A DNA stretch of 64,000 nt from Podarcis gaigeae. Its lineage: Eukaryota. A model generated the notes under the pieces. It did no database searches and was not told where the DNA came from. It saw only the letters and a program-made list of their open reading frames with translations. Shown here piece by piece: positions 1-64,000 of the stretch. The translations under genes were made by a program, and so were the position numbers. Location: assembly GCA_964106915.2 (NCBI GenBank), contig OZ066923.1. The stretch is one strand, 5' to 3'. Position 1 is the stretch's first letter, and each line of letters starts with the position of its first letter.

Positions 1-95
1 CTCAGAGAAAGACAGAGTTTCTAGTTTCAGTCCCCAGACGACTATTGGGACTCTATTTTGCCTTTGAAGGGGAAGACTGGTCATGGCCCATGCAG

Positions 96-677
96 CAGTG
101 GTGTAGCGTGAGAGTTGCCAGTGCCCAGGGCCATGAGAAGGGTGGGTGGGACGGTGGGAAACAGATGAAGTATGCATGCATAATGGCATCCGCATCACCC
201 AGGAGATCACAGCCACAGAGATCAGAAAAGAAGAATTGTTCCATTGTCTGGAGAGGTCACTTCCTGGTTCTCATGGTGAAATATACTCGGAGTTGAGAGT
301 AGATTTCATGCTCTTTATTCAGCTCATAGTGGTGAGGAGGAATGAAAGTTTCCCCAAAGTATCTGCTTTATGTACATTATTTACACAATGGGCTGCACGT
401 GATTGGCTAATTCCGGAATTCTCCTGTAGGCCAATCAGGTTGTGGATTCACTTCCATCTGGAGCTGGATTGGGTGGCTCCTGCAGACCAATCAGACTGCT
501 GCATTTTGGATCCTATTCAACTCAGTACATAACACATGGAGAAGCTGTTTTTAATAGAGCCCAGCGACAGAAGCACGCAACTGTATTGAGGCAGCACAAG
601 ATGTTGAAATTTTGCGCCCCTAACAATTTTGTGCTCGGGGCAACCACCCTTGTGGGGTCCCCCATGCTACACCACTG
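96..677. mobile_element. Non-autonomous DNA transposon (hAT-like)
   Basis: 12-bp terminal inverted repeats CAGTGGTGTAGC / GCTACACCACTG; no clear TSD. Confidence 0.5.
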
Positions 678-1590
678 TATCAGCTGGAAGATAAAAAGAT
701 GGCTGGAGGAACGGGCCAGGCAATCAGAGGAGGAAGAGACCCTCCTTTGCTATCACTGAGCATGTCACAGTAGTAGGCTTCTTAATACCTTGAAGGAGAA
801 TTCTTGAAAGAGAAGCACATATAATGTCCTTTTGTAATTCACCAAAAATTAAATTTGTAATTCTGGCATAAGAATGGATAAAGAAATGGGGGGGGGGGAG
901 ATCAGGGAGGAGTTTCTACTTTCTACTTTGAGAGCTATTTGTTAGGAGGAACCACCAAAGAGGATGCGTGACTCTGCTAAAGCAGGCCTGCGTGCTATGG
1001 ATGGGAATTGAACTAGAGGCAGACAATCTGTTCTATAGTGGTAAGAACAACATTGCTGCACTCAGCAAAGAGCCCTCACATACATAAAACATTAGTGTCT
1101 GTGTTCCGTTTTACTTATTTTTTCATTCCACTGACTTTTGTGCGCACGTGTGTTTGGAAATATACTGAAGATGTAAGATTACTAAATGAGACTATTGTGA
1201 GAACCTCTGGGATATGTTCATTTTCCAGCCGAAATGTCAAAAAAGCAGATTTAAGTAGGTGCCAAATTGAAATAAAGCCCACGTGGAATGATATGTTTCT
1301 CCCACATGAAAGCCCAGTGAGCTCATTTTCTGTTTAATATCATTTTAAGGGATTAAAGAGAATTACTCAATTCCTTTGCAGAGAAAACTAAGCAAAGCTT
1401 CCAGCAGATTCAGGATAAACCCATGGAATTATATTAATAGTTGCTGTTGCTTTTATCAATTACATAGTGCCTCTTAATCAGATAATGTTCAAATCAAATA
1501 TCCGGTTACAACCCATTTTTAATAGAGGAAAGAAGGGCAAAGAAAAGGGAAATCTATTATAAAAAGAAACCAAAGTTGGATTCTCTAAAA

Positions 1591-1711
1591 CAGGATTGAG
1601 AAACCCGGTGGCCCTCTAGACTCCAACTCCCATAATTCCTGACGAGGGACCTCGTTGACTGAGGCTGATGGAGTCCAACAACATCTGAAGAGCCACAGTT
1701 CCCCATAACTG
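1591..1711. mobile_element. Degenerate palindromic hAT MITE
   Basis: CAG...CTG ends, TSD ctctaaaa/ctctaaac, similar to the 3068-3203 element. Confidence 0.6.
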
Positions 1712-3067
1712 CTCTAAACTAAAGTTTTGAAGATGAGTCCATTTTGAATAGAGACAAGTCTTTGCAGGCTGTGAATCTCACACCATTAATGTGGACATCT
1801 CAAGAAAGACCCAATCAATCCTCTAATTTAGGGTGCCCTCACACTTATTTATAATTACATTTATATCCCACCTTTCCTTCAGGAGCTCCAGGTAGCACAA
1901 AACATGTCCCATTCCCCCACCTCTGATTTTTATTTTTACTTTTATTCATAGCCAGATAGTTGCTCACTGGGGCTGTTTTCTGGTTAGTCGACACCAATTT
2001 CACCACTGGCTTTAAGTTTTCCTAGTGGCTTAATTTGTTTTGTTCGCTTTTTAGTGGGACTTTGAGATCTTTTTAGCTGCTGTTCATTGTATTTTATGGA
2101 AACTATTGATTGTGGTTTTATGTATGTTTTTACTTAGGTCGCCTTGGCAGTGTTGTTGTTGTCCTGACAGTTCACCTAGAATTATGCAAAAGTAAATTGT
2201 AAAGAAAGCATGAAAAATTCAAATGAGACTCCTCCCCCTACCTATAAGGTGTAAAATAAGCTGCAAAACATTCCTGCCTATTTTGCAAGCATACTGAAGA
2301 TGACAGTACTGCCACAGTTATTATGGTGATCCACTTGCATCCAACAGTTAACTGCTAGTGTCCTTCCTTTGTGAAACATCCAGCAACTATTTGCATCTAG
2401 GGGTCTTCATCTCAATAGCTTTGTAAGAGCAGCTGATAGTCTCTCAATATTCCAGAGGGGCTGAAACGTCTATTAATATTTATGAGTGGTTATCTAAGAA
2501 ATCAGAGCTCTTAATAACACAGCAGAATCATTTTCATAATCCCCTTTCAGGGAAATATTGGATCTCGTTTATCATCATGCTGAGGGGTGTGGGGCTTTTA
2601 TTTAATCTAAAAAAAATGAATTACTGATTAGGCATGTCGTTTTGATCAAAGAATGAGCATTTTTTTCCTTTTTCTTTTACAGAGATATGAAGAAATGATG
2701 GGATTCTTACCATACTATGTGCATCTATGTTTTTCATCTGTAATCACATGCTACTTAATTTGGGCAAACTTGATTGATTTCAGCCTGGAAGCAAGTTGGG
2801 ATGATTATTTTTAAAGGGATATAAGAAAACCAGTTTGGATTATTTTCCGTCTTTGGTAAAATCACTAATTTGTTTTATCATGTTTTGGACTTGTGGGGGC
2901 ACTCATGTATTTCCTTACATAGTTCTTCTTCAACCACCTGCAGATAAAAGTTGCAGGTTGGGGGGGGGGGAGAGAGAGAGACCCACGAAGCTGAGTTTAA
3001 TCCAGAGTATTTTAGAGTGGACAGAATTCAAACCAGAATATAGAGCTGACAGGATGAGCTGATAACC

Positions 3068-3203
3068 CAGGCATCCTCAACCTCGGCCCTCCAGATGTTT
3101 TTGGCCTACAACTCCCATGATCCCTAGCTAGCAGGACCAGTGGTCAGGGATGATGGGAATTGTAGTCTCAAAACATCTGGAGGGCCAGGGTTGAAGAAGC
3201 CTG
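3068..3203. mobile_element. Palindromic hAT MITE
   Basis: CAGGC...GCCTG termini, internal inverted arms (ggccctccagatgttt / aaacatctggagggcc), perfect 8-bp TSD tgataacc. Confidence 0.85.
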
Positions 3204-3852
3204 TGATAACCTATTGCATGACTGGCATGAGTGCTTTTTGAAGTTCCCTATGTTGGATTAATGAAGATACGCACAGGAAGGTGATGGATGGAAGAAGGAG
3301 AACCTTGCATGAGGGGCAGGCAAGAGAGGATCTCCCAGTGTAGGAGGCTGGTGAAAGAAGGGGAAGCTCTCAGGTGAAAGCTCATAGAATAGAAGGAATG
3401 TGGACTGTTAATTGGCAGAGGCTGCTCTCTGTCCCAGGTGTGGTATCTCAGAGATTAATTGATAGCTATCAAGAAACAACAACAGGCCTGGCATGCTACT
3501 ATTGTCATGATACCTCCTATGCCCCATAGCTATTGTCAGTTGTAAAAAAGAAAAGGCCCACCTCACTGCTTTCATCTGCTATGCATTTAGAATGGGTTAA
3601 TTTTTTTTAATAGAAAAATGCCATTTTGCATATACAGCATGCCATATTTGCCAAAGGGATCTGCCAAGACGTCTGGAACACGGTGCAAAAATTCCACTTT
3701 CATTAAACAGCAAAAGATTTCTGGCTGTTCTTGCTTTTCTCTCCAGCAACCTTGAATCGCTCCATTTTAAGGTAGTTTCACAGCTGTGTGGAAATCACCA
3801 TTGAAACTGTATCCCAGTGCATCATAAATAATCACACTACTAGGCTTCCCTC

Positions 3853-3853
<1 letters not shown>

Positions 3854-3896
<43 letters not shown>
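3854..3896. repeat. (ATT)n microsatellite
   Basis: Direct reading; explains the poly-I run in ORF 3788..4366. Confidence 0.95.
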
Positions 3897-3897
<1 letters not shown>

Positions 3898-5574
3898 GTT
3901 GGGAGCAGGACCTGGTCACAGAAGAAGAGTCTGTATTCTTTGTTGGTGGGTATGCTTCACCCTCAAATCAGTTCATGACCCTCATGTGCAAGTTTACCCG
4001 CAAATAAATCTGAGTTCCGTGGGCTTTTCTCCCCAATTTAGTGTGCACAGGATTGCTGTCCAATGGGCTCAAAGAATGCAATTTCTAAAGATTTCAAGAG
4101 AGAAAAGTGCTGCAGTTGAGACCAGGTGCAAATCTGTGTTAGTTTTCCCAAGAAGAATTTATAGACCCTGTTGTAAAAGAGAGAGAGAGGGAGGAACACA
4201 AACTTGCTTTGTTGGTCTTCTAACCCATCCTATTGTTGTGGTTTTTCGAGGTTTAATTCTAACTTGCTCTGCATTCCTATGCATAGAGATTGATGATAAA
4301 GGTGTTGAAAGAAGCAACAGTAAATATGCTATGGCAGAAGATTCTATATTGGAGGCATTCGGTTAGTTCTGTGGTATTTCTCAGATGATTTGTTCAGCTC
4401 CACCAGTTCGCCCCCCCCCCCTTGTCAAAAGGTCCAGCTGGATGCACTTAAGAAATGGGAAATTCAGACACCTGTGTCTTCCCCAGGGCTGGCGGTTGAG
4501 TTGGGGAGAGCCATAAATGTTTTAAGTAGTTTTGGGAGGTGTGGGTCTGGCCCTGAGGGTGATGAGTAGAGTGTGACATGGGGGTGAGGGAATGAAAAAA
4601 ATGCATACACCTATTGTGATACGCTGGAGGATTTTCCATTGGTGCAGTCACAACCAGGACCTACAACACAATAGTGCAGTATATCTTCATCCCCTACCAG
4701 GAGAGCTCTTCTTCAGGGTACCAGTGACCCATGCCCATTTCTAGGGTATTATAGGATTCAATGGCAATCCAGCTTCTTCCAATTTTCTTTTCCAGTTTAG
4801 CGGTTGCCCTCTTTAGATAGAAAAATGTCGTCTTGCATACTTTGTTGATGTCACCCTTTGGTTTACCGTTGGTGCTCAAACACTTGTGTTTGCTATTAGA
4901 AGGAATGACAGTTCTGCCTCCATTTCTATTGTTCCAATGTGTTACAATCCAGTGCTGAACAATTCACTGGATGGGCATTACAACTCTGTGCAAGCCAGCA
5001 ACGCTTTGATGGAAACTCGTTTGTCACTGCCAAGATACTTTGAATGAGTAGAAACGAACACAGTCTCATTTTACCCAGTTTATTGTTTTGGTGTGTGGCT
5101 AAGGGGACCATTGGAAGGTGTCTTATGCCACTCAGACTATTTATCAATCTATCTCAGTACTGTCTGCACAGTGGCTCTCCAGTATTTTCAGTTGAGTGTG
5201 CATATAATGGGAGACCTAAATTTGCCACTTCACAAGGTGAGAAATGGGCTACATTTTTGTCGTAGAGGTAAGATGAGTCACACCAAAGAAGAGATTCTTC
5301 TTTTATCTGTCTGTTCCTGAGGTGCTGCTTGACTACCACAGGGGATGGGGAGAGAGACAATTCAGTTCACATTCCAAGCAGAGTCTATCCAATTTGTCCT
5401 TTCCAAAGCAATACAAGAACAGAAATGTAGGCACCTTTCAAAATTCGCTCTTATCTGAATTTTGTGATGCAGTTCTCCAACTGAACAGTGCTTATAAAAG
5501 TGCATATGTTAGAAAAAGCATGCATGAAAAATCAATGTATTAGTGAACATAACATTAAAAAATGTATTATAGTA

Positions 5575-5689
5575 GGGAAGGATGGACATGGAGCGATGAG
5601 GGGACACCCGACAAGCTAGCCAGATCAGCTGAATCAATCCTAGTGATCAATGGAGTGACAGGTGTTGCAGCCAGATCGCCCTGACATCC
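5575..5689 (-). pseudogene. RN7SK: 7SK snRNA retropseudogene, 5' ~115 nt only
   Basis: Reverse complement reads GGATGTCAGGGCGATCTGGCTGCAACACCTGTCACTCCATTGATCACTAGGATTGATTCAGCTGATCTGGCTAGC..., matching the vertebrate 7SK 5' end; 12-bp TSD attatagtaggg. Confidence 0.9.
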
Positions 5690-8600
5690 ATTATAGTAGG
5701 GGAAATTGCTTACACAAATATGTGCACTGGTCAAAACAGCATACGGAAATGTCTTTTACCGTGAGAAATTCGAGCTAAGATGTTGATGAATTTTCACGAG
5801 GATCTGCAAAAATGTGCTGCGGAAATGTGGAAAGCCGAATTTAGGGTTGGAAAAATACCTGAAACCACTCAATGGGATCCAGAAGCTGGAATTGGTGTGG
5901 AGCCATTGCAGGGAAGATAACAAACAAAATGTGAACCAGCCCTTAGAATAGCAGAAATCAAGCACAATAACGGAGAGTGGGAGACATTGATGAGGTAATT
6001 ATCCCTCTCCCATTGAAAAGAAGTGTCACGCACAGGGCTGTGGGGTTTTGTGACAGCAGGAGACCATCCCATGATTATGATGTTCCTTCTTTCCCTTAAT
6101 TTATTTTTTTCTTTTCTTTTTCGAAAGGTTTTATGAGGATTGGGTGCAGCTGCGCCTCATCAAGCCTCTTCTTATTTAACATTATAAGGGACCTGATTAG
6201 TTTAGAGCTTGATTCAGCTGCTGCTTATGGAAAGCTTGGCCCTGCCTAGGATGCTCTTGCTACAAAATTTAAGATAGAAACTCTCTGAACCAAATATAAA
6301 TGCTCTGCCCGCTGATAGATGCACATGCCGATTGCTCTCCCTCCACCTTTCTACTCCTGGCTATATTTCTGCGATTCACTGTGAATCTGTAGTTTAACAT
6401 ATCTCTCTATAGTGTGATTTTTCTTCCCACTTCAAGAAAGTCACAGAGTAGTAACAAATGTATCTGGCAGTATTTAGAATTCCAAAGCAAAGGCTGTTGT
6501 TTTTGCCAACAAGAAATCCCTTAATACTAATGAAAACAGGCAGAGCTGAGCAAACGACAGTCAATTGAGGGCGATTCGAAGTTTGACCTGAAAATAATCT
6601 GGATAGAATCTTTGAAAGGGTAAGAGAGATTTATGAAGGAATTCTGGGGCTCACACTCTAAGCGCTCCTTCTCACTTATCCTTGAAGGTTCACTCCCTTC
6701 TATAGCAGTTCATAACATAAAAACATGAGTCCTGCAGGATTAGACCAGAGGCCCATCCAGTTCAGAGCTTTCTGAGCTCTCTGAGACTTTGGGGAAGTGG
6801 GGTGGATACTCTCCAGAGACTGTGGATCTGTTAAGTCTCTCTCTTCTAGTGTTTCTTTTGCTAGCTGTTCCCCATCCAGTATTTCCCAGCTTCTGCCTTC
6901 TGAACTATGCCCCTCTGCAAACCACTGTTCCAAATCTATACTGTCCTCCTGCTCCTGGCAAGATTCAGGATCAGGAGGGGGGTGGCAGCTCCCACTATTC
7001 TTCCTCAGTGCAGCCCACCTCTGCACTGTGACTAGGAGCCATTATTTTCATTCTCCATGGAAAGCTGGAAACGGTGCTGTATTCTTTACCACTAGTTTAT
7101 GGATTGAGGTTGCAGTTGTTTTCACAATCTAGCTTTCTTGAAGGCACACAATGGCTCACAACAGGCTCTGCTTATTGAATGCAACAAGACTCTCAGTAAC
7201 ATGGGTGGCTGGGTAGGGAAACCATGGAAAGCGGCTATAAATTTCAGTGGGGAGAGGATGTGGGGGATCTCAAAACCCTATATACAAATTGCAGGTGTTC
7301 TTTTTGCCTTTTCCAAGATTTCTTCAAAGTAATCTATTCAGACCTTCACAATTATTCACACTTCAGAATGGGCTGAACCACTTGAGACTGCTCTAATCGG
7401 GATAGGGTTAACGTTGGATACAACCCAATAGTTTTCTTTTTAAAAAATTCTCCAACTAAATATATTTAACATTCAAATAAGCCATCTGTAAAATAAAAAG
7501 GAAAGGAAAAATGATGTGAATAGCAAGAGATGGGAACAAGCAAAGAAGATTATTGAGGCAGATGAAGTGCTATGATAGTCATTTAGAAAGTATATTCACC
7601 CGCCTAATGATGTACTTTCATTACCTGGCCACAAGGTAAGCATTTTCCTGATGTTTGCCCAATTCTTTGTGAGTCAACCATTCTTCCTTACTCTTGAACT
7701 TTGGGCAGTTGCAGGGGAGCAGTGTCTGATAATGCAAATAGCTTTAGAAATGAACCATTGTCTGTTGACTCCTATACAGCCATAAACATGTTTGCTGTAA
7801 TTGAGGCATGGTAGGATTTGTAGCACGACTGAAAGATGAAAACAGCCCAGATTAATGACTCCTCTCAGCCCGTGTTCCGACAGCCCCTTTTTCAAAGCAC
7901 CAATATTACCCACTTAAAAAATGGAAATCTGCCAACATTTGACGTACCACTGCCGCCACTTTCGACATGCCAGATGGTACTAAAAATTCAAAATATTTCC
8001 TATAACAGCTGTATCTTTGACAACAAAATTAATACAGGCAGAAACTTCCACTGCTGCATGTAGGCCACACTGGTCAGGTTTCTCGCTTTAAGGTCTAATG
8101 TAACAAGAGTTAATAAATAGATCTGATCAGCTCGGCGCTGGATGTCAATCATGTGTCCACGTCTGATGTTCAAAACCAGATGCAAAGCTCGGTGTCTTTA
8201 TAGTTTAGCAGCTGCTCTAATAAGACTGTAAAATACACCTTCCCCTAGAGTGACAATAAATGTGTTAACACTTTCTTGCAACAAGCCCTTTCCTATAGCT
8301 CATCAGCTTCTTGCCTCAAGCTCTGTCTTTATGTATTCGGTGACATAAATCTTACAAGCATATTTGACCAGAAAGCTACTCTTCAAAGTCTGGATAGTGC
8401 AATTTGGCGTTTTTAAATCCCTTCCTTTGATGCCAGGAAAAGAAGATCTATTGAAAAGAGAGAAACTATAAAATGCAATCCTACTATACACATCTACTCA
8501 GAGGTAAGTCCCACTGACCTCAGTGGGGTTTACTCCTAGGTAAGAGGGTATGGATTGCAGCTCACATACACTTCCTTCTGCATAGATATGTGCAGGATTT

Positions 8601-9002
8601 AGATCTGGAAATTGCTGCCTTTGTGTAAAGCATCATTTGAATGGGTTCCCGGGTTAATCAGCATAACCATGTAGCCTGACCAAAATGCTTAAATTTAAGT
8701 CAATGCATTTAAATCATCTTTATCCTGCTGAAGTCAATTGCACTAGTGTCTGGGTTCTAAGCATATTTGTAACATATTTCAGGCTCTTAACCACCCATCA
8801 CAGATAAAAAGTGAATTCATTTATTTTTTTTACCCTTATTCCCTATGACCATTCTTTCTGCCATTAATAAATGAATTACTGTTGCTCTGTCTTCAGGAAG
8901 GACATTAGAGCTTACATAGACAAAGAGCAAGACCATTGGGTCCAATATTAAATCATAGCCTGTCAGTCTTTACTTTCAGCATGTATCGATGTAATACGGT
9001 AT

Positions 9003-9596
9003 TGTTATGACTTGCAGCTGCAGAACACCCTTAAATTCCCGGTGGGTGATAGAAGTTAATTAAGGCTAGGAGTGTCAAAACATAGCTAGACTCGTGTGTA
9101 TTAGGCCAAACCTGTGTGTATGTAAGCTGTGTATTGGAGACTTCTAAATCCTGTAATCAACATGTGTCAAAAGCTAATTCAGCCAGGACTAGCTTCTTGC
9201 GTGAGGTGTTAGCCTGGGGGTAAGGACCCATTAAGACAACAAAACTTCAAAGGGAACTCTGTGTGAAACGGCAAAGGGATAGGGCCCCTTTTACTCCACA
9301 GATCAAGCAACATGGGTTAGAAGCTGAGAGGAGTTGTGTTCCGTGAGAAGTGGGAAGCAGGAGGCAGAGCAATGGCTGGCTGGAATACAAGGCTGTGCTT
9401 ATGGATTAAGAAAGACCCTCCAGGAGTGTGACGCTAGGAACCCCTTACACATATGCTCAGGTTGTACATATGTGTAAACAAACCATATATCATAAAGACA
9501 CCACAGTCTCCGCTGTGCCTCATTTTCCAAAAGGAAACATGGATCCTGGAATTCCTGGAATCTCACACCACTTGGAGATTGGAGTGGCCTGTAACA
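9003..9596 (+). mobile_element. Probable solo LTR
   Basis: TGTTA...TAACA termini, flanks gtat/atat, LTR-like composition. Confidence 0.5.
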
Positions 9597-9682
9597 ATAT
9601 TGTACAATTCTATCCAGGGTGTGCAACTAGGTTTTTTCACCTAGAATGTAGGCTATTTGTTCTAAGAGCCATTGTTGTTTAA

Positions 9683-9870
9683 GCCACATCCACACCATAC
9701 ATTTAAGGCATTATGATACCACTTTAAACAGCCAATGCTTCCCTCAAAGAATTCAGGAAGCTGCAGTTTGTTAAGAGTGCTGAAAGGTGTTACGACATTA
9801 TTCTTCTCTCAGAACTACAGTTCCCAGAGTTCCCTGGGAAGTGTAATTGACTGTTAGACCACTCTGAAAC
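9683..9870. mobile_element. Squamate palindromic MITE family copy
   Basis: Shares 'cccaaagaat...gggaa.tgtagtttgttaag...aactacagttccca' blocks with 12170-12885, 22928-23118 and 58603-58800. Confidence 0.6.
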
Positions 9871-10559
9871 TTGTGTCTCTTACTCCCTTCTTTGCCCACC
9901 CACTCACTCAACCACTTTGAACTACAAAAACTGGCATTTTTACAACTTCCACATGATGTTTGTTTTGCACTTGCAAGAAACCAGTCTTTTAGTGTTGAAT
10001 TATTTCAGGTGCCAGCTAAAAGCTTTCTTGTTTGAGCAAGTTCACCAGACATCATCATCATCATCATCATTATTACAATTAAAACACAATGTTTTTGTGT
10101 ATATTTGCTTTTAAAACTGCCGATTTTATCTATATTTTTATAATTTTAGTCTTTTTACTGTTTTTGTTGTCAACTATTTTGAAATATTTTACATTATTTT
10201 ATGTAAACCGCTTAGAGATTTTTTGTTGTTTTTGTTTTATTCACTGGTACATAAATTTTGTGAAATAAAGTAAGCATTGATACTTCAGAACCAGGGTTAT
10301 TCGGACTGTGTTATTGTGTTTCTCCACACTCCTGAAGAGTGCGGCAATAATTTTCAGGCTGTGCTGAACTGAATCAGTATTATTGGGCTGAAAGATTATT
10401 GTAGCCAAATGCAAGGTCAGGGAAAAAGACATGTCCCTTTTCCAGCATTCCGTTTCACTAGCTCAATTTAAGCACAACCCATTTCATGTTATACACATTA
10501 CAATATACAGTTTCAAATGCAATTCCTTCAAAAGACTTACAAATCTTTCAACCTCTCTA

Positions 10560-10840
10560 GAAATACTGTGCACCATTCTGGCTGTCTCTCGCTCCAAAAA
10601 GAATATTGTACTGCAGCAGGAAAAGGTTCAAGGAAAGGCAACCAAAGTCATCAAGGGGAATGGAGGCTAGAGCATTTGATTATTTTTAGTTCAGAGAAAA
10701 GGCATCATAGTAGAAGTGCACAAAATTATGTATATAGAAAGTGGACACCAAAAAACTTTCTCCTCCCCCACATAATACCCACATTGAATGAACCTGGGTA
10801 CATTCAATGAAACTGAGTGTTGGAAGATAAAGGACAGACA
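10560..10840 (+). mobile_element. CR1 LINE RT fragment, interrupted by a Sauria SINE
   Basis: Decayed EYCAPFW...EKVQGKATKVIKG motif typical of CR1 ORF2; continues after 11192. Confidence 0.7.
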
Positions 10841-10842
10841 AA

Positions 10843-11191
10843 AGGTAAAGGGACCCCTGACCATTAGGTCCAGTCGTGACCGACTCTGGGGTTGCGGCAC
10901 TCATCTCGCTTTATTGGCCGAGGGAGCCAGCGTACAGCTTCCGGGTCATGTGGCCAGCATGACTAAGCCGCTTCTGGTGAACCAGAGCAGCGCACGGAAA
11001 CGCTGTTTACCTTCCCGTTGGAGTGGTACCTATTTATCTACTTGCACTTTGACGTGCTTTCAGACTGCTAGGTTGGCAGGAGGAGGGACCGAGCAACGGG
11101 AGCTCACCCTGTCACGGAGATTCGAACCACCAACCTTCTGATCGGCAAGTCATAGGCTCTGTGGTTTAACCCACAGCGCCACCCGCGTCCC
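10843..11191 (-). mobile_element. Sauria SINE, full length
   Basis: tRNA-like head GGGACGCGGGTGGCGCTGTGG with B box GGTTCGAATC, (ACCTTT)n tail, TSD taaaggacagacaaa. Confidence 0.92.
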
Positions 11192-12223
11192 TAAAGGACA
11201 GACAAATAAAACGTTTATTCACACAGCCCATAGCAACAGCTCTAAATTCTGGATTCATCCTTCTTACCAACCAGAAACAGTGGGGGATACCCATTTGTCA
11301 TCTCACACAGAACCCATTTCCTTTGTTCTCTTAATGGCCAGGCGATCACCTCATCAGGAAGCTACCCTGGCTTCTATTTTAACATTTCCTGAATCCAGGG
11401 ATTAGAACAGTCTCTCATACAGCCTGCTTCCCCCCCCCCCCAACTCATAACAGACTTTTTGGGAGCTCCTTGCTATTGCAGGAGTAGGTACACCTTTGAG
11501 CATTTTTGGGTCATACAGCACTTCCCCCCCCCCCCCACATGACGCCAGGTGCTCATGAGCCACAAACAATCCATGTGCAATGATTGGCAATTAAAATGCT
11601 ATCTCTCCCCACCCCAACCCCCATCATATTACAAACCCTTGTAGACGTGATATACTTGGCAAGTATCTTATGCTGTTAGATTACCAAGAACTGCATGCGA
11701 CAGAAAGTTTCAGAAGGAAAAGATGGCATTAAAGCACACTGAAATTTGGTGAGACAAGTCTAGACATGTGCATAGCTTCCCTGATGCTCTGTTTGATCTT
11801 TGCAAGTGACATAGTTCATTGGTAGAAGAGTGAAGCGGTGCTTCTCGAAAGGCTTTGGCTGGATTAAGCTGCGATATCTGGCTTTGGCTCTGGACAGAAT
11901 TTATGCTGCATGGAAATGGATGGTTGTTTTGTGGGTGGGTGTGGCTGCTTCCTTAGGCCGAGAGACAAAACATATTCAACTCTAAGATAATGGAGAAATG
12001 TGGAAATGCCTTAATTGCTAAAGCCCACCCCCTGACACTCCCTGGCACAAAGCTTCTCCAGAAGTGTCTTCTTCCATTGGGAAAGACAAGTTGTGTTCTG
12101 GACAGCAGGCTCAGAGGACCATTGCTTAGAAGAGAAACAGTGTCTGAGCCTGTTTTTGAAGCAGACGCAGTATGCATCCACATCATACATTTGAAGCATA
12201 TTCAACACACTTTTAAAACACAT

Positions 12224-12720
12224 TTGTTGTTGTTGTTTAGTCATTTAGTCGTGTCCGACTCTTCGTGACCCCATGGACCAGAGCACGCCAGGCACTCCTG
12301 TCTTCCACTGCCTCCCGCAGTTTGGTCAAACTCATGCTGGTAGCTTTGAGAACACTGTCCAACCATCTCGTCCTCTGTCGTTCCCTTCTCCTTGTGCCTT
12401 CCATCATTCCCAACATCAGGGTCTTTTCCAGGGAGTCTTCTCTTCTCATGAGGTGGCGAAAGTATTGGAGCCTCAGCTTCAGGATCTGTCCTTCCAGTGA
12501 GCACTCAGGGCTGATTTCCTTAAGAATGGATAGGTTTGATCTTCTTGCAGTCTATGGGACTCCGAAGATCATTCAAAAGCATCAATTTTTTGGCGATCAG
12601 CCTTCTTTATGGTCCAGCTTTCACTTCCATACATCACTGCTGGGAAAACCATGGCTTTAACTATACGGACCTTTGTTGGCAAGGTGATGTCTCTGCTTTT
12701 TAAGATGTTGTCTAGGTTTG
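12224..12720 (-). mobile_element. BovB (RTE) LINE 3' fragment nested in a MITE
   Basis: Encodes SRDITLPTKVRIVKAMVFP and MRREDSLEKTLMLG...WLDSV; (CAA)n tail; TSD ttaaaacacat/ttaaaacagat. Confidence 0.92.
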
Positions 12721-13183
12721 TTAAAACAGATGGCTTCTCCCAAAGAATAATGGGTATTGTGACCCCCCCCCACAGAACTACAGTTCCCAGTGCCCTTAGC
12801 AAATTACAGTTCCCAGGATTCTTTGGGAGAAGTCATGTGCTTTAAATGTGCATTGGACATGCTTCAAATGTATGGTGTGGATCTGCCCGAAGTCACCTAG
12901 ATTCGCTCCCATTCTGCATCTTTCCACAGTCAAGAAATGTTAGGATCAAATTGCCTGTCACGTTTAACGGGTACTACACAGCTACATTTCTAGTTCCCCT
13001 CCTTTATTTAATAATAGGCAAATTTTATTAGAAATGTTATTAGGACTGGGACTGGAAGAGGAATATATCCCTTCCCTCCTCCCTTGCCATCGGGGTGAAA
13101 ATTGTGGATATGAGGATTAGAAAAAGACTCCCATTGGCATAACCCATTTAACTATGAGGAATAGGGAGGGGTGCACATCACCT

Positions 13184-13556
13184 AGGAGTGAGTGGTGCTG
13201 TGGTCTAAACCACTGAGCCTCTTGGGCTTGCGAATCGGATGGTTGGTGGTTCGAATCCCCATGGCAGAGCGAGCTCCCATTGCTCCTGCCCAGCTACTAG
13301 CAGTTCGAAAGCATACCAGTGTGAGTAGATAAATAGGTAACACTGTGGCAGGAAGGTAAACGCCATTTCCATGCTCTCTGGCATTTGTCATGGTGCTCCG
13401 TGCGCCAGAAGTTGTTTAGTCATGCTGGCCACATGACCCAGAAAGCTGTCTGCAAACAAACGCTAGCTCCCTCGGCCTGAAGCAAGATGAATGCTGCAAC
13501 TCCATAGTCAAATTTGACTGGACTTAACCGTCCAGGGGTCCTTTATTGTTACCTTT
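13184..13556 (+). mobile_element. Sauria SINE, older copy
   Basis: Alignable to the other copies; ACCTTT tail; TSD cacatcacct/cacatctcct. Confidence 0.88.
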
Positions 13557-13845
13557 ACACATCTCCTCCCTACACATTGTGACAATGATAGCAATTACCT
13601 TTGTACCTGCAATTAAAAAAAATAAATTAAGCATCGTGCATTAAACATAATGTGTAGTTTGCCCCACGTGAGCCATGTCACTGAATGTCTTAACATGCCG
13701 CAAAGTAGAGTATCTGTAGCAAGAGAGAACACACAGGAGCTTCTGAGAATGCCATTTTTTGGCCCAGGAAGGATACGCAGGGATCACATGGTTGCCTAGG
13801 AATAAGCCCCATTGAACTTGGTGAGACTTGCTCTACAGTATAGAT

Positions 13846-14206
13846 CAGGGGACAGCAACCTTTTCCAGCTGTGGGCCAGTCCACCATCCCTCATACCTGT
13901 AGTGGGCGGACTATATTTTTCTGGGGGAAATGAACAAATTCCTATGCCCTACAAATAACCCAGAGATGCATTTTAAATAAAAGCACACATTCTACTCATG
14001 TAAAAACACCAGGCAGGCCCCACAAATAACCCAGAGATGCATTTTAAATAAAAGCACACATTCTACTCATGTAAAAACACCAGGCAGGCCCCACAAATAA
14101 CCCAGAGATGCATTTTAAATAAAAGCACACATTCTACTCATGTAAAAACACGCTGATTCCCGGACCGTCCGCAGGCTGGATTTCAAAGGTAGGTTGCCTA
14201 CCCCTG
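13846..14206. mobile_element. hAT (Charlie-like) non-autonomous element with an internal 71-bp tandem array
   Basis: CAGGGG...CCCCTG termini, perfect 8-bp TSD gtatagat, ~2.8 copies of a 71-bp unit starting at 13951, 14022 and 14093. Confidence 0.88.
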
Positions 14207-14678
14207 GTATAGATGCATTAGAGTTCACAAAACATCTGCCCTTACTCAACAAGACTCTTCATTGTTGCTGCTGCTGCTGCAGCCAACACAGCTCCCTTCT
14301 GGAGTATGTATTTCCTCAGTATGACATGAGGACTTCTGCACCCTATTACACTGCAAGGGTGTTCTAAAAGCAGAACCGTAAAAGTAATACTAATTATAAC
14401 GAACTGAGAGAAGTTGTGCTACAGGGTAATTTTCAACAATCTCTTGAGGGAGGGTGGTTCCCCTCCCCTCTTTCTATCCCTGTTTGAAGTACTTCCCACT
14501 CTTGGATGCCCTTTGGAAGTATTTTTTTTACTACTGGAGTTCTTTTTGAAGTACTTTATCACACCATCATTCCTTACTCTTAACTTCTTCATTTTCTCTA
14601 TCTCATGAATCCTTCAGAAACCCATGCCGTGAAATGTTGGTGACAGTTGGGTCCCTGACACCCATGAAGTTACACTTA

Positions 14679-15030
14679 AGGTAAAGGTAAAGTGACCCCT
14701 GACCATTAGGTCAAGTCGCAGACGACTCTGGAGTTGCGGCACTCATCTCATTTTATTGGCCGAGGGAACCGGCGTACAGCTTCCGGGTCATGTGGCCAGC
14801 ATGACCAAGCCGCTTCTGGAGAACCAGAGCAGCACACAGAAACACTGTTTACCTTCCCGCTGGAGCGGTACCTATTTATCTGCTTGCACTTCGTGCTTTT
14901 GAACTACTAGGTTGGCAGGAGCTGGGACTGAGCAACGGGAGCTCACCCCATCGCAGGGATTGGAACCGCCGACCTTCTGATCGGCAAGCCCTAGGCTCTG
15001 TGGTTTTAACCACAGTGCCACCCACATCCC
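14679..15030 (-). mobile_element. Sauria SINE
   Basis: Full length, TSD aagttacactta. Confidence 0.92.
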
Positions 15031-15107
15031 AAAGTTACACTTAGGACCCATCAAAATCAATGTGGAAGCTGCTACAATATTTCAGCCTGAAATCCTAGCC
15101 ACACTTA

Positions 15108-15469
15108 AGGTAAAGGTAAAGGTACCCCTGCCCGTGCGGGCCAGTCTTGACAGACTCTGGGGTTGTGCGCCCATCTCACTCAAGAGGCCAGGGGCCAGCG
15201 CTGTCCGGAGACACTTCCGGGTCACGTGGCCAGCGTGACATCGCTGCTCTGGCAAGCCAGAGCCGCACACGGAAACGCCGTTTACCTTCCCGCTGGTAAG
15301 CGGTCCCTATTTATCTACTTGCACCCGGAGGTGCTTTCGAACTGCTAGGTTGGCAGGCGCTGGGACCGAGCAGCGGGAGCGCACCCCGCCGCAGGGATTC
15401 GAACCGCCGACCTTTCGATCGGCAAGTCCTAGGCGCTGAGGCTTTAACCCACAGCGCCACCTGCGTCCC
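15108..15469 (-). mobile_element. Sauria SINE, distinct CpG-rich young subfamily
   Basis: Full length, TSD tagccacactta, variant 3' region (gcccgtgcgggccagtcttgacag). Confidence 0.92.
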
Positions 15470-17634
15470 AATAGCCACACTTACTTGGCAGTAAATGCCA
15501 TTGACTTCAATAAGACCAGAAATTGCTTGGGTTGTGCTTTATGGCTCCTCATGGTTGGTTTTGTATAGTTGCCTTTTTCTGGAATAAGCAGAATGTCACA
15601 TTTCATACTTGGAAATATGACAACCTTGCTTAAATTACCCAGCTTTGCCTCACAATGCGGGGTACACACAGCACACCCCTACTCCCTGTGTGAGCCTACT
15701 ACCATCAGGTGTGCTGCCACACCATCAGGCACAGTCTTGTCCTTTGCCTCAGGCAGCAAAATGTATTGGGCCAGCCCTGGGACTCAGCTATACAGCTGTG
15801 GATATAATGTTTTAAGTGCATTATACAAATATGACACTAGATGGCGATGGTGAGCTAATGGCAAATTCAATATATTTTTGAAAATGTTTATTTTAAAAGC
15901 ATTTTCACAGTGTTTTTGAAAATACATATGTAGATTCCACCCTGGACATTTAAGATCTATGGCAGCTGCCAACTCCATTGCCACAGATACTACTGTGTTG
16001 ATAAATCCTCTTCTAACTGAGCAATTCTAATTCTGAGCAAGGGAATTATGCTATATTTTATAAGGGTTTGATTAACTAAGGGCCTGGACCTTCCAGGTAA
16101 ATACTTAATTATTATTATTATTTATTTTTTAAAAAAACAGTAAAAAAGAAAGAAAGAAATCAGAAATTATTGCAAGTAAAGGAGACCTGCTTTACCTGAT
16201 TTAGGGCAAATGGTTGGTTGTTCTACCATAAGCAAACCCAGCCTGTAAGACTAGATAGCCCAGTGTTGCTGATCTTGCTAAAACGGCTTAACTTTCCATT
16301 GCACCCGTGATTAGCATCACTCGGCCATTATCTTGATAGCACTGATAACATGCAAATATGAACCCAAATCCTCCTCTGTTTTATCTTGAGCAAGTCATGC
16401 AAGGCCTATCATCTTAGCTGAGTCATTCTTGTCCTAGCGGAAGACCGATGCTCTCATCCTTGATGTGCCTTTGTTCTGTGTGCACTTTTCATCATAACAG
16501 TTATCTTATCGGGTTTTCGTTTGTGTAGGCTCTCGCTTCAGAGTAAGCGCTAGCTGCGTGCAACTCCCGTTTCAAAACAGCTCGTGATGAGTCGGCACTT
16601 TGTGAAGTGTGCTCTAACTGTTTGCTCCACTCCACTGTATGATACTTAACATTATGATGATGGAGGCACTATGACAGCGACACAGAGAGTAGGCTTCGCA
16701 TCCATCCACTCCAAGTAAATCACTAAAAAAATATGCTGCGTCAAACTGTTTCCTAAATTGACCCAAACTTGAAGAAAATAAGCACATGAGTTGCACGAAA
16801 AATAATTCCGCCATGGACTGGAAAGTGAAATAAAATTATATGCTATACAGAGAAGGAGAATATGCTGATATAACTAATTCTAATAATTTCTGGACAAGCT
16901 AGAAAGACTGCCCCCTGTGTTCATTCATTCTACAGGTAATAATTTGAAGGGCGGGTTAAACATTCAAAGACTTCAAAGGCAAAGGTTGCTCCTCATTTCC
17001 AGTTCCTTTATTCTACACACCAGCAATTTGCATAAAGAACATTCTGATACATACCTTTGTTTCCCAAAATAACCTTTGAGGGACTCCATAGTCACAACAC
17101 TGCTATAGGGAAACTCTTTCCTGTGAGATGATCTAGCATTGTGTCTGGTCTAAAATGTCATTTTCATACAGGAAGCAGGAAGCATAATGTCTTGATGGCA
17201 AGCGTATACCTACCAATAGGAAACTCAGGATTCGGCTAACCCAAAACAATAAACTCTTGCCACTGGGAAACAGTCTCTTTTGTGATGTCCTAACATAATA
17301 TCAGGTCCAAAGCATTACTTAATGGGCCAGATGCTTAAAGGGACAACATCCTCACTCTTGCCACTATATCCACAAATAAGGACTCTGAGGCTTTGCTACT
17401 AATTTAACTTTGTGTTAGCCCGGGTCATACATCCCTGTTTCTGGGATATTCCTCCTTTGGCATTGCAATTGACCCAGACCTTTGCAAGGTGAAAAGGGGT
17501 ATTTTGGGGGAGCAGAGAATGTACGAAGTTCTTTATTTCAGCTGCATCTGAACCTCTGGGTTGAATAAGAAAATGGGAAACAGGAAGCAATTTGAGCTTC
17601 ATCAAACTTTGGCTGCTCTTCTGACTTTCCCTAA

Positions 17635-17637
<3 letters not shown>

Positions 17638-17708
<71 letters not shown>

Positions 17709-17720
17709 AGAGACAGAGAG
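17638..17720. repeat. Compound (GT)n(GA)n microsatellite
   Basis: Direct reading. Confidence 0.95.
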
Positions 17721-18519
17721 AATTTACAAAGTATTATTCAATACTATTGGATAAAAGCCTGCAAGAAGATTCAAAAATTGGGGATAAATCACCCTCAGAA
17801 TTGTGCAGAAGGACATGATGTTTTGTCTTGCAGTCACGCTCTGAGTAATTATCCAGAACAACTCTGATCAATGATTCAAAATTAAAGTATAAGTGCATGG
17901 TACCTATTCCATCGCAAGCATGAAAACCAGCGTCTCCATTTTAGGGAGCAATGGTGATCTGGATTATCCATGTCAGCACCTTGACAAACTCATTACTTTT
18001 TATCAGATGAATTATAAAAATGGCCAGCGCTGTAACAAGACGAAGAGTAAATCCCCCAACACTCCTTTTGCTGCTGTTTATGCTTAGCCAGATAATTTCA
18101 TATGGCAGGAAACCACATTATGGTTGTTAAGTTAATGGAGAAGAAAAATGTTATTTAATGCAGCTGCATCTTTCATAGACATGAGCTCCCAGTCCTTTGC
18201 GAAAGACCCTTGTGGGTAATGATAATAAATTTCTAGTTGAAGCGTTGTTAATATGACTGGAAATCTATTGAATGACCATCCCCTTGTAAATTCAGTCTAA
18301 AGGCACAAAATGATAATATGTCTAAATAGCCACTTAAATATTATGGTCAATTATCTCTCTTCTTTTGGATTCAAGCTGGAAACAAAATGACCTGCCATAT
18401 TTACTTTCTACTTCTTAAGGAAAGAGGCCTTCCAGTTACTTAATATGTGAGGGACAGCATTAAGATGCTTGACATTATGACTGATAACTAGAATGAAAAA
18501 TATATTTGAGGGATAAAAA

Positions 18520-18652
18520 TAATAATACCTCGCCCATCTGACTGGGTTGCCCAGCCACTTTGGGCAGCTTCCAACATAATTTAAAAACTCAGTGAGACAT
18601 CAAACATTAAAAACTTCCTGATATAGAGTTGCCTTCAGGTGTCTTCAAAAAG
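18520..18652 (-). mobile_element. L2 LINE 3' end
   Basis: aataat tail plus 'cgcccatctg.ctgggtt..ccagccact.tgggcagctt', also seen at 43900-43980. Confidence 0.55.
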
Positions 18653-18749
18653 CTGCAGCACAGGGATGTCATTTGTTGACTTACACTTGATTTGAGATAG
18701 AGTTGGCCTTAAAAACAAAAAAACTCTCTGCCAATTGTGTAGAATAGAT

Positions 18750-19228
18750 CAATGGTTCTCAAACTTTTTTCTCTGGGCTACACAGAATAAAAAATTAGTC
18801 GTCACATACTTTTTTTTATTGATAAGAAATACATTGGAAAAAGAAACAACTGCTAGGAGGGCTTGATTTATAACACAGAACACCAACAACTTTATAATAC
18901 GATCACAGGACAGTATAAAACAATGCAGCTACATAAAAACACAGATCATTCCCAAAATTTAATTATAAACCAACCTTCTCCAGCACTCTGTTTGAACAAC
19001 AATTCTAGATCACAACTAGAATTGTCCTCCATATCTCTTGGTTCTCTTGCTCTCATTCTGAAAGGATATCCATCCATATTCTGCAAAAAAAATAAAAAAT
19101 TGATGCCATACTATATTATACCACACAGAAATATTTAACTGTTTCTTTGATTGTTCTTGGAACTTCCCATCACACTTATCCTTTCCTGCCACACCAATGT
19201 GGCGTCCCACACCTTTTGAGAACCACTG
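18750..19228. mobile_element. hAT-Charlie-like element carrying a nested LINE 3' end
   Basis: TIRs CAATGGTTCTCAAA / TTTGAGAACCACTG; internal ~18809-19172 begins with poly-T and resembles a minus-strand L1 3' end. Confidence 0.65.
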
Positions 19229-19652
19229 GTCTAAATGAGTATTTTCTGTAGACAGTATTTCTCTAGATGAAAAGTTTCACCTAGACAATTATCAAATCAT
19301 GGTCAAGTATTTTAAACATTAATTTATTGAAACAGCAGGAATACTTTTTAACATTGGGATTAAACCAGCTAAGCCACTTTGCACATAGTGAAATTAATAA
19401 CTTTTAAAACAAAAAGCAATTCAGCCCCATGAGGCAAATATCCCTTCATAATGGTTTGAATCTTTCAGCCCTTTAAATCCAGAGTTCTGTGCATACATAA
19501 GGCAGTGTTGTTATCCATCCAGACACATCTGTTTGTGGTGACTCCTCTGGACTCAAGCCAGACTAGTCATTTTTTTCTAAATTTGCTGTCAAAATAATCT
19601 GAAGCGCATGCCACACTCATACCCTGTAAATATCACCAAGGATGATCTAAAT

Positions 19653-19788
19653 CAGGAAGAGCCAAAGTGGGAGCCTCCAGATGTTGGACTACAATTCCCA
19701 ACACCCCTGTCCACTTGCCATGCTGGCTGAGGCTGATGGGAGTTGTAGTCCCAACGACTTTTGGAGAGCACCACAGTGGCTATCCCTG
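19653..19788. mobile_element. Palindromic hAT MITE, same group as 3068
   Basis: ctccagatgttggactacaattccca ... tgggagttgtagtcc inverted arms. Confidence 0.65.
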
Positions 19789-20023
19789 GCTTAATCGTTA
19801 ACTTACCAACAACTCAAAAAGCAACTCTCAAGATTCTTACTGGAGAAAGCAAAAGGAACAATGCAAGGAAATTATGGAAACATAATACACAGTTTGGCAG
19901 AGTACAAATCCTTAAAAAGAGGCCCTGCATTGGATTTCACGGGAGCAACTCTTGCTATGCCCTTGGGATTTCTCATGTGTTACTTGCCTTCAGCTTTGGC
20001 AAGACCATAATTCAGTGGCAGAG

Positions 20024-20287
20024 TGTTAAGTTGTGGGTGAACATATCAGATGACACAGTGATTCTTCAAACAGCTCTTGTTTATTCACAGGCCAGAACAG
20101 AACTGAACTGAAGGGTTCAGCCAGCCTGCGTATATAGAGCTCCACTAGAACGCGACAGTAACCATTTTCTGTAACTATCCAATCACTGAACATCACTTTC
20201 AATCCCTTATTTGCATATGTGGACCTGAGTGAAAACTATCTACAGTATCCCCCTGTTGGCCCAGGGTGAGAACCTCAGTACATAACA
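20024..20287 (-). mobile_element. Solo LTR (family A)
   Basis: TGTTA...TAACA ends, perfect 5-bp TSD cagag, minus-strand TATA and AATAAA; homologous to 56577-56822. Confidence 0.88.
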
Positions 20288-21046
20288 CAGAGGACATGCT
20301 TTTCTTCAGTTGCCTTTGATCATCCATGCTTCAGATTAAGTGCCAAGCACCCAGTGGGTTCTTAGCAGTGCTAGAAACAGACCAATGACACCACTATGCA
20401 CTGACTGCTCGAAATCTGCAAGGTAACGCTTCTGAAATAGGAAGACCACACAAAAATATGATGACATTAAACCATTACTTGAGCAATAATTACCCACACA
20501 ATATATGGGGTCAGGGGATTACAAATGTGGAACACACACTGCTTTGATTTAGCCAACCTATTGTTTCCTTTTGAGAAAATCTCCATCTAAATACACCTTG
20601 AGAGACCTACAAGTCCTGACTGGTTTTGTTATGTAAAACAGGTTGCTGACATGCTGACGTATTCCCAGAAGTTCAAAGAAGGAATGCTTCTAACAACTGA
20701 TCACCACAATGTGTTTGAAAAGAGCTGATCTGTACATAAAGTGCGCGTTTGTCAGGGTGTGTATGGCGGTGGGGGCAGGTTCAAAGGGTTGGGGAAAAGG
20801 AAGAGGTGACATTGTGCCAAGAAATCTGCATGCAATGAACACCAAGCTTTCTAAGCTTGTAAACACATTATTCTGGCTCTAGTGTGCTCCAAATGCTGGC
20901 TTTTGAATCCATGTACACATGGCATTACCCAAAATACAGAGCTATTCTGTAGTTTCTTGAGAAATGCTGCTGTTTCGTGCATCTTCCCTCAAATCTGCTT
21001 CAGTCCAAAAGGAAAACTTAAGCCACATTCAAATTGAGGCAAGCTA

Positions 21047-21525
21047 AGCATCTTAAAAAGCAGAGACATCACCTTGCCAACAGAGGTCCGTATAGTTAAA
21101 GCCATGGTTTTCCCAGTAGTGATGTATGGAAGTGAGAGCTGGACCATAAAGAAGGCTGATCGCCGAAGAATATGGTGCTGGAGGAGACTCTTGAGAGTCC
21201 CATGGACTGCAAGAAGATCAAACCTATCCATTCTGAAGGAAATCAGCCCTGAGTGCTCACTGGAAGGACAGACCCTTCAATACTTTGGACACTTCATGAG
21301 AAGAGAAGACTCCCTGGAAAAGACCTGATGCTGGGAAAGATGAAGGGCACAAGGAGAAGGGGACGACAGAGGATGAGATGGTTGGATAGTGTTCTCGAAG
21401 CTACCAGCATGAGTTTGACTAAACTGCGGGAGGCAGTGGAAGACAGGAGTGCCTGGCGTGCTCTGGTCCATGGGGTCACGAAGAGTCGGACACGACTAAA
21501 TGACTAAACAACAAAACAACAACAA
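21047..21525 (+). mobile_element. BovB (RTE) LINE 3' fragment
   Basis: VRIVKAMVFPVVMYGSESWTIKKADRRRI peptide; (CAA)n tail. Confidence 0.92.
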
Positions 21526-22510
21526 AGGTGTGTTATTTTGTGGGTAGGGAGACCAAACAGGTGAAAATGTGACTTGAAGTGCAGCAGGGTGGATGTGAAA
21601 TGCTGTGTTTTAAGCCACCAATGTGTACATAGCCTGAGTTTCAATTATTTCCCTTAAACCGTTTGCAGTTGCTTCAAGGCCAAAGTTGCAAGAGAGCCCG
21701 GCAGACTCAGAGAATCTCCATACTCCCTTTACAAGACTAGCACAGGAAGAAAGTGGACAATCAGGCTATGAGAGTTTGCATCGGCTGTCTATTATTATTC
21801 GTCTTTGATTTATACAGCCCTACTGGGTCTGCTGCAGACAAACTACCAAATAAAATCCCTTAACACAAGAAAGAGAGTTTTGGACAGACGGTTTTAAAAT
21901 GGCATGCTAAATTCTGTCTGGAGCATTAATATAAAACTATTTATTGAAAAAGACCTCAGAGTGCAGTGTTTCAGTATGATGACTTTAACAGCTCTTCAGA
22001 TGAGGAGAAGAAGAAGAGGAGGAGGAAATTAGCTTATCTGTAACTGTTTTACTGACTCTCAAGAAACTTTGTCACATTTGCCTATCAAGCGTGTGAAATG
22101 GGGATTTCACAGCTTGCAACCCATTTTCTCCATGCATGCAACTGATATCTTCCTTACCCAGGAAAGATAAATAAATAAAACAACATCTCTTTGAAAATCT
22201 AAAAGAGACAAATTGGCGGGTCGTTTTAAGATGGAAAGTCTGTGTAAAAAGAAACTGGATCTGAAAGTTAGGGGGCTTTTTAAAAAAATATCAAATAGCG
22301 GAATTAAGGATGAGTTGGCAGAAGTAACAGCGATGCTTTCGGAGGGCAAAAATGGGTGAGGTTTCTTCACAGGTTTTGGAAGAGAGACATAAGCATGACA
22401 CTAATATCTAGGATCAAAGCTAGCCTGGGCATCTTCACTGTGCATTCAAAGCTCCTGGTTCTGGCAATATTCCTGAAGTAGCACACCACTACTGTAGTGG
22501 CTACTGTAAT

Positions 22511-22895
22511 GGGACGCGGGTGGCACTGTGGTCTAAACCACTGAGCCTCTGAGGCTTGCTGATCAAAAATTCGGGGGTTCAAATCCCTGAAACGAGGTGA
22601 GCTCCTGTTGCTCGGTCCCAGCTCCTGCCAACCTAGCAATATGAAAGCACGCCAAAAAGTGCAAGTAGATAAATAGGTACCACTCTGGCAGGAAGGTAAA
22701 CAGCATTTCCATGTGCTGCTCTGGTTTTGGTGTTCCATTGTACCAGAAGCGGCTTAGTCATGCTAGCCACATGACCTGGAAAAACTGTCTGTGGACAAAT
22801 CTGGCTCTCTCGGCCTGTAAAGCAAGATGAGCGGCGCAACCCCAGAGTCGTCTGTGACTGGACTTAACTGTCAGAGGTCCTTTACCTTTACCTTT
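22511..22895 (+). mobile_element. Sauria SINE
   Basis: Starts GGGACGCGGGTGGC, ends (ACCTTT)n. Confidence 0.92.
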
Positions 22896-22927
22896 TTACT
22901 GTAGTGGCATGACTTAAACTTGCCTTT

Positions 22928-23118
22928 GGCTGTGCACATATCATACATTTATAACACATTTAAAGCATGTGGCTTCCTCCCAAAGAATATTGGGAACTGC
23001 AACCTGTTAAGAGTGCTGGGAATCCTAGTTCTGTGAGTGGCAAACTGCAGTTCCCATCAGATTCTTTGGGGAAGTCATGTGCTTTAAGCATGTTTTACAT
23101 GTGTGGTGTGTATGCAGT
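22928..23118. mobile_element. Squamate palindromic MITE family copy
   Basis: Similar to 9683-9870 and 12170-12885; inverted arms ttaaagcatgtggcttc / gaagtcatgtgctttaa. Confidence 0.6.
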
Positions 23119-23208
23119 CTTACTGGGAACAGACTCTCTGAACATGCACTTGGGTGCTGAGAGGTTTTTGGAGACACGTTACTTGAAATAGATACCCCAA
23201 AATAGATA

Positions 23209-23450
23209 CAGTGGTACCTCGGGTTATATACACTTCAGGTTACATACGTTTCGGGTTACAGACTCCGCTAACCCAGAAATAGTACCTCGGGTTAAGAACT
23301 TTGCTTCAGGATGAGAACAGAAATCATGCTCCGGCGGCCCGGCGGCAGCAGGAGGTACCATTAGCTAAAGTGGTGCTTCAGGTTAAGAACAGTTTCAAGT
23401 TAATGACGGACCTCCGGAACGAATTAAGTACTTAACCCGAGGTACCACTG
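23209..23450. mobile_element. Tc1/mariner-pogo (Tigger-like) MITE
   Basis: TIRs CAGTGGTACCTCGGGTTA / TAACCCGAGGTACCACTG, TA TSD. Confidence 0.92.
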
Positions 23451-24604
23451 TACTCCAAATGCACTTTCATCTGTGGGACCACCAGGCTATAACGTGTGAC
23501 ATGCATACACAAAATCACACATAGCCCTGGGAAAATACATAGCCCTGGGAAAGATTGTTTCTGGCTGCCGTTGTTTTCATTCAGAAAGCCAATGTCAAAA
23601 AACTTCTTATTTTGTTAGCTTTGCATTGTTTCCCATCTTATTTGTGCAAGTTTAGCATATTTCCCACCGTCCTGCAGCAGAGCACTGCACATATGCAGAT
23701 GCAATTTTATAGTAATAAAGTGATCTTTCCCTAAGAGCAGATCCCAGGGTCTGTCTTCATCAGAAAAGACAGCCTAGGTTCTTATAATGCTTTTGTGATA
23801 ATATTTTTTTTTTTAATTTCTTTAAACAGTTGGAGTTTGTGAAAGAATGGCTGAGAGGTAGCAACTGTCAGCACAGACAATGCAAAAATCGAAAGCAGAG
23901 CAGACACGCAGGACCCACATGGAAATATCTCACCAGACTTCTCATGCTAAGCTCCTGCCTGTAGCTCTTGAGACTATACCTTAACTGCATATACGCACTT
24001 GAACATAACTTGTTTCTATTTCAGAAATAGCAACTGTGTGGTGATGACAGTCATGATGGAATCGGTATCAGGAAGTGGTGCAATGTTTCCCTCCTGTAGT
24101 GTGTGCTTCCGTGCAACAGCCTCTCCCCCAGCTGATAACCAGAGCAGGAAGGAAGCCAAATGGAAGGAAAGAGCGGCTTGAGGCAGAAGGGAGGGTCCCC
24201 TGCCCCATACTCTCCCCTTGCACCCTCCCCAGTCATTATTTTTCAAAGTAAAGAACAAGACATATTAAAAACATTTAACATTTAGCTTTGCCCTTGGTCT
24301 CCAGCTGAGCTAAAAGGTACTTTAACTTTAACTTTGACATAGGTGGGATGCAGCAGCGGAGCATGTCTTCCTAGCGCCTGGGGCAGGTGCGCCTAGGGGG
24401 CGGAGAGTGACGTGAGGAGGATGCAGCAGGGCAGGCATGCGCCCTTCCAATCAGCCCAATTGGACTGATTGAAAGGGCGCATGGTGCGATGGCACAATGG
24501 CACTTTCCTCCCTAGCGCCGTTGGGCCCACCCTCACTTAAACATAGTGAACCTACCTCACAGAACACCAATTCCACAAATTCCTACAAACTACCCCAGAT
24601 TATC

Positions 24605-24960
24605 TTGTGGAGGACTTGTGGGGGGGGGACATAATAATTTAGAGTCTCAGGCAGGATTTGATCAAATAAACAATAAAGATTTTATTAAACAAAGGAAGTT
24701 TATGACAAAAAGTGGGTAAAACATAGGATACTTCAGATTATAATGCTATTTCACTTCAGTTCTTTCTCAGTTGTTGCACAGCTGCTGCAGCTTAATACTT
24801 TGGTTCTTAAACAAGGTGGTACTTCCTGTCAGTTACACACCCCGTTGACAACCCTACTCCTGAAGTACTCCAAGTAACAGACCCAAGGGATCGCCACACC
24901 CCTCTTAACTGGTTTGGGAGTCTTCTCTTTTGGTAGAAGAATCTCTCCCCTGCTGACTGG
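24605..24960 (-). mobile_element. LTR-like fragment
   Basis: Starts TGTGG and shares 'agtctcag.caggat' plus TTTATT with the LTR at 58885; right end uncertain. Confidence 0.4.
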
Positions 24961-24984
24961 AATGAGTCCTAAGTAAACTGTATC

Positions 24985-25467
24985 CAGTGCTGGATTTATG
25001 TATAGGCTATGTAGGCTGAAGCCTAGGGCCTCTAAATCTAGGGGGCCTTGTCTGCCCTCCCGCTCCCCAGTGGGCAGTCTCCCCTCTCCCAAAATTGCAA
25101 ACCCAAGACTTCATGTGAGGGCAGGATAACTTGGGCCTCTAAATCTAGGGGTCCTCGCCAGCCTGCCTGCTCCCCAGTGCCGCAGTCTCCCCTGTCACAA
25201 AATTGTAAACCCAAGACTTCATGCAAGGGCAGGGCAACTCAGGCCCAGCAACTATTAGACTTAGGGCTAGCCAGTGGGCCCCAATTTGAAGCAGTGGGGC
25301 GCAACTTGAATTCCCCCCCCCTTGTAGAGCCCCTCTTCACAGCCAAAGTCTGCAAAATCTTATAGATATAAATAAAATCCATCTTGATTGCCCTGGTGCA
25401 GGGGCCCCCTTAGGAGCAGCCTGTGGGGCCCAATTTGGCCCAATTACTCCAATTACCTTAAAGTCAG
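24985..25467. mobile_element. hAT-like non-autonomous sequence with a ~107-bp tandem duplication
   Basis: CAGTGCTGGATTTA start; repeated gggcctctaaatctagggg...aaacccaagacttcatg; terminus (ccctg) resumes after the BovB insertion at ~26172. Confidence 0.5.
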
Positions 25468-26169
25468 AAATATCATATCAACAACCTCAGATATGCAGAT
25501 GACACAACCTTGATGGCAGAAAATGAAGAGGAATTAAAGAACCTTTTAATGAGGGTGAAAGAGGAGAGCGCAAAATATGGTCTGAAGCTCAACATCAAAA
25601 AAACCAAGATTGTGGCCCATCACCTCCTGGCAAATAGAAGGGGAAGAAATGGAGGCAGTGATAGATTTTTACTTTCTTGGGCTCCATGATCACTGCAGAT
25701 GGTGACAGCAGTCACGAAATTAAAAGATGCCTGCTCCTTGGGAGAAAGGCAATGGCAAACCTAGATAGTATCTTAAAAAGCAGAGACATCACCTCGCCAA
25801 CAAAGGTTCATATAGTTAAAGCCATGGTTTTCCCAGTAGTGATGTATGGAAGTGAAAGCTGGACCATAGAGAAGGCTGATTGCCGAAGAATTGATGCTTT
25901 TGAATTATGGTGCTGGAGGAGACTCTTGAGAGTCCCATGGACTGCAAGAAGATCAAACACATCCATTCTTAAGGAAATCAGCCCTGAGTGCTCACTGGAA
26001 AAGACCCTGATGTTATGAAAGATTAAGGGCACAAGGAGAAGGGGACGATAGAGGACGAGATGGTTGGACAGTGTTCTCAAAGCTACCAGCATGAGTTTGA
26101 CCAAACTGCGGGAGGCAGTGGAAGACAGGAGTGCCTGGCGTGCTCTGGTCCATGGGGTCACGAAGAGTC
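25466..26169 (+). mobile_element. BovB (RTE) LINE fragment including the RT YADD motif, tail missing
   Basis: INNLRYADDTTLMAE...LGSMITADGDSSHEIKRCLLLGRKAM; internal deletion near 25998; ends at gaagagtc. Confidence 0.92.
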
Positions 26170-26777
26170 AGCCCTGATGAGACTGAGCAGGGGTGCTGGC
26201 AGGGGAAAAGGAAAAAGAAAACACTTGTTGACCCAACCTGCCCAGCAAAACAAACTTTTCCATCACACATGGCTGCTGCGTTCTCCTGATGCCCTGCATA
26301 ACGCTGCATTGTGAGGATGGGATGTGGCATCGGACTCAGAAAGCAATGCAGGGATGGCACGAGGAGCAAAATGCACCCTGGGAAAAACTGCACCTGAGGC
26401 AATGGCCCCTCCCTTGCCCCGCCCACGCTACACCTCTAGTGGGATGGTGGCCATGCATCCTCATGGCGCAGCTCCACACAGAGGCCCGATCTTCAAAGTT
26501 TGTAAATGCATATTGGCCTGATCACATGATGCATTGCACTTTCCTGTGGACCTCGTACGAATGGTTTACAGCTCTTAAGTTCCTATTTATGCTTGCTCCA
26601 CCATGTGGAAGTAGTTTTGGGTAGCAAAAATATTGCCTGCAGCACATGCCATCAGGGAAGGGGGTATTTCCAGCTAAGCACCCAATCCCTTTTCTGCCTT
26701 AGAAAGCCTTATAAGAAGCTCAAAACAAAAAAAAATTCCTTCCAGTAGCACCTTAAAGACCAACTAAGTTAGTTCTT

Positions 26778-26818
26778 GGTATGAGCTTTCATGTGCATGC
26801 ACACTTCTTCAGATACTA
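26778..26818 (-). ncRNA. Minimal type I hammerhead ribozyme motif, inverted copy
   Basis: Reverse complement AGUAU-CUGAAGA-AGUGUGCAUGCACAU-GAAA-GCUC-AUACC. Confidence 0.65.
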
Positions 26819-26886
26819 GTATCTGAAGAAGTGTGCATGCACACGAAAATACTGGTATCTGAAGAAGTGTGCATGCACACGATACT

Positions 26887-26926
26887 GGTATCTGAAGAAG
26901 TGTGCATGCACACGAAAGCTCATACC
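26887..26926 (+). ncRNA. Minimal type I hammerhead ribozyme motif
   Basis: GGUAU-CUGAAGA-A-GUGUGCAUGCACAC-GAAA-GC-UC^AUACC: stem I GGUAU/AUACC, palindromic stem II, minimal stem III. Confidence 0.75.
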
Positions 26927-27226
26927 AAGAACTAACTTAGTTGGTCTTTAAGGTGCTACTGGAAGGAATTTTTTTTGTTTTGACTATGGCAGACCAACAC
27001 GGCTACCTATCTGTAACTGGAATTATAAGAAGCTGCCGCAGTAAAGGGACCGTGAAGAAGCCTGATGGGAGGTGTGTTTCTAGGCCCTGGGCAAAACTGT
27101 TCACACCCCCTTGTTACTTTTCCTACTGCTAGATGTCATGTTGTTACATTTGTAGCGCTGAGATGTTGGGGTTTGAGGTATGCTATCACATTTCCTTGTT
27201 ATGTTGCTGTTTTATTATTCCTGGTA

Positions 27227-27587
27227 AAAGGTAAAGGTAAAGGGACCCCTGACCAGTAGGTCCAGTTGTGACCGACTCTGGGGTTGCGGCACTCATCTTG
27301 CTTTATTGGCCAAGGGAGCCGGTGTTTGTCCACAGACAGCTTCCGGGTCATGTGGCCAGCATGACTAAGCCGCTTCTGGTGAACCCGAGGAGTGCACGGA
27401 AACACCGTTTACCTTCCCGCCGGAGCGGTACATCTATTTGCACTTTGATGTGCTTTCGAACTGCTAGGTTGGCAGGAGCAGGGACTGAGCAACGGGAGCT
27501 CATCCCGTCATGGGGATTCGAACTGCCAACCTTCTGATCAGCAAGTTCTAGCCTCTGTGGTTTAACCCATAGCGCCACCCGTGTCTC
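27227..27587 (-). mobile_element. Sauria SINE
   Basis: Full length, TSD tattattcctggta. Confidence 0.92.
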
Positions 27588-28059
27588 ATATTATTCCTGG
27601 TATTGTGGAATTATTCTTGCAACTATTGATTTTTGTGATGCATCACTTTTCTCCTTGTAAGCCATGTCTCCCCCCCTCCCATGATTATGCAAACTGGCCT
27701 TTAACTCACTACAAGTCCAATTTACAAAGAAGGCACTTTTAATTTAACTGAAATAGAAATCCAATATATATCTAGGGGGATCCCTCACCTATGACATGGC
27801 CTCCTTTTTGCTTTTGGAGAAATCCAAACGACATGCCACAAAGAGCAAACGCTGGCTTATTTCAAAAGAGAAAATCAAAGCGCTGACACACACTTTTGCA
27901 ACATGTGCTATGCAGCTGCTAGTTCTAACCCAAGATATAATTACAGAACCAGGGATGCTTATGAGTAGCTAGCTTTCCATGTTCCCTTGGGGGCTTCTTC
28001 TTCTATGTTTGGTCCTCCACACCACACAGAGAGATGCACGCGGGAAGCCCAAGGTCCCC

Positions 28060-28222
28060 TCACATGCCAAAGGTCGCAAGCTCAATTCCTGACATCTCCC
28101 AGTAGGTTCGGGAAGGACTCCTGCCAGAAAGTCTGGCCAGTCACTGCCAGTCAGTGCAGGCAATATTCAGCTAGACGGATCAATGGTCTTATTCAGTATA
28201 AATCAGCTTCCTGTGTCCCATA
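28060..28222 (+). mobile_element. Old tRNA-derived SINE with CR1-like tail (Squam2-like)
   Basis: Degenerate B box (gctcaattcc) followed by 'ctgccagtcagtg.agg.caata...atggtct.attcagtata...cagcttcct'. Confidence 0.55.
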
Positions 28223-30210
28223 GCTGCTATTCATTGGCGCCTCTCCATGTGACAGAGAACACACTATGCAGAGGAGGAAACGAGAGCCTAAGCGAACGGG
28301 CACAGCCAACGGTCACTCGTTGCGCTTTGAAAGTTAAGTGGCTTCATCTATTATAGGCAAACACTCGTTTGATTGCTTTGCTGAATCAATACCTCCATGG
28401 CGTATCCAAGGTCATACCTGCACATCATGAACTGGAACACAAAATCTGTTCACATTGCTTGGGTAAATTCCTGCTTCCTGTCTCCCCTCATTTCCCCTGG
28501 CCGTGTTTTTATAGGATGTTTGAGTCTGCTCAAACACTCCCTGCCATTTTCTTCTCCCAGCAAAGGCGGCCTTCGCTTTTTGGCTACTCCAGCTGTGGTG
28601 TTTAATTACATCCCGTTCCACTGGTGTGTGTGTGTGTGTTTTGGAGCTAAGCACACACGTAGCCCAGGCAGAGTGTCTCTGCTATTTTGGAGGATTGACT
28701 CTGTGAGTGTGCATGCGAAATGTCTCCCCAACATGCACACTCCCTTTGCTCTCCAGGGTTTCTGCTCCTGCGCTTAGTTTATGGCCTGTTGCTAAGGTGA
28801 ATTTCCCAAGCTGGGAGCTGACTGGCTTTTGCTAACGTCTGGCATGTGCTGCTTAGCTTTGCCTTTATGACAAAGTTTAGCAGGAAATACCCTATTAAGA
28901 TGTTATCATGTGTTCAGCAGGGCCCTAGTGAACGCAGTAAGGACATAAAAAGGGATGTTGCCCTCCTACCTCATCCTCCCAGGACGATTTAAACAACCTA
29001 GACTTTTTTATTATGATGACACTGGCCTTGCTGAATACACTGAGGACATTTTACAGCTTTCAGTTACCAGACAGCTCTTCTCCCCTGGAGAGAATTCATG
29101 TGTCCTTCACTTCCACTCTGGATTACTCACTAAGCGTACTTTTTTTCTGCTATGTTTGCAGCTCACCATATCTGGGGCTGAAGATGAATGCATTGAACAA
29201 AGCTCTGGCACATATGGAATGGGGCAGTTTCATCTTCTTGTCACTGACAGTAACATTATCCAGACCCTGAGCCCCCTTATTACGGCCCATAATGTCCTCC
29301 TGCTTTACACAGCTTTCCCATCACAAACACACTGGCCTCCCCACTCCCCTTTTTTTTCCTTCAAGAAAAGCCCTAGAGATAAATAGACCCAAACAGAACC
29401 TTTTTACCCAAAGAAGAATGCAAAAGAGAAGATGCTAGGAGAATCTTGCTCAGTATCTCATTTTAGCTCCTGGTTGTGTCTTGGGCAAATTAGAGGGGCA
29501 TGATTAAAAACTTAGAAACAGAAGTGTATTTTTCTTTGATGTAGCCTATGTTGTTGGCCAAAAGAAGGAGAAGAAAAATCTGCAAACTTTCACCCTGTTA
29601 CACATTGCTGATTGAAACCAATGGGGCTCATGTCCAGTCAACCGGGTATGCTTATTAGAGCCAGAAACTTCAAAGGCTGACTGAAGATTGTTGTTCACTG
29701 AGTCATTTTCCATCGTAACTGGATAATTTCTGCCGTCCTTGTGGCAGGATAGCTGGGAAGTGCTTGAATAACCACTCTTCCTTAGAAGCCTTCATAAATC
29801 ATAGTTCAAACATCGAAATGCATCATCATTCAGTTGGACAAATGGCTGAGGGCAGGAATGATCCAGTAGGGGGGGGGCCCAGACTAAGCAGATTCCTAGG
29901 ATTGTGATCAGCCACATGTTGTGCAGGATCCAGGGATCTTAAAAAGAGTTAAGAAGTCCTAACAGCAAAAGATGCAATACTTGGCACAGAAAGCAGTCAC
30001 AAACTTGAGAGCTCAGCACCTGTACTCTAGTTATTGACTGCAGTTCATTTATTGTCCTGAGGTCTACCGTTTTGTGAATGAGGGCCATTATTCTCATCTC
30101 ACTTACAGTGGTCAGGCAAGTGACTGGCTGCCCTTTGAATGGCTTTCACTTGGCTCTTGTTATGCTGCATTTGGAGGAGGTTTGGTTCCAGTGCAGTTCT
30201 CCGTTACATA

Positions 30211-30569
30211 GGTAAAGGTAAAGGTACCCCCTGACCGTTAACACCAGTCGCAGACGACTCTGGGGTTCCGGTGCTCATCTCGCTTTATTGGCCAAGGAGC
30301 TGGCGTTTGTCCACAGACAGCTTCTGGGTCATGTGGCCAGCATGACTAAGCCGCTTCTGGTGAACCAGAGCAGCGCATGGAAATGCCGTTTACCTTCCTG
30401 CTGGAGTAGTACCTATTTATCTACTTGCACATGACATGCTTTCGAACTGCTAGGTTGGCAGGAGCTGGGACCAAGCAATGGGAGCTCACCCCATCATGGG
30501 GATTCAAACCACCGACCTTCTGATTGGCAAGCCCTAGGCTCTGTGGTTTAGACCAAAGCACCACTGTCC
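30211..30569 (-). mobile_element. Sauria SINE
   Basis: TSD ttacata; (ACCTTT)n tail. Confidence 0.9.
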
Positions 30570-30889
30570 TTTACATATTACACATATAATTTTAATTCTG
30601 TGCTGCTTCCCCATAGTTCAAACCATGCTCAAGGCGGCTTATGACATGAAACAAAAAACATAATTACAAAAGGAGTCATGAACAATAAAACAAGTCTACA
30701 AACTGAACTATTTCCACATAACTCATAATCAGATATAAAATAATTACAAAAGTAATATCAATAACAGCAGCAATACACATACACATACCTCAACAAAACC
30801 TCAGAAAAAATACCGCAGCCCAAGAGTCCATTAGGGACTCAGAAAACTGGTGCTGATGGGAAAATACTCAGTAGGGGTGGGTCCACTAC

Positions 30890-31450
30890 CCTGTGGGGCC
30901 ATGTTGCGGGCAGGCCACATGCTCTCCCCGTGCACAGTGGGGGTGTGGCAGTGCCCCCATGTCATAGGGGAGTCCCAGCCACATCACGCCCCTGGCCGAC
31001 CAATCCAGTTGGCCTTGGGGGTGTAATGTTTGATTGGCTGATGTCATCAGGGGTTGGTTGCAGGTGTGAGGGTATTGGCGGCAAGCCATTTGGCTCAAGT
31101 GGTGGTTAGGCATTGGTAAAAGCCGGTTCATGGGAGGGGAGGTTGTGGCCATCACCTGCCCCTCCTCTTTAAGCATATTCCATTAAAGGGATGCGGGGGT
31201 GTGGATCCCGTCATGCCACAACCCCATCGGGGACCCTGGGGGAGCTCTCAGTTGATGTACATCAACAGGACTTCCCCTACTGGTGGCTGACCCTTACTGG
31301 ACTACCTGCATGGCAGGCAGGAGTCAGATATAGTCGGTTCAATTCCAGTGTCTAAGCCAATGCTACTCACATTCTGTAACCAATAAAGTTGCGGCCTTAA
31401 TTAGCCCATTAAACTAAAATACTGGTGTCCATTTGTTTTATTATTCAACA
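30890..31450 (+). mobile_element. GC-rich retroelement terminal repeat (LTR or DIRS/Ngaro-like)
   Basis: CCAAT boxes and a ctgtaaccAATAAAgttgcggcc motif shared with the minus strand of 42053-42810. Confidence 0.45.
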
Positions 31451-31799
31451 AATGGGGGAGGGCTCGGGGCCTTGACATGCAATTGGAAGTTTCAGTTTCA
31501 GTTTATTATGGACATAGACCAGCATTTTAAAAATAGCTAAAATACAAAATTCTAAAAGCAAGATACGATACAATAAAATAAATAAAAACAAGCCAGAATA
31601 AGAGCAAGAGTCACTGACCAGCAGGTTAAAACAACTAAAATTATAACTAATATAACTATTACTAAAGCAATCCAGTTGAAGAGTCATGTGTCTGAAACTC
31701 AAGATTTCATAAACAAAATAGCAATAGTCCCTCTATAAGGCATTTGGCTGCAGTAGTTGGAAGCTTTGTGAAAGTGTCCTCATCTTTGGAAAACCTGCA

Positions 31800-32260
31800 A
31801 CGATATTTTTCTGGGCTTCATCCTATATTTAGTGTTCTGTCTGAGATACGTTTCAGTGGTTTCAATATGAGGATGCTGACAAAGTACTTGAGGGATTTGG
31901 CCAGCCACTAATTCCTTGCTGAAAACCTAAGCATCCCTTGCTTGCCCAGCTTGGCCATTTACAGTACATCTAGCCATAGACTGACCAGGTGGCTCCAGGT
32001 GTTTATTAAGGTCTCCTTAAGACAAGAAGTGGTCCCAGCCACCTCAAAGAAGTCAGATGTGTGGGTACTCCTTGACCACCTTGACTCCTTAAGAAACTTC
32101 TTTGACATCTGACGGGAAGGTATTCCACAGAAATATTTCAATCAGTCCTTGTTTTGACACTAATACAACCTTGGAAGCCCCGGTGAAACTGTAGAACCAG
32201 GGCTAGGATTTGTAATGGACTGGATGAGAGCTGAAAAGCTAAAGCTGGATTCTGACAAAG
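31800..32260 (+). mobile_element. Decayed L2 LINE ORF2 pieces
   Basis: MDWMRAEKLKLDSDK resembles the L2 RT motif WMxxNxLKLNxxKT. Confidence 0.6.
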
Positions 32261-32779
32261 TTCTAGCATCTAGCAACAAGTTCTGCACAAACGTGAGCGA
32301 GCGTCTGTGGAGGTAATACAATTATCCTTATTTGATCACAAATAAAGATAAGTCCTGGTGAATTAAATGGGGGATGAAAGGATATTAAATATGGAGCTTT
32401 AGAATGGATTTGTTTTCAGCATTCTCTTGAGTGCATCATCTTGGCATTTGTATCAGTTCATTTGCATTTGTGTTAGTTTACAGGGTTTCTTTTGAAGCAC
32501 AATGAAAAGTCTTGAATTGGTTGTTTTTGATTATGCGTTTTGTTTTGAAGTCCTTTGGAGCTTGGTGAGATGAAATTATCCAGAGGACAATACATTTTAT
32601 TCAGCTTTTCCTTTGGGAAAATGTGTCAATCTTTGAAAGCCAAGTGAAATGTAGAATGCCGAGATTCAGAATTCAAAACTGTAGTTCACTTCAAAGAATG
32701 TAAAGCTCGCTGAAGGATTGTATTGAAACACATAAAAATACTTTCAAAATGGTACAAATATTATCATATTATGAAGTCT

Positions 32780-33495
32780 GCATAAGAAAACCCAAGCTGG
32801 ATTGGAACAAAGACCCCTGTATCCCAGCAGTCTCTTCTTATAGTGTTTAACCAGCTGCCTATGAGAAGCCCATAATCAGACTATGAGGAGAATAATACTC
32901 TGCAGTTTCTAATCTCCAGCAACTGTTGCTCAGAGGCATAAATATACATCATTAGTAGCCATTGATAGCCTTATTGTCCATGTATTTGTCAAATTTGAAA
33001 GCTGTCAAAGTTGGTGGTCACTACTACATTTTGTGGTAAAGGTAAAGGGACCCCTGACTGTTAGGTCCAATCACAAACAACTCTGGGGTTGCGGCGCTCA
33101 TCTTGCTTTATTGGCCGAGGGAGCCAGCGTACAGCTTCCGGGTCATGTGGCCAGCATGACTAAGCCGCTTCTGGCGAACCAGAGCAGCGCACAGAAACAC
33201 CGTTTACCTTCCCGCCAGAGTGGTACCTATTTATCTACTTGCACTTTGACGTGCTTTCGAATTGCTAGGTTGGCAGGAGTAGGGACCAAGCAACGGGAGC
33301 TCACCCCATCATGAGGATTTGAACTGCCGACCTTCTGATCAGCAAGTCCTAGGCTCTCTGGTTTAGACCACAGCACCATCCGTGTCCCACACTTTGTGGT
33401 AGTGAGCTGCATATTTTTTATCATGAACTGTGTAAAGAAGAAGTTCCTTTTTGCCTTTCCTGAATCTGCTGACCTCCAGCTTCCTTGACTGACCC
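32780..33495 (-). mobile_element. CR1-type 3' end interrupted by a Sauria SINE
   Basis: cataagaa...ctggat...agtagccattgatagcctt pattern, related to 48030-48220 and 61485-61692. Confidence 0.55.
33039..33388 (-). mobile_element. Sauria SINE
   Basis: TSD acattttgtggta/acactttgtggta. Confidence 0.92.
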
Positions 33496-34088
33496 TGGGT
33501 GCTTGCTTGTGTTTCTGTAGGTGTATAAGGAGTACACAGCTTCAGAAATATACTGCTATTCATACAAAAACCCACCATTTAATAGGTAATAAAACAGAAT
33601 ACAATTACTCAGCTTTCTTTAACGAGAAGGAAGTCTTATGTATAACTTACATGAAGCACCAGAACTTTCACACATAATGGAGTTTGGAGTGGATATTGAA
33701 ATGGTAGTAACTCAGATTGTTGCTCCAAATATTCTGTTGGCCACGGTTAAATGCACCCTGTTCACACAGATTCAAAGAATGCAGGTTTGCTACCACATAA
33801 TGGCTGTCCAGAGGGGCTAGATTGCAACAAAAACAGGACAGACATTTGTGGTCTGAAAAGTTACAGTATTTCAGCAGGAAGTTACGGGATGTGCACTGAT
33901 TGGAAGTGAAGCAGTGTGATTGTCCCCAAACTTTTGCCAGCACAAATACTTTTAAAAACAGATGCCATTCCCCTTTGACTCACATCAAGGACACTATAAA
34001 TCCCATGATCCAGTGTGTAACACAAAGTGCACATTGCATACACCTTAGAAAACTTGTGCTGAAGAATTTAAAAACAGCACTATGAAAC

Positions 34089-34089
<1 letters not shown>

Positions 34090-34141
<52 letters not shown>

Positions 34142-34143
34142 TC
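34090..34143. repeat. (CTTT)n microsatellite
   Basis: Direct reading. Confidence 0.95.
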
Positions 34144-34620
34144 GCAATTAAAGTAGCATGCAATAGAAATAACAGTCATTTTGTATTCAAATTGTTGCTC
34201 CTATTGGCCAAACTGCAAGTGGATATTCTTTTTGTGTTTGATATGCAGGACTTTTTTAAAATGCAAATTGCAGTAGTTGTGAGAGGGCAGGTAATTAATG
34301 GGATCAAAGCAGGCATGGAGAATGAATTTAATCCTTACCTCCACTGCTGCAGTCCTGAAGAAACTCCTTCCTTTGAAGGTAGTATTTGTAACAAGTAGAA
34401 AGTACATATATCCTAGTCAATTCTCAATTGTTTAAAGTATTGTTGCTATGCTTCTGAGGATCAGATTAGATTTGATGTTTGTCACATAGTTTGTTCTTTT
34501 GTAGCTGGTTTTTCTTTAACTAATAGCCAATCCAGGGGACAGCAAATGTGGAAGGTCTGATTGCAGTGAGGAAAAAGGGTTCCTGATCCAAATCTCTCCC
34601 TGTGTCAGCTCCTAGTTGTT

Positions 34621-34692
34621 GAAGAAGAAGAAGAAGAAGAAGAAGAAGAAGAAGAAGAAGAAGAAGAAGAAGAAGAAGAAGAAGAAGAAGAA
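34621..34692. repeat. (GAA)n microsatellite
   Basis: About 24 uninterrupted GAA units. Confidence 0.95.
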
Positions 34693-35639
34693 ATATACAA
34701 AAGATTAAATGCGTCAAATGTCCCATTGGGTTTTGCTGTCAGCTTACAATAAAACACAATTGGATGTGATGGTGCCATTTTCTAAAATTTTGTTGTTTTT
34801 TGCCTAGGGATGGAAAAAACGTGGGCCCCCCGTAACTACTGGTTTCCAAATCATACATTTTTGCCATCAAGAAATGTCACATCAAGGCATCCTGAGGATT
34901 TGGTTTCTCCTGTCTTAGGAAATGGTAAAAATCATATTTCCAAGTGGATAAAAATAACGTGAGTTGATTCAGTGCCATCACTTAGTTGTGAGGGATCACA
35001 CAAACACACAAAAACTAGTGTTTCACAGGAAAACAACTTTGTGGATGCTGTTTTCATTGGGTTCTTAAAATATATGCTACCAGACAGCCTTCGTATGTAG
35101 TCAGTTTTCTCCATTTTCTATAAAGACATGATCTTGCCATTAGATTAAAGCCCTCCCATTCCACTGTGGCTACTAGCAACCCAGTCAAAGTTCTTGGCCA
35201 ATTTATTGCACCAATAAATTCATGTCATTTGATTCTGTGAAGAAACCAGTTATGACATTCTATTATTTAACGTCAAGTAGGTGTTAAAGGTTATGAATGG
35301 TTATACATTTGGTACTGTTATTAAATACCTCAGCTTGAAAGATGAGGAAAAGCAATACAGTATCTGATTAGGCCTCAGACCTCTGTAAAGGTAATAGTGT
35401 ATGGTGAGAGCCACTGCAAACAGAAAGCGTGGTTACAGTTGCTAAGAAGGAAACACCTTTAGCAGCTAGCATTACTGAAAGTGAATGTCCTGGGTGTGTA
35501 TTTATTAGACTAAAAGATGCACTTTGTAGGCTGCCCAGTTCAGCTTGTGATCCAGATGAGTCTGCTCCATCCCAAATCCCACAGTGCACCACTGGGAAAT
35601 AATAATAATAATAAATGGATATAACTTTTATCCCCTCTT

Positions 35640-36085
35640 AGGTAAAATGTAGAGATACTTATTAATGTATGCCGCTACAGCGGCAAGAATGTTACTTGCC
35701 CCAAAATGGAAAGAAGCAGAAGTCCCAGCAAAGGAAGAATGAATATAAAACCTTAATGGAATATGCAGAAATGGTGAAACTTACCAGAAGAATAGGAAAT
35801 CAAGATAACAATTTTTTAAAATAAAAGAATGGAAATGGTTTATTGAATATTTACAGATAAATTATAAAAAGATAAAAACCTTGGCAGGATTATTGTAATA
35901 ATCTGTAGTTTTATAAGAGATTATATTTAAAGAAGATGAATAAACGAGTGAATTAAGTTAATTTGGATATGCGGAAGATATTAAAAACAAATTTAAGGAA
36001 ACACAGAAAGAGGGAGAAGGAAGTCAAGTTTTGAAATGTCAACATGATTGTAAAATTAGTGAAATGTATAAACTTGAAAAGTATA

Positions 36086-36145
<60 letters not shown>

Positions 36146-36150
36146 ATAAA
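35640..36150 (+). mobile_element. L1-clade LINE 3' end with an (AAAG)n-expanded tail
   Basis: Decayed YAATAARMLLAPKWKEAEVPAKEE...MEYAEMVKLT ORF2 C-terminus; flanking tataactttt repeats. Confidence 0.75.
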
Positions 36151-37810
36151 TAAGTTGAACAGTATAACTTTTCTCTCCTTTGGACAGCAGCAGATGAAAT
36201 TTGCAGCCATACTAGCACCTCAGAAGTGAATAAAACTTGCCAGATTACAGAAAATAATATATCCAGGGGCTTTTGTGCTGGAGATCTTTACGGTTTGATT
36301 TTGCCATTACAGTGTTGACCTGTTGGTCACAATGGAGCCCCCCTTTCCCATTTTGGGCGTTTTCTCACCCCCACTGTGACATTATGGAATTACGGTAAGC
36401 TTAGAGGCATTACTTTCATTTTTCGGAAGACACTATTCTGCAAAAATGTCTAGCTCATTGCAGTGCCACAAACCACTCCAAGCATCCACACTTTAACTTG
36501 TGATCTCTTCAAAGATATCTGGCTTTACCTCTGACAAACCCAAACTCCCCCAAGGCACCCTAGTTCACCTTGGGATTCGAATATAGTAGAAATAGTATAA
36601 ATACTATGAACATCCCTCGTATTTATACTGATCAGAACCATTAGAAAATACTAATCTGATTGGTGTTTTGAGGAACACTCTAAAAAAGAACTCCTATTGG
36701 TCCCTGGGTGGAGCTCCTTCTACCATGCTAATAACATCCAATATGAAATTTTTGATGATGGGGAAAAACTAGGTGCTCAGCTAGTCATGTGTGCTGGACT
36801 CCTCCAGACACTGAGATATGATCTGATGGTGGAATATAGATAGTTGTGTTGTTACTCCCCAAGGCTATTTCCATGCCATCTACAGTTCATGGTATGATAG
36901 GGAGCTTAGTCTAATGATAATTACATACTTCTCTCTCTTACCTTTCAGAACTCGAACTCATTCAACTTGGCTTGTGCAACTGAGGTAACAAATCCAAGTG
37001 CTAATAACCCCCTCCTTTTACCGTCTTTCCAGTGAGTCAGGAACTAAAGCCTTCCTACTACATCTGACATTGCTCAAGAAATGTGAGACAAAAAAGGAAA
37101 CTGGGTCACAGATAACGCTACTGATACAAGAGACTTCAGAGAAATGAAAACACAGAGGGGTAGGGGAAGGAACAAAATGGAATAAATGCTCTTTTTAATT
37201 CTCTGCAGTGATTTCTTTCTAGTGTAAATACAGTTAATTGGTTCTAGCCAGTTTTCATCAAAAGAAAACATGCTCACCCATAAAATATATATTTTTAGAA
37301 TTTTTGGGTAACATTTACTTTTGATCATCATTGAATCTATAAATATTTAAATAAATGAAGACTAAACGTATCCTCCCTGCACACTGTCATGCTGATACAT
37401 TGTGTGTGTGTGTGTATAATTATGTATATATATATAATTTATATGTATATATAATTTTATTTTATTTTAAAATGGCAAGATTGCTAATTGTGCCACTAAC
37501 ACGAGTAGCTCAACCCTTAGTACTAGCCTCTCTGTTTCTAATATAGTTCCACCTACTGAGAAAACCCACTAGGTCCTACAGTCTATGTCTGGTTAACAGC
37601 TAGATTCTGACATTGACCATAAGTTCCTCCAGGTGCTCTCCAGGCTCTCACATTGCTCAGTTGTATTGCCTCTTTCCCTGATCCCTCTATCTACTTGCCT
37701 TCTCTGCTCTTCTTTACTAGATCAAACATCTAGTCCCATTTCACCTCCAGATTCTGCATCCTTGTCTGGGACACATGTTTCAGCACAGGGTTTTTCAGTA
37801 CATTCTAGGG

Positions 37811-38357
37811 TCACTTGGGAAGACAGGCAAACTAATACCAGTGTACTGGAAGAAGCAAAGATTACCAGCATTGAAACAATGATTCTTCAACATCAACTTC
37901 ATTGGACTGGTCATGTTGTGCGGATGCCTGACGATCGTCTTCCAAAGCAACTACTCTAATTCCAAACTTAAACATGGAAAGCGTAGTGCTGGTGGTCAAC
38001 AAAAGAGGTTTAAAGACTGCCTCAAGGCAAATCTAAAAAAGATGTAGTATAAACATTGACAACTGGGAAACACTGGCCTGCGAGCACTCCAGTTGGAGAA
38101 CAGCCTTTACCAAAGGTATCATGGACTTTGAAGACACTCAAACTCAGGACGCAAGGGAGAAACGTGCTAGGAGGAAGGCACGCTTGGCAAATCCACACCG
38201 TGACCAGCTCCTGCCCGGAAACCAATGTCCCCACTGTGGAAGGACGTGTGGCTCCAGAATTGGCCTCCACAGTCACTTACGGACTCATTGTTAAAACCAT
38301 GTTTATGGAAGACAATCTTACTCGGCTACGAGTGATCCCTAAAGAGAAAGAAAGAAG
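37811..38357 (+). mobile_element. RTE-clade LINE (non-BovB) 3' fragment
   Basis: TWEDRQTNTSVLEEAKITSIETMILQHQLHWTGHVVRMPDDRLPKQLL and terminal CPHCGRTCGSRIGLHSHLRTH; GAA-rich tail; perfect 11-bp TSD acattctaggg. Confidence 0.9.
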
Positions 38358-38639
38358 ACATTCTAGGGATATCATAGTCATTTTCAGCCAACAGGTCTCA
38401 GTCTCTGCCCATATGAGACATATGAGTATTGGCATAAGGCAGAAGGCTTCACACCCACACACCCACCAATGTTTTCATATACAATGGGCCAAATTTTCAA
38501 TGTCCTTACATGCATATGCCAGACTCCACATTTTTGAGAAACCTGGAAAGGCAAGGGAGTGTGCAGTCGATCACCCCAGCATTCAGAGGCTGAGCTCTGT
38601 TTTGTGAATGGAACTCAGGTCTAAGCATGATCTGAAAGA

Positions 38640-38913
38640 TCAGCTCACCACTTGAATGCCCATTCAGTCACTGCCCATTGCAGATGAGGCCTTCCTGGCT
38701 TTTAGTGTTGTGTCACGCCGCCTTTGCGTTTCCCTCCCCTTGAGTATCAGACAGGCACAGTCTCTGTTGCCATTCCAGTGCCTACTGAAGACCTTAAATC
38801 CTTTTAAGATGGAAGCTTTCCCAGTGTGCATTGGTTTTATCATTATATTCAAGGTGGATTTTAAGATGTTTTAAAGATGCTTTTAAAGATAATGTCAATT
38901 GTTCTATCACTTG

Positions 38914-38915
<2 letters not shown>
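38640..38915 (+). mobile_element. L2 LINE 3' fragment
   Basis: AFSVV...LPLSIRQAQSLLPFQCLLKT resembles the L2 ORF2 C-terminus. Confidence 0.6.

Positions 38916-38917
<2 letters not shown>

Positions 38918-38966
<49 letters not shown>
38918..38966. repeat. (TC)n(AC)n microsatellite
   Basis: Direct reading. Confidence 0.95.
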
Positions 38967-39747
38967 CAATTTTCCTACATGCACCAGACATTTTATTTCA
39001 AGATTTGTCCTTAGGGCTTTGCTTTTTTCCAGTTCTACTTTTTCCTTTGTTAGTATTCACCTGTATGAAAAATGCACCTTTTCTGATCTAACATTTATCT
39101 CTTTCTACTTACTATTTCCCTACAGTTTTGGCTTTTAAACACCCCCCCCCCCAATGTCTCTGTTGGCCAGTTCCACCTACATATGTTCAGCTTTTCAGTG
39201 ACTCATTTCAGATGTTCCTCCTGCTTAAATTCTTGTCAGTATTTGTTTCCATCCTTCCCCATATGTCATCAGGTTATTTTGAAATAATCTGCCTTCCCAT
39301 TTAGGCAGTGGAATTAGCTAGGTTTTCGATGCAGAGATTGTTGGCAAGTTGAAGAGAAGCATTACCACAACCATAATGTGTGTGTGTGCATTTTAAGTAC
39401 TTAGAGTTGTAGTCCTGTACCCACTTCCCTGGGAACAAGCCTCACTGAACTCAATATATTAGGATACTGCTATAAAATTACTAAGTGCTGTACATTTTTT
39501 AAAAAGATGATCTAAAAGACAAAGACGATCATAGAATTGTAAAGTTGGTGGTGCTTAAAATTATTATTTTTTAAGCATTATCATTCTTAATATAAGCTGC
39601 TTGACAAGCTGAGCAATTATGGATCCTATAAAATAGGCATTTCAGAAACCGGATGCTGTCTTTAAAAAGAAACAAAATCTGGATCAACAGCTTTCCAATC
39701 TCTGCCATTGTGTGAAAGAAACAGGTGTGTGGCCCATCATATATATG

Positions 39748-39952
39748 ATCATAGAATCATAGAATCATAGAGTTGGAAGGATCTAATCCAAGTCCCTGCA
39801 ATACAGGAATCTCAGCTGAAGCATCCATGACAGATGGCCATCCAACCTCTGTTTAAAGACCTCTGTGGAAGGAGAGTCCACCACCTCTGTTCCATGGCTC
39901 AACTGCTCTTACTGTCAGAAAGTTCTTCCTGATGTTTAGTTGGAATCTCCTT
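39748..39952 (-). mobile_element. CR1 LINE 3' end
   Basis: (ATTCTATG)n octamer tail on the minus strand (atcatagaatcatagaatcatag) with CR1 3' sequence. Confidence 0.88.
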
Positions 39953-40539
39953 TTTCTTGAGATAATCACTTGGTGCTGTATATGTGGCTGCCTTAAAAAA
40001 ACAACAAGGGCAGTTGATTATTCAGTGAGTTACATATTCTGGGAAGGTGAAGCTAACTCACTAGAATGAATGACTCAACAGGAGGTGTCCAAATAGAGAT
40101 CAGCAGAACAACAGACAACGGAAGCCTTCCCAGATGACCACAGCCTCCCCTCTACTGTGCCCTTTACTATCAGTTAACTCCATCCCTAAGCCATTCTTTT
40201 ACTTAGTCATTCAATTATTCTGTCTTGGCCCTTTCACCTTTGACCTAATGAAGTAATGCAACCTTCTTTCTGCATTCTATACGGTGCCAGCCTGGCCATT
40301 ACTGCTATTTCAGAAATATGAATGGCAATATAGCGAAGACACTGGCATTCATGCCGCAATATATATATATTAACTGTTTAAATGATAGCCGATAAGGAAA
40401 AGCAGTCAAGCTAATGTTGGACTGAGATATTTTTGTAGCTGCAGCAAAAGTCAAGTGTGCACATATATCTGGACATGTCTTCTATGGAAAACAGCTGATA
40501 TCATAAAAATTGACTCCCACAAAATATAATCTTTGAATT

Positions 40540-40668
40540 AGTGGTGGGGAGGAACCTGTGACCCGCCAGATGTTTTTGGACTGTATCATCCTTGTCCAAT
40601 GACTATGCTGGCTGAGGCTGATGGGAGATGGAGCTGTACAACATCTGGAGGACTGTAAGTTGCCCACT
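40540..40668. mobile_element. Palindromic hAT MITE, degenerate
   Basis: ccagatgttt ... aacatctggag arms as in the 3068 family. Confidence 0.55.
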
Positions 40669-40881
40669 AAATACGTGTCTGCGGCTTTTGCTGCTTTACC
40701 ATATAATAATAAGACGTTATCATAAATTTGTATTCTGCCTTGAGAGTGGAGCACTCCAAGTGTCCAACAAAGTGCACAAAAATAAAATTTTATGTAAAAC
40801 TTTATAGTTCAAAAATGAGAACAAATATCCCCACTAGAAGGGATTAGGAGGTAAGAGAATAAAGGAATAGTTTTTTAAAGC

Positions 40882-40883
<2 letters not shown>

Positions 40884-40916
<33 letters not shown>
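40884..40916. repeat. (CA)n microsatellite
   Basis: Direct reading. Confidence 0.95.
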
Positions 40917-40922
<6 letters not shown>

Positions 40923-41619
40923 TAAAAAGAGCCTGAACTCAGCAAGAGGTGGGGAGAAATGACAATTGTGGGTGAGGGAGACATAAGTCCAATGATTAAA
41001 GAAGAAGCATCTAATCATGTCTTTAGCTAACTCCGTCCTCTTAGAGTTCCATGAGGCAAGGCAGTTTTCTTATACAAGTGTGCTTCTGCAATTAGGGGGA
41101 CCGATTTGCCCTCCACAATGAGGGGGATTCAGCATCACCGTGGCATGTCCTGCCCCTGCCTGGGGTGCCAGCGCTCTCACATCGGTGGCGGGAGATGGAG
41201 AGCATGGAGGCGGAACGTCACCATCCATGTGTTCCGCCCCCGCCTGGTGCATGAGTGCTTGCCTGACAGTGGCAGGGGATGGGGAGTGCAAAGGGTGATC
41301 CTCACCCTCCACACGCCCTGCCCAGCACAACAGCACTCACTCAGTGGCGGTGGGGGATGGCGGCCTCCTCAATATTGGGGGGGGGGGCCTCAGCCACCTG
41401 CCCACAAATATTGAGGGGGCCAAAGCACCTTGACCCCCCTGCTTGCAATAAAATGTTGCAGCATGGAGAGTTCTCCATTTCACAGACATTCTGTTCCTAC
41501 ACACACACACACAGAGCGAGAGCCCAATTTTCCATTTCTCCCTAACATTCAGTCAGCATTTTGTGCCCATTGAGCATGTTCAGTCCTCACTAGGTCGTTT
41601 CCGAGGCCTTCCTCTGAGT

Positions 41620-41682
41620 TTCTTCTTCTTCTTCTTCTTCTTCTTCTTCTTCTTCTTCTTCTTCTTCTTCTTCTTCTTCTTC
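41620..41682. repeat. (TTC)n microsatellite
   Basis: Direct reading. Confidence 0.95.
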
Positions 41683-42052
41683 CCATAATAAGTTAAAATA
41701 AACAACCAATGTTTAAAAGAAGCTGTGCCTTTACTGCCTCGTTTAGAAGCCTGTAATATCTTTTAAATTTAGTATAATTATAAATTAGTTAGCTGTTTCC
41801 ATAAAGAACTTCATCTATCTCCTGATACATCATCCTTTATTAATGCCCAGCAAAGAATGCTCACTCCCTCATATGTTTTATTTGTGGTCAAGAACAGTCA
41901 TTAACTCTTTCATTTGTACAGTTCTAAAATTCTTAGAATGTATTTTGTATAGCCAACCACTTCGTTATATCTGAACTTCATTGTATTTGATTCCTTTGCT
42001 ATGGCTTGTGGCTGATACATCATTTGCGTGTTCCGACCCAGAAACCTCCCCC

Positions 42053-42810
42053 CTAAATAAATTCACCCTTGACTCAAATTTTGGTTTTGGTTTTTGCCAG
42101 AATTTAGGCCACAACTTAATTGATTACAGAAAGTGAGTGGTTGCACAGGCTCTGGTTCGACTAGCTCCCTGCACCGTTGCAGGTAGCGCTGACCCAGGGC
42201 ACCAGCATAGCTCAGCCAAAGGTGAACACCTGGATAAGCGGAAAGCCGGGAACGGGCTAACTCCGCCACCCAAATGTCCCCCTGGACTCAGGCACGGGCA
42301 CAACCCCCTCTCAGGGGTTCACCAAACCATCGAGTCCCTGGATTCCTTTAACAGAATACCCTTCACATAGGGATGGTGAGAGCCTTCTCCCATCCCTATC
42401 ACCTGAACCAGAGCCTATCTGCAACCTTACAAGTTGTGACGATTTGCTACACGGCAGGTGGAACCCAAATGGCAACAACCTATCAGCCAAGTGGGGAAAA
42501 TTCCTGCCGTGCCCCTGTCCCAACGACAAGATGGCATAGCAAGGTCAAGCACAAGCCCTAAAAGTAGGGAGAGGTGGGCGGGTGTTCCGAATGCACACGC
42601 CTAAAGAGGAAGCTCTGGGTCACATGCATGGGCATAAATAGGTCCCTCGAACTGTTTTGACTGCATCCCATTGGCCAGATTGCATCCAGCTTCGAGGGAC
42701 CTACCAATCGGGTGTTGTGGCTGACCAATAGTACCCACCCACAACACAGGGTGTCGGTTGTCCAGGTCTCACTGCAATACGTGCCCTCTTTAAGGGAGGA
42801 CCCAATTTGT
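42053..42810 (-). mobile_element. GC-rich retroelement terminal region (LTR or DIRS/Ngaro-like)
   Basis: Minus strand ctgtaatcaattaagttgtggcc matches the motif at 31375-31396; CpG-rich; ends uncertain. Confidence 0.4.
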
Positions 42811-42992
42811 TTTACCAACTTTGTTCTGTAAAATAAATCTTTTCTTATTTGTTCAACTTCTACCTGAGTCTCCAAGGATCTAAGTTTACCCCTCCACACA
42901 CAAAAACCGATATGATAACCCATGGTGGTTATATAGAGTATAAACATGGGTGGGATCCACCACAATTGATAGCTAGAGTGGTGGGATCCACT

Positions 42993-43098
42993 TGTTGTTG
43001 TTGTTTAGTCGTTTAGTCGTGTCCGACTCTTCGTGACCCCATGGACCAGAGAACGCCAGGCACCTCTGTCCTCCACTGCCTCCCGCAGTTTGGTCAAA
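42993..43098 (-). mobile_element. Severely 5'-truncated BovB (~105 bp)
   Basis: (CAA)n tail plus BovB 3' end; perfect TSD gtgggatccact. Confidence 0.9.
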
Positions 43099-43861
43099 GT
43101 GGGATCCACTACACAAGGATAAAATGTGATCCTGTTTTGACATTGCTAATAGAGTAAAAAAAGCTAATGCTGTATATACAGTGGAATTTGACAAATGTTT
43201 AAATATGGAAAGATGGGGCCCCAGACCCATCAATATAATAAAGGGGCAGGTATTCTGTCAAAATACAGCCAAAATGGAAAATTAAGTTTCCTGAAAGAGG
43301 AAAGAGCATCTGTCTTTTTCAGTCATAATGACTCATAGATCATGTTTTCCGCAGCACAATCAGTCCAAACTGCATTTGCAGTTGGTGTTCATCAACCCAC
43401 ATAGCTTCATTTCTTTAGGTGGATTCAGAAAGCTGCTTTTCTCTCAGCAAAAAGAGATTTTTAAGTGAAATAAAATTAAAATGTTCTCCTGGACTTATGT
43501 TATGATTCTAAGAACATCCTGAAGATTTGGGGTTAACGCATGTGATAGAATCAGTGTGCATAAGCTTGTGCATATGGTGAAATGGCTATACAACACCTCC
43601 AACATATTTATGCCCAGCTCTTAGTTTTTCAATGAGTTTTTACAGACCTTGGAAGTCTTTGCAGCGGCACAAGGCACTGTCATATAACTGGCCTGCAAAC
43701 AAGTCAGAACAATTCTCATCAAAGTCTGGATATAAGCTTTGTGCAAGCAAATATGGATGAATGCTCAATTAAGAGGTCGTGCAAAGGAGCCCTGAGACAG
43801 ACCATTTAGCCCAACTGAAACAACCCGTGTGCATAAAAAAAGTGAGTTGCGCAAATGCTCC

Positions 43862-43904
<43 letters not shown>

Positions 43905-43980
43905 TACAATATGTATACTCCGCCCATCTGCCTAGGTTTCCCTAGCCACTCTGGGCAGCTTACAACATATATTTAAACAT
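43862..43980 (-). mobile_element. L2 3' end with (AAT)n microsatellite tail
   Basis: (AAT)n at 43862-43902 followed by the same L2 end as at 18520. Confidence 0.6.
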
Positions 43981-45858
43981 AAAAGAGAGTTTAACATCAA
44001 GAGAGTTTAAATCTCTTCATATTTATGGGGTGAGAACCACTATGGCACAGACATTTCCTGGTGCCATCTTAGAAGACCCCTACTGTTGGTTTCTGCTTCC
44101 GTCACTGAGCAGCAGCTGCATGTCACAAGACTATGTTATCATTCCACAGTTCAGTTACTGTTGGGTTCCCACAGGAAAGGGAGACTGGATGTGACGTTCA
44201 CTGGTTTCCTGTTTCCTTTGTTGTGTCGTTTTCTTTGTTGTGAGTTGCTCTCTGCTCTCACAGAGGCAAGATGTATGTTTGTGTGTTCTCGGTATAGCTA
44301 GAAATAAAGCTTAGCAATGAAGCACTATACCTGCTTCATCCTTTCGTTTGCGGACTGGGATTAAACTCTGCTGGGCTCAAGTCAAAATGAGCCGTATCAG
44401 CTCAAGGGCCAGAGCTGAATAAAACCAACACCTACTACGGTTCTTTTGATCACCAGTGTTGCTTTCCTCAGAAGTTGTGGAGACATTGGCATGAGGAGAA
44501 GCTGTCTCATGGGTCCTCTCACACATGACCTCAGGGCATCTCACATTATCTTTGTAACATGGGAAGGTGCCATTCTGAAACATTTCCAATGCTGCAGTGT
44601 ATATGAGAAAGGGACAAGGCAGTCGATACACAAGAGAGTCCCTTTATGAATAAACAGGTAGAGTGTAACGGGAGAGGAAAGGTCTATTAAAAACAACCAT
44701 GACGGCTTATAAATAACAAACTCTCTGATTGTAAGTGCCCAGTAACAATATGACTCAAGAGATCACCTCTTGTGGTTTCTGTGACTTCTTTGTTGCCAAC
44801 AAACAAGCATTCCTGGAACACAGATGAGTGTTCTGAGAATTCCCTGTCTGTCCAGAGTCCTCTATTTTATCTCTGCTTTTTATCAGTCATTTACAAAAGG
44901 CTCTCCAGCTGCAGGCAAGCAAAGAGATGAAAGGCTTCAACAACATGGAAGCACAAGCTGATCTGCCCTTTGTAGTTAACCCGAGTTTATCTGAAGCTCA
45001 TTGTCAAAATAGTTATATGATCAACGTGTTGCTTCAATAGATGAAACCATACATACAAGAACACCTTGTGAATCACCATAGAACCCATACAACTGGTGAA
45101 ACTGGGGCAAAAGACATGAATTCCCCATGAATTCAATGGGAAGGATCCTAATCCCAAACATATTTACACAAAAGTTAATCTCATCCATTTCAGTGGCCAC
45201 ATCCCCGCTGCATTCTGCATAGTTTAACTCCAGCGACCCAACTCATGATGACCATTCCTAAATAAGTATTTATTTATCTGTTTTCATATTCGACCCATCC
45301 TGTCCCAAGACCAAGTGAGAAGGATTTCTGCTTCCAAATGAATCATTATCAAATACAAAATTGGTATGGTTTTTAAACAGGGAAATATCACTATGAAAAG
45401 AAATTCATTCACCTTTTTCCCCTTGCTAGCTTTAGTACCACCCTTCCCCCTCTGTCCCAAATACTATGAAACAATACATGCAACTATGGAAATATTTTCA
45501 CTGGAAACACAGTCATAAAATTCATGCTTGTACGATGGCCAAATTAGATGTCACAGAGCAGGTGTATTCAACAATCTCCCATCAAAAAAAGAAGGAAACA
45601 AAAACAGGTGCTATGAGCTTCGGTGGAGGAATGGAAACAGTTGCATTATCCTTCCTTTGCCAACCATTTCTCCACTCAAAAACACTCCTTCCAATTGTTT
45701 TTCCCCTCACAGAATCATGGAATATGGAATCTTTACCCCACTGGATGGAAAAACAGGTGGGTGGGTGCAATGAGGGGGGATTAGAATAGAAAAATGGCAC
45801 GGTCAAAAGATAGCTATCAAAAGCTTGTTGTGCAAAGGTCTGCTCATTGCTGTATTTG

Positions 45859-45989
45859 CAGGGCTTTTTTTCTCCCAGTTGAAGCTCACCAGAACTCAGT
45901 TCTGGCACCTCTCTGGTGGGCACCGTTGGCATTCTAAGAGAATGAGGAAGGCATTCATGGTGAGTTCTTTTTCTAGAAAAAGAGCACTG
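45859..45989 (+). mobile_element. hAT MITE (CAGGGCTTTTT family)
   Basis: TIRs CAGGGCTTTTT / AAAGAGCACTG; TSD tgtatttg/tgaatttg. Confidence 0.8.
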
Positions 45990-47494
45990 TGAATTTGTAT
46001 GTCTTTATGCGGTGTGTGTGTGTTTTCCCTTGTCTGCAGTTCCTTACATCATTCGGCCAGAAGTTGAAGAAGGAGCCTGCTTTTTGGAGACTGCCCTGTG
46101 AGGAGCTATGCAAAAACCTTGAGTCCATTTGGGACCTGGATTGAGTCACCCCTGGATCACTCTGTGTCCCATCAGGGTTTCTCCAAAGTGCAGATCAGGG
46201 CCAAACTCAGATTGGTTTGGGGCCCTCATTGATACATCTTTCTCACTTGAATATCCTCTTCAGGAAGTTCTGCTTTCCTAAATGTGATGGTGATTATCCT
46301 CATCATTACCACTATATTAATCACCTTGTAGACAACAATTTCCTGGCAAGGTACAATAAAGACAATTTCAAAACATTAAAAACCATAGCTGTCAACTTTT
46401 TCCTTTTCTTGCGTGGAATCCTGTTCGGAATAAGGGAATTTCCCTTTTAAAAAGGGAAACGTTGACAGCTATGTTAAAAACACAAAACAGCAAATAAATT
46501 TAAAACAAAACTAAAGCCGCACAAAATTGCCCTGAGTGTCTAAGGCCCATTTATCCAGCTAGGATAGCCTGTCAGAACAAAAAAAGAAATCTTCAATTGT
46601 TTCCGGAAAGTGCAGACACCGGGCGCCTGTTGTATCTAGACAAAAGTTCATTTTACTTTATATTCCAACCACTGATACAATCGTATTCTAAAATGGGGTA
46701 GGGAATCTGTGGCCCTCCAGATGTTGCAAGATGCCAACTCCCATCAGTAAGAACTGCAGTTCAGATGTCTGGCAACCCTGAAGGAAAAAGATATGCTTGA
46801 ATATTGTGGTTTCGTTAAGTACAAAAGAAAGAATGTAATCACTCGTATTGTCCAGGAAATCAACAGAATTCTCTAATGCGATCCTTTTTGGCTTTCATAT
46901 ATTTAACTGTAAGGAATACTCTAACAAATGAATGTATTATATGACTCAGATTTGATGACTAAACCGTACAAACTCTTGCCTGCGTACTCTCAACCCCAAA
47001 TTCAGTTTTGCCTGGGAAGGAAAAGCTGTCAAATTTCATATGCATGCTAATGAGACAAGGCTGGGTGACGTGGTGTCATCTGTCTTTAGCAAGTCATGCT
47101 CTTTATAGAAGCAATTGGGTCACAGAAAGGGTGATGGGTTGGTCATGCATTACTTCATTGCCTTCTGCTGAAACAGGGGGGAAGAAGAGAATATAAAACA
47201 TATTCTCTACTTGGTTTGGCATAGCTCGGTTTGTGTTGGTCACAACATTTATGGAATAAGCTGCTTATTGATTATTATTTTTTGTACAGCTTTTTCCAGC
47301 ACAATAGCATGAGAGTATGACCACCTGTGGTGGTCACATTCTCTGATAGAGACATTTTGGGGAAAGGTCTTCACAGAAACTAACAGTACAACCCAACAAA
47401 CTATTGCTCATATTCCAGTACTTGCAATTCTGGGTACTTCCCCCCAAAGACTTGCAGTCTATACTGCATATAGACTTTATTTTACACCCTAACA

Positions 47495-47846
47495 GCAGGT
47501 GGCGCTGTGGGTTAAACCACAGAGCCTAGGATTTGTCAATCAGAAGGTTGGCGGTTCGAATCCCCACAACGGGGTGAGCTCCTGTTGCTCGGTCCCTGCT
47601 CCTGCCAACCTAGCAGTTCGAAAGCACGTCAAAGTGCAAGTAGATAAATAGGTACTGCTCCAGTGGGAAGGTAAACAGCGTTTCCGTGAACTGCTCTGGT
47701 TTGCCAGAAGCGGCTTAGTCATGCTGGCCACATGACCTGGAAGCTGTACGCCAGCTCCCTCGGCCAATAAAGTGAGATGAGCGCCACAATCCCAGAGTCG
47801 GTCACGAATGGACCTAATGGTCAGGAGTCCCTTTACCTTTACCTTT
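47495..47846 (+). mobile_element. Sauria SINE
   Basis: A/B boxes, (ACCTTT)n tail, TSD taacagcag. Confidence 0.92.
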
Positions 47847-48029
47847 AACAGCAGCAGGAATAATAATTGCTGTAGAGTTTATTGGAAATGTTCAGTGAGA
47901 GTTGGTGCTGGAGGCTTGTGGGCATTTATTAATGGAACTTTAAAGTTTGTTGTTTAAAGTTTGTCTTTAATTAAACAGGTTTTTGAATCTTAAATTCAGA
48001 AGATGTAGAGCAAATAAGCAGAAGAATAT

Positions 48030-48220
48030 AGGAACATTAAGAAGAGCCTGCTGGATTAGGCCAAAGGCCCATCTAATCAGAGAGCATCACAGTGGCCAAG
48101 CAGGCACCTGAAGTCTAGTCACAACACCAGCCCCCTTTGAAAGTGAGCAGACCTGTGGGAAACCTACAAATAGGACCTGATTGTAATGTACAGTTCTCAG
48201 AGGCACACTGTCTCTGAGAA
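48030..48220 (-). mobile_element. CR1-type 3' end
   Basis: aagaagagcctgctggattaggcc...ggcccatcta pattern. Confidence 0.55.
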
Positions 48221-48613
48221 TGAGCTATGTGCTTTTATTGGATACTGAGTTGCTGATGAAAATGGCAAACCGTCAGGTATGGAAGGCAAATGTTACAAAA
48301 CGGTATCGTTTTTAGGCTTTGCACCTTGAAGGAACCCTTTCCATCTCATTTGTTTACTGAGGACCTCCTGCATTATTATGGTGGACTCCCCACGCCATGT
48401 TTTAAAGCTAGACAGGACTATTGGTCCCCACTATCACACTAAATTAACTATATCTAAAATATACCACCCAATGCTCCCTTGTTCATTGACTGTAAAAAGG
48501 TAAATGGCCATGGTTGTGGACCAGCTGTCTTTCATGGAAATGTCTCCAACATTATTTAGGACACATATCCCCTAATAAGCATTTGAGGAATTTCAGTGTT
48601 TCTTTGGAAGATA

Positions 48614-49152
48614 CCGTATTTTTCCCTCTATAGGACGCACTTTTTCCCCTCCAAAAATTGAGGGGAAATGTGTGTGCGTCCTATGGAGTGAATGCAGCTC
48701 CTTGGCTTCAGCGATAGCAACGCGAAGCCTCTCAAGTGCAGAGGGAGCGCTCCTTCCGCGCTCCGGAGGCTTCGCGTTGCTTTCGCTGAAGCCTGGAGAG
48801 CGAGAGGCATTGGTGCGCACCGACCCCTCTCGCTCTCCAGGCTTCAGGAATAGCCACGCGCAGCCCCTCCGGCAGGGAGAGGTTGTGTGGGGCTATGGCT
48901 TCCTCTTTAGCCCCACGCAGCCTCTCCTGGCTGGAGAGGTTGCGCGCAGCTAAAGAGGAAGCCAAGACAGCGCTGTCTTGGCTTGTGTCATAGCCGCACG
49001 CAACCCCTCCAGAAGGGAGAGGTTGTGCAGCCTGTACGCTGCTCTTTGGGGCTGGGGGGGGGGGGATAATAATTTTTTTCTTGATTTCCCCCCCCCCCTA
49101 AAAACTAGGTGCACCCTATGGTCCGGTGCGCCCTACGGAGCGAAAAATATGG
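48614..49152. mobile_element. Tc2/pogo-like non-autonomous DNA transposon
   Basis: TIRs CCGTATTTTTC / GAAAAATATGG, TA TSD, CpG-rich interior with internal inverted and direct repeats. Confidence 0.85.
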
Positions 49153-50894
49153 TAGTTTGAAAAGCATACTAGATTAAAAAGAAAGGATGGATACAAAACT
49201 CAGAACATGAACTATCTAGGTACTTGTCGGTTTCATTTCCTAAGCATCTTATATCCTCACTAAATCAAATACACACCAATCATTAATTTTTTTCCGATTT
49301 CTATGGCAGGGATAGTCAAGCAGGTGCCCTCTGGATATTGCTGGACTCCAGCCCCCAGCCTGGCCTATGGTCATGAGAAATTCCCAGTGGATCGTGCAAC
49401 ACATGCTGCACTTACGATCACATCCTCCACATGGCATGAATCCATCCGGTACGCTTCCAGGTAACAGTCACCAACCAGCACACGACTCTATTCCTTTCCA
49501 AATGAACTGCTTATAAGGTATTTCAGCTCAATCCCCACTGAAATGAGTCAAAGCTACACAGCAGCACAGTTTGGTGAACTGCACTTTCGGTGAACTGCTG
49601 CACAGCCTCAAGAAAAAAGGGATTTGTTCTCTTCGATGCATAGGATAAGCCAACCACGAGCACAATTGGTACTTATTTCTTGCAAACGTGTCATAATCTT
49701 CTGTTTGAAGGTACAGTAAGTCATCAATCATTCGTAATCAGGTGAAAATGTGCTTTGCAGAGTAATTACCATAGGGTGGCCAGCTTTAAACTAAAATCAA
49801 AGATCCTGTTACTGAATACACTAAATATGAGATTAATTGTGCTGAAGGGACAGATGGAAATAATTGCATGGGGGCTGGGTGGGGGAAGCCTGGAGTGAAA
49901 TCACAATACTGCTTTTTGTTTCAAAGGGCAGGATTTGTTTAATCCTGATTGTGCACACAAAGGATAACCCCCCCCTAACCTGCAATTAATCATGCTGCCT
50001 AACACCTTTCTCTTTATTTTATTCATCGAAATAATGGGGAAATAGTCATCCGGATCAATAATCCTATAACAGGATGACAGTTAATGTAGCTAAAATGAGA
50101 CCCAGCCAGCCTGATTAAGTATGACATACAGTCCATTGGCATGAGTTTCTGGAGAGTGGAGGTTGATGTGGTCACTTGGCCAGAAGCCCACAATCTCATC
50201 ACTCACAGGGGACTTCCAAATGGAAAATAATAAGAGCTCTCAACCTGTCCGGCAAATGAGGCACATAAGCATGTGCTTCAGTTTAAGGCTAATTGTGTAT
50301 AGTGGGCTAAATGCCGAAAGGTATAATTGATATGCAGATGCCTAAAGCCAAGCCTGATGCCAACTGCTACAGTCCGAAAGCCCACTTACTCCCCAATCTC
50401 GCTGTTCATTTCCATTTCAATCTGGTTCCAGGATCATGGTCTACATGAAACATTTGCCTTTGGAAGAGCTTCCCAAATTGACTTCAGGTGTTTCACTCAG
50501 TATTGAACACATATGCTTAACACATGCTTATGCAGTTGACTGGATGGCCTAGGGAACACTTAACCCCTTGTAGGACTGAACTTACAGTGATACAATCATA
50601 GCTTTTTAAAGCCAAAAGGACAGGAGGAATGAAAATGACCTCACATGTTCGTGTGTGCACAGCCTTCAACATTCCATCCATATGTTTTGTTGGAAGTGGG
50701 CTCCCTTCCTTAAGAGATCTTGTATCACCCCATCCCAATGTCCATCAGGTACAGAGGATATATTATTTTGATAGGTGGACTGCTTGTTGTGTTGAATCCT
50801 GTGAGGCACACATGTCTTTAACATACTTATACCTCTTATCTGATTTTACTTATTTGATTCAACTGGGGGTTTTTTTGCTCCAAGGCTTCTGAAT

Positions 50895-51352
50895 AATAAT
50901 GAGCATGGAAAATCACTTGTTTCCATGTGGTGATGGCAGTACTGAATCAGTAGCTCATGTACTGCTAGATTGTACTCTTTATAAAGATTTGAGGTGTGAG
51001 GCTATTACCCCTCTACTACTATCCATACCAGGTCACTCAAGCATTGCTACTGTGTCTTTTCTCCTGGGAGATCAAGATAACCAGGTGACAGCAAAAACTG
51101 CAAAAGATTTAGCAGGGGCAATTAGAATAAGATCTATTATTTGATTAACTTTCTAACATTCCTCTGCTTTTTTCTTTTAGAACAAAAGAAAGACTATTGG
51201 CTCACATGTTTTATCTGTCGCTAAAGAGTCATGTACCAATTCTGTCATTTGTACTGATGTAAAACTCCAGAATGTATTTTATACAGCTAACTATTTAGCT
51301 CTAACCCCAGTATATTTTATTTTATTGCTATGGCTGGTGGCTAATGCAAATA
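50895..51352 (+). mobile_element. Non-LTR retrotransposon 3' end with CCHC knuckle (RTE-X-like)
   Basis: PCGDGSTESVAHVLLDCTLYKDLR motif followed by an AT-rich 3' UTR running into the gap. Confidence 0.65.
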
Positions 51353-51539
51353 NNNNNNNNNNNNNNNNNNNNNNNNNNNNNNNNNNNNNNNNNNNNNNNN
51401 NNNNNNNNNNNNNNNNNNNNNNNNNNNNNNNNNNNNNNNNNNNNNNNNNNNNNNNNNNNNNNNNNNNNNNNNNNNNNNNNNNNNNNNNNNNNNNNNNNNN
51501 NNNNNNNNNNNNNNNNNNNNNNNNNNNNNNNNNNNNNNN
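51353..51539. other. Assembly gap (187 N)
   Basis: Run of N. Confidence 1.
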
Positions 51540-51628
51540 AAAGTGATCTGTGCCAACACAGCATCAAATCAAATGCAAACCTTCAGAAGACCCCCAAACT
51601 GGAACATCTCAAACAGCCACCATTGCTT

Positions 51629-51884
51629 TGTTGTTGTTTAGTCATTTAGTCATGTCCGACTCTTCACGACCCCATGGACCAGAGCATGCCAGGCACTCCT
51701 GTCTTCCACTGCCTCCCGCAGTTTGGTCAAACTCATGCTGGTAGCTTCAAGAACACTGTCCAAACATCTCGCACTGGGCTGATTTCCTTAAGAATGGAGA
51801 GGTTTAATCTTCTTGCAGTCCATAGGACTCTCAAGAGTCTCCTCCAACACCATAATTCAAAAGCATCAATTCTTCGGCGATCAT
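51629..51884 (-). mobile_element. BovB 3' fragment with internal deletion
   Basis: (CAA)n tail, perfect TSD caccattgctt, deletion junction near 51770. Confidence 0.9.
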
Positions 51885-52709
51885 CACCATTGCTTAGCTC
51901 TGGCCAATACAAGAAGCTCAGAGGAAACCAGAAGGGAAACCAGTAGACCAGAATCCATCAGGTGACACTCTGACCCCTATACAGACTTCAAGTCAGGCTT
52001 TATTTCTGGTATGAACAATTAGGAGATTGATGGTCAGCTTCATTTCGTTGTTGCCTTTGGGGGAAAAACAGAAGAGAAGAGAATGGCAACAAAACTGCAA
52101 TTTGTTTGTTCTGCCTGTCATTGGCTCTGTCTCCACTTACTGCTAGGCCACATTCACCCCATTCATCTAAGCGCGTGGCTTCCCCCAAAGTGTAGTTTGT
52201 TAAGGGTGTCGTGGACTGTTGCTCTGTGGTGTATGCTGTAGGTGTGACCTTGGTCTCCCTGCCCTCCACCCTACCAATCCCATTGGGCACCAGCTACCAT
52301 GAGGAGTTTTGTATCACATTAGATTTGTGTAATGACATATTTCACTCTAATGCTCCAATGCCAAACATATCTTCTCTGGAATAAGGTCTATTGGTTTTGA
52401 GTTAAACTTCAAGTAAGCGTGCTTAGGATTGCAACATCATTTTAATTTTTAGCTTGTGGTTTTGTTATCGCTGTTATGTGAAAAGGGCCTTTTCTTCAAG
52501 CAATCACATGAGTCCAGCAATGAGGGAGGATGAATTCTTTGTTGGGTGTGGGTATTTATGGTGATGACCCATTTTGGCACTGTCTGTGGTTCCTGGTTAC
52601 AGACTGCCTCCATTATTACCCTGCTACATTAGCTGAGTCATCATCTGATCTTCGCATGCCAAGTACTCTAGCTAATACACCGTGTGTTGGTACACACTAA
52701 AAACTGCAT

Positions 52710-53147
52710 TTTTCCAGCAGTGATGTATGGAAGTGAGAGCTGGATGATAAAGAAGGCTGATCGCTGAAGAATTGATGCTTTTGAATTATGGTGCTGGAGG
52801 AGACTCTTGAGAGTCCCATGGACTGCAAGAAGATCAAACCGATCCATTCTGAAGGAAATCAGCCCTGCGTACTCACTAGAAGGACAGATCATGAAGCTGA
52901 GGCTCCAATACTTTGGCCACATCATGAGAAGAGAAGACTCCCTGGAAAAGACCCTGGTGTTGGGAAAGATGAAGGGCACAAGGAGAAGGGGACGACAGAG
53001 GATGAGATGTTTGGACAGTGTTCTCGAAACTACCAGCATGAGTTTGACCAAACTGTGGGAGGCAGTGGAAGACAGGAGTACCTGGAGTGCTCTGGTCCAT
53101 GGGGTCACGAAGAGACGGACACGACTAAACGACTAAACAACAACAAA
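52710..53147 (+). mobile_element. BovB 3' fragment
   Basis: RVPWTARRSNRSILKEISP...KLRLQYFGHIMRREDSLEKT; (CAA)n tail; TSD aaaactgcat/aaagctgcat. Confidence 0.92.
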
Positions 53148-54821
53148 AAGCTGCATGCATTTAGGACAAATGTCTTATAAACAAGCATGCATGACCTTTT
53201 CCCATTCCAAAATAAGAACTGCAAGATGAGCACCATTCCAAGTACATAGGTGTTGTAAGCCATAAGCCATTCACATTTGTAAGTGCTTGGAACTACAAAG
53301 AGTTATATGAAGTGCTAAGTACACTTCATTGTTCATTGTGGGAGAATTCAAAATCTGGCCTCTTGTCTGATAAACTCGTGGTAATCATACTAACATAACA
53401 CATTCTGAATGAAGTGTTAACATATTTTGTTGGCATCTCTCTCTTTTTTCAATAAATGCGCAGAATATATAGCGGGGGAATACAATGAGGCTTGCGATCA
53501 TGCACACTTGGGAGCAAGCTCAATTAATCTGAGCGGGGCTTAGTTCTGATGTATAGGATGGAAGTGATCAACAATTGTAGAAACTGTGGGAAGATCACAA
53601 CAAGACACAGGAGGTTACGTTATATCTAGAAAGTTGGCAATTACTAGTTCAATATATTATAAGAAAGCCCTGGGAAAAGATATCTGCTCTGAACAAATGG
53701 GATTGTGGCAAGATTTTTACATGGCAAAGTTCCTAGCATTTCACTAACAGTTCACTTTCATGCTTTATGTAATCTTTCATACAATGTAAGGGCCAATTCT
53801 GGAAATCTAATGGAATCTGATGGAAGCTTAGCATTCATTTCCATGATAATTTTTCCCCAGGAAAAAAATGCAACCTCGTTAACTCAGAAAATAACGAGAG
53901 TTTTACATTGTCATTTCCCCATGGTTTTCACAATCATGCGACCACCGTTTAAAATTTAGCATGGCATGGTAGGATGTCAATTGAAAAAGCCATAGTTCTA
54001 TAATGCAACAGTTATTCCAGTGTAAGAGGAGTGTTAAAAATCAGGACATTTTAAGTAGTGAAACTAATGCAATGAACCGCTCATCTGAATGCAACCTTGG
54101 AGAATTGGATCTGAACATGATAGGCAGCTGAGTAAATTGCTAACTCACCTTGGCCATGTCACGTTCTTGCAGTATTAGTTCCTTATCCAAAACATGGGGA
54201 GAATAATAAGCTCTCAATTAAGTTTTGAGGACAAGCAAACTCATATTGTACATTTCTGTCCCGTCCCCTCCTTTGTAGCACTGATACTATGGAACCCCTT
54301 TCTAATGGAACTTCATCCCTTTCTATGGAACAGAAGGATTTATGTTGGAGGAAGCTCCTATAGGGAGCCTTCGGATCCATCCAGTGCATAGTTTTCTCAG
54401 CAAATATAGAAGATCTAAGTGCATCGTTTACCTTACATTTTGTTCTACCCGGTAACCTTTGTGGTTTAGACATGAGTTCTCCTTGGTGATTATAACACAT
54501 TGCAAACCTTATATCTCAGGGAAAGAATGTGCGGCATGCTCAGTGCTGAAAAGAAGACAAAAACAGGCTTGCTTTCTCATGCGATAGAGTTCAGGTCTAG
54601 GCTACTTGGGAATCTTGAGGAATGAGTTGTGTTGTGATGTTGTGACAGTCTGAAGGAGGTGCTGAAGGGAAGGGCCGTGTCACACCGGTCTGCCTTCTGA
54701 AATTGTAATGCGAGTCAGGTAAGTGGTATCTGCAACAGAATGTTGCAATATAGACTGCTCCAATTCAGGGTTCCAGCTGGCCAGCCAGTCAGCCATGCTG
54801 TTTTCCATGATACTCCATTTA

Positions 54822-54822
<1 letters not shown>

Positions 54823-54870
<48 letters not shown>

Positions 54871-54871
54871 C
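54823..54871. repeat. (CA)n microsatellite
   Basis: Direct reading. Confidence 0.95.
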
Positions 54872-55050
54872 CATTTTCATTTCAACCTTCTTTTAGCAAT
54901 TAATCTGCAGTGAAGTTCCAGCAGTTACTGAAGACTTTTTTTTTAAACTCCAGCAGACTTTAAAATTGAATTCTGATTTTATTAGCTCCCTTTTAGTGGT
55001 GAAGGAGGGAGTAGTTGGCAACCAGAGCAACTGTGAGACAGTGTGTAGAG

Positions 55051-55445
55051 CAGTGGTGGAGAACCTCCAGCCTGCAGGCAAAATTTGGACCGGCCTGCTT
55101 CCTAAGTTCTCCTGCATGGCCCAACACAATGCCCACCTGGCCCTCACCAGGTGTGTTATGTGACATCAGGTGTGGAGCAGGTAGAGATTCAGCTAGATCA
55201 GCTCCATGGGGAGTCTGATCCATTAGTCAATCCCTGCAGATAGTGGGTTTCAAGGATGCCAATCTATGGTGCTTCAGAGCACTGTACAGCCCTCCTTGCC
55301 AGCCTCATGTGATGCTTTGATCACCCGATGACGTTGTGACGTCATGTGATTGGCCGGTGAGCCCAACTGCCTGTTAAATTTGGCCTGTGAGGAATAGGGA
55401 AGATAAGGATTTGGCCCACTAGCCTGATCAGGTTCCCTATATCTG
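55051..55445. mobile_element. hAT-Charlie-like non-autonomous element
   Basis: CAGTGGTGGAGAACCT / AGGTTCCCTATATCTG ends; TSD gtgtagag/atgtagac. Confidence 0.65.
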
Positions 55446-56576
55446 ATGTAGACTAATATGTAAATATGGAAGGGCTGGAATGCTAAGACAGACATGATGA
55501 AGCCAGGTTCATAGTTAAATGAGCTTGTTATGTGGGTCCTCTTTTAATATGACTTCTGTCTCCAGCTGACATTAAACACCTGATTATCTTTCTCATCAAA
55601 ACCACTAGTTCCTGTACAATGCATGTGACCTAGGTGCATTCACCTGGCAATAAGTTCAATTCATTTTGTCTCACCTCCAACTTGTTGCAAGTAAATACAG
55701 ATAGGATCACCCTGTGAATTTGATGAGATTGTAGATGTTGTTAATCATAGACTATACCAAAATGCCTTTAATTAATATTACTTTTTTATATACAGCTACC
55801 TACAGGAGCTTGAGAGAGTTCCGGGAAGCAGAATGACAAGACAAAGTGTTACGAGAAGAATTGCAAATGCAGAAAAACTTTCTTTTGTTCCTAATAACTT
55901 GACTGTTTATTGAAGATGGACTGTGAAAAGAAATTCTCAAAAATAATTTGTATTTATTGATTCAAAACCCCTTGGATCCTCCCAAGTGTGTTTAAACATT
56001 CATAACTCAGTGTAATCCATTCCCACATAACTGCTTTGAGGCTCTCCCATTTCATGCCAGAAATTAGAAGGACAACTTCTGTGGACTCTGATCAGACAAA
56101 TAATGACAATACCTTATTATTGTAAACTGAGAATGCTTTTGTGAATCCATCATGCAGCTGTCTTTCACATTAAACCGAAGCATGGACTGCCAGTGTGCCG
56201 GGATTATCTTTTGGTCACCAGAGAGAAGTTGGTGGCGTTGCTTTCATTCATATATTTTACCTCAGGACAATGAAATAGCCAAAAACTCTTACTGGGCTCC
56301 TCCGGAAAACCTCTTTATTTAGTGTTCATCCTGATTTGCTTGCACCATGCAAGGAAAATATTTGAGCAAAACCAATACCATTCTGCTGCAAATAGGATAT
56401 TATTTGTCAAATATTATTTGACAAGAATCTCTGCTACATGATGGTCTCCAGCTCCTGCCTTGGATTCCTAACTAGACTCCAGAGCTGTGTGTGTGCTGCA
56501 ACTTGTGGCTCTGGTTCTTGTGACACTTAACTGGTAGCTCTGGTCCTACCCTCAGAGAGCCTCTGCAAGTCAATGT

Positions 56577-56822
56577 TGTTATGTACTGAAGTTCTCACCT
56601 GGGACCAGCAGGGGGATACTGTAGATAGTTATGCAAATGAAGGATCAAAAGTGACGTTCAGTGATTGGATAGTTTTAGAAAATGGCAACAGATACATTGT
56701 TCTGGAGCTCTATATAAGCAGGCTGACTGAGCTCCTCAGTTCAGTTATGTTCCAGCTTACAAATAAAGAGCTGTTTTGGAAGAATCGCTGTGTCGTCTGA
56801 TATGTTCGCCCACAACTTAATA
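56577..56822 (+). mobile_element. Solo LTR (family A)
   Basis: TGTTA...TAATA ends (CA>TA), 5-bp TSD aatgt, TATA and AATAAA; homologous to 20024-20287. Confidence 0.88.
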
Positions 56823-58602
56823 AATGTAGGCAGTACTGAGCTAAATGACCCATTGGTCTGACTCAGTTTAAGGCGGCTTCCTATGTTTCTATTGTTACAA
56901 AAGTTGGGTGCCTCCCCCTCTCTCTGCCAAGTGGTGGCAAAAGCCCATAGAGTTCCAGGCACTCACCCAGGGTCTGTGTTCCTTAGGAGAATTGAGGCAT
57001 GACTGAGACTGTTGTAACTTTAATAAATATGGTTTAATCACCTATTTGCACATTTAGTCTGCATGAAGAGAGTCCAGATCTTACAGCACGATCATTTCAA
57101 TAGGAGCTTGTCCCCCACAAGCAGGGCAGCCATGGAGTCCAAGGCATCTCTCCTAGCCAGCCTTCAGCCAGCCTGCCCAAGATGGAACCTGTTTCTTCTT
57201 CCCCTTTTTCTTCCCAGCAACTCTTGCTCGAGACTCCCCTTTCCTGTCATCTCAAACCCAGTTACCCTGGGAACCTCCCAAAATTCCCCGTCTCTGTTCA
57301 CACCTCCGGTGGTGGGAAGGATAGTTCTCTTGCCTTGCCAATGGCCCCCAGTATTGCTTTTTAATGGCCCGAGCTTGGCTAGGTTGTTTTGTATAGACTA
57401 GCCTAGGAATTCCTCCGCAGCTTGTATTTCTACCTTCACATCCCAAATAATCAAAATCTTACCATTTATTCTTTTTTTAGGTTTAAGGGCCACCCCCCCC
57501 CCCAAAAAAAAAACAAATCTACATGGAAAGTCACTAGCTAAAGCCATTTCTGTCTCATAGGAAGGAATACCAGTGATATATCCATAACACCCCACTAGAA
57601 CTAAACAAAAATTAATGAAGTCTTGAGCATGGAGGGTTTCTGGATTGCATTGTTTCCTGATTTCTCGTTGTCTGTTTGCTTTATCTGTGGAAGTGGGGCC
57701 ACAGCTGATAAAGTAGCAGTTCATAGTACTCCAAAGAACCAAGCACATTGTCTATCTGCCAGTCCTTTGCACTAGTATCTTATGCTCAAGTTGACACTAA
57801 TGGCTTTCCTAGACCGGAGCCATATGAAGTCTTAGAGGCCTTGCCAGTTTTCTTTTATATCATGTTTCTCTAGCATTGCTATAGCAGCGCTCCTATAGAG
57901 CACTAATGTGATGCAGATATATAGTAGGCTTTTAGCAAAAAGAGATATGAGAGTAGAAATGGAGTCGGGTCTTCAAAGATGTCTGTTCTCTGTCCAAATG
58001 TACTCAGTTCCCAGAATAATTCAGCGTGTGTTAGCTTTATGGCCAAAAAATGTCTAGTCTAGAGATGCGCGAGGAATTGGATTTCTGTCAGCTGACATGT
58101 TCCACACCTCCTAAACTAATGTGCAAATAAAAAGGTAATTATATTTCAGATTTTGCACTTCTCTGGATTTGGCAGTGCTGTTCTCGACTCAGGAAACTTA
58201 CCCAAACCTTTAAAAGCGCCTATTTCAGAGTAAAATGCATTTAGAAATTCTTGCATCGAGCTAGAATACCATTTAAATACATGTTTAAATAAGAAATTTC
58301 ATGTGCCTAAACAGGACAGACCAAACTTACGAATGAACAGATGTGAAACCAATGTGGACTAGGAGTAGAATGATAACCCCTAGTCTAGATGAACAAAGAC
58401 AGAGGGAGTGCCATATTTCAATAACCATATTTTTAAGAAGCCGCTGTTTGCATTGAAGTGCATGGGAAATGCAGTAACCTTTCTCACTTGAAGTTTTGTG
58501 CAGAAAAACCATCCTAATTCATCCATGTAGCAAACACACTACATTTTTGGGCTGGGGAGAGTCGAATATTGGAATTCTAACACTAACAAACCACGCCCCC
58601 AT

Positions 58603-58800
58603 CTGTACTATACACTCACCCCAAGAATCCTGAGAATTGTAGTTTGCTAAGAGTCTACCCTGAGATTCCTGCATCACAGGGGGGGGGGTGGACTGCAGCT
58701 CGGGGGGTGGGGAGGGATAGAGGTCTCTCAGCAACTTTCAGTACCCTTAACAAATCACAGTTCCCAAGATTCTTTGGGGGCAGAGCTTTAAATGCACAGT
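58603..58800. mobile_element. Squamate palindromic MITE family copy
   Basis: ccccaagaatcc...tgtagtttgctaagag / cccttaacaaatcacagttcccaagattctttgggg. Confidence 0.6.
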
Positions 58801-58884
58801 GCCAATTACCCTCTGCTCCCTCCCCTCACAGTAATGTCCAATCATTGGAAGATGTTCTTCTTGCTCTTCTTCTTTGTAATCTTT

Positions 58885-59352
58885 TGTGGTGTTCGTACGG
58901 AGCCCCCAGTCGTCTCACGGACTATTGACCCGTACACCACTAATCCGCTGCCACCAACCAGGTTCTCCCCAGTAAATCACTTAGTCTCAGTCAGGATCTC
59001 AAGTTAACAATGAGGAGTGTCGTTTATTGCAAACACAAATAAACTTTAAATGCATTTGAAATGCTGTTTCCCTTTACCCTCTTAGTCTTATTTTATCCTG
59101 TCTCTAACTCTTCTACCTTCCCTCACACAAGAACCAACTGCACTAACTGTCTCTCTGTTTCCATCTGCCTGCCAACTGCTTTTCCAACTGCCTTTTCCCA
59201 ACCAACCAACAACAACTAACAGCTAACTAAACCTCAGGCTAAGTTCTTTTTATAAACAGGTAGGCTCAGCCTCTGGCTTTTCTATTGGTCTACCTATTAA
59301 CTCTTTCTCTCCCCCTGTACAGACATTTCCAAAAGAACGGGCAAACGCCACA
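58885..59352 (-). mobile_element. Solo LTR (family B)
   Basis: Inverted termini TGTGGTGTTCG / CAAACGCCACA; minus-strand CCAAT, TATAAAA and AATAAA in order; flanks tcttt/tctcc. Confidence 0.7.
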
Positions 59353-59465
59353 TCTCCTTTAATTAGTCATTTATTTATTATTTTGAAAAAGAAATAAACC
59401 TGGCCTCCTCTTACACAAACCTCTCTCCTCCATTGAATATCATCAAAATCTCACATTACATACTG

Positions 59466-59889
59466 CAGAGGTGGAGAACCTTTTTCAGCCTGAGGTCTGC
59501 GTTACCCCATGGCCAACCTTCAGAGGATCACCCCAGGCAAAAGTGGGCAATCGATGTGACCAGAGCTATTTTCTATAGAACAAGAGGTGCCGGAACTCAC
59601 CATGAACACCTCCTTTTGTTCTCTAATAATGGCAACGGAGCCCACCTAAGCAGTTCCGGCTGGGGGAAAATAAAAGCCCTGGATGTGACTCTTCCCTTTG
59701 TACGGTTGTCTACATTTGAGCCACACAAAGTCAGAGGTCTTTCTGTCTATCTAACACATACCTACATCCAAGCAAGCAAGAGGCATTACCAGACAAACAA
59801 CAGCACTCTAGAAAGGGGTGGAGCAGGAGAGATAAGGTCTGTGGCCTGAGGAGAGTCCTGAGATCTAGAGAGGCTGTCCTCCACCCCTG
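59466..59889. mobile_element. hAT-Charlie-like element hosting a nested MITE
   Basis: CAGAGGTGGAG / CTCCACCCCTG ends. Confidence 0.55.
59561..59681 (-). mobile_element. hAT MITE (CAGGGCTTTT family)
   Basis: Perfect 8-bp TSD gatgtgac; reverse copy of the 45859 and 62187 elements. Confidence 0.85.
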
Positions 59890-60984
59890 CTGTAGCTCCT
59901 TATAGGGCTAAAATGTGTTTGGGGCACACTTACCATCACCTGGATGTGCCTCTAGCAATGCTGCGTGCTGGGATGCTTGAACTCAAACCAGAATTTTGCG
60001 TTCTTGGCAGTAGCTAGTTCCACCATCTCAACTAAAAGATTTATAACAAGAGCGCTTTAATGTATATCAATCAGCATGCCGTTCTCCAACGAAGACAGAT
60101 GGATTTGAGCCACTCTGTGAAGTCAGCTTATATTCACTGTACTTATAATTAAAAACAGTACATTATTTATTTTCTGGCCTAAAGTGGATTAAATATTACA
60201 GTGACTTCCACAAAGGTTGAGGATGATTTTTCAACAATGTATTAAGTGAGATGACAGAAGGAGAAAAGCCGTATGCGACGGGCTCGCTTCTCGGAATTTC
60301 TCTGGGCCTTGGGAATAAAAGCCCTCAAGCAGATTTAGCAGTTGAGTGGCTGCTAAGAGCTACAACGTCCTTGAAAACGTTTCCACTTTAATTTAACACC
60401 AAGCATAGCACGTATGGCACGCTGAGATCCTGTACAGCTCTAAAAACATAGAGAATATTCTAACAGCCTTTAGTTCAATGATATGGCCCCTGATGGAGGC
60501 CAGGAAGGGATCTTACATTCTTTATGCCAAGAGAAAGAACAGCTATGAAACACCCATGCAAATGTCATCTGCTCTCCACGTTCAGCTTGAAAGCAAACAA
60601 AAGTACAAGGTAATGTGCAGGGATGACGGGCTTGAAATATTTCACACATTTGAAGACAGCCAGTGATGGGAAGATTGGAAAAGCAAGCTGCGGTGAGTCT
60701 TTCCTCATGGTTACTGTGTGCAGGAGCCAGGCCCTGTGACGGGTATGGCTTCGCAGGACTGGGGCCTTCCTAAGTTTGTTCTCAAGAGGCAAGGCGCGGC
60801 CACACAGGTGAGGCTGCTTGGTAACTCACAGTACCTGGTGGCAAGAGCCGGGAAGGGATAGAAGGTCAGCATTTCCCTTTGGCTCTTTGCCACAGCAAGA
60901 CACTTCCTGCCTTGTGGCTTTGGGCTTCTTGACTCCTTGCTTCCTGATCCTCAGACCCTTGGCTTCTTGACTCCTGGCTCTCTA

Positions 60985-61038
60985 CAGTGGTACCTCATGT
61001 TACATACGCTTCAGGTTCCATACGCTTCAAGTTACAGA
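60985..61038 (+). mobile_element. Start of a left-end fragment of the Tigger-like MITE (similarity continues to ~61057)
   Basis: TA+CAGTGGTACCTC...gttacagactccactaacccagaaata, as in the 23209 element. Confidence 0.8.
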
Positions 61039-61142
61039 CTCCACTAACCCAGAAATAATGGATGTTCCCAAGTTTTTTATATCCACCAAAGTACATATAC
61101 TTTGCTGTGAGTTGGTACCCACCCATATGTTATTTACATGTA

Positions 61143-61375
61143 CAGTGGTACCTCAGGTTACATACACTTCAGGTTACATACGCTTTAGGTTACAGACTCT
61201 GCTAACCCAGAAATAGTGCTTCAGGTTAAGAACTTTGCTTCAAGATGAGAACAGAAATTGTGCTCTGGCAGCGCGGCGGCAGCAGGAGGCCCCATTAGCT
61301 AAAGTGGTGCTTCAGTTAAGAACAGTTTTGGGTTAAGAACGGAACAAATTAAGTACTTAACCCAAGGTACCACTG
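61143..61375. mobile_element. Tigger-like MITE
   Basis: TIRs CAGTGGTACCTC / AAGGTACCACTG, TA TSD; same family as 23209-23450. Confidence 0.9.
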
Positions 61376-61484
61376 TACTGGCTTCTGGACTCTCGTTCCT
61401 TTTCCCACCCCGCCATTCTTCACCCGGTCCTGATGTCCTCTGCCAGGACTTTGACCGCCCATAAACCGGACCGTGACAGCTACT

Positions 61485-61692
61485 AAGCCTGATGGCTATG
61501 TTCTGTCACCATTGTTGAAGGCAGCATGTTTTTGAATACCAGCTGCTGAAAACCATGGGAGGGGAGAGAGCTCTTGGGTTCAGGTTCTATTTGCAGGCTT
61601 CGCATGGCCATCTGGTTGGCCACTGTGAGAACAGACACTGGTAAGATGGACCACTGACCTGATCCAGCAGGGACCCTTCTTATATTCTTATG
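61485..61692 (+). mobile_element. CR1-type 3' end
   Basis: atctggttggccactgtgagaacag...gatggaccactgacctgatccagcaggg...cttatattcttatg tail. Confidence 0.6.
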
Positions 61693-62186
61693 TTTGCCCA
61701 ACAACCAACACCAAGTGTGATCCATGGAAACTGCATTCATTTGCAATTGGCTGGTTAAACGCTAAGCTGGCTTAAAGAAGCTATACCACCACTGTTCATT
61801 GACACTACCTCTGTAGTTACTAACGAGGCAATTATGGGTTGTATCCAATGCTCTCCATACTCAGAGTGGACCCGTTGAAATTAATAGCCACAACTAACTT
61901 CTTTCTTTTTCTTTTGCAGCAGCTCACATCCATCTTTGGAAATAGTACAGGCTTCTTCAGGTTCTCTCCATCATTTTCTGTTGTTTGCTTCTTGTATCCA
62001 CAGAATAAGCCTTGTTGTTAGCTTTAGATCTTCCACCCACCACATAGGCAGTCATCCCCTTGGTATTTTGAATTTGTAGGTTCTTCATACTAGCGGTGCT
62101 TTGGCCCATTGGTTTGATGGTTTGATGGATAAGTTTGGATACAAACTTATCTCTGCAAATGTGGCTGCCATCTTTACAACTCTATG

Positions 62187-62321
62187 CAGGGCTTTTTTTC
62201 AGCCAGAACTCCCTGGATCTTAGCTCCAGCACCTCTCAGGTGGGTGCCATTGCCATTATAAGAGAACAAGAGAGGGTTCAAGGTGAGTTTTGGTACCTCT
62301 TTTTCTAGAAAAATAGCACTG
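62187..62321 (+). mobile_element. hAT MITE (CAGGGCTTTTT family)
   Basis: TSD actctatg/actctgtc; TIRs as at 45859. Confidence 0.8.
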
Positions 62322-62808
62322 ACTCTGTCCCCAACTACTGCTACATGAGGGTGTTCAGGACACCACAGCTTTAGTAGGTTGTGCAGACTCAAAACTGGGC
62401 TCTTGAGAGGCAAATAATGCCTAAGTTTTTGTCTACAGTGGTGGACAACCTTTTTTCTGTTGAGATAATCTGTTCGGCGATCTGTGCTGGCAGCCAATAG
62501 TGGGCAGCACCAGAGCACAAAGTAGACAGGGCAACTCTTCTCTCTTCTTTTTGTCCCCCTTTCCTTTCTCTCTCCGAATCTTTCTGTGGCCAACCAATTC
62601 ATGAAGTGACTCATGAATTTATATTAGCACACATTTTTATAATTTGCATAAATTTTATGCAAATCAGTATGTCATTATTCTTTGTTATTATTATTCATTT
62701 CATTTCCTGGTGATACATAAATGGTCACCTCTGGAAGGAAGCTCAAGTAGAAGCAGTGATGCCCTTCATATAAACAATTGGTAATTTGTCCTGCTTTAGT
62801 ACTATGCT

Positions 62809-63040
62809 ATTTTATTTATTTATTTTTATGTTTATATCCCACTCTTTTCTCCAAGGAGTTCAAGGTGGCCCACATAGTTCCCTGCCTCCCAATGTTATCT
62901 TCAAAACAACTCTCTGAGGTGGGTTAGGCTGAGAGTGTGTGACTGGCTTCAAGGTCAGCTCTGAGTTGCATAGCTAAGTGGGGATTTGAACCCTGGTCTC
63001 CCAGGCCTTAGTCCAACACTCTAACCACTGCACCACACTG
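62809..63040 (-). mobile_element. CORE/MIR-like squamate SINE (Squam3-like)
   Basis: Minus strand A box (cagtgtggtgcagtggtt), B box GGTTCAAATCC, CORE-like segment, (TAAA)n tail. Confidence 0.75.
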
Positions 63041-64000
63041 ATTTGTCTTATATAAACTATATAAAAATAGAATAGAATGCAGTCATAATGTGGATATAAT
63101 TACATGTCATGTTTATTCAATTTTGGGCAGAATGAGAAATTTGATAAAGGGATGGGATGCAGGACATAGATTAGTGGTGGGGCCTTTTTAATAAAACACA
63201 GAAGTTCAGAACAATATTCTGATGCTCTGGAAGAAGGTTAGGCAAGTGTCTGTTCCAAGACATGTCATCCGGCAAATGTGGGTCAAGGCTTCTACCAAAG
63301 GTGTCAGAGCAGCATTGTTCAGAAAACAGATTCAAGGAGAGGTCATGATAATTCTTCAAGTGTGCATAAGACTGCCATAAAGTTGATGAAGACAATAGCT
63401 ACTGGTGACCAGTGAAGCCAAGATAAGAAACAATGGGGTTTAATTGCGGGATACTAAATTTAGGTTAAATATTACATCAAGCCTTCTAACAGGAAGGCGT
63501 AAGCAATAAAGCAAGTTGTTGTTTTTAAAGAAGGAGTGGTAATCTCTTGCATGGGTGCTCTAAATAAGAAGGAGCTGAATAAACAAGATAGCAGGCAAGT
63601 ACAAGATGACTAGAAAATGCATTGCAGAAATGGAGTTAATGAACTGTTATTCTGCCATGGGCCAGATCCTACCTGCAAAGGCAGAACTGTGCATAAATTT
63701 CAGGCAAAACATGCAATGCCGTCAATGGAGGTTTCCTGTGGAGAGATTCAAACTACCGGATTAGCAGTGGTATAAAACACTGTAAGTTTACACTGAGGAG
63801 ACCATAACCCAGCTTTTCTTTTTCTTTTAGCAAGTTTTATATACTGCTTTATCTATCAATCAATCAATCTCTAAGTGGTTTACAAATTAGTATAAAGTGG
63901 TCATTAGAACAGTTATGAAAAACAAACTTCAAAACTGCTTAGGCCAACAAACTGATGAACACAAATGGAGCTCTATATGGTCTAAACTTCCCCTGCATAA

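Follow-up and report, generated by a model that had tools for sequence, protein, structure and literature searches.

Structure of the insertion

We analyzed a 64-kb stretch of DNA, hereafter called the window, in which a 302-bp insert occupies positions 26721-27022 and is flanked by an exact 12-bp direct repeat (26709-26720 and 27023-27034). This agrees with the original prediction, which had described an insert of ~300 bp between 12-bp target-site duplications (TSDs). The features of the locus are as follows, with the strand in brackets.

26709-26720 (no strand): left TSD, 12 bp, 9/12 A/T
26721-26817 (-): inverted, 5'-truncated copy of the repeat end, tail absent; 97 nt, 2 substitutions and 1 gap relative to the right arm
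26779-26816 (-): inverted minimal hammerhead, damaged; stem I has 4 bp, 10.1-11.1 is G-U, C17 at 26783
26787-26848 (no strand): local palindrome at the head-to-head junction, 31-bp arms, no loop, centre 26817/26818
26813-26848 (+): array unit 1, 36 bp; opens with ATAC and runs through the stem I 5' strand, the core and stem II to GAAA, cleavage site absent
26849-26881 (+): array unit 2, 33 bp; like unit 1 but stops after G12, GAAA and cleavage site absent
26886-26927 (+): intact minimal type I hammerhead motif; predicted cut after C26921
26887-26982 (+): direct arm of a high-copy repeat end (putative 3' part of a pLTR)
26983-27022 (+): one-sided 40-nt extension, a tail of the type found in Penelope-like elements (PLEs)
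27023-27034 (no strand): right TSD; the exact match of one contig of run X11 starts at 27023

Two long arms, 26723-26823 and 26881-26981 (101 nt, 96% alike, 57 nt apart), form a predicted hairpin with a stability z of -25, and none of 100 shuffled sequences was equally stable. The hairpin had been correctly predicted. However, its proposed centre, gatact/agtatc, is that of the local palindrome with 31-bp arms, whereas the long hairpin is centred at about 26852. The tail at 26983-27022 had no place in the original prediction. We also tallied exact 12-mer pairs lying 250-400 bp apart in the 64-kb window and obtained 10 pairs in 5 places; apart from this insert, such pairs occur only around four other multi-copy inserts. 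Given that the inverted and direct arms show so few differences, the insertion is probably young.

Hammerhead motifs

The sequence bears out the claim that the insert holds four catalytic cores, one inverted and three direct, with spacings of 36 and 33 bp between the direct ones. A CUGANGA core, GAAA, a palindromic 15.2-16.2, U16.1-H17 and stems I and II occur together in one of the three direct cores and in the inverted core. A descriptor of the minimal hammerhead, one of the checks that had been recommended, gave two matches in the window, one per strand and both inside the insert, and none in 100 random 64-kb sequences.

Two complete minimal hammerheads with a stem I of GGUAU/AUACC had been claimed. 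The last direct copy is indeed intact: it consists of a 6-bp stem I, CUGAAGA followed by an A, a 5-bp stem II, GAAA, a palindromic GC and UC, its G10.1-C11.1 pair is G26900-C26913, and its C17 falls at 26921, where the cut had been placed. The inverted copy, in contrast, is not complete, as its stem I ends after 4 bp in an A.C mismatch and a G-U pair (26804/26791) takes the place of G10.1-C11.1. An unpaired A between positions 9 and 10.1 is present in all four cores; it had been noted as an extra A in the last direct and the inverted copy. PMC4209133 gives, for the minimal hammerheads of PLE terminal repeats, a consensus with an unpaired base between 9 and 10.1 and a palindromic 15.2-16.2, so that the 'extra A' represents the norm.

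We also searched Rfam, in which no curated hammerhead model matched the insert. With E values up to 10, there were 24 matches, none of them to hammerhead families; positions 26880-26935 gave no match at all, and the whole window had no hammerhead at the gathering score. Since the motif has no stem III, such a miss would be expected. The matches on the hairpin were all to microRNA precursors (best MIR1222, 66.4 of 90 bits); they were below the gathering score and were set aside as hairpin artefacts.

In an alignment of eight pattern-selected motifs, whose rows are not independent and in which three of the pairs are fixed by the search pattern itself, 89.1% of cells pair, two-sided changes occur in five of eight pairs, and for three measures 0 of 500 shuffles did as well. 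The exact motif was found in none of the viral contigs and none of the metagenome contigs scanned. A relaxed pattern gave six matches in five loci, with stems present in L002, L003 and both motifs of L004; L001 and L005 have poor stems and were kept in the motif alignment with the rest.

The closest known motifs are the PLE minimal hammerheads, which, in PMC4209133, share CUGANGA with one unpaired base, G10.1-C11.1, GAAA, the palindromic 15.2-16.2, the lack of stem III and a stem I of 4-6 bp; opposite-strand pairs 100-700 bp apart are described there, and such a pair is also found here. By eye, the turtle example in figure S3 of that article shares the core and GAAAGCU, while stem I and stem II each carry one two-sided change; that article does not tie it to a PLE ORF either. 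The present locus differs from those described there in its two extra truncated cores, which have no cleavage site, and in the damage to its inverted copy.

Probable Penelope-like origin

Anatomy and literature give good support to an origin of Penelope type, with a hammerhead of the minimal type I. In descriptions of PLE insertions (PMC3846280 and PMC8557442), the 5' end carries an inverted copy that is 5'-truncated, the junction is palindromic, and a tail of 30-40 bp is found on one side. The insert has an inverted, 5'-truncated copy at its 5' end with a palindrome at the junction, a tail of 40 nt at one end only, and a short TSD in an AT-rich target (12 bp, 9/12 A/T); the TSDs of rotifer PLEs are 8-10 bp (PMC3846280). 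It resembles the EN+ PLE insertions of Arkhipova 2013 (PMC3846280) and Craig 2021 (PMC8557442) in its head-to-head inverted copy, junction palindrome, one-sided tail and short TSD, and solo pLTRs are a further shared feature, but it differs from them in having no ORF and in its 33-36 bp units, which end inside the hammerhead and not at the pLTR end.

The PLE-type origin named in the original prediction thus matches published features, except that a link to an RT gene is absent. No RT or GIY-YIG ORF was found in the 64-kb window, and as none could be tied to the repeat, PLE membership rests on anatomy and motif. Protein searches with repeat remnants in two of three frames returned no RT protein. 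With one frame, two of the three protein candidates were read-throughs of other repeat copies and were rejected; for the other frame the figure was 0 of 1.

At the metagenome locus L004, the same hammerhead core lies downstream of the end of an RT/GIY-YIG ORF and, inverted, again upstream. Longer relatives of this ORF end carry RVT_1 (4/4 matches) with atlas support, and GIY-YIG is weak (E 0.017). The two L004 cores, at 276-304 (-) and 1357-1385 (+), are in diverging orientation and frame a PLE 3' half in which a frame change separates the RT end from GIY-YIG. Nothing useful came from searching the PDB with this RT end.

Abundance of the repeat family

Next, we aligned all contigs of 4 of the 23 listed runs to the stretch 26881-27225, in which only the last core lies. 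The numbers of aligned contigs per run were 13,879, 11,794, 13,790 and 7,497, almost all of them on the repeat, so that all four runs (7,497-13,879 contigs each) show a dispersed multi-copy family; the depth is not a copy number. Cover drops from about 10^5-10^6 to tens at the TSD. Between 928 and 1,241 contigs per run lie only partly on the stretch, with loose ends at both boundaries (agreement 0.36-0.39). Among the 5' loose ends, 26888 (4/4 runs) and 26886 (3/4 runs) have the best support, and among the 3' ones 27018 and 27022; agreement is low, and since the letters upstream in the reference are specific to this locus, the reference itself in part determines the 5' positions.

In each run, 231-277 contigs extend beyond an end of the stretch. 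Given that the 3' end is single-copy, nearly all of these presumably cross the 5' end, and most must align there via the left GATAC. This suggests that the fold-back junction is common in the family. In the table of contigs that return to the stretch, 11 of the 12 rows listed (30 further exist) return to 26886-26888, the strand not being stated, and in two of the listed rows the restart is preceded by a short insert, a forward piece from this same 5' end, which is a stutter on either strand reading. The array junctions of the present locus are not among the listed rows. The protein candidate P0001 reads through another repeat copy, first the inverted and then the direct arm, and hints at a longer native upstream part in some of the copies.

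Variants at a frequency of at least 3% are absent from 26887-26920 and occur at 12 positions in 26921-27022, a contrast that is slight evidence (Fisher p 0.04; 0.19 once the T run is left out). There is accordingly no stem covariation within the family at that frequency in 26887-26920. C17 reads U in 6-10% of the family depth.

We also considered whether the insertion is shared. In run X11 (organism F), one contig matches from 27023 onwards, and its leftward sequence, 23 or 469 nt by the record's numbering, is unlike the tail, which is consistent with an empty site. In run X4 (organism B), one contig joins the tail to the flank, with a short side of 24 nt and a depth of 4.9, both under the thresholds. 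Runs X1 and X2 (organism A) have zero cover at 27037-27132 and so give no verdict on the junction. The insertion is apparently filled in organisms A and B and empty in F, and it may thus serve as a clade marker.

The insert resembles Poseidon_Ac of Anolis carolinensis (Frangieh 2024, PMC11167929) in several features: inserted copies with a hammerhead close to their 3' end, an ATG in stem II, a downstream tail and an AT-rich target. Here, a frame of 25 codons starts at the ATG inside stem II (window 26906-26980, +) and is broken by a TAA, which reads AAA in about 25-42% of the family depth. The tail begins with another ATG, also in good context (window 26986-27021, +). By analogy with Poseidon_Ac, either ATG could be the start of the element's ORF.

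Separately, an 18-mer from the tail matched 10 prokaryote loci, which we regard as chance; nine of the 10 match over at most 20 nt, and the tenth, L011, matches over 31 nt in a bacterial-looking contig.

Origin of the tandem array

The three direct units, of 36, 33 and 40 bp, extend over 26813-26921, differ in length and by one base, and all open with ATAC. Unit 1 overlaps the end of the inverted arm, so the array straddles the fold-back junction, and units 1 and 2 end 4 and 7 nt short of C17, before the cleavage site. The two junctions are distinct: that between units 2 and 3 has a 2-nt overlap (GA) and that between units 1 and 2 has none. ATAC is also the four bases directly after the predicted cut (26921/26922) and the reverse complement of the stem I 5' strand. 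In the literature searched, which covered few subscription papers, we saw no report of hammerhead cores repeated in tandem at 33-36 bp at the junction of a PLE.

We propose, with a probability of about 0.6, that the locus is a single 302-bp insertion of a very high-copy, hammerhead-bearing repeat end, likely a PLE pLTR, that the inverted arm and the extra cores arose from fold-back and template jumps during reverse transcription, and that the resulting hairpin buries both hammerheads as predicted by folding. The anatomy, the abundance and the predicted folding are results; in our reconstruction of the steps, an element-encoded endonuclease would nick the AT-rich site, and reverse transcription would start at the tail and reach the 5' edge of the hammerhead. 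There, on two occasions, 4-5 nt of inverted sequence would be added and synthesis would resume 28-32 nt back, which would account for the units of 33 and 36 bp; on a third occasion, 97 nt would be copied back on itself to give the tail-less inverted arm. Joining to the target would then leave the 12-bp duplication. Arkhipova 2013 (PMC3846280) argues that a head-to-head palindrome can form only if an antisense template primes itself, which is a different route from the inverted-piece restarts and 97-nt fold-back proposed here. The insertion is thus likely to be a mostly ordinary, young PLE-type copy, whose inverted and stuttered ribozyme pieces are by-products of insertion.

It is also conceivable, though we consider it rather unlikely, that the PLE insertion occurred in the same way and that the array was made later in DNA, by slippage or by end-joining with templated insertion at the palindrome, so that a 33-36 bp stretch was duplicated twice. 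Because the units straddle the fold-back junction, a later duplication fits nearly as well as template jumps, and the ATAC at the start of all three units, taken from the end of the inverted arm, together with the GA overlap, agrees with it. In addition, long palindromes are prone to breaks. However, the junction between units 1 and 2 has no overlap at all, slippage between two ATAC words predicts a full 40-bp unit and not units of 36 and 33 bp, and short restarts occur at the same edge in other copies.

Since ATAC follows the predicted cut, both junctions also resemble a jump across the cleavage site. The RT would re-anneal on the 3' strand of stem I, copy AUAC up to the cut and jump the break to a point 4 or 7 nt into the 5' product, in a telomerase-like manner. 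Each junction can be written as an intact arm that stops 4 or 7 nt short of the cut and is followed directly by the four post-cut bases, and the inverted piece in unit 2 ends at exactly four bases. However, because of the complementarity of ATAC to stem I noted above, fold-back yields the same letters. The return points of other copies are scattered (26903, 26908, 26910, 26917, 26941 and others), and no listed row inserts ATAC. Likewise, no 5' loose end falls at 26922 among the 24 rows listed (700 further exist), and insertion of the Anolis Poseidon element did not require cleavage, with no reads ending at the cut (PMC11167929). Such a record of cleavage is therefore doubtful, and it would be a long shot to read the array as the fossil trace of a Penelope RT that, on a template bounded by its own hammerhead, made repeats in a telomerase-like way and restarted each unit at the scissile bond. 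If it were true, genomic arrays would be the first in vivo record of PLE hammerheads cutting during retrotransposition, countable across thousands of copies. PMC8557442 and PMC11167929 leave open both how the tandem and inverted ends of PLEs arise and whether PLE hammerheads are active in vivo, and with the abundance of this family and its short restarts at the hammerhead edge, both could be addressed by junction counts in one assembly.

An assembly artefact at the palindrome is very improbable. The aligned stretch 26881-27225 held the last core alone, which leaves room for such an artefact, but the units differ in length and in one base, each of the two junctions has its own form, the TSD copies match exactly, and the sole N run in the window lies at 51353-51539.

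It is scarcely credible that the array is a nascent non-LTR retrozyme, that is, a tandem hammerhead repeat replicating via circular RNA: tandem hammerhead-derived units from pLTR-like sequence are what has been proposed for retrozyme birth (Li 2026, bioRxiv 10.64898/2026.07.22.740005), but neither of the two extra units has a cleavage site, only one of the three direct units is complete where two complete units are required, and 33-36 bp is far below the 51-972 bp reported there.

Predicted folding and function

The original prediction held that transcription in either direction yields a hammerhead, which could cut a host pre-mRNA. In equilibrium predictions, to which all the folding results below are limited, the isolated motifs do fold: the minimum pair probabilities are 0.86 for stem I and 0.98 for stem II of the direct hammerhead, and 0.74 and 0.88 for those of the inverted one. 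In read-through RNA from either strand, the antisense arm is made before the ribozyme. In all six folds of such RNA, stems I and II both had a minimum pair probability of 0.0. With the first hairpin held fixed as a kinetic trap, stem I of the composite fold stayed at or below 0.013 over eight nascent lengths. These near-zero values do not support a ribozyme either way, and both hammerheads are predicted to be buried in the finished hairpin.

When the three direct cores were folded without the left arm, the last copy's own stems fell to 0.02 and composite folds appeared, in which the core of unit 1 or 2 pairs with the last cleavage site (stem I 0.79-0.87). This is the one modelled result in favour of the original prediction, and it would require a start inside the insert. 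It had also been noted that such motifs may cleave as dimers. The middle cores have no GCUC, however, and as there is one AGCU-bearing ribozyme per strand, no dimer partner exists in cis.

The proposed cutting of a host pre-mRNA fares no better, as no host gene was found among the scanned ORFs and the ribozymes are buried in read-through folds. We compared 130 ORFs with Pfam (69 of the 80 ORFs of at least 90 aa and 61 of the 368 shorter ones, a selection that short exons may escape) and obtained one sub-threshold match (TMEM213, 19.8 of 27 bits). A scan for bacterial promoters was empty, which is irrelevant to the locus.

A bidirectional ribozyme device thus seems most improbable. Although there is one descriptor match per strand and the composite fold forms without the left arm, the read-through and trapped folds, the damage to the inverted copy and the lack of a partner in cis all argue against it, and the insert is apparently absent in organism F. 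Moreover, published minimal hammerheads are described as inactive as monomers and weak as dimers (PMC4209133), and of the Xenopus hammerhead dimers one of nine is reported to have cleaved. The locus is therefore likely to be inert as a ribozyme, as far as folding models can tell. If it were transcribed throughout, it would give a duplex RNA of about 100 bp, so the dsRNA that had been suggested is plausible on that condition.

Other features of the window

An Rfam match to 7SK lies at 5415-5689 (-), with 88.9 bits against a gathering score of 35. By eye, the likeness is limited to the first ~110 nt and is followed by AT-rich DNA, with a short direct repeat around the match, so that it is likely a processed pseudogene. 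A multi-copy repeat of ~350 bp occurs at 10841-11191, 14680-15031, 15108-15470 and 27229-27588, with exact direct repeats of 12-15 bp flanking the copies; it is SINE-like and may be of the Sauria type. Copies of a second repeat, 80-95% alike, lie at 12214-12707, 21047-21535, 25767-26169 and 52709-53149 and are presumably BovB-type LINE 3' ends. The look of the repeats around the insert suggests that the host may be a squamate. Finally, a near-perfect 71-bp tandem repeat with about three copies is found at 13946-14151.
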